DNA from: a virus
Lineage: Duplodnaviria; Caudoviricetes
Strand: one strand, 5' to 3'
Virus record (IMG/VR): IMGVR_UViG_3300006169_000108
Span: 1 to 33,512 of that record
Length of the DNA stretch: 33,512 nucleotides
A program made the position numbers and the translations under genes. Position 1 is the first letter of the stretch; each line of letters opens with the position of its first letter. The notes below the pieces were generated by a model. The model was given only the letters and a program-made list of their open reading frames with translations, did not search any database and was not told the DNA's origin. This document shows, piece after piece, positions 1-33,512 of this stretch.

Positions 1-138
1 CTCGTCGCTCGAGAGGCTGCGGTCGGCGATCTTCGGGCGGAGCTCGGTGATGCGGGCCTTGGCCTCGCCGTGCGCAGAGTTGAGCGTGTCGTCGTCAACC
101 TGACCCAGGTTGGCGAGCACCTCGTCGTAGTTACCCAT
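1..138 (-). CDS. 5' part of probable major capsid (or scaffold-capsid) protein, runs off window
   Basis: ATG at 138, MGNYDEVLANLGQVDDDTLNSAHGEAKARITELRPK..., GGAAGGGG RBS upstream. Identity inferred only from position after the protease-like gene. Confidence 0.55.
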   Translation of the reverse strand, partial: MGNYDEVLANLGQVDDDTLNSAHGEAKARITELRPKIADRSLSSDE

Positions 139-244
139 GGGAGCGCCAGGCCCCTTCCGTGTCGTTCCGGTGCCTGGCGCTGGGCGCTCTCGCGGCGGTG
201 TGTGGACCGGCCCCCGCTAGGCGGCGGGTCGATCACTTGCTCGC

Positions 245-258
245 GACGGTAGGCAGCC
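245..258 (-). promoter_or_regulatory. Putative late promoter element GGCTGCCTACCGTC (-10 TACCGT), copy 1
   Basis: Identical 14-mer at 4919-4932; this copy lies upstream of the capsid-like gene. Confidence 0.55.
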
Positions 259-296
259 GTAATCGAACGACGAGGGAGTTTCATGGGCGCATCTCT

Positions 297-308
297 ATGC
301 GCTAGAGT
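297..308 (+). promoter_or_regulatory. ATGCGCTAGAGT motif (-10 TAGAGT), copy 1
   Basis: Exact copies at 13075, 17119 and 31283(-); ATG follows 7 nt after the hexamer. Confidence 0.65.
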
Positions 309-315
309 GTGGGAC

Positions 316-540
316 ATGCAAGCTGCACCCGAGGGGTTCCGCTACATCGAGCTGGCCCCAGCTTTCCTTGAATGCACCACGTGTCATGCACTCGTCCGTC
401 ACCAGGTGAACGGGATGCATCGGGCTTGGCATCACAGGCGAGATCAGGAGCACGAAATCCTATGGACCAAGCACGTCCGCCAGAACCAAGCGGACTTTGC
501 GGAGGCCCTCAAAGACCCCATGTACGGCTACGACGACTAG
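316..540 (+). CDS. Small hypothetical protein with CxxC and His motifs, antisense to the head operon
   Basis: Leaderless start MQAAPEG... after TAGAGT; CTTC...H..WH; stop overlaps the convergent protease stop. Confidence 0.65.
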   Translation: MQAAPEGFRYIELAPAFLECTTCHALVRHQVNGMHRAWHHRRDQEHEILWTKHVRQNQADFAEALKDPMYGYDD

Positions 541-1424
541 ACCTCGACGTCGGCGAGCAGCGCCTGCGCACGCTCGGCGATGTCGCGCTGCTCGAGCGCC
601 GCGGTCAGCCGGTCCACCTTGTCCTCGAGGGACTGCACACGCTGCCGCTCGGTGCGGGCCGCCGACGCCGCGAGCGCCTGCTCCTCACTGGCGCGCTTCA
701 CATCCGCCGCCGCGACCGGCACCTCGAGCACGAAGCCGCCGTCGGTGGACTCGACGACCTGACCGATCGCGGCGGTCACCGCGAGCTCGACGTAGTCGCC
801 CTTGGCGATGGACTGGGTTTCGCTTCCACCAGGCACGGTGGTCTCCTCTGCAGGGTTGGGGACGATGCCGGCCGCAACCAGCGGGACGAGCTCGGCCGCC
901 GACGCGACCCGGGCACGGGGGATGGGGAAGCCGGGCGTGTTGACCATGAGGGCCGCGACGAGCTCGAGGGACCCGTCGATTGGTCTCCAGTCCCCACTGA
1001 CGGCCGAGGACTTGAGCTTGTGGGCCTTGAGGTCATCCACGCCCGGTGCGAGCGCACCGGCGAACCAGATGCCGTGGGCGTCTTCGCCGGCACACACGTT
1101 CGCGACCACGGTGCCCGTGTTGTCGTAGTGCGCTGCGGCGTCGGTGGCGTCGCTGGTGAGCGGGGCGTGCCCGGTGTCGAGGGTGAGCTTGCCGCAGGAC
1201 ACGTCAACCGGGGTCTGCCCGTCCACGGTCGTCACGCTGCCGACATGGAAGTAGCCGTAGTCGGCCTTCGACCGCGGCGGGCGCACGTTCTTCCCCGGCA
1301 TCCCGACGTGGCTGGTGTCCCAGCCCGCGATGTGCCCGAACACCCGACCCTCCGGGGTGACGGTGACCGGGGTCGGCCCATCCAGTTGCGGATCGCGGAA
1401 CCAGTCGATCGGTGGTGTCGTCAT
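537..1424 (-). CDS. Capsid maturation protease-like head assembly protein
   Basis: Motifs typical of actinophage head proteins (VFGHIAGW, GEDAHGIWFAG, SGDWR, ELVAALMVNTPGFP); lies between portal and capsid. Confidence 0.65.
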   Translation of the reverse strand: MTTPPIDWFRDPQLDGPTPVTVTPEGRVFGHIAGWDTSHVGMPGKNVRPPRSKADYGYFHVGSVTTVDGQTPVDVSCGKLTLDTGHAPLTSDATDAAAHYDNTGTVVANVCAGEDAHGIWFAGALAPGVDDLKAHKLKSSAVSGDWRPIDGSLELVAALMVNTPGFPIPRARVASAAELVPLVAAGIVPNPAEETTVPGGSETQSIAKGDYVELAVTAAIGQVVESTDGGFVLEVPVAAADVKRASEEQALAASAARTERQRVQSLEDKVDRLTAALEQRDIAERAQALLADVEV

Positions 1425-1690
1425 CAGCGGTGCCTCCCTCGACGGCGGCCCTTGCCGCGGCCGGACTTGCGTGCGTTGGACCTGCGGCGCGACTTCGCCG
1501 CGATCGACTGCTGCGTGGCGCGGGTCTGGCGACGCTTACGCTTCTTGCCCGACTTGGTCTTCTTCGAGGACGCGTTGCGTTCCTGCTTGTGCGACCAGGT
1601 CGATGACTTCTTGGTGTGCGGGTCGCCGTAGGAGGCGAACCGGCCCCCGTTGACGCCCTTGTAGATGCGCGGCTGGCGCGGGTTGTACAC
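1424..1690 (-). CDS. Small, extremely Lys/Arg-rich protein
   Basis: 88 aa, translationally coupled to its neighbours; N-terminal YNPRQPR...GGRF motif and a protamine-like tail. Confidence 0.7.
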   Translation of the reverse strand: MYNPRQPRIYKGVNGGRFASYGDPHTKKSSTWSHKQERNASSKKTKSGKKRKRRQTRATQQSIAAKSRRRSNARKSGRGKGRRRGRHR

Positions 1691-1691
1691 G

Positions 1692-1955
1692 TCAGTCCTC
1701 CTCGTCGCGCACAGCGCCGGCCTGCTCGAGTTGGCGCATGTACTCGAACATGCCGAGCGTCTCCCAGGCCTTGATGTCCTTGGAGGTCAACGCCAGTAGT
1801 GCACGCTCGCCGTCGTCGCTTATGACTTCGATCAGGGCGACGTACTTGACCAGCATTGAGCCGTCGAAGGCGCCGACTCGAGTGGCGATGTCGCTGTGCA
1901 CCTGGTCCTTGAGCTCGTCGACTGCGTCCTGGTCTTCCCAGCGGTCGGGGTCCAT
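1692..1955 (-). CDS. Hypothetical acidic protein
   Basis: 87 aa ORF overlapping the portal stop (TGATG). Confidence 0.7.
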   Translation of the reverse strand: MDPDRWEDQDAVDELKDQVHSDIATRVGAFDGSMLVKYVALIEVISDDGERALLALTSKDIKAWETLGMFEYMRQLEQAGAVRDEED

Positions 1956-4561
1956 CAGCCGACTCCCTCGAGCTCGGGTTCCGGATCAACAGCGGGTGTC
2001 GACCACACCGGGGTCGCCATGCACAGACACCCCTGGTGATCACCGGGATGCAGGTACGGACCGATCCACGACGCCTCCGCCCCCGCATCCAGCACCGGGT
2101 CGGTCCACGACGCAAACTCGACCCCGTCCAGGCGCTGGTGCGGAGCGAAATGCGCCCGCGGGTTCGCCGGGTACTCCCACACCCACGTCGCCACCTGCGC
2201 GTCGGCGCCGCGCATCACATCCATCACCTCGATACCCGTCCCAGGCCCGGTCGCCGGACGCACCGGATCACCGGGCCCGCGCACCAGACGCCCGTCGTCG
2301 GCGACACCGGCGGCGTCCTCGGGCAGTCCACCGATCTGGGCGACTGCCCCGCGGATCAGGGAGGCGGGCACCAGGTCCGAGTCCGACTCCGACGGGGCGA
2401 GTCGGCCCTCCCCGTAGAGCACCTCCCGGATCCGTTCCGACAACCGGCCCTTGAGCCACTGCCACGCGTCGCGGGCACGGGCGGTGAGCCGGTCGGCCAG
2501 GCCGCGGGCCTTCCCCGGCCCCGCGATCTGCCCGACCGTCTGCTCCACCGCCTTCGCCGCCGCCGCGGTGTCCCGCTCGAACTGCACCCCGAAGTCGTCG
2601 AGCGCCCCGTTGAGCGCCTCTTCGTCGTCCAACGCGGCCACCAGCGCCCGACCACCCCGGGCGAGGACCTCGCGGGGGTCCGACCCGGCAGGGAACACCG
2701 ACGCGGTCAGCGGGCTCTTGCGGGCCTGGTTGCGCAGCCGGTTCGCGGCCTTCTCCACCGCCCGCCCCACCGTCGCATCGGCGTGGGCGAGCAGCTTGAC
2801 GGTCAGGTCGTGGTCGATCCGCGCGAGCCGCTGCGACGCGCGCGTGTGCACCGTGTCCCGGTCGGTGCGGGTCGCTGAGGCCCGCACCGACTGCGGAGAC
2901 CCCGACGGTGCCGCTGGGCGCGACGGCGGCAACGCCTGCGTACGGTCCCCGGCCCTGTTGACCTCCGGCGGGCGCCCGTTGGCCCGCCCGGTGGCTTCCG
3001 GGCGCTCACCCTGCCCCGCCTCGTCGGGGGCGGTGCCGCCGTGCTTGCTGTAGATCGAGGTGAGCGCGAACCGCATGGCCTGCGCGATGTCGGGGTCGGT
3101 GGCGTCCAAGTTGGACAGCGAGATCAGGATCGGGATCGACGCCTCGTACGCACGCCCGTAGGCCAAGGTGCGGATCAGCTTCTCGCGGTCGGTGGGGGCG
3201 TCCTCCTCGGTGAACCCCAGCGACGCGCGCAGCGCCGCATCCGAGATGGTGCCCGCCTCGTGGGCGTCCTTCGCCGACTGGGCCCGGTCCGGGTCCTGCA
3301 TCAGCTCGGACGGGTCGAACCACAGACAGACCTTCTCCCGCTCCTCGCGGGGGATCCCCATCGCCTTGAGCGCAGGCCACAGGTAGGCCACAGTCAGGGC
3401 GTCGCACATCCGCTCGGCGCGGGGCTCGATGTGCGACTTCACCGTCTCCGCGGAGATGACCGCACCGTTCCAGTGGTTGGTGTCCCCGATCCCGGTGAGC
3501 ACCTCCGGGGGGAGGTCGATGCCGCGGGCCAGGATCGCCACCAGGTTGTCGCGGCGGGTGTCGAGCTCTTTGGGGTCGTCGTTGTGCAGGTCGACGGTGC
3601 CGATGGCGTCTTTCATCAGCGTGGTGCCATCGGTGGTCATCGCCGGACCCCGGATGATCAACGGGACGACCGCCGACGGGTCCGACGGGTCCATGATCGG
3701 GGTCACCATGTACTCGGTGAGCTCGTCCATGAACGGGTCCGCGTCCTCGGCGACCCCGTCGGTGTCCGCCGACACCGGCGCGTTCCCCGCCCGCTGCAGC
3801 GACAGCTCGTCGGGCAGGTAGAGCACCTTGCCCTTGGAGATGCGGGACCGGTCGTGGGCATAGCCGCGGTCCGACAGGGTGTTCATGGCCCGGCACGTCT
3901 TGAGCAGCGCCGCGATCGGGGAGTCGGGCCACAGTTCGTGGCGCGGGTGCGGGTTCCACAACCGCAGCAGCTCGTGACGGCCGGGTACGAGGTCACGCCC
4001 GCCGGCGTTGGTGCCAGGGTCGACCAGCCGCACCGTTTCGTGCCCGATCTGCACCTCAGAGACGGATTTGATCGACCACTGTTCGCCTTCGTCGCCGTCC
4101 TCACCGAGCAGGTAGGCCTCGCCGGCGAACTCGAGGTTCTCCCCCAACCTGGCGAGCAGGGTGGAGCCGTGCTGGTCGAGGTTGAGCCGTGCGCAGGCGG
4201 CGAGGGCGGCCTCGCGGGTGCCGGGTCGAATGTCGGTGTCGACTTCGACCTTGTCGTCGCCCTCGGTCGACCTCGCGCCCGGCGGTCGGTCGAGGGGCTG
4301 GGGGGCGACGCCGCGGGGGCGGCGTTCGGCGGGGAACACCCGCAGCCGGCCCAGGGAGCTGCGCACGAAGCTGGCGACGAACTGGAGCTCGGGAACACTG
4401 TCCCGGTAGGCCCACGCGTCGTCTTGCCATTCGGTGCGCCGGTTGGTGACCGGGGTGGGCCGGGACAGGTCGATGCGCTGCCCGGCGGCGGTCATGGCGC
4501 GCGGGCGTTCCGCGGGCGGGGGGCCGGTGACGGTCTTGGCGAAGTTCTCGAGGAGCCCCAC
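1955..4561 (-). CDS. Portal protein with C-terminal MuF-like (minor head) extension
   Basis: Actinophage portal-like motifs (WQDDAWAY, RLWNPHP, DSP, LARGIDLPPEVLTG, NHW); C-terminal HQRLDG...HPGDHQGCLC resembles the MuF HPxCRC signature. Confidence 0.8.
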   Translation of the reverse strand: MGLLENFAKTVTGPPPAERPRAMTAAGQRIDLSRPTPVTNRRTEWQDDAWAYRDSVPELQFVASFVRSSLGRLRVFPAERRPRGVAPQPLDRPPGARSTEGDDKVEVDTDIRPGTREAALAACARLNLDQHGSTLLARLGENLEFAGEAYLLGEDGDEGEQWSIKSVSEVQIGHETVRLVDPGTNAGGRDLVPGRHELLRLWNPHPRHELWPDSPIAALLKTCRAMNTLSDRGYAHDRSRISKGKVLYLPDELSLQRAGNAPVSADTDGVAEDADPFMDELTEYMVTPIMDPSDPSAVVPLIIRGPAMTTDGTTLMKDAIGTVDLHNDDPKELDTRRDNLVAILARGIDLPPEVLTGIGDTNHWNGAVISAETVKSHIEPRAERMCDALTVAYLWPALKAMGIPREEREKVCLWFDPSELMQDPDRAQSAKDAHEAGTISDAALRASLGFTEEDAPTDREKLIRTLAYGRAYEASIPILISLSNLDATDPDIAQAMRFALTSIYSKHGGTAPDEAGQGERPEATGRANGRPPEVNRAGDRTQALPPSRPAAPSGSPQSVRASATRTDRDTVHTRASQRLARIDHDLTVKLLAHADATVGRAVEKAANRLRNQARKSPLTASVFPAGSDPREVLARGGRALVAALDDEEALNGALDDFGVQFERDTAAAAKAVEQTVGQIAGPGKARGLADRLTARARDAWQWLKGRLSERIREVLYGEGRLAPSESDSDLVPASLIRGAVAQIGGLPEDAAGVADDGRLVRGPGDPVRPATGPGTGIEVMDVMRGADAQVATWVWEYPANPRAHFAPHQRLDGVEFASWTDPVLDAGAEASWIGPYLHPGDHQGCLCMATPVWSTPAVDPEPELEGVG

Positions 4562-4564
4562 GGG

Positions 4565-4912
4565 TCAGGCGACCTCGCGCTCGGCGAGCATTCCGGCCAC
4601 GGTGGACAGCGCCCACGGCATCGCGGCCAGCAGGAACAGATCGCGGTGTCCGCGGCGGTCGGCGAGCTCGGCGAGGCCGGCGACCGCACCAGATGTCCAG
4701 AACCCGAAACACCAGGGGCAGGACCAGAGCATCGCGTACTCGTCGGGGGTGCGCTGGGTCAGCCACTGCCGCAGCCGCACCGCGGGGGGCAGGTCGTCGG
4801 TGGTGACCAGCCGGGTGATGCGATAAGCCGTGAGGGCGGCGAGGGTGACGGTCCACGGATCCCGGGTCCACCGCTGGCGGCGGCCGTGGAGGGCCTCTCG
4901 CAGACTCGTCAC
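4565..4912 (-). CDS. DUF1360-like membrane protein
   Basis: ALTAYRITRLVTTDD...LWSCPWCFGFW motif with hydrophobic segments; GTG start 7 nt after -10 TACCGT. Confidence 0.75.
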   Translation of the reverse strand: MTSLREALHGRRQRWTRDPWTVTLAALTAYRITRLVTTDDLPPAVRLRQWLTQRTPDEYAMLWSCPWCFGFWTSGAVAGLAELADRRGHRDLFLLAAMPWALSTVAGMLAEREVA

Positions 4913-4918
4913 GCTAGG

Positions 4919-4932
4919 GACGGTAGGCAGCC
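4919..4932 (-). promoter_or_regulatory. Putative late promoter element GGCTGCCTACCGTC, copy 2
   Basis: Identical to 245-258; gives a leaderless start at 4912. Confidence 0.6.
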
Positions 4933-4967
4933 AGATGGTTGTGGCCGGGGGTTTTCGTGGGCACCCC

Positions 4968-4995
4968 TTGACACCCCACTGCTTTAGGTTATAGT
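4968..4995 (+). promoter_or_regulatory. Near-consensus housekeeping-sigma promoter TTGACA-N16-TATAGT
   Basis: Read directly; points into a non-coding triple-hairpin segment. Confidence 0.65.
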
Positions 4996-5000
4996 TGAGC

Positions 5001-5086
5001 TTGCCTGTGAGAGGGCAAACCGCCTGTGAGAGGGCGACGACGAAGGCCCCAGGGTTGTGAGAGGCCCCGGGGCCTTCGTCATCTCT
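5001..5086 (+). ncRNA. Candidate triple-hairpin small RNA with three GUGAGA loops
   Basis: Hairpins 5001-5018, 5021-5036 and 5039-5080, each with loop GTGAGA closed by U-G; the third stem differs in sequence but still pairs; upstream promoter; the last long stem can act as terminator. Confidence 0.6.
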
Positions 5087-5345
5087 AACGCCGCTTCCGG
5101 CCCCCACGGCGACGACGAGCACCGGCGTACTTCCCCGTCGCCTCCTTGTGCCGCAGATTGCAGTACCCACGAGCCTGCGCCGTCGTCATGTGCTTACTGA
5201 CCCGCCGCACACAGGTGTAGAAGTCACCCGACTTGCCGTGACGACCCCACTTGACCCCGGAACGCTTCCCGTGCTTCGTGCCCCGGTTGTTCCAGTACCT
5301 GCGCAGCGTCGCCGCGTTACCGCCACGCCCACGTCGCCTCGCCAT
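5085..5345 (-). CDS. Small basic protein with conserved Cys/His core
   Basis: MARRRGRGG...LRRYW...KWG...GDFYTC...GYCNLRHKEATGKY...RRRRGGRKRR. Confidence 0.75.
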   Translation of the reverse strand: MARRRGRGGNAATLRRYWNNRGTKHGKRSGVKWGRHGKSGDFYTCVRRVSKHMTTAQARGYCNLRHKEATGKYAGARRRRGGRKRR

Positions 5346-5527
5346 CACGCACCACCCATCGCCGCGTGCGCCGCACACCCCAGGCACACCACCAACCCGA
5401 TGTTCGAGTCCTCGGCGAGCGGCACATGCATGTACCCCTCCCCCGCCTCGAGCCCGCACCGGCAGTCGCCGCAAAGCTCATCACCAGCAGCGGTCCACAC
5501 ACCGGTCACCAGCGGGGTGTCGTTCAC
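5345..5527 (-). CDS. Small zinc-binding hypothetical protein
   Basis: CGDC...CLGC; coupled start and stop with neighbours. Confidence 0.6.
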   Translation of the reverse strand: MNDTPLVTGVWTAAGDELCGDCRCGLEAGEGYMHVPLAEDSNIGLVVCLGCAAHAAMGGA

Positions 5528-6057
5528 GATGCATCCACCCTTCCCGCCCTCCACCAGCGGCCGTAGTGCGTGCTGCAGAGTTCTCGAGCATGGGCTTTTC
5601 GGTCACAGCCCGACTCGCTGCACACCTCGGGGCCTTTGTTCCACACCGTCCAGCCCTGCGACTTGAGGGCAGCCACGTCATGAGTCTTGTGGCACCGAAT
5701 ACACCGCGGCTGATATCTCTCAGGGTCGAGACTGAACGCGCCTCGTCCAAGATCGATGCGCTCGTCGGGGTCAGCTCCGTCGTAGGACCACTGCTGAGCC
5801 TGCTTGCCACAGTCGGCGCAGGGACGAGATGAAGCTGGCCCACGGAGACGGTAGATGCGCTTGTGCGCGCCGTGGTAGCCGACCTTGTCGCCGCGGTACA
5901 TCCCGTGTTCGCTCGCGCCGTACCCAGGCTTGCGTCCGGTCTTGAGCACAACGAGCGGATCACCATGCTTCGCCCAGCGCGTGTAGTGAGTGCTGCACAT
6001 GCCTCGCGCTCGGACGTGGCTAGTACAGCCAGCGATCGAGCAGTTAGGGTCCGTCAC
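5524..6057 (-). CDS. HNH-like endonuclease with terminal C3H zinc-finger repeats
   Basis: CADC...WSY...YQPRCIRCHKTHD core; CxxxxC...ARxxCSTHY repeated at both ends; GGAG RBS. Confidence 0.65.
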   Translation of the reverse strand: MTDPNCSIAGCTSHVRARGMCSTHYTRWAKHGDPLVVLKTGRKPGYGASEHGMYRGDKVGYHGAHKRIYRLRGPASSRPCADCGKQAQQWSYDGADPDERIDLGRGAFSLDPERYQPRCIRCHKTHDVAALKSQGWTVWNKGPEVCSESGCDRKAHARELCSTHYGRWWRAGRVDAS

Positions 6058-6131
6058 GTCGACTCCAGTCAGTCGGCCACAGCCCGGGACGGTTGCCGCC
6101 GTCGCCGGGCCCTCAACTGCATTATCGCAGG

Positions 6132-6335
6132 TCATCGCTTCTTTCGGCCCTTGTTCTTGAACTTCGTGCGGGCCGTGAGGGCAAAATTTGCCCTCTTCCT
6201 GGTGCGAGAGTCCTTGCTCTTCTTCATCTGGCGGAGCTTGGAGAGGGGGATCTTCTGGCCCTTCTTGGCGCCCGCGCTCTTACGCAGCTTCCCCTTGTTG
6301 GCCTTCTTGATCCGAATCCCGGACTTGCCAGCCAT
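6132..6335 (-). CDS. Small Lys-rich basic protein
   Basis: MAGKSGIRIKKANKGKLRKSAGAKKGQKIP...RKRANFA; AGGGAGG RBS. Confidence 0.75.
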   Translation of the reverse strand: MAGKSGIRIKKANKGKLRKSAGAKKGQKIPLSKLRQMKKSKDSRTRKRANFALTARTKFKNKGRKKR

Positions 6336-6345
6336 CCCAGCCTCC

Positions 6346-6717
6346 CTACGACACCGCCCGCGGGCGCATGTCCAGCGCCCCCGTGTCCGCTTCCGCCGTC
6401 TCCTCGTCGGCCAGCAGCAGCGCCTCGAGTTCACGGGTGCGCTGCACCACCGCCGCTAACTCCCGCCCCGCACCGGCGCGCTCCCGCAGCGCCGCGCACT
6501 CCGCACGGGCCTCGTCCAGCGCTGCGCGGAGCTCGTCGACGTCACGACGAGCCTCGGTGAGACAGACGAGGGCGGCGAGGTGGCGGGCGACCCGCACCCG
6601 GTGGTCCGCCAGCCCGGCGCGGGTCCAGCCGCGGGGGTAGTTCCGCACCGTCGGCCGCGACCGGGGGTCGTGCTGCGGGGCGCGCGGGTGGGGCAGCCGC
6701 GGGACGACGGCGGTCAC
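6346..6717 (-). CDS. Hypothetical coiled-coil protein
   Basis: GTG start overlapping upstream stop; helical Glu/Ala/Arg-rich sequence. Confidence 0.6.
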   Translation of the reverse strand: MTAVVPRLPHPRAPQHDPRSRPTVRNYPRGWTRAGLADHRVRVARHLAALVCLTEARRDVDELRAALDEARAECAALRERAGAGRELAAVVQRTRELEALLLADEETAEADTGALDMRPRAVS

Positions 6718-7043
6718 CGCAACCGGCCCATGCGCATCGGGTTGAACGGCTGCCAGTACTTGAGCCTGTTGCCGCATCCGCAACCATGCCGGGGGCGCAC
6801 CGTCACCGGCCCGTCGGTGGTGCCGATCGTCCACTCGACCTGTTTGGAGCGGATGTCGACGTCGGCGAGGGTGAACTCGGTGTCCAGCACGGTCACCCCG
6901 GGCGCGGACCACACGTAGAGCCGTCCGACCCCCTCGACGGGGCTGGTGAGCACGAGCCGCACCTCGCGCCACGTGGAGTCGCCGGCGATGACGTCGACGG
7001 GGAAGCGGTCCACCGCCACGATCGGCGCCTGCGTGCTCGTCAC
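6714..7043 (-). CDS. Hypothetical protein (CGCG motif)
   Basis: Coupled GTGA overlap; C-terminal HGCGCGNRLKYW. Confidence 0.65.
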   Translation of the reverse strand: MTSTQAPIVAVDRFPVDVIAGDSTWREVRLVLTSPVEGVGRLYVWSAPGVTVLDTEFTLADVDIRSKQVEWTIGTTDGPVTVRPRHGCGCGNRLKYWQPFNPMRMGRLR

Positions 7044-7552
7044 GACGCAGCCAGCCACTCGTCGTAGGTGGTGGGCAAACCCACCCGCGCCCGCTTGATC
7101 ACCAGCGACCGGATCTTCTCCGGATCGCTGTAGCGACGGCCCCGTGGGCTCGTCCACGACCCGTCCGCGTTCGGGGTCCACTCCGCGGGGTGTGCTTGAT
7201 CTGGGCGTACCGCCGCCCCGCGGGAGTAGCCGACCTCCGAGCAGTCCCCCGCCGCCTCCGCCCGCGTGTAGGGGCGGCTGCGGCGAGGCTCGGTCGGGTC
7301 GGTGGGGTCGGTGAGCTCGTCGAGGTCATACCTGACCCCCCGCCACGTTGCGTACCCCGCAACCGTGGCCTCCACCCGGGCCCTCGCCAACGCGAACCAC
7401 AGCTGGTCGGGGCCCCGCACCACATCCGCGTGCCCCCGCGCCTGCGGGGTCGACACCCGGATGCGGCCGTCGTCGAAGAACTGCACCGTCACGTTGAGGT
7501 GGCGGGCCAACTTCCCCCGCGGACGGGAGGTGGTGCGCGTCGCGTTCGACAT
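7040..7552 (-). CDS. Hypothetical protein
   Basis: GGAAGGG RBS before MSNATR; protein-like composition. Confidence 0.65.
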   Translation of the reverse strand: MSNATRTTSRPRGKLARHLNVTVQFFDDGRIRVSTPQARGHADVVRGPDQLWFALARARVEATVAGYATWRGVRYDLDELTDPTDPTEPRRSRPYTRAEAAGDCSEVGYSRGAAVRPDQAHPAEWTPNADGSWTSPRGRRYSDPEKIRSLVIKRARVGLPTTYDEWLAAS

Positions 7553-7685
7553 CCAGTCGTGACCCTTCCGTGTCGGATCACGACGCAAAGTACCCGATCA
7601 GGACGCTCGATGACCTACCGGTGACCACCACGGCGTGGTGCGAGCGGCCTAGCCGACGTGCACAGCTCCTGCCTAGGCTGCGTCC

Positions 7686-7853
7686 GTGGACACGCCTCCG
7701 ACCTACGCCTACGAGGAACTCCGCACCGCAGCCAAGCTGATCAAAGACCGGCACGGCGAGCGCCTCGACCGCGAGACCGCGCAGGCCGCGCTGCTGCTGG
7801 CCCGCTTCGTCGACACCTACCTCGACCTGAACGACGAAACCGAGGGCCGCTAA
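7686..7853 (+). CDS. Small hypothetical protein (55 aa), absent from the ORF track
   Basis: MDTPPTYAYEELRTAAKLIKDRHGERLDRETAQAALLLARFVDTYLDLNDETEGR; -10 TAGGCT (7674-7679) 6 nt before GTG; high GC3. Confidence 0.65.
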   Translation: MDTPPTYAYEELRTAAKLIKDRHGERLDRETAQAALLLARFVDTYLDLNDETEGR

Positions 7854-10465
7854 CCACTCGCCCGCGGATCGTTCGGCGGCAACGGCGCCATCCGCAGCGC
7901 GCGCCGCTCCACCACCGTCGCCGCCCGCCGGCCCGCCACCCGCGCCGTGTTCAACGGGATCACCGATGCCCCATCACTCTCCTGGCGGGCAGACGGGCGC
8001 GACACCCGCACCTGCCCCCGCACCCCCTCCAGATGCGTGGTGAGCATGGCCAGGGTGTCGATCCGGTTCGGGGACTTCTGACCTTCCTGCCACGTGCAGT
8101 TGTGCACGAGCAGTCCCCCGGCGAAGAACTCGTGGTCCTCGGCCACTGTCAGGTCATACACCGGAACCGGCGGCCCGCCCACGGGCTCGACACTGAGCAC
8201 GGTCGTACTTGGCCCGTCGAGCCTCGGCGGTGTACCGAGCTCGCGCCTGCTCGCGGCGCCTGTCGGCGTTGTGATCCTCACGGCACTGCGCCGTGCAGTA
8301 CTTGGACCGCTGCCCAGTCGAGAGGAACTCGCCGCTGCAATTGAGGCAGACGCGAGCGGTGGGCTTTCGGGTGGCCCACTCGTCACGTCGATGCGCGCTG
8401 CGAGTGTTGGCATCCCAGGCTGACCAGCCTCGGTCAGGTGCGTGGAGAGCAGCGTGCTCTCCGGCGGGCATGGCGCGCAGGTTGTCAGGGCCGTTGTTGG
8501 ACTTGTCCTCGTCCTCGTGGTGAACCTCCCACCCCTCGGGGATGTCACCGTGCACTGAGCTCCATATGTCGCGATGGAGCAGGCGCTGACGCTCGCCCGC
8601 TCGCTGGCGGTGCTTGTAGTAGCCGTCCTTGTCGAGGGCGTAGTCCCGACCTTCGAAGGTGACATATTGGCGGGTGCGAGGCCGGGGCACGCCACCATTC
8701 TATGTCCTGGGGTGATAAACCGGAGCTGCTTCCAGCCGTGACCCTCCACCCACATCCGGTGCTCCGGAGTCGCCCGCACCACGTGGCCATCCGCGGTCCG
8801 CACCTCGAGCAGCTCCCGCACCCCGGTCTGCCCCGACCACGTCACTGCGCGCCACCCGCTACGCGTCAGTACGCGATCACGAGTCGTCACCTGCTCGATG
8901 GACTTCTGGCCCATCTCGGTCAGCACCGGCGTGCCAGCCGGGAAGCACGCCTCGAACTCCAACCGGGCCAACCGGCCCAACATGCACGCCCGACCCGTCT
9001 CGAACGCGCCCGCCACACTCTCCGCCCGAACCCGCTTCGACTGCTTCGGAGTAATGCTCACGACCCGCGGGCCCGTCGACCCGGCGTCGACGATCTGGCG
9101 GAACACCGGCAGCAGGTCGAACAGCTCCTTGAACTCCCCGGCCTGCTCGTCGCCGCGGGCGCGGAGCTCCTCGAGCGCGAAGTGCGGGCGGGAGTCGTCC
9201 CCGTTGGCCAGCTTGTCGTCGGGCACGTCGGCCAACGCCACCGCCTGCCGGTAGAGCCTCGCCCACGCGTCCGGGATCGAGGTGCGCATGCCCAGGTTGT
9301 GTTCCTGCACGATTCGCGCCGCCCCGTGCCGCACCCACGCCAAACATGCCTTGCGTGCCCACGCCGCCTGCGACAACTGGCCGGACAGGTCGTCGGTGAA
9401 CACGATCTTGCCTGAGCGGGTCACGCCGGCCACCAGGATGCCGGCCGCGTCGCCCTTGCCGGTGTCGGCCGGGTCCACCCCGACGGCCACCATCTCGAAG
9501 GCCGGGCGCTTGTCCTCGGGGATGCGATGCTGGTCGAACCAGGCGTACTGGAAGATGCCGCCCTCGAGCGGGGCGGGCCGACCCTGATACAGGGCAGCGA
9601 AGTCCCGCTCACCCACATCGGCGCGGACCTGCTCCCAGTCTTTCGTGGTCCGGCCCCGCGCGGAGATCATCCACTCGCCGGCGGGGCGCTCGAGCGCGTC
9701 CTCGGTCTCCCCGTCGGCCAGGGCGGGGATGTTCACCAGCGGCCAACCCTGCTCGATCATCCGGCCGGACAGGTCGTCTTCGTGCCATCTGGTGGCGATG
9801 ATCATCGCTGGGGAGCCCGGGGCCAGACGAGTACGCGCGACCGACGTCCACCACTCGTGCAGGTTTTCCCGCACCGCCTCACTGTCGGCCTGCTCCCGGC
9901 CCTTGAGCGGGTCGTCCACGACCAGCACATCGGCCGGGCGACCAGTCAGGGCGCCACCCACACCGACCGAGTACAGCCCGCCCTTGCGACCCTCGATGCC
10001 CCAGTCAGTGGCGTCCTGGTGGGACTTGTCCAGCGGCAGGCACAGCTCCGGATGGGTACGCAGCATGTTCCGCACGTCGCGGCCGGTGCGGCGCGCCAGG
10101 GTCTGCGCGAAGCTGATGTTGACGATGCGACGGTCCGGGTTGTCACACAACATCCACACGATCAACCACTGCAGCAGCGAACTCTTGCCCTCCTGCGGGC
10201 TCATCGAGATCACCAGCCGGCCGTCGTGGGTCGTGACGGTGTCCCGCATCTTCCGCGCAATCAGCTCCAACGCGGGGGTGCGCTTCGTGCGCATGTCGAA
10301 CCGCTCCGCGAAATCCAGCGCCGTCGGATGCTGCTCCACCAGCACCCGCCGGTTCCCGCCCGGATCCCGCGCCAGCAGGGCGTCCCGCTCGCGGCGCAGC
10401 TCCTGCAGACGTTGCAGCTTCGCCAGCCGCACCGCGGGCAGGCTCCCCGGATCGTCGGTGGTCAC
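7850..10465 (-). CDS. terL: Terminase large subunit, intein-containing
   Basis: Walker A ISMSPQEGKS, Walker B VLVVDDP, TRWHEDDL, ALYQGRP, nuclease GVDP...SPNRID; GTG start 7 nt after -10 TAGCGT. Confidence 0.92.
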   Translation of the reverse strand: MTTDDPGSLPAVRLAKLQRLQELRRERDALLARDPGGNRRVLVEQHPTALDFAERFDMRTKRTPALELIARKMRDTVTTHDGRLVISMSPQEGKSSLLQWLIVWMLCDNPDRRIVNISFAQTLARRTGRDVRNMLRTHPELCLPLDKSHQDATDWGIEGRKGGLYSVGVGGALTGRPADVLVVDDPLKGREQADSEAVRENLHEWWTSVARTRLAPGSPAMIIATRWHEDDLSGRMIEQGWPLVNIPALADGETEDALERPAGEWMISARGRTTKDWEQVRADVGERDFAALYQGRPAPLEGGIFQYAWFDQHRIPEDKRPAFEMVAVGVDPADTGKGDAAGILVAGVTRSGKIVFTDDLSGQLSQAAWARKACLAWVRHGAARIVQEHNLGMRTSIPDAWARLYRQAVALADVPDDKLANGDDSRPHFALEELRARGDEQAGEFKELFDLLPVFRQIVDAGSTGPRVVSITPKQSKRVRAESVAGAFETGRACMLGRLARLEFEACFPAGTPVLTEMGQKSIEQVTTRDRVLTRSGWRAVTWSGQTGVRELLEVRTADGHVVRATPEHRMWVEGHGWKQLRFITPGHRMVACPGLAPANMSPSKVGTTPSTRTATTSTASERASVSACSIATYGAQCTVTSPRGGRFTTRTRTSPTTALTTCAPCPPESTLLSTHLTEAGQPGMPTLAARIDVTSGPPESPPLASASIAAASSSRLGSGPSTARRSAVRITTPTGAASRRELGTPPRLDGPSTTVLSVEPVGGPPVPVYDLTVAEDHEFFAGGLLVHNCTWQEGQKSPNRIDTLAMLTTHLEGVRGQVRVSRPSARQESDGASVIPLNTARVAGRRAATVVERRALRMAPLPPNDPRASG
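8099..8947 (-). mobile_element. Intein (283 aa) in the terminase nuclease domain
   Basis: Block A CFPAGTPV, block B ATPEHRMW, block F VYDLTV, block G LVHN followed by Cys+1. Confidence 0.92.
8154..8690 (-). CDS. HNH homing endonuclease nested in the intein in a different reading frame
   Basis: GY...LHRDIW...IPEGWEVHHEDEDKSNNGPDNL...EHAALH plus CLNC...YCTAQC zinc finger; -10 TAGAAT (8697-8702) 6 nt before GTG. Confidence 0.88.
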   Translation of the reverse strand: MPRPRTRQYVTFEGRDYALDKDGYYKHRQRAGERQRLLHRDIWSSVHGDIPEGWEVHHEDEDKSNNGPDNLRAMPAGEHAALHAPDRGWSAWDANTRSAHRRDEWATRKPTARVCLNCSGEFLSTGQRSKYCTAQCREDHNADRRREQARARYTAEARRAKYDRAQCRARGRAAGSGV

Positions 10466-10505
10466 CCCGGCGACGCTAGGCCGCCGGGGCGTCACCACTG
10501 GCCGG

Positions 10506-11072
10506 TCATTCGGGGGTGCGACGGGCCCGTGTGCAACGCCTGCACTGCCGAGCACCTGTGCTCGGGATGATGTACACGTCCGCCTGAGGGCCTGAAAGTG
10601 GATGGTTGCGCTTGCACTCAGTCATAGCCCGGCGGCGATGGCGCACGCCCGTGGGCGTGGCCTCGTTGTTCTGCGTCGGAGTCTGAAGCACTAAGTGATC
10701 CGGGTTCACGCAACGACGGTGCAGGCACGCCCGCCCGCCAGGGCAGTCGACGGATCTGTCGTGGCACGCGTGACCCACGTGCATCCCGGCAGGAATGGCC
10801 CCATGGGCGCGCTTGAAGGCTTCTCGGTGTGCCCCACCCCCTCGGGGGAGCAGGCCGTACCCGTCACGAGTGCCGACGCATCCCCTCCAGAGCCAGCACC
10901 CGGGAAGGGTCTCCTTGTCGAGAGAGTCGAAATGGCGATCAGCTCGGACTAGTCCGAAGCCGGAAAGAGTTCCCTCGGCACGGTGTCGGCGATAGCAAGC
11001 ACTGCATAAGCCACGTCCAGCAACCGGCATCATCCTGTCGCAACTACGACAGGTGACCAAGGTCCTCGGCAC
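10506..11072 (-). CDS. Free-standing HNH endonuclease
   Basis: CWLWRG...DGYG...AHR...HACH...CVNPDHL...QNN and C-terminal CKRNH...RQCRRC; -10 TACTAT 6 nt before GTG. Confidence 0.88.
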   Translation of the reverse strand: MPRTLVTCRSCDRMMPVAGRGLCSACYRRHRAEGTLSGFGLVRADRHFDSLDKETLPGCWLWRGCVGTRDGYGLLPRGGGAHREAFKRAHGAIPAGMHVGHACHDRSVDCPGGRACLHRRCVNPDHLVLQTPTQNNEATPTGVRHRRRAMTECKRNHPLSGPQADVYIIPSTGARQCRRCTRARRTPE

Positions 11073-11095
11073 GAATCCATAGTACCAAACAATTC

Positions 11096-11674
11096 TTACG
11101 CGAGGCGTGCGAAGACGATCACTTGCGAAAGATACGAGTGCGCGGACCGGTCGAGGTCGCCGCCGCAGGTCACCAGCCGCAGCTCCGGACCGTCGGTGTC
11201 GGAGTACACCTCGCGGGTCGGGAAATCCGCCTTGTCCACCGTCTGCGTCCGCGTCACCGCGAACCGCTTGGTCCCCTGCGGAGTATCGACAGTGATCTCG
11301 TCACCCGCAGCGAGAGTGTGGAACCCGGCCCCGAACCCCGGGCGGCCACCACCGTTGACGTGCGCCAACACCACCGCCGGGCCATCCTCACCCGGCCTCG
11401 GGCCCCGCTCGTACACACCGGCCTGCATCGGCTGCGCCAACGGCGGCACCTGGATGGTGCGATCCGGGTTCAACCCCACCCCCACCAGGGACGACGACAC
11501 CCCCAACGTCGGAATCGACACCCGAAACCCGTCCAGCGCCGAAGGCTGCTGAACCTGCTGGGCGGCCGCCACCGACCCCGCACCCTGCGGCGGGGCGGGA
11601 TCGGTGGCGGTGCTGCAACCGGCCGCGAGCATCACCGCGAGAACGGTGGTGGCAAAGATGCCCGCCGGCCGCAT
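11096..11674 (-). CDS. Class F sortase (lipoprotein)
   Basis: Lipobox LAAG-C; GPRPGEDGPAVVLAHV (catalytic His), LRLVTCGG (catalytic Cys), KADFPTREVY. Confidence 0.88.
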   Translation of the reverse strand: MRPAGIFATTVLAVMLAAGCSTATDPAPPQGAGSVAAAQQVQQPSALDGFRVSIPTLGVSSSLVGVGLNPDRTIQVPPLAQPMQAGVYERGPRPGEDGPAVVLAHVNGGGRPGFGAGFHTLAAGDEITVDTPQGTKRFAVTRTQTVDKADFPTREVYSDTDGPELRLVTCGGDLDRSAHSYLSQVIVFARLA

Positions 11675-12360
11675 CAGATGGCGCCCGTGCTGGCGGAACC
11701 CTCGGGCACCTCACGCACCTGGTCACCGGACACGTCAGCGGTCGAGTCGTCGTCGTCGACCGGGTTCAGCGGCACGTCAGTGACCACAGGGGCGTCGATG
11801 CAGAAGTTCAGGGCGCGCTGACGGTCGTGGAACAGGCCCCACAGCTCGTTGGTGCCCGGCTCGAAGGTGCGAGCGATGAGCTCGTCAGAGATGCGGCCCG
11901 AGTCGGCGGAGTACGTGTCGTCGCACTCGAGGTCGGCGATCGCCTCACGCAGCTCGCCGTTGGCGGGCGGGGGCGTGGTGGTCGGCTCGACGGTCGGTTC
12001 CGGGTCCGTGGTGGGCTCCGGCTCGACGGTCGGCTCGGGGTCCGTGGTGGGTTCGGGGTCCGTCGTCGGCTCCGGGTCCTCGCTGCCGGTGCACAGCTGG
12101 ATGGTCGCGGCGGCCTTCGCGTCGAGGATGGCCTGCTCGAGCCCGGCGATCGCGACAGCGTCGGTGGCGATGTCGAGGTCGTGGGTGTCGAACGCGTTCT
12201 GCGCCGCGCGCACCGTGGCGTCGACGTCGACGAGCGCGGAACACTCAGGGGTGCCCGGCACGGGGGTGTCCTGTTCGGCCAGCGCGGAACCTGCGCCGAA
12301 CACCAGCCCACCAGCAAGCACAACGGCGCCCACCAGGGCGGAAGCAGAACGGCGCATCAC
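11674..12360 (-). CDS. Secreted acidic protein, probable sortase substrate
   Basis: Signal peptide ending SALA-E; PEPTTD/PEPTVE repeats; C-terminal QVREVPEGSASTG-AI; stop overlaps the sortase start. Confidence 0.7.
   Translation of the reverse strand: MMRRSASALVGAVVLAGGLVFGAGSALAEQDTPVPGTPECSALVDVDATVRAAQNAFDTHDLDIATDAVAIAGLEQAILDAKAAATIQLCTGSEDPEPTTDPEPTTDPEPTVEPEPTTDPEPTVEPTTTPPPANGELREAIADLECDDTYSADSGRISDELIARTFEPGTNELWGLFHDRQRALNFCIDAPVVTDVPLNPVDDDDSTADVSGDQVREVPEGSASTGAI
11980..12079 (-). repeat. 18-bp coding tandem repeats (PEPTTD/PEPTVE, about five units)
   Basis: Visible in both protein and DNA. Confidence 0.8.
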
Positions 12361-12459
12361 AAACCTTCCAGGAAGCGGGCCGAAGTCACGACCCGGTCAC
12401 GACCGGACGCTAGAGAGTCGCCCAATAACCAACCCGCCGTTACCCGGGCCAGGCATAGA

Positions 12460-12498
12460 CCGGCCCCCACCCCAGGCGTGGAGCAGGGTGGGGGCCGG
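12460..12498. terminator. GC-rich hairpin downstream of terS
   Basis: CCGGCCCCCACCC ... GGGTGGGGGCCGG inverted repeat. Confidence 0.5.
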
Positions 12499-12533
12499 CG
12501 GTGCGCGCCCGCTTCGGGGGTCGGGCGCGCGAA

Positions 12534-13016
12534 CTAGGGGGCAGCCACCCCGGCCTCGGGCTCCGCGGTCGCCTGCAGCGCCTCCAACTCCCTGGTGAGC
12601 GCGGCGATCTCCTGACCCACCTTGTCGATCGTCACCACCTGCGTCGGCGCGTCCAGGCCCAGCAGCTTCGCCTTACGCTCCGCCCACGCCCGAATCGTCG
12701 ACCACGCCTCAATCCGCGTCCGGGGCAACACGTCCTCATCTCTGGCAATGATCATCAGGTCGGCGGTGGCGTCATCGACCAACATGAGCTCCTCGGCGCG
12801 ATGCTCATCCACATGCTGCGCCGGAATCTCGGCCAGAGCTCGGTTGTAGTCGACACGGCACTTGCGCTCGTCGACATGCACCGCCTTCGCGATCTCCGCC
12901 CACGTCATCCGCTGGCGGCGCAGCTCCACGATCCGCGCCGTGCGCTGCTGCACCTCCACCGTCCGATCCGACACCGGACTGTTCGCCACCGCGCGCGCCT
13001 GCGACCGCTTACTCAC
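12534..13016 (-). CDS. terS: Terminase small subunit (HTH)
   Basis: ELRRQRMTWAEIAKAV HTH and RKAKLLGLDAP motif; first gene of the packaging module; -10 TACCGT 7 nt before GTG. Confidence 0.7.
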   Translation of the reverse strand: MSKRSQARAVANSPVSDRTVEVQQRTARIVELRRQRMTWAEIAKAVHVDERKCRVDYNRALAEIPAQHVDEHRAEELMLVDDATADLMIIARDEDVLPRTRIEAWSTIRAWAERKAKLLGLDAPTQVVTIDKVGQEIAALTRELEALQATAEPEAGVAAP

Positions 13017-13074
13017 GCCACGCACGGTAGAACCGTGGGCCGGTCGCGCCGGGGGGTTACACGGGGCACCCGCC

Positions 13075-13086
13075 ATGCGCTAGAGT
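13075..13086 (+). promoter_or_regulatory. ATGCGCTAGAGT motif, copy 2
   Basis: 6 nt before GTG at 13093. Confidence 0.65.
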
Positions 13087-13092
13087 ATTGAT

Positions 13093-13287
13093 GTGACCGT
13101 CGACCTGCCCATCCCCGACGCCGCCCTCCAACACCGCGCCGTCCAACGAGGCTGGATCACCGAACACGACGTCGCCACCCTCGCCCGACCCGTCGTCGTC
13201 GCCTACCTGCGGCAGATGTGCCCAGGGGACTACATGACCCGTCGAGACATCATGGTCCTCGCCGACGAACTGGAGAACCAGCAGTGA
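13093..13287 (+). CDS. Small hypothetical protein
   Basis: First of five translationally coupled ORFs. Confidence 0.7.
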   Translation: MTVDLPIPDAALQHRAVQRGWITEHDVATLARPVVVAYLRQMCPGDYMTRRDIMVLADELENQQ

Positions 13288-13523
13288 GCACCGACCTGAC
13301 CGTTCCGAGGTCGTCGTACGACGCGCTGATGCTCTGCCTCGACGAGCACCACGGCATCCACGGCTCCGTGTGCGTCCGAGACATCGCCGCACCCATCATC
13401 GCCGCCGAGCTTCGCCTCTGGACGGAGTACATCGAGGCGTACTTGCCCGACGATGTTCCCTCAATCCAAACGCTCTTGTCCGACCTGCGCGACCGCGCCG
13501 ACGAACTGGAGGCTGGGCGATGA
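13284..13523 (+). CDS. Small hypothetical protein
   Basis: GTGA overlap; IAAPIIAAELR...RADELE. Confidence 0.7.
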   Translation: MSTDLTVPRSSYDALMLCLDEHHGIHGSVCVRDIAAPIIAAELRLWTEYIEAYLPDDVPSIQTLLSDLRDRADELEAGR

Positions 13524-13687
13524 TCCGCACGCGGTTGCTCCGGAAGATCGGCCACACGTGCCGACCGCCGCGCAAGGTGCTCGGCCAGCCGTACTGGACG
13601 TGCTGGTGTGGCCAGCAGTGGACGTCGGTGTTCGTGCCGTTGCGCGGGTTCCGCTGGTTCCGCGCCGAACTGGAGGTAGACGCGTGA
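13520..13687 (+). CDS. Small Cys/His protein
   Basis: ATGA overlap; HTC...WTCWCGQQW. Confidence 0.65.
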   Translation: MIRTRLLRKIGHTCRPPRKVLGQPYWTCWCGQQWTSVFVPLRGFRWFRAELEVDA

Positions 13688-13929
13688 CCCTCGACGCCCC
13701 CGACCCCGACGTCACCCAACCCGACATCCCCGACCAGACGCACGAGGTGCTGACCTCCGTAGCTCCACACCTCGACGTCCCCGAGACGAGAACGCGGATC
13801 ATCGCCGCCATCGCCGGCCCCGTCGTCACCGCCGCACTCACCAACATCGCCAACCGCATCGAACACCACGACACCGCCGACCAGATCGTGCGCATGATCC
13901 ACAACGAACGGAAGCGGTGGCAGCAGTGA
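13684..13929 (+). CDS. Small hypothetical protein
   Basis: GGAGG RBS, GTGA overlap. Confidence 0.7.
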   Translation: MTLDAPDPDVTQPDIPDQTHEVLTSVAPHLDVPETRTRIIAAIAGPVVTAALTNIANRIEHHDTADQIVRMIHNERKRWQQ

Positions 13930-14168
13930 GCGAGGCCCGCCCCGACATCATCCGGTTCGGCCCCGACCTCGCCATCTCCTGGGAGGCCTACAAGCAAGGC
14001 ATAAACGAAGCCGACGTCCCCGAAGGCACCTACCTCATCCGCAACCAAGCCGGCAACCTCGCCCTCATCGACACCGAAGGCAACTACCGCGGGTTCATCG
14101 ACACCACGGCCGGACACGTCGACGTCATCGCCAACCGAGACAGCGGCGACACCCACACCCCGCCCTGA
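13926..14168 (+). CDS. Small hypothetical protein
   Basis: GTGA overlap, high GC3. Confidence 0.7.
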   Translation: MSEARPDIIRFGPDLAISWEAYKQGINEADVPEGTYLIRNQAGNLALIDTEGNYRGFIDTTAGHVDVIANRDSGDTHTPP

Positions 14169-14229
14169 GCCACGCATGCGCTAAAGCGCGAAGTTGGTGG
14201 TGCGGGAGAGCTCAGATTTTGTGAGGTCG

Positions 14230-15280
14230 AAGGGCGAGCGCAGCGAGCCCGCGTCGCCGGTTCGGCGGCGAAACCCCGCTAGGGGTTGAGCTGGCGTGCC
14301 GGCGGCGTGTCGGCGCGGAGCGACGGCACGGTCGCGTGAAGCGAAGCGAACGCGTCCGTGTCGTCGCGGAGCGTCGTGCGTTCGCTTGTCGCGCTAGCGA
14401 CATGCGAACGCTTGTTGTCGAGCGGTAGCGAGACGGTGTCTGTGCGAAGCGCGTCGTGTTCCCCCTGTGAGCGAAGCGATGGGGGGAACACGGCGTGGTG
14501 AGCTCCGAGCACTGCGTAGCAGTGCGCCCGCCGGTAGGCGGGCCCTTGGTTGGGGCCCGCCTCGAGCGGGTTAGTGCATGTCGGTGCCTTCGCAGTTGGG
14601 GTTGGTGGTTTCGATGTCGCCGAATTCGGTGAGGCGGCAGGTGCAGAGGGGGGTGCCGGTGCGGTCGCGGGGGGCGGTGGCGGGGTAGGTGGTGAGGTCG
14701 TCGTTGTTCATGGAGAATACGAAGCATGGCATGACGGAATGGCAAGGGGGGAAAGGATGATGTTTTCAAGGAGCGCAGCGACTGCTTTGAAAAGATCATT
14801 CGTACCCTTGCTATGGAGGATTGCCGTGCGACTATTCGTGAATGAACAGCGTCGTCCTCATCATCTACTTCGCTGCCGCACCTGGTGACTGTGTCGGCAC
14901 GTTTGCACCGGTCGTCGACGGTGGCGCGGAACCCTGGCTCGAGCCGGCGTGCACGCCCGTGTTGGGCGGGTGCGAGCGCAGCGAGCGCGTAGGCCGCGGA
15001 GCGGCCCCTCGCCGTAGGCGAGTGTCCTGCGCTTGGAGCGACGTAGGAGCGACGCGCAGGGCCTTTTCCGCGCGGTAGCGCGGGGGTCACAGTGCGAGGC
15101 GGCGGGGCCGTGGTGCAGCGAAGCGAACCACGGGCGCGGCGGCGACGCTCCGGGCCTCGCCGTAGGCGAGGGCATCCCCGGAGGGGATGGGAGGCCTTCG
15201 GCCTCTTGGTGCTCGCTTCGCTCGCTCTTCTATCGCCTCGCTATCGCTCGGCTTTGCACAGCGCCCGGGGGGCGCTGTGC
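14230..15280. other. Array of GNA/GNNA-capped DNA hairpins (structured non-coding region)
   Basis: 11 GCGNAGC heptamers on + between 14238 and 15124, most capping stems, several flanked by tandem GA; polarity switches to - after ~15190. Confidence 0.8.
14571..14711 (-). CDS. Possible 46-aa protein embedded in the hairpin array
   Basis: MNNDDLTTYPATAPRDRTGTPLCTCRLTEFGDIETTNPNCEGTDMH; strong C-ending codon bias; hairpins are absent over this stretch. Confidence 0.5.
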   Translation of the reverse strand: MNNDDLTTYPATAPRDRTGTPLCTCRLTEFGDIETTNPNCEGTDMH

Positions 15281-15356
15281 CGCCGTGGTGGACCGTTGGG
15301 TGTGGGTGGTGTTGGGCGGCTCACCGGTTGCTTTGGTGGTCTCGAGCAGGGCGGCG

Positions 15357-15500
15357 TTAGTCGCTGTTGTGGGGGGCGCGGTGTCGGCCTTCGAGGCCCC
15401 AGGTGCGGGCGGCGTGTTCGAGCTCTGACCACCAGATGGCGATGTGGTCGCTGACGCCGTCGCCGGCGGTGATCTCGCGTTGGTGCTTGTTCTCTGCCAT
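15357..15500 (-). CDS. Small hypothetical protein (47 aa)
   Basis: MAENKHQREITAGDGVSDHIAIWWSELEHAARTWGLEGRHRAPHNSD; variant motif ATGCCCTAAACT (15508-15519) 7 nt upstream. Confidence 0.55.
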   Translation of the reverse strand: MAENKHQREITAGDGVSDHIAIWWSELEHAARTWGLEGRHRAPHNSD

Positions 15501-15626
15501 GCCTTATAGTTTAGGGCATAGCGGGGTGTTGGGCAACCCCTTGATGTCCCCACCCCCACCTGCTACGCTCTACGGTGTACGGGCAGTGTGCCCGTCCCTC
15601 TCACAGCACAGCAAGGACTCCCTCTC

Positions 15627-16820
15627 ATGGACACCCTCACCCTGCCCACGCAGACCCGCATCACCAAGGAGCAGCAGCGCCTCAACGAGATCGAGGCGAT
15701 CTTCCGCCGCTTCATGCACTTCCCCCACGAGCACGCCTACACGGTCGCCACCCTGTGGGTCGCCCACACCCACCTGCGCGACAAGGAAGAGAACTTCCTT
15801 CCCTACGTCACGCCCCGCCTGTATTTCGGTTCGAAGCGACCCGGTTGCGGCAAGACGCAAGCCATGGAACTCGCCGCGCTGATGAGCTTCAACGGCGAGC
15901 TCACGCTGAACCCCACCGAGCCGGGCCTGGTGTCCAAGTTCCACAACGACAAGGCCACCGTGTGCCTCACCGAGATCGACAAGTTTTTCGGTGAGCGCGG
16001 CGGATCGAAGGAGGGCCACAAGGCCGTCATCAACGGCGGCTACCGCCGCAACGCCACCGTGGACCGTGAGCGGGGCGGTGTGACCGAGAAGCGCCGCATC
16101 CACGGGCCGATGGCGCTGGACGGCAAGAACGCCAAGCGCTTCCTGGAGGAGGACGGCCCGTTCGACGCCGTCCGTAGCCGCTCGATTGCGATCATCTTGG
16201 ACCGCAAGCCGGACGACGTGCACGTCGCCGAATACGACCCGCAGCGCGACGAGCAGCGGCTGCGTGCGATTTCGGCTCGCCTGGCCGAGTGGGGCACCCG
16301 CAACGCCCGCCACATCCTGGCGCGCAACATCAACCCGCTGGTCCCCGCCGGCATCAAAAACCGCGACAAGGAAACGTGGCGCGTGCTGTTCCAGGTGGCC
16401 GCGCATGTGGGCGGCGAGTGGGTCGACCGTGTCACGGCCGCCGCGCGGGCGATCGTGCTGGGTGAGTGGGGCGACGACGCGCCCCGCAAGCTGTCCTACG
16501 CCGAGGAGCTTCTCGCCGCCGCACGCGGCGCCTACAGCCCGGATGAGCACTTCCTGCCCACCCGCACCCTCGTGGCCCGCCTGATGGGCGTTGACGGGTG
16601 GTGGCGTCAGGAGTGGTGCTCGCCGCGCGCCGCCTCGATGTCGCTGGCCGACGAGCTGGGCACGTTCGGGGTGGCGGCCACCCGCGAGTACGTGGACGGC
16701 CGCCAGGAACGTGGCTACGCGCTGCTCGAGCTGCTGGACGTCGACGACGAGCCCGAGCCCGAGGACGAGCCGGTGGTGGATGTGGCCGAGTGGGACTGGT
16801 CCGAGCTCGACGACGAGTGA
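15627..16820 (+). CDS. DUF3631-type P-loop ATPase / helicase-like protein
   Basis: LWVAHTH, TPRLYFGSKRPGCGKT (Walker A), CLTEID (degenerate Walker B), INGGY, SRSI, C-terminal wHTH-like region ending RGY. Confidence 0.75.
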   Translation: MDTLTLPTQTRITKEQQRLNEIEAIFRRFMHFPHEHAYTVATLWVAHTHLRDKEENFLPYVTPRLYFGSKRPGCGKTQAMELAALMSFNGELTLNPTEPGLVSKFHNDKATVCLTEIDKFFGERGGSKEGHKAVINGGYRRNATVDRERGGVTEKRRIHGPMALDGKNAKRFLEEDGPFDAVRSRSIAIILDRKPDDVHVAEYDPQRDEQRLRAISARLAEWGTRNARHILARNINPLVPAGIKNRDKETWRVLFQVAAHVGGEWVDRVTAAARAIVLGEWGDDAPRKLSYAEELLAAARGAYSPDEHFLPTRTLVARLMGVDGWWRQEWCSPRAASMSLADELGTFGVAATREYVDGRQERGYALLELLDVDDEPEPEDEPVVDVAEWDWSELDDE

Positions 16821-16866
16821 GACAACCAAGACAACCTCGCGTCGGCAAGACAACCAAGACAACCTC
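16820..16866 (+). repeat. 19-bp direct repeat AGACAACCAAGACAACCTC x2 (four AGACAACC units)
   Basis: 16820-16838 and 16848-16866. Confidence 0.85.
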
Positions 16867-16882
16867 ACGCAAGGAGACCTCG

Positions 16883-17062
16883 ATGAGCATCCCCGCAGAC
16901 CACGTCCGTGTCGGCGACCGTGTCGCCACCCTGGGCCGGGTTACCGCCATCAGCTACGGCGGGCACTGGACGATCCTGACCACCGCTGCCGGCGACTTCC
17001 TCGCCAACGGGTCGATCGTCAACCTGGACCGGCATAGCGCGGTGCATCTGCGCCGGGCGTGA
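16883..17062 (+). CDS. Small hypothetical protein
   Basis: AAGGAG RBS; MSIPADHVRVGDRV... Confidence 0.7.
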   Translation: MSIPADHVRVGDRVATLGRVTAISYGGHWTILTTAAGDFLANGSIVNLDRHSAVHLRRA

Positions 17063-17070
17063 CCGGCGAC

Positions 17071-17110
17071 AGGGCCCCCGCATCTTCCGGGTGTGGGGGC
17101 CTTGCTTTAT
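17071..17110 (+). terminator. Intrinsic terminator
   Basis: AGGGCCCCCGCATC/GGTGTGGGGGCCTT stem plus T-rich tail. Confidence 0.75.
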
Positions 17111-17118
17111 CCCCTGCT

Positions 17119-17130
17119 ATGCGCTAGAGT
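17119..17130 (+). promoter_or_regulatory. ATGCGCTAGAGT motif, copy 3
   Basis: 6 nt before ATG at 17137. Confidence 0.65.
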
Positions 17131-17136
17131 AAGCCC

Positions 17137-17424
17137 ATGAGCAAGAGGACCCGCCGCCGCCGCCCCTTCGCCACCCGCGACGCCAGCACCGGCGCCACCC
17201 TCCTCATCCTCTGGGCCCTCCTCGTCGCCCCCTTCTACGTCTGCTACTGGCTCATCGCCGGCCCCATCAAGCTCGTCATCTGGGCCGTGCGACAGATCAA
17301 CGAAGGCGACGCACGCCACCGCGCACGCACCGGCACCCTCACCTACGCAGACCTCCGCAACGACGCCGAACGCGCCGCGTGGAACCAGGCCTACGCAGCC
17401 CAACTCGCCCGCCAGACCCGCTGA
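17137..17424 (+). CDS. Small membrane protein
   Basis: Hydrophobic stretch LLILWALLVAPFYVCYWLIAG; leaderless start. Confidence 0.7.
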   Translation: MSKRTRRRRPFATRDASTGATLLILWALLVAPFYVCYWLIAGPIKLVIWAVRQINEGDARHRARTGTLTYADLRNDAERAAWNQAYAAQLARQTR

Positions 17425-17444
17425 CCCCACACAGGGAGACCGAC

Positions 17445-17615
17445 ATGAACCCCAACCGCGAAATCCCCAGCGGCCTGCGCTGCCACGACTGCGGCGAAAA
17501 CCTCTCCAGCGTCGTCCACAACGGCTGGGCCACCCTCATCCACACCAGCCACCGCACCGACCACCCCGTCCGCTACCGCGTCACCGCCCAAGCCTGGACG
17601 CAGGCCGGCCGCTAG
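17445..17615 (+). CDS. Small CxxC protein
   Basis: GGGAG RBS; CHDC. Confidence 0.65.
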   Translation: MNPNREIPSGLRCHDCGENLSSVVHNGWATLIHTSHRTDHPVRYRVTAQAWTQAGR

Positions 17616-17649
17616 ACCCGCTGACCCCTCACAGACAGGAGCACCGACC

Positions 17650-17823
17650 ATGACCGGCCTCGAAGCCCTCACCCCCTACGAGCTCGCCATGACCTACCGC
17701 GACGTCGCCACCGAACGCTGCACCACCTGGGAGCAGGACGACCGCCGGCAGCGCTACCTCGCCCGCATCAGCGCCGAAATGGACCGGCGTGACGTCCGAC
17801 TCGAGGACTGGGCCGGGCTGTAA
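17650..17823 (+). CDS. Small hypothetical protein (57 aa), absent from the ORF track
   Basis: AGGAG RBS; MTGLEALTPYELAMTYRDVA...DWAGL. Confidence 0.7.
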   Translation: MTGLEALTPYELAMTYRDVATERCTTWEQDDRRQRYLARISAEMDRRDVRLEDWAGL

Positions 17824-17838
17824 CCCCCGCTGCGTTCG

Positions 17839-17875
17839 GCGGCCCGCACCCCCTGGTGCGGGCCGCTTTTCGTTT
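17839..17875 (+). terminator. Intrinsic terminator
   Basis: GCGGCCCGCACC/GGTGCGGGCCGC stem plus TTTTCGTTT. Confidence 0.85.
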
Positions 17876-18011
17876 GTCTACGGGTCGGCGTCGTGTCGAC
17901 GCGTGGCTGTAGAACGTGCGGACGACGTCTAAGTGGGAGTGGACTCCCCTATCTCCGTATGCTATGCTCTAAATCAGCACGCAGGACAGGCCCTCTCGCT
18001 AGGAGAAGAAC

Positions 18012-18149
18012 ATGCTCGAGCACTTCGTTCTCGTCCACGCCGGCAGTGGGCGCGCCCTCTACGCGCACCCCAGCTTGGCGGCAGCCAAGGCGCAGCTCGC
18101 CGCCGAGTTCAGCCCCGGTCACGTCGTCATCGAGCGTCGCTGGCTCTAG
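18012..18149 (+). CDS. Small hypothetical protein (45 aa), absent from the ORF track
   Basis: AGGAG RBS; MLEHFVLVHAGSGRALYAHPSLAAAKAQL...RRWL. Confidence 0.65.
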   Translation: MLEHFVLVHAGSGRALYAHPSLAAAKAQLAAEFSPGHVVIERRWL

Positions 18150-18153
18150 ATCA

Positions 18154-18197
18154 CGGCAGGGCCCCTGTGATGGTCAATCGGGGGCCCTGCCGGTTTT
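18154..18197 (+). terminator. Intrinsic terminator
   Basis: CGGCAGGGCCCC/GGGGCCCTGCCG stem plus GTTTT. Confidence 0.75.
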
Positions 18198-18247
18198 CCT
18201 CGCCAGCCGACACCAACCAGCACCCGCCCTCTCACGCAGGAGAAACC

Positions 18248-18415
18248 ATGCAGGTCCAGTACCAGGTCCGCAGCAACGCCGGCCAGGTCATGTACCAGTC
18301 CCCCGACGTCGATGACGCCCAGGACAGCGCCGACGACTACGCCGCCCAGGGCTGGCGCGTGTATGTCACGTTCGTCGAGCTCATCGACGGCCAGTGGGTC
18401 GCCCAGGAGGACTGA
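18248..18415 (+). CDS. Small hypothetical protein
   Basis: AGGAG RBS; MQVQYQVRSN... Confidence 0.7.
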   Translation: MQVQYQVRSNAGQVMYQSPDVDDAQDSADDYAAQGWRVYVTFVELIDGQWVAQED

Positions 18416-18459
18416 CCACCCCCGCACACCTTCCGCCCCTCTCACCAGCAGGAGAAATC

Positions 18460-18699
18460 ATGAGCCAGAACTCGCACACCACCCGCATCAACCAGACCGC
18501 CGAGTTCCTCCCGCAGACCAACGACGACGAGCGGCCGGCCCTCCGCGTCAACGACGCGCTCGTCTTCGCCTACCTCACCGAGGACGACGGGGGCAACGTC
18601 GTCCTGCGCGTCACCGTGGACCTCGACGACGTGGAGCTCGACGGGGCACCCCTGGGTGTCCAGGTCGCGGTGGGCGACGAGGTGGTCTACGAGGCCTGA
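18460..18699 (+). CDS. Small acidic hypothetical protein
   Basis: AGGAG RBS; MSQNSHTTRIN... Confidence 0.7.
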   Translation: MSQNSHTTRINQTAEFLPQTNDDERPALRVNDALVFAYLTEDDGGNVVLRVTVDLDDVELDGAPLGVQVAVGDEVVYEA

Positions 18700-18717
18700 C
18701 CGCTCCACCCACACCAC

Positions 18718-18751
18718 GACGGCCCCCCAGAGACCACCTGGGGGGCCGTTT
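18718..18751. terminator. Terminator between convergent arms
   Basis: ACGGCCCCCCAG/CTGGGGGGCCGT stem plus TT. Confidence 0.75.
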
Positions 18752-18823
18752 GCGTGTCCCGGGGGCAAGGACGCCGACGGAGGAGGTGTCCGCGGCAGTA
18801 CCGGTGTCAGCGGGCGCCGTCGG

Positions 18824-19015
18824 TTAGCTGTCCGGTGTCGCGCTGGTGGCGGTGATCTGGGTCAACCGGGCCCCATGCCGGGAGCGCCAGTCGACCCTGG
18901 TTTTGACGTGGAGGACGGTGTCGTCGGGGAGGCCGGCGTGGACGAGCTCAGCATGGAAGGCGCGAAGGTCGGCCAGGGTTTCGATGTCGCGGGTGATCAC
19001 CATGTGGGTGGGCAC
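18824..19015 (-). CDS. Small hypothetical protein
   Basis: AAGGA RBS; last gene of the early arm. Confidence 0.6.
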   Translation of the reverse strand: MPTHMVITRDIETLADLRAFHAELVHAGLPDDTVLHVKTRVDWRSRHGARLTQITATSATPDS

Positions 19016-19019
19016 GGGG

Positions 19020-19214
19020 CTAGTCCTTGGATCGAAGGCCGTGGAGGAACGCGAAGAACAGCAGCGCCGATGCGCCGGTGGCGACCACTGAACCGGCCAG
19101 CAGGATTTGCGGCTTGTCGAGGATGATGCCGACCACCACCGACAGGACCAGCACACCGACCAGTAGGGCCATGCACTCCTTGACGGCCTTGAAGGCGCGG
19201 TCCTCCGGTGTCAT
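19020..19214 (-). CDS. Small two-helix membrane protein
   Basis: AGGAG RBS; two hydrophobic segments. Confidence 0.7.
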   Translation of the reverse strand: MTPEDRAFKAVKECMALLVGVLVLSVVVGIILDKPQILLAGSVVATGASALLFFAFLHGLRSKD

Positions 19215-19753
19215 GTCGTCTCCTGGGTGTAGGCGGGTTCGGCCCACGCTTCCGGGCAGGTGATCCACCAGCAGGACCGGTGCACCACCGTCACCCCGTC
19301 CACCAGCTCGTCGTCCCAGATCCAGTGCCAGCCGACGTGCCCGGCGGGACAGTGGGTGTGCGGTTCGAACGAGCGGTCGGTGACCGGTTCGCGGGCCATG
19401 AGCTCGCGGCGCTGGGCCCTGGCGGACAGGAGACGCTCGCTGGCCGCGAGGATCGACCCGCCTGCGTACCGCCACGCCTCGCGCCACGCTCGGTCCTCGA
19501 GCTGCTGGAGCTGCTGGGCGCGTCGCTGGAACGCGGGGTCTCGCAGCTCGAGGGGTAGCGCCGCCGGAAGGTCGGGTGGGGGCTCGTCGGCCGGTGTGGC
19601 GAGTTCACGGCAGCGTGCCGCGAATTTTTCATCGGACAGCGCCGCGTGATCGGAGCCGGTGTCGCGGAGACGTCGACCAAGTCGCCAGGATGGCACTGCG
19701 GTGACCGCGAGCATGGCTATGACGGCCAGGGAGACGACCAGCAGCATTGTCAT
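19211..19753 (-). CDS. Membrane-anchored protein with C-terminal Cys/His cluster
   Basis: N-terminal TM; HCPAGHVGWHW...RSCWWITC. Confidence 0.6.
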   Translation of the reverse strand: MTMLLVVSLAVIAMLAVTAVPSWRLGRRLRDTGSDHAALSDEKFAARCRELATPADEPPPDLPAALPLELRDPAFQRRAQQLQQLEDRAWREAWRYAGGSILAASERLLSARAQRRELMAREPVTDRSFEPHTHCPAGHVGWHWIWDDELVDGVTVVHRSCWWITCPEAWAEPAYTQETT

Positions 19754-19763
19754 CGGAGCCGGT

Positions 19764-20264
19764 TCAGCTGCGTCGTAGCCGTCGCCCGCGCCCGGGGGGT
19801 CGCCGGTCGAGGACGGCCTGGCCGGCATCGGAGCCGGCGTCGGAGAGCTTCTCCCGCCGTGCCGCGACCGGGTCGAATTCGGGTGGCGGGGGTGGCGGTT
19901 CGGGGTAGGTGCGTTGCTTCTCGGGTGGGAGCCGGTGGGTGGTGTAGTGGGCGCGGAGGTCGTCATCGGACGCGCCTTCGTCGGCGAGCTGCTGGAGCTG
20001 CTGGGCGCGGGCGATGCGCTCTTGGGTGAGGCCTTCGACGATTTGGAAGGTGAAGGATTGCCCGTCGGCTGCGAAGGTGGTTTTGGCTTTCATGCCGTTG
20101 CGTCGGGCCCACTGTTGGGCGGTGACGCGGGTGGTGTCGGTGCGGCCTTCGTAGTCTTCGCCTTTGACGAGCTCATGGGTGTGGCCGTCGCACCAGCGTT
20201 CCCAGCCGATGAGGCGTCCGCGGGTGTTGGTGGTGGTGTCGGGGTCGTCGAGGCGGCGGCTCAT
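19764..20264 (-). CDS. Hypothetical protein, possibly DNA-binding
   Basis: AAGGA RBS; WERWCDG...LVKGEDY...QWARRNG. Confidence 0.6.
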   Translation of the reverse strand: MSRRLDDPDTTTNTRGRLIGWERWCDGHTHELVKGEDYEGRTDTTRVTAQQWARRNGMKAKTTFAADGQSFTFQIVEGLTQERIARAQQLQQLADEGASDDDLRAHYTTHRLPPEKQRTYPEPPPPPPEFDPVAARREKLSDAGSDAGQAVLDRRPPGRGRRLRRS

Positions 20265-20347
20265 GGGTGTCCTTGTTTGATGTAGGGCATCACTCGCATA
20301 CTTTACGGCGTTGCGGGCCTGGGGGCCAGACGTCATCGGAGGCCGGG

Positions 20348-20584
20348 TCACTGCAGGCCCACGATGATGTCCCGGGCGGCCTGCCGGAGGCGCTGCTCGA
20401 TGAACAGCTCCCCTCGTAGCTCCTCGGCCACGTCCTGCACCTCGCCGTCGCGGGCAGCTCGCACGATGCGTGCCGCGCGGGCGCTCGACAGGTGCGGGAG
20501 CTCGTAGCCGCACACGACGGTGTCGGCCATGACGGCATCGGAGAGTTCGACGTCTCGCGGTCCACTCGGACCTCCCACTGTCAT
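20348..20584 (-). CDS. Hypothetical protein
   Basis: ORF in the operon frame. Confidence 0.5.
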   Translation of the reverse strand: MTVGGPSGPRDVELSDAVMADTVVCGYELPHLSSARAARIVRAARDGEVQDVAEELRGELFIEQRLRQAARDIIVGLQ

Positions 20585-20591
20585 CGGACGG

Positions 20592-20861
20592 TCACCCGGT
20601 GACCCCAGGGTGCCGATTCCCGGCCCCTGAGCGCGTCCCTGAGCGCCTCGTAGGTCTTCCTGGTGTAAGGGGCGCGAGGCAGGGGTCCGGAGGCGTCTGA
20701 GAGCCACTCATCGGAGCATCGAGCCCCAACGCTTCGAGCAGCACCGCGCAGTCGTCGACGTCGCGGGCGTGCCGGGCCACCGTCAATCGCGCCCGGTGAG
20801 CCTGATCCGGGCTGACGTGTGGGGTGGAGTCGAGTTGCGCGCCGACGTCGAGATCGCTCAC
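20592..20861 (-). CDS. Hypothetical protein
   Basis: AAGGAG RBS, GTGA overlap; ARLTVARHARDVDDCAVLLEALGL. Confidence 0.6.
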   Translation of the reverse strand: MSDLDVGAQLDSTPHVSPDQAHRARLTVARHARDVDDCAVLLEALGLDAPMSGSQTPPDPCLAPLTPGRPTRRSGTRSGAGNRHPGVTG

Positions 20862-21031
20862 GAGTGCAGCTCCTTGGTCGAGTCGTGGGGGTCGGGTGGG
20901 TAGTCGCCGGCCTCGAGTCGTTCCCGGGCTTGGCGGGTGATGTCGGGGTCGCCGTGCGCCCAGCTCCACGTGACCGGACGCTCCGGCGGGTCGGTCAGCG
21001 TGGAGCGGGCCGTGTGGGCGGTGGGGTTCAC
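20858..21031 (-). CDS. Small hypothetical protein
   Basis: Coupled overlaps on both sides. Confidence 0.5.
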   Translation of the reverse strand: MNPTAHTARSTLTDPPERPVTWSWAHGDPDITRQARERLEAGDYPPDPHDSTKELHS

Positions 21032-21234
21032 GACCCGAACTCCGAAGCTCGCCACCGCACCGGAGCGCCGGTGTGCGGGTTGAGCCCGTAGTGCTCCGGG
21101 TCGTGCTCACCGTCGGCGTGGGGGCGCAGTTGGCAGCGGGTGTCGTCGGAGTCCGGGAACGGGGCGTCGCACACCTCACCGGCCGGGTCGGCGTGAACGC
21201 GAGCACCACAGTTGGGGCAGTCGAACACGCTCAC
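21028..21234 (-). CDS. Small Cys/His protein
   Basis: CPNC...C...CQLRPHADGEH; GTGA overlap. Confidence 0.6.
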   Translation of the reverse strand: MSVFDCPNCGARVHADPAGEVCDAPFPDSDDTRCQLRPHADGEHDPEHYGLNPHTGAPVRWRASEFGS

Positions 21235-21602
21235 GCGGCCGGCTCCCCCGGGGTGAGGGGTTCGCCGTAGCCGGCCGCTCGCAGCAGTCCCGCGGCCTGT
21301 TCGACGGTCATCACCACGTACCACTGGGTGGGGTCGCCGACGCCGCGCCGCTTGTGGACCAGCACCGCGTGGTCCGCGTTGCCGGCCACACGCTGGGTTT
21401 CGGTGTCAGCCAGCCACACCCCGTAGGACGGTGACCCGACGTCTTTGACTTGCGCCATGACCCCGGGGGCCAACCACATGTCGCCGTGATCGTCAGGGTG
21501 CCCGGCCCGGGTGCGTTCGCAGTGGGGGAACCCGAGGGTGCGGAACGCGTCGCGGACCTTCCGTTCGGCGATGTCACCTTTGCGCTTGTTCGGGTTGCTC
21601 AT
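21231..21602 (-). CDS. Holliday junction resolvase (PD-(D/E)XK type)
   Basis: NPNKRKGDIAE, DHGD, AQVKD, LVHKRRG...WYVVMT. Confidence 0.8.
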   Translation of the reverse strand: MSNPNKRKGDIAERKVRDAFRTLGFPHCERTRAGHPDDHGDMWLAPGVMAQVKDVGSPSYGVWLADTETQRVAGNADHAVLVHKRRGVGDPTQWYVVMTVEQAAGLLRAAGYGEPLTPGEPAA

Positions 21603-22237
21603 GCGGCGTCCTCGAGGTCGGCGTGGCGGGCGCGGTGGCGGGTGACGGTGCGTTCGGTGATCCCGAGCGCTTCAGCGATCTGTTCGGCGGTACGCCCGGC
21701 GCGGGTGTGTTCGACGATGCGGCCGTGCAGCTCGGCGTCGCGGCGGCGGGTGCCGATGGGGCGGGCCACACCGGACGGGTGGGCGTGCGGGTCGTCGATG
21801 TCGTCCCACGCCAGTAGCGGCACGAACTTCTCGCGCCGCGCCCAGTTCCGGATGCGGGTGCTCTGCGAGCTCACCGGAGGGTTGCTCAGGGCGAGCCGTT
21901 CCAGCACCGGGGCCATGCGGGCGTGGCCGCTGGTGGTCACTTTCGGGCGGATACGTCGCCGTAACCGGTTGATCGCCCACCCGGTGACGCCGAGCTGCTG
22001 CCCGATCTGCACACCGGACCAGCCCATCAGGTGGCAGGCCTCGATGCGCCGGGCGATGCCGGTGGAGTCGACCAGCCGGGGCTGGTTGCGGCCTTCGCGG
22101 AGCCGCTTCTTGTACAGCCGGTGTCCTTCGCGGGCTTTGCCGGATCGGCAGCCGTACCGGTGCGCGCTGTAGGTGTCGTGAGAGCCGGCCGGGCAGGTGT
22201 CGTCCTGGGGGCAGTGCCAGGGTCGTGGATCAGTCAC
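21599..22237 (-). CDS. HTH DNA-binding protein, candidate late regulator
   Basis: H...YGCRS N-terminus; two HTH motifs (GWSGVQIGQQLG; TAEQIAEALGITERTVTRHR). Confidence 0.75.
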   Translation of the reverse strand: MTDPRPWHCPQDDTCPAGSHDTYSAHRYGCRSGKAREGHRLYKKRLREGRNQPRLVDSTGIARRIEACHLMGWSGVQIGQQLGVTGWAINRLRRRIRPKVTTSGHARMAPVLERLALSNPPVSSQSTRIRNWARREKFVPLLAWDDIDDPHAHPSGVARPIGTRRRDAELHGRIVEHTRAGRTAEQIAEALGITERTVTRHRARHADLEDAA

Positions 22238-22277
22238 TGAATCTCCTTCGATGAGACGGTCGCCGGGCCATGGCAGC

Positions 22278-22590
22278 GCGCAGCCGCGAAGCGGAGCGAG
22301 AGCGGCGGAGCGCATCGCCCTCGCCCACTCCACGACCCCCTCCCCCCTACGGGGAGCGCGCGCGCGTGCCCGCGTGCATGATCGACTGTTCGTTGTCAAG
22401 AAAAAATCCGTGGAGTCGGTGACGATCTCGGTCGAAGACCGTGGAGTCGCCTGACCTGCCCTAATGGATGGCACCGTGGAGTTCATCGGAGGGCACTCCA
22501 CGGACACTGGATGGGCGGCAAGATCACGACACCTGGCGCGTGGACTATAGAAAAAAGTTGCGTGGAGTACACTTCTAGGACTCCATGCGG
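22278..22590. other. Putative replication origin: CGTGGAGT iterons, A-tracts and a GNA hairpin cluster
   Basis: CCGTGGAGT at 22408, 22439, 22474; CGTGGAGT at 22561; inverted copies at 22327 and 22495; four GCGNAGC in 22278-22311. Confidence 0.6.
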
Positions 22591-22967
22591 GGGGCCACGT
22601 AGCGGTGCTCGAACCCTCGACGAGCTCGCGCGGACGGCACCTGCAGCACCTGGATCAGGCCGTCATCCACTGCGCGCTGAAGCTTCCGCCGCACCCGCTC
22701 CACCGCCGCATCGGTAGGCCGTCCACCAGGGACGAGACGGTCGGTGACCTCACGGGCCGACCACTCCCTCTCGGGTTCACCGAGCACCACGCTCGTCGGG
22801 TCAGTGTCAGAGGGAAGATCAGCGCGCTCTGGCTCGACCACGGCGACCGCCATGCATGCATGCACCACCGACGTCCATGCGTGGACCGCGTCCCACGACC
22901 CCAGTTCGGCTGCGTGCTCCGCCTCGGTGGCGGCCACCTGTGCCCGGCGCACAAACCCCATATCCAT
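22575..22967 (-). CDS. Stand-alone paralogue of the helicase C-terminal (wHTH-like) domain
   Basis: REWSAREV...PTDAAVERVRRKLQRAVDDG versus helicase REWSARDV...PTDAAVERVRRRLSTAVDRG; -10 TATCAT 6 nt before ATG. Confidence 0.75.
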   Translation of the reverse strand: MDMGFVRRAQVAATEAEHAAELGSWDAVHAWTSVVHACMAVAVVEPERADLPSDTDPTSVVLGEPEREWSAREVTDRLVPGGRPTDAAVERVRRKLQRAVDDGLIQVLQVPSARARRGFEHRYVAPRMES

Positions 22968-23011
22968 GGGAATATGATAGCACGTATCCACACATATCCC
23001 CACGGTGTGGG

Positions 23012-24499
23012 TTATGGATTCCACGACGTGCCGCCCTCGACATCGTCGAAGATGAACCGGTACTCCAGACCGGACTGCGACCGCGTCGACGGGTAACCAA
23101 CCCGGCGAAGAACTCCACGATCAACCGCCGTGGACAGCCGCCGCCTCACCCGCTCCACAGCCGCATCCGTCGGCTTACCGGTGCCATCACCCAAGGTCAT
23201 CGCAACGTCCCTGGCTGACCACTCACGACCCGGCGTGTTCCGCAGAACCACCACTGGATCGTCATCGGCGAACACCGTGGTCCGGCCACAGTCATGATCG
23301 TGGTGCAGCTTCAGCGGCCCCACCATCTCGTGCGGCTGCTTCAGGTGACGGAACTCCACGACGAGGTCTCCGGCCTCGCCCCACACCAGGAACACCGACC
23401 CCACCCCGGCGGTGAGCTCCATCCCCCCGTGCACATCAGCCAAGGTCTTGGGCGCGGACCCGGCGGCGCCCTTCTTCACCTGGTGGGCAACCTCCACCAC
23501 CTCGATACCGGCAGCCAAGGCACGCTGACGGGCCCGGTTGTACCAACCCGCCGTCTCCGAGTCGGTCAACCCGATCGCGGCGTCCTTCACCGAGTCCACC
23601 ACCAGCGTGTCCGCGCCGGCCTTCTCCGCCAGCACCCGCAACATCTCGGGCGCCTTCGCCACATCCGCGGGCGGCGGGCCCGGCCACACCACCAGCCGCT
23701 CGTCCAACAAGTCCTTGTCGCCGTCGTCGACCATGCGGCGCAGCGAGCGGGCGATCTGCCGTGGCCGGTCCATCGCCAAATACAGCACCCTCGAGCGGGT
23801 CGGCAGCACCGGGAACCCCAGGAAGTCATCAGCCAACCCGACCCGGGCCAACACCAACTGCTGGGTGACGGTCGTCTTCCCCACCCCGGGCGGGCCCACG
23901 ATCATGAGTGCTTCCCCGGCGGCCCACAGCACGCTGGTGTCTTTGCCCCACAGGGCGGGTTCCACCGGGGGCACGTCGAAAATGAACTGGCCACCCGACT
24001 GGTAGCGGGCGAACGGGTCCACCGCAGTCTGGTCGTCGTCTTCCGGGGTGATGATGGTGCCCGGGGCTGCGTCGGCGTCGTTGACGTGCAACGTGAACGC
24101 CGGCCCCACCTCCGGGTTCAGCTGTACTTGCCTGGGACTGACACCGCCGTCCCGCAACGCCCGCGGCACCGTCTGCGCGATCTCGGTCGGGTTCCGGCCG
24201 CACAGCTCGGCAGCGGTCCGCAGCTGCTCCCACGCCGTTTCGGCGCCCACGTGCCCGGCCGCGACCAGCTGCCCGATCTTGTAGGCGGCCCGGTTCAACG
24301 TGTCGTTGCGGGTGCCTTCCGCCGCGCGGGCCACCTCGGCGCACTCGGCCTCGAGCGCGGCCTGCCCGTAACGCGCGGCGGCCGGGTCCCCGGGCGCGGC
24401 GGTCGGTCCGGTGGGCAGGGTGGTGACCGGGCGGGGTGGTTCGTCGTCGATGAACCCGGCCTGGCGCAGTTGGCGCAGGAACGGGTGGTCGGCGCTCAC
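23012..24499 (-). CDS. AAA (RepA/DnaB-like) replicative helicase with N-terminal primase C-terminal-like domain
   Basis: EGTRNDTLN; Walker A GPPGVGKT; VLYLAMD; Walker B LVVDS. Confidence 0.85.
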   Translation of the reverse strand: MSADHPFLRQLRQAGFIDDEPPRPVTTLPTGPTAAPGDPAAARYGQAALEAECAEVARAAEGTRNDTLNRAAYKIGQLVAAGHVGAETAWEQLRTAAELCGRNPTEIAQTVPRALRDGGVSPRQVQLNPEVGPAFTLHVNDADAAPGTIITPEDDDQTAVDPFARYQSGGQFIFDVPPVEPALWGKDTSVLWAAGEALMIVGPPGVGKTTVTQQLVLARVGLADDFLGFPVLPTRSRVLYLAMDRPRQIARSLRRMVDDGDKDLLDERLVVWPGPPPADVAKAPEMLRVLAEKAGADTLVVDSVKDAAIGLTDSETAGWYNRARQRALAAGIEVVEVAHQVKKGAAGSAPKTLADVHGGMELTAGVGSVFLVWGEAGDLVVEFRHLKQPHEMVGPLKLHHDHDCGRTTVFADDDPVVVLRNTPGREWSARDVAMTLGDGTGKPTDAAVERVRRRLSTAVDRGVLRRVGYPSTRSQSGLEYRFIFDDVEGGTSWNP

Positions 24500-25191
24500 G
24501 CCGCCCTGCTCACCGCCGACGGGGCCTGCCCGGCGGGCTGGCCGGTGAGCGCGGGTGAGGGGCGCACCGACCACCCGTAGGAACCCTCCGGGCGGCGTGA
24601 CGGGGGGGCGACGATGTAGCCGCCCCGGCCGCGGTAGTCGAGGCCGGGGCGGAACCCGGCCATGTTGCCGCCGCCGGTGGCGGCGACCAGCACGTGCTGC
24701 CCGTGGGGGGTGACCGCGAGCCCGTGGATGTCGCCGAGGCCGCCGGAGTCACGCAGATCCACCCAGGACCAGATGCCGCCGGGGGTGTCCATGTCGACGT
24801 CGATGACGTCGAACGCGTGCCCGGTGGGCAACCCGATGTTGGCGTCCGGCTGGTTACGCCACCACGCTTCGATGGTTGCCCGGTCGGTCGAAGCGTCTTT
24901 GAACCCGTGGGCGGTGGCGGGAGTCTTCCCGCCGGGCTTGAGGGGGAACACGGGCCAACCCCACGCGGCGTAGGCCAGGGCGGCGGCGCGCAGGTTGACC
25001 GGGCGACGGTCGTGGTTCTCGAGGGCCTGCGCGAGCCGGTCGATGCGCTGCTGATCCTCGCCTTCGCAGGCGTCGAGGAACCGTGCGGTGAGCTCGTCGA
25101 GGCTGGTTTCGCATCCGGGGTGCGCGGTCTGTCCGTGGTCGACGACGGTCAACCAGGTCCCGCACGTGATGCACGTCGAAAAGGTGGTCAT
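24496..25191 (-). CDS. Bifunctional DNA primase/polymerase (Prim-Pol domain)
   Basis: ALAYAAWGWPVFPL, HGFKDAS, ANIGLPTG, VIDVD, TPHGQH, GLDYRGRGGYIVAPPS. Confidence 0.9.
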   Translation of the reverse strand: MTTFSTCITCGTWLTVVDHGQTAHPGCETSLDELTARFLDACEGEDQQRIDRLAQALENHDRRPVNLRAAALAYAAWGWPVFPLKPGGKTPATAHGFKDASTDRATIEAWWRNQPDANIGLPTGHAFDVIDVDMDTPGGIWSWVDLRDSGGLGDIHGLAVTPHGQHVLVAATGGGNMAGFRPGLDYRGRGGYIVAPPSRRPEGSYGWSVRPSPALTGQPAGQAPSAVSRAA

Positions 25192-25304
25192 GGCGCCTTC
25201 TTGGCTGGGTAGCGGAGTGGGGAGCTGCACTACGAGGGGTGGAGGGTGCTGCCGGGCCCGGGGCGCCCCCGATGCGTCCCGGGCCCGGCAGCGGTCAGTG
25301 CGCC

Positions 25305-25694
25305 CTAGAAGGGCACGTCCGTGTCGCGCTTGCCGTCCAGGTACGACCTGGCGGCGACCTTGTCGTCGTCGGTCGGGTCGGCCATCTGCCACGGCGCGGA
25401 CTGGCCGGGCTTCTTCACGCCCTGACCGAGCCGGCCCAGGTTCATCCGCCCGGTGCCGGCGTTCTTACGGACCTGCGACTGCAGCACACGGGGGAAGATC
25501 AGCGTGTCGGTGATCTCCTCCGGGGCGCCCGGCCCGTCGAGGACGACGATGTCGGCGCGGATCGCGCTGGTGGCGCCGTAGGAGGTGGTGATCTCGTCGA
25601 CCACCTCGGTCGGCTTCACCAGCAGCAGACGCCCGTTGAGCTCGTCCCACTTGAGGCCGGACGACGACGACGGGGCGTCGAAAAGGTCAGTCAT
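25305..25694 (-). CDS. Probable single-stranded DNA-binding protein
   Basis: Beta-rich ~129 aa with acidic DTDVPF C-terminus; lies between exonuclease and primase. Confidence 0.55.
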   Translation of the reverse strand: MTDLFDAPSSSSGLKWDELNGRLLLVKPTEVVDEITTSYGATSAIRADIVVLDGPGAPEEITDTLIFPRVLQSQVRKNAGTGRMNLGRLGQGVKKPGQSAPWQMADPTDDDKVAARSYLDGKRDTDVPF

Positions 25695-26050
25695 GACCTG
25701 TTCTCCTTCTTGTTCTCGTGCTTGTTCTCGGTGGTTGCGCACACGTGCTCTGCGCGGACCCGTCGCCACGAGCGGCGGCGGGAGAAGGTGGGGACCCACC
25801 CGGCGCGGTCGCCGTGGAAGGTCCAGCAGCGGTCGATCAGGCGACCGCCAGCCCGGTGGTGTGCGAGCAGGTCAGCGGTGATGGGCACGTCGTGCTGCTC
25901 GAGCAGTACGGCGCCGTCACCGCGGAGCTCGGTGCGGAAAGACAGGACGTCGGCGCCGCAGTCGGGGCAGGTGTCGTCGACAGCGGGGCTGGTCTGCTCG
26001 AGCCACGTGCCGCGTTTCGCGTCGATCGCGGCCCGCTGCGCCGGCTTCAC
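25691..26050 (-). CDS. Hypothetical zinc-binding protein
   Basis: CPDC...EHVC; coupled overlaps. Confidence 0.6.
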   Translation of the reverse strand: MKPAQRAAIDAKRGTWLEQTSPAVDDTCPDCGADVLSFRTELRGDGAVLLEQHDVPITADLLAHHRAGGRLIDRCWTFHGDRAGWVPTFSRRRSWRRVRAEHVCATTENKHENKKENRS

Positions 26051-27069
26051 GTCAGCTCCGCCTTGCGGTCCCGGCACGCCACCAGCAGCTCATCGGTCCA
26101 CACCCCGTCCCGACGAGCCTCGAAAAACAGGGCCTCGAGCTCGGTGACCGTCGCGGCGGCGCGGGCCCGGTCGACGAGGCTGGGGGCCGGGTCGAAATCG
26201 GTGCCGTCCACACCGGTCTCGACGGTGCGCAGCTGCCCGAACAGGTCGCTGCGCTTACGCCACCGCCGCACCTCACACGCCAGCTGGGCGGCCTCCCAGC
26301 CCGCCGCCACGTCGACCGGGACCAGTCGGGCGGTGCCCTTGCCGGCGGGCAGGTGCACCACCACCCCCCAGCGCTGCGACACGGCCGGTAGCGGGGTGCG
26401 GGCGCCGGTGGCGACGTCGTAGGCCTCGCTGTGGGCGTAGATGCCGAGCTGGGCGGCGATCTTGAGTTGGCCGTAGTCGATCTGCCCCGACTTGGTGTCG
26501 ACGATGACGTGCTCACCAGCGCGGATGGTGTCGACGTGCACGTCGCCGACCACCACCTCCAGGTCGGTCAACAGCTTCGACACCCGGTCGGGGGTGCCGC
26601 CGATCTCGAGCTCGTCGCACACGCAGAACTGTTCGATCACCACCGGCTCCAGCACGCCCGCTGTGGCGTCCCGGTAGGCGTCCAAGTCGGCCTGATACGC
26701 GGCCGGGACCGAACGCAGCTCGAGGCCGCGGTCCATCTGCTCGGTGAGGGCGTGCAGCGCGGTGCCGGTGGTGGCCGCCGCCCCCGCCTTCGCCGCATCC
26801 AAGGCTTGGGTGGCGATGTCGTTGAGCTGGTCGCGGTCGTCGCGGTGCGCGGCCACGGCGAGCACCAGGTCGGGCCGGTCGGTGAGCCCGATGGCGACCA
26901 TGCGCTGCTGCCAGCGCGACAGGTTGAACGTGTCATCCAAGCTGCCGGCGACCGTGGTGGCGCGGGTGTAGGGAACGGGTTTCTTGCCGCCGCGGGGGAC
27001 GACCAGCGGGCGGCCGTAGCGGTCGCGTTTGATGCCGTTGTCGGGGACGTCGATGGCGTCGGTGCTCAT
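26047..27069 (-). CDS. PD-(D/E)XK (RecB/Cas4-like) exonuclease
   Basis: GTALHALTE, IEQF, GGTPDR, IVDTKSG, QLGIYA. Confidence 0.82.
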   Translation of the reverse strand: MSTDAIDVPDNGIKRDRYGRPLVVPRGGKKPVPYTRATTVAGSLDDTFNLSRWQQRMVAIGLTDRPDLVLAVAAHRDDRDQLNDIATQALDAAKAGAAATTGTALHALTEQMDRGLELRSVPAAYQADLDAYRDATAGVLEPVVIEQFCVCDELEIGGTPDRVSKLLTDLEVVVGDVHVDTIRAGEHVIVDTKSGQIDYGQLKIAAQLGIYAHSEAYDVATGARTPLPAVSQRWGVVVHLPAGKGTARLVPVDVAAGWEAAQLACEVRRWRKRSDLFGQLRTVETGVDGTDFDPAPSLVDRARAAATVTELEALFFEARRDGVWTDELLVACRDRKAELT

Positions 27070-27079
27070 GCTGCGCCCC

Positions 27080-27916
27080 TCAGACCGGCTTGGGGATCGT
27101 GAACGACCCGTCGTCTCGCGGCGTGACCTTGACCATCGAGCGGGTTTCGCCGCGCCGGTACGCGTTCCACGCCAGGTAGATCAGGGACAGCACGTAGGTG
27201 CGGTTCACCCAGTTCGCGGCCTTGCGGTCCATCGCGACCAGCCGCTTGTGCAGCGCCAGAATTGGCGATCCAGGGGGCAGGTTCTCCAGCGTCCCGAGCT
27301 TGGCAAAGAACGTGGCGCAGTCGTCGGGGTCGATCTCGTGCAGAACCCGGTAGGCGTAGCCGAACAGGGTTTTCGACGCCAGCCTGTGCGGCAAGCCGGA
27401 CACGACGTTGGTCACGACCCAGCGCAGCGTGTCGTCGTTCTCGATGATCCTGCGCTTCTCGATGTCGGAAGCCTTGTATCCCTTCCCGTACTGCACCTGC
27501 AGCGAGAACGTGGCGATGGCCGCGAGGGTGGTCCCGTTGGGGTAGCCGTCGAGGGTCAGTGCGTCGCCGAGGTTGCGCTTGATGCCGGTGTCGATGGTGT
27601 TCTGGGCTTCGTCGGGCAGGTTGGTGACCACGACGAGCGGGAGGGTGACGCCGGCCTCGATGATGGCGTGCAGGCGGTGCTGCCCGTTGAGCAGGACACC
27701 GCTGGCCGAGATCTGGATGGCTTCGCCGTTGAGGGTCCAGTTCCCGGCGGCCATGTCGCGGGCGTAGCTGGAGACGGTGGCCTTACGAACCTTGCGGTTG
27801 TGGCTGTTGGCCCCGAGCCAGGTGGCGGCCATTTCGGGGGTGACGGTGCGCAGGCTGGCGGTAGGCCCGCCCGCTTTCGCGCTGCTGGGTGTGACGGGTT
27901 GAGCGGTCATGGTCAT
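27080..27916 (-). CDS. ParB-like N-terminal domain protein
   Basis: VTPEMAATWL..NSHNR, YARDM..GNW, LLNGQHRLHA. Confidence 0.7.
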   Translation of the reverse strand: MTMTAQPVTPSSAKAGGPTASLRTVTPEMAATWLGANSHNRKVRKATVSSYARDMAAGNWTLNGEAIQISASGVLLNGQHRLHAIIEAGVTLPLVVVTNLPDEAQNTIDTGIKRNLGDALTLDGYPNGTTLAAIATFSLQVQYGKGYKASDIEKRRIIENDDTLRWVVTNVVSGLPHRLASKTLFGYAYRVLHEIDPDDCATFFAKLGTLENLPPGSPILALHKRLVAMDRKAANWVNRTYVLSLIYLAWNAYRRGETRSMVKVTPRDDGSFTIPKPV

Positions 27917-27936
27917 CGGTATTCCTTCGGGGGAGG

Positions 27937-28194
27937 TCAAGCAGCGGGGTGGGCGGGGTCGTCGTCGAAGTCGTCGAACTGGCCCCAGAACTCGTCCGGG
28001 TGCAGATGTGTCAGGTGGAAAGCCCCGCAGCGCGGGTGGCGACAGCGGTAGGCGAAAAGCCGGGTCACCGGCTGCCCCTGCGCCCGCTTCGCGGCGTTGA
28101 TCCGCTCGATCGCGGTGCGCGCGGCGTGGCGGTTGCGGTAGGCCGTCTTGGCCCGTTCGCCCGGGCAGCGCCCGACCACCGGCCGGCGGCTCAC
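27937..28194 (-). CDS. Small zinc-binding protein
   Basis: C...KTAY...AYRCRHPRCGAFHLT. Confidence 0.7.
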   Translation of the reverse strand: MSRRPVVGRCPGERAKTAYRNRHAARTAIERINAAKRAQGQPVTRLFAYRCRHPRCGAFHLTHLHPDEFWGQFDDFDDDPAHPAA

Positions 28195-28490
28195 CGCCCC
28201 TCCCCCAGCGCCCGCAGCGTCGCGATCCGCGGGTTCGCCGACGACGGGGTGCGGGCGTAACCGACCCACGCGGCGCGCTCGTTGCGCTCGAGGTGGCGGC
28301 GACGGTCGGCCGGGTAGTCGGCCGGGTCGCCGAGGCGGGCGACGAGTTCGTTGACCTGCAGGTGGATCAGGGCGCCGAGCAGGACGTGGGCGGCGTCGCG
28401 GAGCTCGCCGAGTGTCCAGCCGTCGAAGGTGGCGGCCGGCAGGTCGGGAACCACCTGCAGGTTGTGGTGGTCTCTGCCGATCAGCGGCAT
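28191..28490 (-). CDS. Hypothetical protein
   Basis: GGAGG RBS; coupled. Confidence 0.6.
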   Translation of the reverse strand: MPLIGRDHHNLQVVPDLPAATFDGWTLGELRDAAHVLLGALIHLQVNELVARLGDPADYPADRRRHLERNERAAWVGYARTPSSANPRIATLRALGEGR

Positions 28491-28693
28491 CACGTGCCTC
28501 CGGGTGTGGGCGCCCACTGGTGGTGCAGCAGGGCGTGGGCGAGCAGTTCGGTTTCGGGGGTGTGGGGGGCGTCGCGTAGGGCGGCGGCGACGTGCCCGAG
28601 GGGGCGGGCGGCGGGGTGGCCGAGGCTCTCGGCGGTGGCCTGCAGGTCGGCGAGCAGCAGGGGGGCACGGGCGACGGCGGGTAGCTGGTTCAT
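28490..28693 (-). CDS. Hypothetical protein
   Basis: Coupled ORF. Confidence 0.55.
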   Translation of the reverse strand: MNQLPAVARAPLLLADLQATAESLGHPAARPLGHVAAALRDAPHTPETELLAHALLHHQWAPTPGGT

Positions 28694-28700
28694 GCGCTGC

Positions 28701-28826
28701 TCATCGCCGCAGGCCCCCGATCCCGCCAGCGGCGAGCAGGGCCAGGGAGCAGCCCAGCAGGATCAGCCAGTCACCCACGCCGAGGGGCTCACCGGTGCAC
28801 GTCACGCAGGTCATCGCCGCGCTCAC
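28701..28826 (-). CDS. Small membrane protein (41 aa), absent from the ORF track
   Basis: GAGGA RBS, GTGA overlap; WLILLGCSLALLAAGGIGGLRR. Confidence 0.5.
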   Translation of the reverse strand: MSAAMTCVTCTGEPLGVGDWLILLGCSLALLAAGGIGGLRR

Positions 28827-29098
28827 CGCTGGCCGTCCTCGGTGTGGTCGCCGCCGTGGGCGAGGACGGCGAATGGGACCCCGTCAGCGATCAGTTCGCC
28901 GAGGTCGCGAACGAGGTACGGCATCCGTCCGTCGGTGAGGGGCTGGCGCTTCGTCCACGTTGCGCCCTGCCGGGTGGTGACGCGGATGTCGGCCCATGAG
29001 CCGTCCCGGGCCACGCGCCGGACCTGCACGCGCGCCGCCTCGGCGTCGGTGATGAACACGTCCCCGCACTTCGGGGCGGGGTAGCTGGCCGGGATCAC
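28823..29098 (-). CDS. Hypothetical protein
   Basis: GGAGG RBS; VARDGSWADIRV. Confidence 0.65.
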   Translation of the reverse strand: MIPASYPAPKCGDVFITDAEAARVQVRRVARDGSWADIRVTTRQGATWTKRQPLTDGRMPYLVRDLGELIADGVPFAVLAHGGDHTEDGQR

Positions 29099-29566
29099 GA
29101 CTGCCCCTCCTGGTCGCCGTCGGCGAGGGCGCCTGCCAGGTCCGCCTTGCGCGGGTCAATCCCGAGCCTGCGGCGCTGCGTCTCCACCCCGTGATAAGTA
29201 CGTCCCGTCATCTGCGCTGCCTGCTCAGCGGTCAGGTCGGCGCGTGCGACGATCTCCAGCTCGGGCCCGGTCCACGGCATCCCACGGCGCCCGGCTGTCG
29301 GCATCGTGGCGTTCTGCGCCCGGTCCTTGTCGCGGCGCTTGATCTGGGCGTGCCGCTCACGGAACCGGGGGTCGATACCGAGCCGGCGTGCCGTCGTTGC
29401 CCACCTCTTGTCGCCGGGCTGACGTCGACGAATCGCGAGCCCCAGGTCGTCGATGATCGCGAGCACGGACGACGCCACCTGCTCGCCGTGCCGAGCTGCG
29501 ATCGCGGCGTGTGCCCGCTCCGAGGCGATCACGACTGCCCCTCCTGGTCGCCATCGGCGAGGGCGC
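29093..29566. repeat. 40-bp direct repeats (1 mismatch) bracketing one gene
   Basis: GATCACGACTGCCCCTCCTGGTCGCCRTCGGCGAGGGCGC at 29093-29132 and 29527-29566. Confidence 0.9.
29095..29532 (-). CDS. Myb/HTH-like DNA-binding protein
   Basis: PWTGPELEIV...TAEQAAQMTGRTYHGVETQRRRL. Confidence 0.65.
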   Translation of the reverse strand: MIASERAHAAIAARHGEQVASSVLAIIDDLGLAIRRRQPGDKRWATTARRLGIDPRFRERHAQIKRRDKDRAQNATMPTAGRRGMPWTGPELEIVARADLTAEQAAQMTGRTYHGVETQRRRLGIDPRKADLAGALADGDQEGQS

Positions 29567-30302
29567 GGAGACGAGCAGCCAACGTCGCCAGGTGGTCGCG
29601 GCCGTAGTCGAGCTGTGCGGCGTCGTGAGTAGTCGCCCCGTCGACGTTCGCGAGGCTCGACGCGATGAGGTCGGCGAGGTCGGCCAGCTCCCGCTCTCGG
29701 CCCTGCCCAGGCGCGGCGGCGGGCTGCCCGTGCTCGCCCGACAACCACCCCTCCATCAGCCGGAACCCGGCCGAAGCGAGGTCATCGAGGGCGTCGGAGG
29801 CGATCTGCTCGGGATCGGCGTCCGGCACGTTCGGGTCGACGTTGGGGCGGACAACCCACGCGATCGTCTCGATGGCACGCCCGCGGTTGCCCGGGATCAC
29901 CTCGGCCGGGTGCGCGGCGGCGCGGAGGTAGTCGTAGTGCACGGCCATGTTCGCGGCGTGGGCACCGATCGCCTGTGCCGTCTCAACCGGGTCGGCACCC
30001 TGACGCAGCTCCCAGCACAGGGCCGAGATCGCGTCACCGCGGTGACGGACCTCGGCGCAGGGGTCGCCCGCCTCGGCGGGGCTCGTGTCCCCGGCCTGGT
30101 GCGCGGCGGCGTTGGGCCGCTTCTCCGCTCGGCTGGCGACGACGGGACGGGTGACTACTGGTCGTGCGCCACGAGGGAGCTTGCTCGCACGGTCGCGCGC
30201 TCGCTGGACTTCATCCTTGATCCACTTGTCGTCCGCCGCCTCGGCGACGCTCATGTCGCCGGGCAGGTGCCCCGCGACGTCGTACGGGTGGTGGCTCATC
30301 AC
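29529..30302 (-). CDS. Hypothetical protein
   Basis: 257 aa coupled ORF. Confidence 0.6.
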   Translation of the reverse strand: MMSHHPYDVAGHLPGDMSVAEAADDKWIKDEVQRARDRASKLPRGARPVVTRPVVASRAEKRPNAAAHQAGDTSPAEAGDPCAEVRHRGDAISALCWELRQGADPVETAQAIGAHAANMAVHYDYLRAAAHPAEVIPGNRGRAIETIAWVVRPNVDPNVPDADPEQIASDALDDLASAGFRLMEGWLSGEHGQPAAAPGQGRERELADLADLIASSLANVDGATTHDAAQLDYGRDHLATLAARLRALADGDQEGQS

Positions 30303-30487
30303 GCGACCCCTTCACGGAGGTAGTGGCGCTGCAGGTGCAGCGCTTGGGTCCAGAAGGCGACGTCGCCGGCGTCCCCGCGGGCCTCGGCGTCGTCGATCAA
30401 GTTGGCGAGCTCGGCGGGCTCGAGGGTGTGGGCGGCCTGGTCGACCTGGTCGGCGTGCTCGGCGTCGAACACCTCGAGGGCGTTCAC
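30299..30487 (-). CDS. Small hypothetical protein
   Basis: GTGA overlap. Confidence 0.6.
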   Translation of the reverse strand: MNALEVFDAEHADQVDQAAHTLEPAELANLIDDAEARGDAGDVAFWTQALHLQRHYLREGVA

Positions 30488-30900
30488 GCGGCACCGCCCT
30501 GGATGGCCTGGGCGCGGCGCCACACGGCGAGCTCGCCCGCGTCGACGGTGTGCGGGAAGCGGGCGGCCCAGTCGAGCTGGTGGGTGACCTGGTCGCGGGT
30601 TTTGGCGGTGGCCAGGTCGATGGCGCGGGCCTCGTCGAAGCGCTCCAGCTCACCGGTGCAGGTGGTGGGGGTTTCGATGTGGGCGAGCAGGGCGCGGCAG
30701 CCGGCGATGTGGGCGCGCAGCTGGTCGGGGGTCATCGGGTCGGGGGCGTCGATGGTGAACAGGTCCATCGTGTCGACGGTGTCGCCGTGGTAGTGGCCGA
30801 TGGCGGTGGCGCCGGTGTCGACGAGCCAGTCGCCGTCGCGGTCGCGCCCGATGTGGGTTTCGTGCACGCGTGTCTGCGCGGGTCCTGCGAGGGTGTGCAT
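30484..30900 (-). CDS. Hypothetical protein
   Basis: GGAAGG RBS. Confidence 0.65.
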   Translation of the reverse strand: MHTLAGPAQTRVHETHIGRDRDGDWLVDTGATAIGHYHGDTVDTMDLFTIDAPDPMTPDQLRAHIAGCRALLAHIETPTTCTGELERFDEARAIDLATAKTRDQVTHQLDWAARFPHTVDAGELAVWRRAQAIQGGAA

Positions 30901-30993
30901 CGCTGTGCCTTCCACGTGGAGGTGCAGTGGTGGAGCCGGTCGGGGCGGTTGCTGTAGGAGGCGGGCCGCCCCGACCGGTGTCTTGTCGAGGTG

Positions 30994-31245
30994 TCAGACC
31001 GTGGGGTGCTCGTACCGCTCCCAGGCCTGAGCGAGGTCGTCGATGTAGTTGACGGCGAAGGTCTCGCCGCCGCGGGCGGCGAGAACGCCGAGGTACTTGG
31101 CGAGCAGCTGGGGACCGGCAGCGCGGAGAACGTCGGAGGCTGCGTCGAACGCTTCGTTCTGTGTGAGGCCGTAGGCCTCGAGCACGAGGCGCCCGGCGTC
31201 CGCGGCCTCGTCGGTGATGTAGTCGTCGATCTCAACGCTGCCCAT
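30994..31245 (-). CDS. Small hypothetical protein
   Basis: GAGGAG RBS; downstream of motif copy 4. Confidence 0.7.
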   Translation of the reverse strand: MGSVEIDDYITDEAADAGRLVLEAYGLTQNEAFDAASDVLRAAGPQLLAKYLGVLAARGGETFAVNYIDDLAQAWERYEHPTV

Positions 31246-31282
31246 GTGGTTCTCCTCGGGGTGTCTCAGTGCCTGTAGCTAT

Positions 31283-31294
31283 ACTCTAGCGCAT
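31283..31294 (-). promoter_or_regulatory. ATGCGCTAGAGT motif, copy 4
   Basis: Intergenic, oriented towards the gene starting at 31245. Confidence 0.65.
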
Positions 31295-31304
31295 CGCTGG
31301 TTAC

Positions 31305-31601
31305 TTAGCAACCCTCCCACGACCCGGCCTCCAACGAGGACGTGCCCGGCCACGACAACCGCCACCACGCCTCCAACCGCTCGATCTCCGGGCGGGCCTT
31401 ACGCCGCATCAACCGCCACCGGTGCTCCAACAGCAGCTCGACACGCCCCCGGAGGACGTCCCGACGGGCCGCCGACATGCCGCCCGGGAACCAACCCCGC
31501 CGCGACGGGTGATCCACCGCCCGCAGCTCGGACACCGTCGCCGCCAACAGCTCATCGGTCGCCTCGATCGTCATCGGCAACGCCGGAATCGACCCAGCCA
31601 T
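31305..31601 (-). CDS. Hypothetical protein
   Basis: TGATG overlap. Confidence 0.55.
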   Translation of the reverse strand: MAGSIPALPMTIEATDELLAATVSELRAVDHPSRRGWFPGGMSAARRDVLRGRVELLLEHRWRLMRRKARPEIERLEAWWRLSWPGTSSLEAGSWEGC

Positions 31602-31921
31602 CACAACCCCCCGACCAGTAACCCGATGGCCAGCCACCACAGCCCGGCGCACGCCACCACCACCACGAACACGGCCACCGCCACATCGGTCAGCGCCCGC
31701 GACCACGGATCCCGGTACACGCGGCACGAGCAGCCGGCGCAACGCACCCGCCACCCCCCGAACCCCACCTGGTGATGCGCCCGCTCCGGATGGCTGCAGC
31801 GCTGCCCGTCCACACGGGTGCGGCAGCCACCAGCCACCCGCTCCGGCGGCGGGAGCGGCAACGGGCGCGGAGCAGGGGCGCGGCGAGCCGGAACCACCGG
31901 CAACGGACGGGTCGCGGTCAC
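31601..31921 (-). CDS. Cys-rich membrane protein
   Basis: C...CSH...H...CAGCSC and C-terminal TM helix. Confidence 0.6.
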   Translation of the reverse strand: MTATRPLPVVPARRAPAPRPLPLPPPERVAGGCRTRVDGQRCSHPERAHHQVGFGGWRVRCAGCSCRVYRDPWSRALTDVAVAVFVVVVACAGLWWLAIGLLVGGL

Positions 31922-32223
31922 GACTTGCCGTCCGTGGTGTCGCGCTGGCTCCACAGGTCGGCGTGCTCACCGCAGAGCGCCAACCGACGTCCGTTCTGGA
32001 TGGTGCGACGCCACTTCGCGCGCCGCCGCGGACCGGAGTTGCCGGCGGTCTCGTGCTGGCGGGCGAAACACTCGTCGCAGTCGGGCAGCGTCTTGTTCTT
32101 GATCTGCGTCCACGAGATCTTCCGACCGGCAGCGGCCCGGTCACCGGCGGTCGCATACATCCGCGAGAGCTCGAGTGGCGGGTACTGCGGCATGTCGAAC
32201 ATGGCCGCCGTCTTCGCGTTCAC
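31918..32223 (-). CDS. Zinc-binding hypothetical protein
   Basis: CDEC...LCGEH. Confidence 0.6.
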   Translation of the reverse strand: MNAKTAAMFDMPQYPPLELSRMYATAGDRAAAGRKISWTQIKNKTLPDCDECFARQHETAGNSGPRRRAKWRRTIQNGRRLALCGEHADLWSQRDTTDGKS

Positions 32224-32357
32224 CGCTTCACCCGCCACGGACCGGTGGGATCCCACGACGCGTTCGCCGCGCTCAACGTGGGATGCCCCGGGTGCGCGCA
32301 ATGCCGGCCGTACGACAGGCCGCTGACCCGCCACCACAAGCGGCGCAGGACGCTCAC
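32220..32357 (-). CDS. Small hypothetical protein
   Basis: GTGA overlaps on both sides. Confidence 0.45.
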   Translation of the reverse strand: MSVLRRLWWRVSGLSYGRHCAHPGHPTLSAANASWDPTGPWRVKR

Positions 32358-32497
32358 GACGAGCTCGCCAGCGGCGGGCAGTCGTCCCACGACCACGTGA
32401 CGGCTTCGGTGCGGCGACGCTGCCAATCCAGCACCACACCCACCGGCACCGTCACGATCTGCGCCAACAGCGCCATCGGTAGAACTAGCAGGCCCAT
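32354..32497 (-). CDS. Small hydrophobic protein (47 aa), absent from the ORF track
   Basis: GGAG RBS; MGLLVLPMALLAQIVTVPVGVVLDWQRRR... Confidence 0.5.
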   Translation of the reverse strand: MGLLVLPMALLAQIVTVPVGVVLDWQRRRTEAVTWSWDDCPPLASSS

Positions 32498-32572
32498 GAG
32501 CGGGTCTCCAATCAGGTGAGAGGGGAAGGTGGCCGGGGCGTCCCGCGGGGGGTGTCGGAACGCCCCGACCGT

Positions 32573-32890
32573 CTAGGGGGCCGCCCTCGAGCGGCGACCG
32601 GTGGCGCCAGCCAGCGCGAGGCGTTCACACCCGCACACCCGGACCTGGGTGGGGTGATCGGCGCCCTGGATGGCGGCCTGCACGACGTCGCGGCGGTGCA
32701 GCCAGCGCCCGCCATGGGTGCCGTCGCTGGAGTGGTGGCCGTGCAGCTGCGCGCCCGGTCCACGCCAGGAGGGGCGGGAACGCTTGCGGATGTAGTCCGC
32801 GGAGCGGCGCATCAACGTGGCGGTCTCGTCGGTGTCGAGCCACTCGTCGGGTGCGGGGCTCGGCGCGGGGATGCCGGCGGCGGTCATCAC
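32573..32890 (-). CDS. Excisionase-like HTH protein
   Basis: WLDTDETATLMRRSADYIRKR...GGRWLHRRDVV; second gene after the Cro-like gene. Confidence 0.65.
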   Translation of the reverse strand: MMTAAGIPAPSPAPDEWLDTDETATLMRRSADYIRKRSRPSWRGPGAQLHGHHSSDGTHGGRWLHRRDVVQAAIQGADHPTQVRVCGCERLALAGATGRRSRAAP

Positions 32891-33135
32891 GCGGCTCCTG
32901 CGGGGGTGCCGTGGCCGTGGGCGACGTCGGCGAAGCGGACGAGCTCGTCCATGGGCACGCCGAGGACGTCGGCGATGTTCTTGGCCCCGGCCAGGGAGAG
33001 CAGGTGGTCGCCATGTTCGACGTGAGCTATCGAGGTGCGGTCGATGCCGGCGAGCTCGGCGAGACGGGCCTGGGTCATTCGCCGCGCATGGCGTGACCGC
33101 CTGATGACCGAGGCATCGATGTAAACCGGACGCAC
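32887..33135 (-). CDS. Cro-like XRE-family HTH protein
   Basis: MTQARLAELAGIDRTSIAHVEHG; divergent from the repressor; -10 TACGCT 7 nt before GTG. Confidence 0.85.
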   Translation of the reverse strand: MRPVYIDASVIRRSRHARRMTQARLAELAGIDRTSIAHVEHGDHLLSLAGAKNIADVLGVPMDELVRFADVAHGHGTPAGAA

Positions 33136-33348
33136 GTGGGGCAGCGTAGGGCTACGTGAGGTTATTTGGCAACCTGTCGATGACCTTCGTGATCATGGCG
33201 TCCTGGTGGGGATGTGGCTCACGAGTGGTGTTGTCGCCCGTGTGGTCGTGTTCTACTGAGCCGGACGAGTGGCCGTTCGGGGCGGCCACCGCATGAGGTG
33301 ACCCTGGGAGGGTCCCGAATGACCGTTGCCACCTGCCATGCTGTGGGC

Positions 33349-33460
33349 ATGACCCACGTTGGGAAGCGGATCCGGGCTCGACGTGAAGAGCTCGACCTCA
33401 CCCAGGCGCAACTCGCCAGCAAGATCGGCGCAGAGCGCGCCTCCGTGGTCAAGCAGTGGC
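33349..33460 (+). CDS. Immunity repressor (XRE HTH), 5' fragment
   Basis: MTHVGKRIRARREELDLTQAQLASKIGAERASV; truncated by a contig-end artefact. Confidence 0.75.
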
Positions 33461-33471
33461 AGTTTCTTTTT

Positions 33472-33500
33472 AATGATACGGCGCCCACCGAGATCTACAC
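33472..33500 (+). other. Illumina P5 adapter remnant (artefact)
   Basis: AATGATACGGCGCCCACCGAGATCTACAC, one mismatch from P5 AATGATACGGCGACCACCGAGATCTACAC, preceded by a T-run. Confidence 0.95.
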
Positions 33501-33512
33501 CGCCCGCCTCGA

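Follow-up and report, generated by a model that had tools for sequence, protein, structure and literature searches.

A three-hairpin element in an uncultured actinophage as a candidate small RNA with loops complementary to a tag beside early-gene ribosome-binding sites

The loops of the actinobacterial 6C/B11 RNAs are described as repressing through ribosome-binding sites without the aid of chaperones (PMC6486639, PMC10470900), and the cuckoo RNAs, among them RSs0680/CcsR, alpha-r14 and SmelA075/099, are described as sets of two to four adjacent hairpins with an identical loop on variable stems (PMC4615179). In phages P1 and P7, the C4 RNA is an RNA of about 80 nt with three stem-loops, the loops of which pair beside the ribosome-binding site of a phage target (PMC5320573), and the CI RNA of P4 is reported to cause termination at seqA and seqC (PMC4825925). 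The phage small RNAs covered by the main text of a dedicated review come from Proteobacteria and cyanobacteria, with the names Streptomyces and Mycobacteri- absent from that text, and its Table S1 lists 38 uncharacterised phage sRNAs that may bear on the novelty of any new candidate (PMC12197685). A further element of actinophages is the SAS of cluster K mycobacteriophages and cluster EF Microbacterium phages, described as a short asymmetric repeat in a single orientation (PMC3203893, PMC7302621); it is placed at the starts of non-structural genes, an RNA partner being named as one possibility (PMC3203893), and papers from 2024-2025 still describe the function of such repeats in actinophages as unknown (PMC11373665, PMC12699233).

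The locus described here belongs to a virus record of 33.5 kb and 69.5% G+C, the whole of which is the stretch analysed and is referred to as the window. Its minus strand carries genes for a head protease, portal, terminase, HNH nucleases, RusA, helicase, primase and exonuclease. A block of plus-strand genes from 15.6 to 18.7 kb starts with a DUF3631 gene, and the right end carries divergent HTH genes according to PHROG and Pfam, with several HTH proteins encoded by the phage. Because the cultured phages with related portal proteins are actinophages at about 25-33% identity (among the 40 of 877 matches listed), the window is, judging by its portal, an uncultured actinophage. Since no integrase was seen in the 33.5-kb fragment, it is only the divergent HTH gene pair that would point to a temperate lifestyle and lysogeny; for the gene labelled as xis-like in the first-pass annotation, PHROG and Pfam give no match. 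The minus-strand gene at 12534-13076 matches RNase E in PHROG (phrog_645) and weakly HTH and sigma-70 region 4 in Pfam, and its location upstream of the terminase suggests a regulator or a small terminase. Two consecutive small genes share a duplicated leader (17415-17445 and 17615-17650) that begins at the previous stop, suggestive of a cassette duplication. Only two close relatives with the region were found, denoted G001 and L033.

The element is headed by a near-consensus SigA/sigma-70-type promoter on the plus strand at 4968-4995, with the -35 hexamer TTGACA at 4968-4973, a 16-nt spacer and the -10 hexamer TATAGT at 4990-4995; noticed already on first inspection, it is the sole sigma-70-type match (11/12) in two scans spanning the whole 33.5-kb window, and its predicted transcription start lies at about 5001-5003. 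The first-pass annotation had placed this promoter antisense to the head operon, a description that has to be revised. As a conserved late motif precedes the DUF1360 start, the DUF1360-portal head operon on the minus strand (DUF1360 at 4565-4912 on the left flank, then the portal at 1955-4561) probably has a leaderless promoter of its own at 4920-4961, back-to-back with and divergent from the small-RNA promoter, and the convergence of the latter is limited to the upstream late genes. The motif, CCCAYG.A-N~25-CTACCGT, ends in the -10-like TACCGT 7 nt before the DUF1360 start codon and is present twice in the window (4920-4961 and about 246-287, both minus strand), once in G001 (116131, minus strand) and twice in L033 (572 and 1156, plus strand), against shuffle means of 0-0.06, lying 6-7 nt ahead of start codons in four of the five cases. 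On the right flank, the element meets a convergent minus-strand gene at 5085-5474 with a match to phrog_6439. The plus-strand block likewise has several SigA-like promoters, some of them leaderless.

Directly behind the promoter, the plus strand is predicted to fold into three hairpins, at 5001-5018 (loop GUGAGA at 5007-5012, 5′ arm CCUG), 5021-5036 (loop GUGAGA at 5026-5031, with the best predicted duplexes) and 5039-5080, the last of which combines a long terminator-type outer stem with a re-paired inner stem around the loop GUGAGA at 5057-5062 and is located 5 nt beyond the stop codon of the convergent gene. Each loop is closed by a U-G pair, so that the predicted fold agrees with the three hairpins first read from the sequence, as does the divergent but still paired third stem, where the inner pairing survives two changes, C-G to G-C and C-G to U-G, around a constant loop. 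The plus-strand fold has z-scores of -4.8 and -5.1, with 0/200 shuffles as good, but the minus strand reaches a lower fold energy (-54.5 vs -51.6) and a z-score of -6.9. Since folding alone cannot choose the strand, the plus strand is preferred because of the promoter, the U-G pairs that close the loops and the orthologue in L033. The segment had also been called ORF-free, which is not strictly so, as frames of 17, 20 and 47 codons open with GTG codons in the loops; however, coding-type GC3 is absent from the two frames measured (20 and 47 codons, 0.55 and 0.68), and by eye no start codon follows the matching loop in L033, so a small peptide translated from the loop GTG codons was rejected.

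Hairpin 3 is probably the 3′ end of the RNA, as modelled, and possibly a bidirectional terminator. Its outer stem recurs widely in phages and is for that reason best taken as one of terminator type, which would here carry a third seed loop: the outer-stem pattern was found at 43 viral loci in IMG/VR, all of them lacking a promoter match in the 110 nt upstream, and several of the 43 matched loops contain TGTGAG, although TGT was required by the search pattern. The RNA family had not been recognised initially, and a covariance-model search of the window against Rfam likewise yields no family for the element at the gathering score and generic hairpins only among matches at E<=10. No tRNA or tmRNA was detected at default settings, and the 116 calls made in the window by a relaxed ARAGORN run were discarded as noise. 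In one DNA sequencing run, pieces of a close relative are present, none of them spanning hairpins 1-2, and matches over hairpin 3 come from otherwise unlike contigs.

As read here, the element works like 6C/B11, is built like the cuckoo RNAs and has a phage role like that ascribed to C4 and CI (PMC5320573, PMC4825925, PMC2864571), while it departs from each of them in loop sequence or covariance model. With 6C/B11 (RF01066), as those RNAs are described, it shares the host phylum, the form of a small multi-hairpin RNA, redundant loops directed near the ribosome-binding sites of many mRNAs and the probable independence of a chaperone. The loops of the element, however, are purine-rich GUGAGA, three in number and phage-encoded, and match a private pyrimidine tag upstream of the Shine-Dalgarno (SD) sequence, whereas the 6C/B11 loops are said to address the G-rich SD tracts. 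The two hairpins with loops of about six C that define 6C are not seen in the window, L033 has one such loop only, and the 6C covariance model (cut-off 47 bits) has no match in the window either at gathering or at E<=10. The cuckoo RNAs appear to be the closest in architecture, since adjacent hairpins with the same loop on variable stems make up the window element as well; their loops are described as CCUCCUCCC (anti-SD) and belong to alphaproteobacterial genomes, in contrast to GUGAGA loops in an actinophage with a tag of its own, and CCUCCUCCC is absent from the element. The likeness to C4 (RF01695) consists in complementarity only, between the loops and sites at phage ribosome-binding regions. 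C4 is described as cut by RNase P from a precursor and as having two different loops, a′ and b′, whereas the element has its own promoter and three identical loops, arranged as three separate hairpins directly behind that promoter and not in the closed three-stem fold, and the C4 model RF01695 has no match in the window. From C4 and CI alike, the element further differs by its dispersed targets, its own promoter and the lack of an Rfam match. The literature searched, which comprised few subscription papers and no supplements (such as Pope 2011 Fig. S3 or the Adephagia RNA-seq tracks), held no description of this RNA or of an anti-SAS RNA, and the element may represent loop-seeded anti-RBS regulation in a new form, for which a mechanism and timing are proposed below.

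The complement of the loop, CCCTCTCAC, is the top 8-mer of the leaders, and with the element masked, CCTCTCAC and CCCTCTCA emerge de novo as the two best 8-mers of the predicted leaders. The resulting tag is a 9-mer located at -31 to -13, the SD excluded. Copy number alone is marginal, with CCTCTCA observed 8 times against a mean of 4.1 and the same count reached by 5/100 shuffles, and the significance of the tag therefore lies in its position. Four of the five CCCTCTCA copies outside the element fall in the pre-SD slot, which makes up 1.2% of positions (binomial p ~1e-7, and Poisson 9e-9 under the slot's own composition), bearing out the position beside Shine-Dalgarno sequences that had been noted, and the fifth overlaps the DUF3631 start codon. 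When the letters of the tag were permuted, 2/168 permutations reached four slot matches, both being forms of the motif itself. The six strong sites all lie in sense orientation, and the two that deviate (17990 and 15620) are G-U compatible, which, as this would arise by chance in an estimated 7% or so of cases, lends the pairing weak support. Most nearby early genes have no tag or are leaderless. The motif totals 9 copies in 33.5 kb, the element included, none of them in the HTH-HTH region, and every copy is co-oriented with the flanking genes, as are the three of the element in the minus-strand reading. Like SAS, the tag is asymmetric, in one orientation and at the starts of non-structural genes; SAS, however, is described as a 13-bp sequence that includes the SD (AGGAG) and lies 3-9 bp before the start, whereas the tag is a different 9-mer upstream of the SD. 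The stoperators of cluster A phages are many 13-bp directional sites bound by the immunity repressor, the control region included; the window motif is directional, has 9 bp and, as noted, occurs in 9 copies with none between the HTH genes.

All the candidate target sites listed in the first-pass annotation are present. Ahead of the DUF3631 gene (15627-16820), an 11-nt match at 15596-15606 on the plus strand, at -31 to -21, immediately follows a leader hairpin, with a SigA-like promoter further upstream at 15541, and a second site at 15620-15628 with one G-U overlaps the start codon. Three more plus-strand sites precede small ORFs: 17990-17999 (one G-U) before the ORF at 18012-18149, the top-ranked 18225-18236 before 18248-18415, and 18437-18445 before 18460-18699. 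The duplexes predicted for hairpins 1 and 2 extend from the tag over three SD bases at the first two of these ORFs, and that of hairpin 1 reaches over two SD bases at 18460. The only minus-strand site, 32516-32524, is located at -27 to -19 of the ORF at 32354-32497, in the operon behind an HTH (Cro-like) gene; it follows a long hairpin, and neither hairpin 1 nor hairpin 2 has a predicted SD overlap there. The sites at 15596 and 32524 lie 6-7 nt upstream of the SD. Two weaker plus-strand variants occur where they had been reported but have true mismatches and weak predicted binding, so that 16863-16870 before the ORF at 16883-17062 (ddG -3.4) is a doubtful target and 17625-17636 before 17650-17823 (ddG -7.5) a possible minor one. 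In a ranking that scanned both strands, charged the opening cost of both RNAs and scored 113 candidate helices, the tag sites take ranks 1, 2, 4, 6, 7 and 10 among distinct sites at -9.7 to -6.1 kcal/mol, interleaved in the top ten with non-tag sites at 432, 6210, 22184 and 12643. The net predicted binding at the tag sites is modest.

At sequence level, the feature is real, and it is most likely a small-RNA gene with a matching tag; given that the loop shared by its hairpins complements a tag next to the ribosome-binding sites of five putative early genes, it is likely a small RNA that turns these genes down together. We assign a probability of roughly 0.55 to a stand-alone trans-acting small RNA of about 80-86 nt that would pair beside the SD and repress translation of five putative early genes. 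The plus-strand gene is backed by an orthologue with the same promoter and 3′ stem, and the complementarity to start-proximal tags by position statistics and target ranking, while repression is favoured because the predicted duplexes extend over the SD at three sites and the second DUF3631 site covers the start codon. Host SigA polymerase would transcribe the RNA from 4968-4995 and hairpin 3 would end it, as the motifs and the conservation in L033 suggest. An exposed GUGAGA loop would then seed on the computed complement CUCAC of a leader, the short stem is predicted to open with CCC captured by GGG, and the 5′ arm CCUG is predicted to reach the AGG of the SD at 18012, 18248 and 18460. The consequence would be a joint fall in 30S loading on DUF3631 and four small ORFs, with the three loops raising the hit rate and a chaperone probably unneeded, by analogy with 6C RNA. 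The most likely use would be the damping or shutting off of early genes under host-type promoters, either in a lysogen or as infection proceeds. If this is true, a multivalent RNA controls a dispersed phage regulon via a private tag, which makes precise predictions for compensatory mutations, and its design would be that of a compact, probably chaperone-free riboregulator for Actinobacteria.

The orthologue in L033 (73% DUF1360 identity), known from a 3.5-kb contig without early genes, keeps both promoter hexamers with identical spacing and the outer 3′ stem, and its putative U-G-rich RNA has two hairpins with the U-G-closed loops GUGGAA and UCCCCC that fold better on the promoter strand (z -4.2 vs -2.5). 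Since promoter and 3′ stem are kept and the loops differ, this conservation supports an RNA gene with variable loops. The 3′ hairpin of L033 (1017-1062, minus strand) scores 30.5 bits against 6C RNA (E 0.26), below the cut-off of 47; it resembles the second hairpin of 6C RNA and Scr3202 and is possibly a phage copy of a host seed. On the plus strand, at about 925-1012, a T-arm-like sequence ends near this opposite-strand hairpin; default ARAGORN finds no tRNA in it. G001 (69% portal identity) has an apparent small basic-protein gene at the position of the element, neither the element nor the tag in its leaders, and a different repeated hairpin-plus-box in its DUF3631 leader. This G001 repeat comprises two near-identical 63-nt leaders (C1:122519-122581 and 122911-122971), each a hairpin with a CGTTCCCCGCC box, before DUF3631 and the gene upstream; the box has no further exact copy in G001 on either strand. 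The ends of the same 138.8-kb record recur near 71-72 kb, and it may have been joined in assembly; at C1:41900-46500 it has eight similar SigA-like promoters with the -10 TATGCT, five of the eight leaderless with identical first codons.

The same RNA and the same pairing might instead activate its targets, if UCUC of the tag pairs in cis with a GAGA near the SD, and the RNA then makes the ribosome site accessible. This merits some weight because holding the tag lowers the predicted SD opening cost by about 2 kcal/mol in 5/7 leaders, and GAGA lies 5-9 nt after the tag in four leaders; the cis helices, however, have only about 4 bp, and only a minority of leaders include them in the predicted minimum-energy fold. 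The duplexes predicted for hairpins 1 and 2 reach the SD itself, and 30S binding should be impeded by a duplex as close as 0-2 nt to the SD, all of which makes activation unlikely, if worth keeping in mind. It is also unlikely that the RNA, although real, has its main targets elsewhere, in a competing phage or among host mRNAs, or that it is a remnant at a small-RNA locus that is hypervariable, the leader match being secondary. The loops of the two orthologues do differ completely, the 30.5-bit hairpin of L033 would be a host-type seed despite scoring below 47, and the 3′ stem is a generic phage hairpin in which TGTGAG loops recur, their TGT being imposed by the pattern, but such a reading leaves unexplained why the loop complement is the top leader motif of the genome.

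Two further explanations dispense with the pairing. A phage protein could bind the 9-bp motif as DNA, in the manner of an operator or stoperator, with the three copies of the element as tandem operators, which would fit the uniform orientation of all copies relative to the flanking genes, the position of three copies about 15-45 nt behind SigA-like promoters, and the several HTH proteins encoded. We regard this as quite unlikely: each element copy sits exactly in a hairpin loop with re-paired stems, L033 keeps promoter and structure and not the motif, the divergent HTH-HTH control region has no copy, and the site is short and asymmetric with wobble-type deviations. Least probable, and very unlikely overall, is a decoy array, in which the hairpins titrate an RNA-binding protein or, through the SD-like GAGAGGG, the 30S subunit, or a minus-strand transcript with three tags titrates a tag-binding protein. 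Identical loops on variable stems do resemble protein-binding hairpin arrays such as CsrB and boxB, GAGAGG occurs at SD positions in the G003 and G004 loci, and the minus strand folds well. The protein decoy put forward in the first-pass annotation is nevertheless weak for the plus-strand RNA, as that RNA carries the complement of the leader tag and cannot mimic the tag; its SD-like bases are moreover half buried in stems, and transcription of the head operon seems to begin further downstream, at a promoter of its own.

Beyond the repressing small RNA favoured for the window, a wider generalisation is offered as tentative, namely that actinophages have reprogrammable RNA-only master regulators, built as a promoter-hairpin-terminator cassette whose swapped or multiplied loops (three GUGAGA here, GUGGAA and a 6C-like loop in the relative) address a private early-leader tag, with the SAS of cluster K as the same kind of tag and an antisense RNA near the right genome end. 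A single reversed SAS without a gene was described by Pope et al. in K1 phages (PMC3203893). In Anaya (L042:34780-34905, in the gene 96-97 gap), the reversed SAS is found in the open loop of a long hairpin. A structured RNA is present behind a TAGACT -10-like hexamer in 12/12 cluster K loci examined, these being Anaya and 11 others (L060-L070) picked from 193 matching records, and the loop of its third hairpin is anti-SAS in some: within one mismatch in 4/12, replaced by a related pyrimidine loop in 3/12 and without either in 5/12. Paired changes on both sides affect 12/33 pairs, above 500/500 shuffles and all slid controls, in an alignment of 9/12 loci that leaves out three divergent ones and in which kinship, and the derivation of the structure from the same alignment, inflate the covariation. 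Instead of being a free RNA, the hairpin may serve as the leader of the downstream gene. It offers a cultured system for testing the loop-versus-tag principle, with an anti-SAS loop that is not universal, and, if the generalisation is true, an RNA partner for SAS that could be tested in cultured cluster K phages.

Searches for further members gave little beyond these loci. Pattern searches of IMG/VR returned 6 and 10 matches, mostly tandem repeats and none with the promoter-hairpin layout, further patterns 0 matches, and another 4 AT-rich chance matches; GTDB yielded no portal relative and 23 pattern matches, again mostly tandem repeats and none with a promoter match, and cultured phages gave only short fringe matches. 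Five distant DUF1360 loci have no such promoter, and 0/5 records contain the exact promoter pattern. A de novo search for tag and hairpin pairs, which with a looser start filter recovered Anaya, the window tag and, of the three window hairpins, hairpin 3 but not 1-2, yielded no convincing pair in any of the four other records (G001-G004), and the candidate hairpins it proposed in G004 were rejected, as they lie within an apparent coding repeat. On the minus strand of G004 (C1:14400-23300), about eight leaders carry TCAGCCC before the SD, mostly as GGGC-N3-TCAGCCC, a small hairpin-like tag.

Follow-up and report, generated by a model that had tools for sequence, protein, structure and literature searches.

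We analysed a 33,512-nucleotide stretch of a caudoviral genome (IMG/VR record IMGVR_UViG_3300006169_000108; hereafter the window), a virus record that is 44% complete. The minus strand encodes a large terminase (terL; 7850..10465; PHROG 38, E 5e-78; Terminase_6N) in a single 901-codon open reading frame that is free of stops from 10555 to 7850, with GTG 10465 as the likely start. The nuclease domain is interrupted by a class-1 intein of 283 aa (8099..8947, minus strand; LEFEA/C...HN/CTWQEGQKSPNRID), for which TIGR01445 and TIGR01443 both score above cutoff; Pfam intein models match the insert below cutoff. As the initial annotation of this DNA had stated, the splicing blocks are intact. The N-terminal splicing region (8693..8947, minus strand) carries blocks A and B with C1 and the block-B T60xxH63, and the C-terminal region (8099..8161, minus strand) carries blocks F and G (VYDL...VHN) with the block F Asp and the His-Asn end; together with the +1 Cys, these make up the complete class-1 motif set. 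The best PDB sequence match of the intein is the Mtu RecA mini-intein (E 3e-4), and a single-sequence AF2 model was unusable (pLDDT 35). A related viral contig (L009) has an empty intein site (LEYEC/CQWLEGQKSPNRID), and the 588-aa extein-only TerL of the window has the length of the L009 TerL, with 74.8% identity over 559 aa. Self-excision of the intein from the protein is predicted, since terL is a packaging gene and cultured phages share the layout. With the L009 TerL as query, the closest cultured TerL proteins (34-37% identity) come from Rhodococcus, Mycobacterium and Gordonia phages, and because of these neighbours an actinobacterial host is likely for the window phage.

The centre of the intein is occupied twice. 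In the terminase frame, 179 codons without a stop (8156..8692, minus strand) read as a Thr/Ser/Pro/Ala-rich filler, as initially described, with these four residues making up 92 of the 179, and in the overlap the second position of terL codons reaches a G+C of 0.76, up from 0.50. Family profile searches (Pfam, PHROG and the TIGR intein models) gave no match to an endonuclease family in the intein's own frame. Frame 3, at offset +2 from terL, encodes a complete 178-aa HNH endonuclease with a CxxC..CxxxC zinc finger (8154..8690, minus strand), confirming the shifted-frame protein proposed in the initial annotation. This gene starts at a GTG and ends at a TGA inside block F, where it is read in GTG TAT GAC as had been claimed. 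The protein matches Pfam HNH_3 (residues 37-80; E 1.6e-14) and PHROG 15471 (E 6.6e-22), and its AF2 model, built with a 46-sequence alignment, has a pLDDT of 91. The best PDB match is I-HmuI, by structure (1u3e, E 4.7e-4) and weakly by sequence (E 0.059). Residues H57, H58, N66, N70, H79 and H83 are conserved and form a beta-beta-alpha-metal motif, in which we take them to be the catalytic His and the metal ligands. Three metagenome proteins (P0001-3) with 68-72% identity to the nested HNH have start, length and end identical in position. The window therefore does not have the layout of a canonical bifunctional intein, with its endonuclease in frame: the HNH ORF is offset by +2, the intein is contiguous and the host frame is open, as in inteins with an out-of-frame endonuclease.

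The terminase frame indeed stays open throughout. All five dipeptides able to make a host-frame stop are encoded by safe codon pairs (VT as GTC ACC and LN as CTC AAT, the two examples given initially, plus LD as CTC GAC, LR as CTG CGC and LS as CTC TCG), and under extein codon usage the chance of the filler frame staying open is 0.03. The high GC3 reported for the HNH gene holds in part: a shift is seen (0.76), but the value lies below the 0.90 of the extein. A close-homologue alignment scan of metagenomes gave 78 pattern matches, none of which was confirmed.

The arrangement recurs widely. An IMG/VR scan seeded with the HNH confirmed 567 stretches, of which the best 80 were kept; in 59 of these the HNH lies at +2 inside a contiguous intein whose frame is open, in one it is nested at +1, seven lie between split-intein halves, and 13 are without an intein. 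The corresponding host frame contains 3-11 stops in all 13 intein-less loci. A second scan used the intein as seed and made no use of the HNH; its 80 viral and 40 genome loci yielded 117 complete inteins: 88 with a +2 HNH (six of them short decayed remnants), 26 mini-inteins and three others, proportions that, like those of the first scan, hold inside one clade only because loci were ranked by similarity to the window's proteins. No in-frame endonuclease, which would speak against the shifted-frame claim, occurs in the HNH-seeded set (best 80 of 567) or among the 117 intein-seeded inteins, and nesting at +2 is the majority state in both (59/80 and 88/117). The +2 offset was recorded in 145 locus entries, 120 of them non-redundant. 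The matches of a tblastn search of GenBank phages with the HNH included five distinct ones at +2 inside inteins of terminase frames (phiCDHM19, Highwayman, TJE1, LS06-2018-MD07 and MT838676), and genome records with the nested layout include Nocardiopsis, Frankia, Glycomyces, Roseomonas, Bacteroides and MAGs of several further phyla. Out-of-frame nesting is the usual state of this clade, which spans many host phyla. The window's exact insertion site is also used in L014, L093, L141, L175 and others; in most members the intein sits farther along the protein by about 14 residues, where the nuclease domain has its last acidic motif, and some members interrupt the ATPase domain or lie in portal-type genes. 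Of 96 loci, 83 keep the HH..N..NL..H...H motif intact, and C1 and the terminal Asn occur in all of 120 loci, a count partly owed to the boundary-calling method.

Both frames were compared across homologues, as the initial annotation had suggested. In nine close pairs (two near-identical), pooled pN/pS was 0.22 for the HNH frame, 1.23 for the filler, 0.20 for IntN and 0.14 for the extein, and differences were concentrated at HNH codon position 3. Where estimable, dN/dS of the HNH frame was 0.06-0.28 in pairs drawn from relatives of the window locus. These relatives indicate that the HNH frame is under purifying selection and the filler under none. The filler value exceeds 1 because of the frame overlap, a by-product that was also noted for the host frame of dnaX in the accessible text of Phillips et al. 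(bioRxiv 10.64898/2026.09.14.751524). In the 20 free or split members of the family, the median number of stops is about 5 at offset +2 versus about 26 at +1; frame 3 is thus the easiest to keep open, which may explain its use in several published same-strand cases. At 65 nested loci, 205 host-frame stops were expected and none observed, though an open frame was part of the definition of a nested locus, which makes this comparison circular in part. More fairly compared, the host frame is open in 60 of 67 intein-flanked loci versus 0 of 13 free loci. Such figures indicate that selection keeps the host frame stop-free.

We consider it likely that the HNH is made from its own internal promoter. 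TAGAAT (8697..8702, minus strand) is a predicted -10 element separated from the GTG by 6 nt; the HNH frame reads its TAG as a stop. The hexamer is encoded by the rare codons GGA CAT AGA (GGA 0/42 and AGA 1/54 in the N-extein) and has a synonymous-shuffle p of about 0.01. A consensus scan of the window found no full sigma-70 promoter, no -35 is recognisable upstream of TAGAAT (p about 0.06-0.07), and no strong Shine-Dalgarno (SD) sequence precedes the window GTG (best 4/6, p 0.29). The start has the geometry of a leaderless one, with a -10 hexamer at 6 nt and no SD.

Across the family, promoters were scored with a sigma-70 weight matrix against synonymous shuffles, after dropping rows with IntN more than 80% identical (177 to 144). 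Just upstream of the HNH start the score reaches z 11-12 in 120 non-redundant loci; a control window farther upstream gives z 2.8-4.2. Once loci with no start near block B were dropped from the gap analysis (120 to 96), the distance from -10 to start was exactly 6 nt in 24 loci, 5 nt in three, 7 nt in none and any other value in at most seven, a peak that does not represent 24 independent events because the loci share ancestry. The internal leaderless promoter of the initial annotation thus finds support both in the hexamer read at 8702-8697 and in this family-wide signal (24/96; z 11-12). A strong SD is present at 1 of 32 short-gap loci versus 12 of 38 long-gap loci, the pattern expected of leaderless and leadered transcripts; SD enrichment overall is weak (z 2.4). 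For the promoter/SD test (n = 53), close pairs were reduced to one row each, and two loci for which no start had been called were removed. Phage phiCDHM19 has TTGACA-17-TATAAT plus an SD. Some enrichment in the motif is also seen in mini-inteins (z 2.4-2.9; HNH-bearing versus mini difference, p 0.02-0.07), several of which have kept TAnnnT in the corresponding place. The promoter signal may therefore be owed in part to the D-x-hydrophobic codons of the intein itself or to relics. In the window, a predicted RNA hairpin over the HNH start (8661..8706, minus strand; -21.3 kcal/mol, z -2.3, 7/200 shuffles as good) would mask the GTG on the long terL mRNA, and its 5' arm would be absent from a leaderless transcript. 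A start-masking hairpin as a family-wide feature was rejected: 7 of 96 loci have z below -2, versus 5 and 10 of 96 in controls, and the mean z is 0.1.

The intein is likely to be mobile by homing, judging from indirect signs: the empty L009 allele and sequence comparisons. Extein dS exceeds IntN dS in four pairs (L050/82, L065/80, L032/34 and L063/69), and two others (L031/53 and L042/56) do not have the lower dS in IntN. Phages phiCD119 and phiCDHM19 differ by 3 substitutions over about 1250 nt spanning the intein and by about 55 in the roughly 760 nt upstream; the near-identity covers the intein and about 180 nt upstream, before which divergence is about 7%. Free-standing members of the HNH family adjoin intein-less terL or terS, and invasion of a mini-intein by a free-standing HNH, the origin put forward in the initial annotation, is plausible on that account. 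Any such event would be ancestral and not local, because the window element is one member of a large clade, and present-day mini-inteins look like deletion derivatives: the L136 mini-intein lacks, in frame, 489 nt of an L135-like intein. The splicing-domain tree shows minis and remnants dispersed among its branches (22 changes for 24 rows). In phage CL2, the HNH lies between split-intein halves (IntN seen). A quick, unrooted search for the HNH tree left 54 of 119 branches open; one branch, with a support of 98, includes seven free-standing members and all six split-intein members in the tree, with L051 and L089. Deep congruence between the HNH and splicing-domain trees was not found (Mantel rho 0.02), and nearest neighbours agree in 44 of 96 cases. 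The tree has no root and little resolution, so it gives no order among free, nested and split states; deep distances are uncorrelated as well, and the invasion origin is no more than plausible.

Taken together, the window probably encodes a mobile intein with two genes on one DNA, in which a splicing domain surrounds an excised filler and a frame-3 HNH homing enzyme is translated separately from a leaderless transcript. The terL mRNA would be translated through the filler, and the intein would splice out with the filler to leave a 588-aa TerL. A separate leaderless transcript from the internal -10 would give the HNH protein, which could nick or cut intein-less terL near LEFEA/CTWQ, like I-HmuI. 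Recombinational repair would then copy the whole element into the cut terL, and the local hairpin may silence the HNH start on the terL mRNA.

The HNH protein could also be real but have the long terL mRNA as its template, translated through internal initiation or as a TerL-IntN-HNH fusion made by a -1 frameshift, the -10 being incidental. The window's lack of a -35 and the similar hexamers kept in minis fit such a route, as do the SD motifs, rather than promoters, given for the dnaX +2 ORF in the accessible text of Phillips et al. 2026. A frameshift fusion is unlikely in the window since an HNH-frame stop, the TAG of TAGAAT, stands only three codons before the start; no slippery heptamer occurs there, the median upstream open stretch in 96 loci is 6 codons, and nine of them have an XXXYYYZ motif. 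Internal initiation would have no strong SD to rely on in the window and would face the predicted hairpin, which would mask the GTG on the long mRNA. We regard translation from the long mRNA as unlikely. An artefact, in which two compensating sequencing indels broke a canonical in-frame HNH intein, is conceivable for a locus known from a single metagenomic contig, but such an origin requires a shadow frame of 179 codons with no stop, the +2 offset is shared by the 145 locus entries (120 non-redundant), cultured phages included, and the top 150 of 1.8 billion representatives hold no protein of terminase-fusion length (the longest being 610 aa, with six HNH stretches, and 393 aa). We give this explanation practically no weight.

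Two further alternatives concern what the HNH does. The window copy might be a decaying relic, unexpressed or inactive within a functional family: its clade is rich in decay (26 minis and six remnants among 117), and the window HNH lacks the second zinc finger of longer members. Yet its catalytic and zinc-ligand residues are intact, P0001-3 keep the start, length and end at 68-72% identity, and the rare-codon -10 is retained, which makes a relic very unlikely. HK97 gp74 is an example of a packaging-accessory HNH, and the nested protein could be a domesticated accessory of this kind, co-expressed with TerL, and not a homing enzyme. The free-standing family members beside terS or terL would suit that role, but the HNH is absent from the close relative L009, has been lost by in-frame deletion in L136 and has an I-HmuI-like fold, and its family also nests in inteins of portal-type genes, in other hosts and at many TerL sites; a packaging role is thus very unlikely.

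The preferred reading, of a mobile intein with a separately translated homing enzyme, has precedents. Out-of-frame endonucleases in contiguous inteins are already known (Gosselin 2025; Phillips 2026). Actinobacteriophage inteins carry an endonuclease VII-like enzyme in frame 3, and antisense LAGLIDADG and Vsr enzymes also occur, as described in the accessible text of Gosselin, Arsenault and Gogarten 2025 (bioRxiv 10.1101/2025.01.02.630785); the alternate-frame endonucleases in actinophage inteins mentioned in the initial annotation are thereby borne out. Like the window, these are contiguous phage inteins with an unstructured in-frame insert and a same-strand frame-3 endonuclease, and their proposed origin is likewise a free-standing endonuclease invading an intein. 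Theirs, however, matches T4 endonuclease VII (1E7D), whereas the window's is HNH_3/I-HmuI-like, with zinc fingers. HNH and intein queries matched none of the frame-3 endonuclease VII phages named in the accessible part of that preprint; for the window HNH, Pfam gave HNH_3 only and no endonuclease VII was among the fold matches listed, the Gosselin set being compared by its description. The accessible text lists HNH inteins as in-frame only and calls out-of-frame architectures rare, in contrast to the present clade, where nesting is the usual state. A cyanobacterial dnaX intein with a +2-frame LAGLIDADG enzyme (Phillips et al. 2026, accessible text) shares the +2 overlap, a disordered filler, omega below 1 in the endonuclease frame and above 1 in the host frame, and coexisting mini and empty alleles. 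It differs from the present clade in its enzyme family, chromosomal host gene and single insertion site, and that text offers SD motifs and no promoter analysis.

The ShiLan domain, a frame-3 HNH in phage methylases (Arsenault et al. 2025, PMC11855218), resembles the window in its zinc fingers, frame, GTG start and open host frame, and leaderless initiation was suggested for it. Unlike the window intein, ShiLan as presented there has no splicing domain, so its filler stays in the host protein, and no promoter was identified. Fractured genes have a separate endonuclease gene that is flanked by the two intein halves and overlaps IntC at its 3' end (Dassa et al. 2009, PMC2677866, as far as accessible), as in 7 of the best 80 (of 567) HNH-family loci and phage CL2. 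In the window, by contrast, the host frame is continuous, a 901-codon ORF suited to cis-splicing, and the enzymes of Dassa et al. are GIY-YIG and Vsr-like. Intron-encoded endonuclease genes (T4, Aeh1) have an embedded promoter and a start-masking hairpin that is restricted to the longer transcript (Edgell et al. 2010, PMC2988022, accessible text). The window HNH shares with I-HmuI and such intron genes its HNH core, its top fold match, and the predicted embedded promoter and hairpin on the longer transcript; it differs in being borne by an intein and not a group I intron, in its C-terminal zinc finger, and in a predicted start that is sigma-70-like and leaderless rather than served by a T4 late/middle promoter. 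Our literature search found no paper on an I-HmuI-like frame-3 HNH in contiguous (terminase) inteins, although subscription journals or bioRxiv supplements may list cases, and the word promoter does not occur in the main text of Gosselin 2025, Phillips 2026 or Arsenault 2025. Within the scope of that search, neither the HNH clade nor its promoter signal was found in print.

A broader reading, quite possible although we hold it only tentatively, is that this clade never has an in-frame endonuclease: its frame-3 HNH would use a promoter built from intein codons, leaderless in about one third of cases, and would move among free HNH genes beside terL and the overprinted contiguous, split and mini states. 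Current models treat out-of-frame endonucleases as rare intermediates. If the broader reading is true, overprinting would be a stable strategy and not a rare transient toward in-frame fusion, and it would directly yield natural split inteins, for which stops in the filler would suffice. Two open questions are touched, namely how inteins gained homing endonucleases and how split inteins arise; since one endonuclease family occurs in free, nested, split and mini states, some of them in cultured phages (TJE1, CL2), the models become testable. The clade also points to inteins that have likely been misread as decayed, and to hidden genes and internal promoters in many phage terminase genes annotated as single CDSs; in all five GenBank phage records above, the HNH is without a separate annotation.

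Immediately upstream of terL in the window lies a second, free-standing HNH gene (10506-11072, minus strand; PHROG 826, E 1e-23). As with the HNH gene nested in the terL intein, a predicted -10 (TACTAT) is located 6 nt ahead of its GTG, and a predicted hairpin would mask its start (z -2.6). Two further genes on the same strand (together 11096-12360) separate the terS-like gene (13076-12534) from terL: one resembles class F sortases (E 3e-44, narrowly under the cutoff), and the other encodes an acidic Pro/Thr-repeat protein that is probably secreted. In the intein-less relative L009, terL is directly preceded by terS.

HNH genes lie inside contiguous inteins at offset +1 rather than +2 in a DNA polymerase gene (L006:2632-3192) and in a terL (L051:2483-3019). 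A related TerL intein carries a frame-3 ORF of 180 codons (L150:1411-1950) that has a zinc finger and matched no HNH profile and no NCBIfam model. Another intein, within a probable minor-capsid gene (L198:629-1639, minus strand), contains a long antisense Vsr-like ORF and is of the antisense type that Gosselin 2025 (bioRxiv 10.1101/2025.01.02.630785) describes.

The terL of phiCD119 (L211:778-2595) has a fragmented annotation. It shares 96.7% identity with phiCDHM19, from which it differs by eight single-base indels that are possibly errors of an old record. In an Exiguobacterium phage (L214:990-3031) terL stops shortly past the motif at which the insertion usually lies, and an HNH of the nested-HNH family comes after it; this may be a different type of intervening element. 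In a Candidatus Methanimicrococcus MAG, a TerL that bears an intein like the window's (L190:744-3023) has two in-frame TAG codons; these may be read through as pyrrolysine, a trait of related methanogens.

Follow-up and report, generated by a model that had tools for sequence, protein, structure and literature searches.

Gene setting of the hairpin array

The virus record IMGVR_UViG_3300006169_000108 is 33,512 bp long, and the stretch analysed here, referred to as the window, is the entire record. It is a partial genome of an uncultured actinobacterial tailed phage. Genes for a head protease, the portal, the large terminase subunit (terL) and a terS-like protein are located on the minus strand. 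A block of small plus-strand genes at 13093-18700 includes a DUF3631 gene. Beyond this block, the minus strand encodes RusA, an AAA_25 helicase, a Prim-Pol, a phrog_870 protein and an exonuclease. The features referred to below are as follows.

7850-10555, minus strand: terL, with an intein-like insert (profile matches)
12534-13076, minus strand: terS-like gene (phrog_645; PHROGs label RNase E)
14229-14248, plus strand: 20-mer with the first GA-capped GCGCAGC hairpin, mirrored by 15211-15230 on the minus strand
14232-14543, plus strand: cluster A, eight strict GNA/GNNA hairpins, several with tandem GA/GA caps, long stems with G·T pairs
14571-14732, minus strand: 53-codon ORF inside the array (called by the source; GC3 0.91; singleton)
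14749-14807, plus strand: long AT-rich stem with a GA-GCGCAGC-GA cap (14769-14783)
14786-14865, no strand: most AT-rich 80 bp in the window (46% GC), also promoter-like
14972-15189, plus strand: cluster B, seven strict hairpins, with a GTA-loop hairpin twice (15007 and 15155)
15191-15252, minus strand: cluster C, three hairpins (GAA, GA-capped GAA, GA-capped GATA)
15256-15280, no strand: perfect 11-bp GC hairpin, no GNA loop
15357-15500, minus strand: 47-codon ORF (called by the source; singleton)
15627-16820, plus strand: DUF3631 (RepAM-like) P-loop ATPase (E 2.8e-20)
16820-16864, plus strand: four direct AGACAACC repeats, iteron-like, their sole occurrence within the window
23012-24502, minus strand: AAA_25 (RepA-like) helicase (AAA_25 match E 8.8e-15)
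24496-25392, minus strand: Prim-Pol (AEP primase-polymerase; PF09250, E 2.5e-32)

We infer the terS role of the gene at 12534-13076 from its position upstream of terL. In Lilbeanie, a gene likewise labelled RNase E precedes terL. Hint and splicing matches in the terL insert are below the cut-off, and the insert is absent from the 588-residue terL of G001, the closest relative of the phage. A sortase-domain gene (11096-11674, minus strand) and a proline/threonine-rich, secreted-looking neighbor are both located between terL and the terS-like gene. The sortase gene is present in G001, G003 and G004, at another location.

The real start of the Prim-Pol is probably near 25190. The AAA_25 helicase matched nothing among PDB sequences at an E value of 0.01. 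Immediately downstream of its gene, an AT-rich palindromic tract (22950-23010) is an alternative origin candidate. Four plus-strand GCGNAGC are clustered at 22277-22311, just upstream of the probable start of an HTH gene.

A promoter-like motif, TATGCGCTAGAGT, recurs with variants ahead of small genes (13076-13088, 14175-14187, 15562-15575, 17118-17130, 17960-17972 and 31280-31294), and similar motifs are found in G001. Genes behind it share a CCTCTCAC...AGGAG leader. A sigma-70 scan returned zero strict promoters, and a tRNA scan was empty.

A dense hairpin array that switches strand

Of the 25 strict GNA/GNNA hairpins in the whole 33.5-kb window (stricter detector), 19 are in 14232-15252. 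The original prediction described a kilobase array of about 20 stem-loops whose polarity flips near 15190. The number and the flip are borne out. Sixteen hairpins are on the plus strand, followed by three on the minus strand (15191-15205, 15211-15225 and 15235-15252), and the switch is located at 15190. However, the array is not continuous. It is composed of three clusters split by the 53-codon ORF and the AT-rich stem, with cluster A (14232-14543) kept apart from clusters B and C (14972-15252). No homologue of the 53-codon ORF was found. The GCGNAGC sites named in the prediction (14238, 14315, 14341, 14366, 14444, 14471, 14514, 14773, 14976, 14996 and 15118) are exact and on the plus strand, and the minus-strand GCGNAGC at 15215-15221 is present. 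The two arms are unequal, about 960 nt on the plus strand and about 60 nt on the minus strand. The 20-mers at the array edges, 14229-14248 (plus) and 15211-15230 (minus), are mirrored and identical at 18 of 20 positions.

The density and strand bias exceed those of shuffled controls, as anticipated. GCGNAGC occurs in 14230-15190 11 times on the plus strand and never on the minus strand (shuffles: mean 1.35, maximum 6). GNA/GNNA hairpins with a stem of at least 4 bp occur there 13 times on the plus strand and never on the minus strand (shuffles: mean 0.74, maximum 5). None of the 1000 dinucleotide shuffles equals the observed GCGNAGC or hairpin count. Over the whole window, GCGNAGC shows mild enrichment only (62 versus 46 ± 7); the enrichment is a local signal. 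Among perfect hairpins with a stem of at least 5 bp, a GN(N)A loop on one strand is found in 10 of 14 in the array and 12 of 162 elsewhere. Folding with DNA parameters, which had been proposed as a check, gave z-scores of -7.9 (14225-14580) and -5.8 (14930-15290). The 19-hairpin array is real and unusually dense, and its mechanism is a proposal.

Folded DNA or RNA

GCGNAGC and GCGNNAGC are described as nuclease-resistant DNA mini-hairpins that bind SSB poorly and are known from the G4 origin, RSF1010 ssiA and the N4 promoters (PMC13037366). The six tetraloops in the array are GCTA (two), GGTA (three) and GATA. None is a GNRA loop, because all six carry T at the third position. The remaining loops are C(GNA)G triloops, and a UUCG loop is found in no perfect hairpin.

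Pairing in cluster A differs between the strands. The plus strand folds with 11 G·T pairs at -126 kcal/mol, and the minus strand with none at -106 kcal/mol. Tandem GA/GA caps form on the plus strand and are impossible on the minus strand. A folded single strand is therefore favored over a cruciform. Since GNRA tetraloops are lacking and the stems contain strand-specific G·A and G·T pairs, the array best fits folded single-stranded DNA. The proposal that the region functions in this form is strengthened by the DNA-type loops, the strand-specific pairing and the occurrence of the GA-capped unit near ssDNA-virus origins. It is tempered by the RNA fold z-score of -10.2: the region folds better as RNA than as DNA.

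The RNA fold raises the possibility, which we consider improbable, that the clusters are structured RNA, either 3' tails or small RNAs. Clusters A and B would belong to rightward transcripts and cluster C to a leftward transcript of the ORF at 15357-15500, and the switch at 15190 would be the meeting point of convergent transcripts. Consistent with this arrangement, cluster A comes after a plus-strand operon ending at 14168, and cluster C is downstream of a minus-strand ORF. G·U and tandem G·A pairs are also frequent in RNA. However, the absence of GNRA among the six tetraloops argues against it, and GNA triloops on 2-bp stems are a DNA-stable motif. An Rfam 15 scan gave no matches at the gathering score and one 21-bit chance match (E 0.32). 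The 11-bp hairpin at 15256-15280, probably a terminator-like boundary, stands between the minus-strand ORF and cluster C. In addition, such hairpins in other phages (L161, L163) are antisense to both flanking genes.

The hairpins with GGA and GAA triloops resemble the hairpin promoters of the N4 virion RNA polymerase. Unlike N4, the window contains no such polymerase, and the neighboring genes carry repeated host-type promoter motifs.

The same hairpin unit in other viruses

The exact first hairpin of the array was found at no fewer than 134 viral loci, of which 47 were mapped and 113 neighboring ORFs scanned. Three settings are seen among the matches listed: ssDNA viruses, tailed phages and dispersed copies.

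At eight of the nine loci examined among the matches listed, GGGC-GA-GCGNAGC-GA-GCCC is followed within 6 nt by a conserved CTTG...ACACTTAA motif. This motif may represent a rolling-circle nick region. Five of the nine loci have Zot and Rep genes, one is the inovirus RSM1, and four are near-identical to each other. The RSM1 intergenic region contains a 19-nt GA-capped GCGCAGC hairpin identical to that in the window. At the CRESS locus L001, the hairpin is about 45 nt from TAGTATTAC. Of 14 small loci, 9 have a loose nonanucleotide pattern on the same strand as the hairpin, often at a distance. Cluster C has a weak resemblance at 15193-15227 to a microvirus intergenic stretch on the gene-sense strand (35 nt, 89%, E 0.09). 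In RSM1 and at the G4 complementary-strand origin, GNA mini-hairpins are on one strand, whereas the window has them on both. The window's hairpins are not followed by a nick-like motif, no HUH Rep is found among the 35 ORFs of this partial contig, and the genome is dsDNA with a terminase and a portal.

Dispersed copies of the exact hairpin are numerous in giant-virus records and in G032 (among the matches listed). Over 18 kb of G032 (L173), many genes are followed by GNA hairpins on a single strand, in a REP-like or priming-site pattern.

A second motif of two hairpins was found in 61 stretches. Its neighbors include RepL/ParA (L249), Prim-Pol-D5 (L218, L242), gp59 (L207) and terS genes, and most of the 61 loci have neighbors without an annotated family. 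At least two loci, L222 and L240, look like chance matches within genes. The GTA hairpin was also searched for in cellular genomes; none of 120 loci had more than four hairpins within 1.2 kb, and this search was not informative.

The plus-to-minus switch is also observed in L220 (G069), L206 and the cultured jumbo phage PaBG, and the reverse order in L234 and L209. In PaBG, the hairpin detector revealed a seven-hairpin plus-to-minus array 5 kb from the primase gene, within a 1.5-kb gap that has no annotation (L371 8668-9045, about 117.08-117.46 kb). The element in G069 (L220 5998-6190) is compact and contains plus-strand hairpins, a central inverted repeat and duplicated minus-strand hairpin modules. 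It resembles the arrangement in the window reduced to a minimum.

Relation to the terminase and genome ends

The switch at 15190 had also been proposed to be a genome end or packaging site, and our analysis weakened this claim. We regard a genome end or packaging-initiation (pac) region here as unlikely. After a cut and 5' resection, both 3' strands would bear nuclease-resistant hairpins, and the geometry of the array suits 3'-terminal strands. Relative to the terS-like gene, the array is antisense and 2.1 kb upstream. Among the matches listed, 25 of 40 records searched have the exact hairpin and a Terminase_6N match. In 15 of 18 tabulated terL records, the hairpin is 0.2-5.9 kb upstream of terL and antisense, as in the window. 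However, these 15 records collapse to about five terL lineages, set against three exceptions, and short contigs enter the viral collection partly for their terminase, which biases the proximity. Of the seven untabulated Terminase_6N records, G023 fits, and six have the hairpin at least 20 kb from terL. The two-hairpin motif, with positions relative to terL taken from locus ranges, is accompanied by a terL match in 6 of 43 records, and one of these six fits the upstream-antisense rule. As judged from these records, the position upstream of the terminase recurs in about five lineages and is not general. Because of this recurrence in other lineages, we kept the genome end as a rival.

In every member of a group of 10-13 kb viral records with terL (L152-L159, in G007, G020, G014, G028, G013, G041, G021 and G006), GA-capped hairpins are antisense to terL and upstream of it. 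The four records scanned for them have HK97-type capsid and portal genes, and none of the scanned ORFs of the group was recognised as a replication gene.

Additional observations argue against a packaging role. G001 has no array, even though its terL and terS are 78% and 58% identical to those of the window. The examined ends of cultured relatives are without a hairpin array as well. The nearest cultured terminases are cluster-B-like, and one such record is annotated as a circularly permuted genome. In PaBG, about 120 kb separate the switch from a weak terminase match (E 1.2e-5); no paper on the PaBG genome ends was found among open-licence papers. Terminase substrates and packaged DNA are double-stranded.

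Two known types of genome end have features in common with the array. The T5 injection-stop and terminal-repeat end likewise spans a kilobase of structured, non-coding DNA next to small early-type genes. One plus-strand hairpin (10081) and one minus-strand hairpin (10239) flank the T5 repeat end at 10219, in favor of the genome-end reading, but a minus-strand hairpin at 9899 breaks the rule. Strict hairpins number three at 9.9-10.3 kb in T5, GA-capped units are lacking, and the T5 region is AT-rich and contains direct repeats. Streptomyces telomeres have GNA-loop hairpins with purine-purine pairs. The window also has such hairpins and pairs, on would-be 3' strands, but its array is internal, no long inverted repeat is located around 15190, no terminal protein was seen, and packaging is of the terminase type.

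Distribution among relatives

G001 is 138.8 kb long, 99% complete and syntenic with the window. It has the same order of portal, terL, terS and cassette, with 69% identity in the portal and 58% in the DUF3631 protein. No array is found anywhere in its 138.8 kb, with at most two hairpins per 1050 bp, and the gap at the array site is about 200 bp. The helicase, Prim-Pol and phrog_870 genes of the window were not found in G001 (tblastn, 1e-4). The joint absence suggested that the array is linked to the replication module. We rejected the idea that it travels with the helicase, since none of 20 helicase-homologue loci has the array. All 20 have at most two strict hairpins per 1050 bp and at most one AGCGNAGCGA per whole record.

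The search for conserved structure in related phages, called for by the original prediction, went against it: the array is absent from all relatives tested. Four whole DUF3631 phages including G001 have at most two strict hairpins per 1050 bp. Omega and Gaia have no array, nor do the examined ends of cultured terL and portal relatives. AGCGNAGCGA is not clustered in 17 of 18 cultured records; the full hairpin detector was applied to their ends and selected stretches. For the DUF3631 and helicase homologues, single-protein scans gave no loci and alignments were required. DNA searches returned no homologue of the array in phages (one chance match, E 0.4) or plasmids (short chance matches), and the combined window motif had no match in viral contigs. 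A metagenome scan yielded a single 1-kb contig with no flanks, and one DNA sequencing run with a small share of matching reads gave scattered short pieces; none of those listed covered the array, which is uninformative about it. As the array is absent from G001, the DUF3631 phages, the helicase loci and the examined cultured ends, it is specific to the phage's lineage.

This distribution could mean that the array was captured or expanded recently and persists as a relic with little current role, derived for example from the single-strand origin of a rolling-circle element or from a non-autonomous hairpin element. We think this quite unlikely. The uniqueness of the array among all relatives tested, the short G001 gap, the singleton ORFs embedded in the array and the many dispersed copies of similar hairpins in giant-virus records and G032 are consistent with capture. 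However, the stems are near perfect and diverse in sequence, suggesting maintained selection. Plasmid and phage matches are absent, and we saw neither a transposase or integrase nor a target duplication. The similarity of the array flanks to the G001 gap is not significant (alignment score 28, shuffle maximum 31).

The DUF3631 gene and iteron-like repeats

The DUF3631 family corresponds to RepAM of actinomycete integrative elements (PMC3218068). RepAM lacks rolling-circle motifs and is reported to bind 8-bp repeats that are found at the 3' end of its own gene (PMC2440964). In the window, the AGACAACC repeats trail the DUF3631 gene. AGACAACC copies follow it five times in L135, four in L138 and three in L136, and L137 has four of a variant. 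Iteron-like repeats thus trail the gene in five of five phages (the window and L135-L138, where they are at about 11150-11330). G001 contains a second, distant DUF3631 paralogue (42756-43871), 30% identical.

The AlphaFold model of the DUF3631 protein was computed from a 12-sequence input and has a mean pLDDT of 68.7. MCM subunits are its best but weak matches; one reaches E <0.001 (6e-4), with a TM score of about 0.3. This weakly suggests that the fold is nearest to MCM helicases.

The origin of the AICE RepAM element pMEA300 also has a DUF3631 protein whose gene bears identical 8-bp repeats at the 3' end. There, the repeats form a hairpin in which inverted copies flank a CTTGAT site. In the window, the four repeats are all direct, are located just past the stop codon and form no such hairpin; a CTTGAT sequence at 15540 has no flanking repeat copies and overlaps a promoter-like -35. 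The window also has its GNA array ahead of the DUF3631 gene, and four other phages with this gene have no array.

Since the repeats are found in all five DUF3631 phages and the array in one, the iterons may be the conserved origin-like signal of these phages and the hairpin array a lineage-specific addition. Compared with the hairpin array, the DUF3631 protein and its iterons are better conserved, and together they are a candidate origin with a self-loading helicase.

A possible single-strand unwinding and priming region

We propose that the array is an ssi-like ssDNA unwinding and priming region for the phage Prim-Pol, a reading that we hold tentatively and at somewhat less than even chance. 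Opening of the duplex would be carried out by the DUF3631 MCM-like protein, the RepA-like helicase or transcription of the plus-strand operon. Each freed strand would fold into nuclease-resistant hairpins that bind SSB poorly. The hairpins would hold the opened strands apart and offer priming sites to Prim-Pol. Primers beside plus-strand hairpins would be extended leftward and those beside minus-strand hairpins rightward. As the plus-strand hairpins are left of 15190 and the minus-strand hairpins right of it, the primers would run apart, and continuous synthesis would diverge from the switch, as with ssiA/ssiB of RSF1010. Opening, in vivo folding and priming at the array are all steps that we infer.

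Several observations support a priming region. The array contains DNA-type loops, a plus-to-minus switch, mirrored edge 20-mers and an AT-rich tract (14786-14865), which may be an unwinding element. The genome encodes a Prim-Pol and an AAA_25 helicase, and the adjoining DUF3631 gene is followed by iteron-like repeats. Comparisons with other viruses point in the same direction: the same hairpin unit is near putative rolling-circle motifs of inoviruses and the CRESS virus L001, cluster C weakly resembles a microvirus intergenic stretch, PaBG has a similar array near its primase gene, and the two-hairpin module occurs beside RepL/ParA, Prim-Pol-D5 and gp59 genes.

The main weakness of the priming reading is that the array co-occurs with none of the proposed proteins. 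In addition, 19 hairpins far exceed priming needs, the arms are very unequal, the iterons are about 1.6 kb from the array, and GC skew, which is gene-dependent, shows no origin switch. The even better fold as RNA also counts against it. Divergent priming by Prim-Pol, offered in the original prediction as an alternative to a genome end, is now the best explanation of the array, but a link to the helicase gene did not hold.

The closest known parallel is the oriV of the IncQ plasmid RSF1010, with ssiA/ssiB, the RepB' primase, the RepA helicase and RepC iterons. In RSF1010, two similar hairpin sites, one on each of the complementary strands, are exposed by the helicase, and the AEP primase starts just 3' of each hairpin (PMC8567376, PMC4234260); ssiA and ssiB are single 40-nt sites (PMC8567376). 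Like RSF1010, the phage has similar hairpin sites on both strands that carry a mini-hairpin cap, encodes its own AEP primase and has iteron-like repeats in the vicinity, and its AAA_25-type protein is a candidate RepA-like helicase. However, the window has 16 and 3 hairpins over 1020 nt in place of two 40-nt sites, and its iterons are distant. RepC is not among the 35 ORFs of this partial contig, and an MCM-like DUF3631 gene is present instead. Sequence similarity is nil, and the window belongs to a tailed phage. By analogy, the array would work like an ssi pair, yet its numerous sites, the lack of a RepC match in the partial contig and the remoteness of the iterons mean that it is not an IncQ origin.

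Implications

Mini-hairpins at priming sites are known already. Among open-licence papers, none was found on kilobase two-strand arrays, or on GNA hairpin arrays, in tailed phages. More speculatively, and with a rather low probability, bipolar GNA mini-hairpin arrays could be an unrecognised, portable class of origin shared by ssDNA viruses, this phage, PaBG and G069. Here the array would be the priming half of a new replicon, in which an MCM-like RepAM/DUF3631 loader docks on the AGACAACC iterons.

To our knowledge, the origins of most large actinophages are unmapped. If the priming reading is true, the loop-and-strand signature could locate replication starts in uncultured phages. PaBG, a cultured phage with the same switch, is a ready experimental model. 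If the genome-end reading is true, the array would shield both 3' strands much as a telomere does, in a phage that packages its DNA by terminase. RepAM has lacked a mechanism, because it has no known rolling-circle motifs (PMC2440964). Whatever the array does, the iterons behind a predicted MCM-like DUF3631 protein offer a way to find out whether RepAM is a self-loading helicase.
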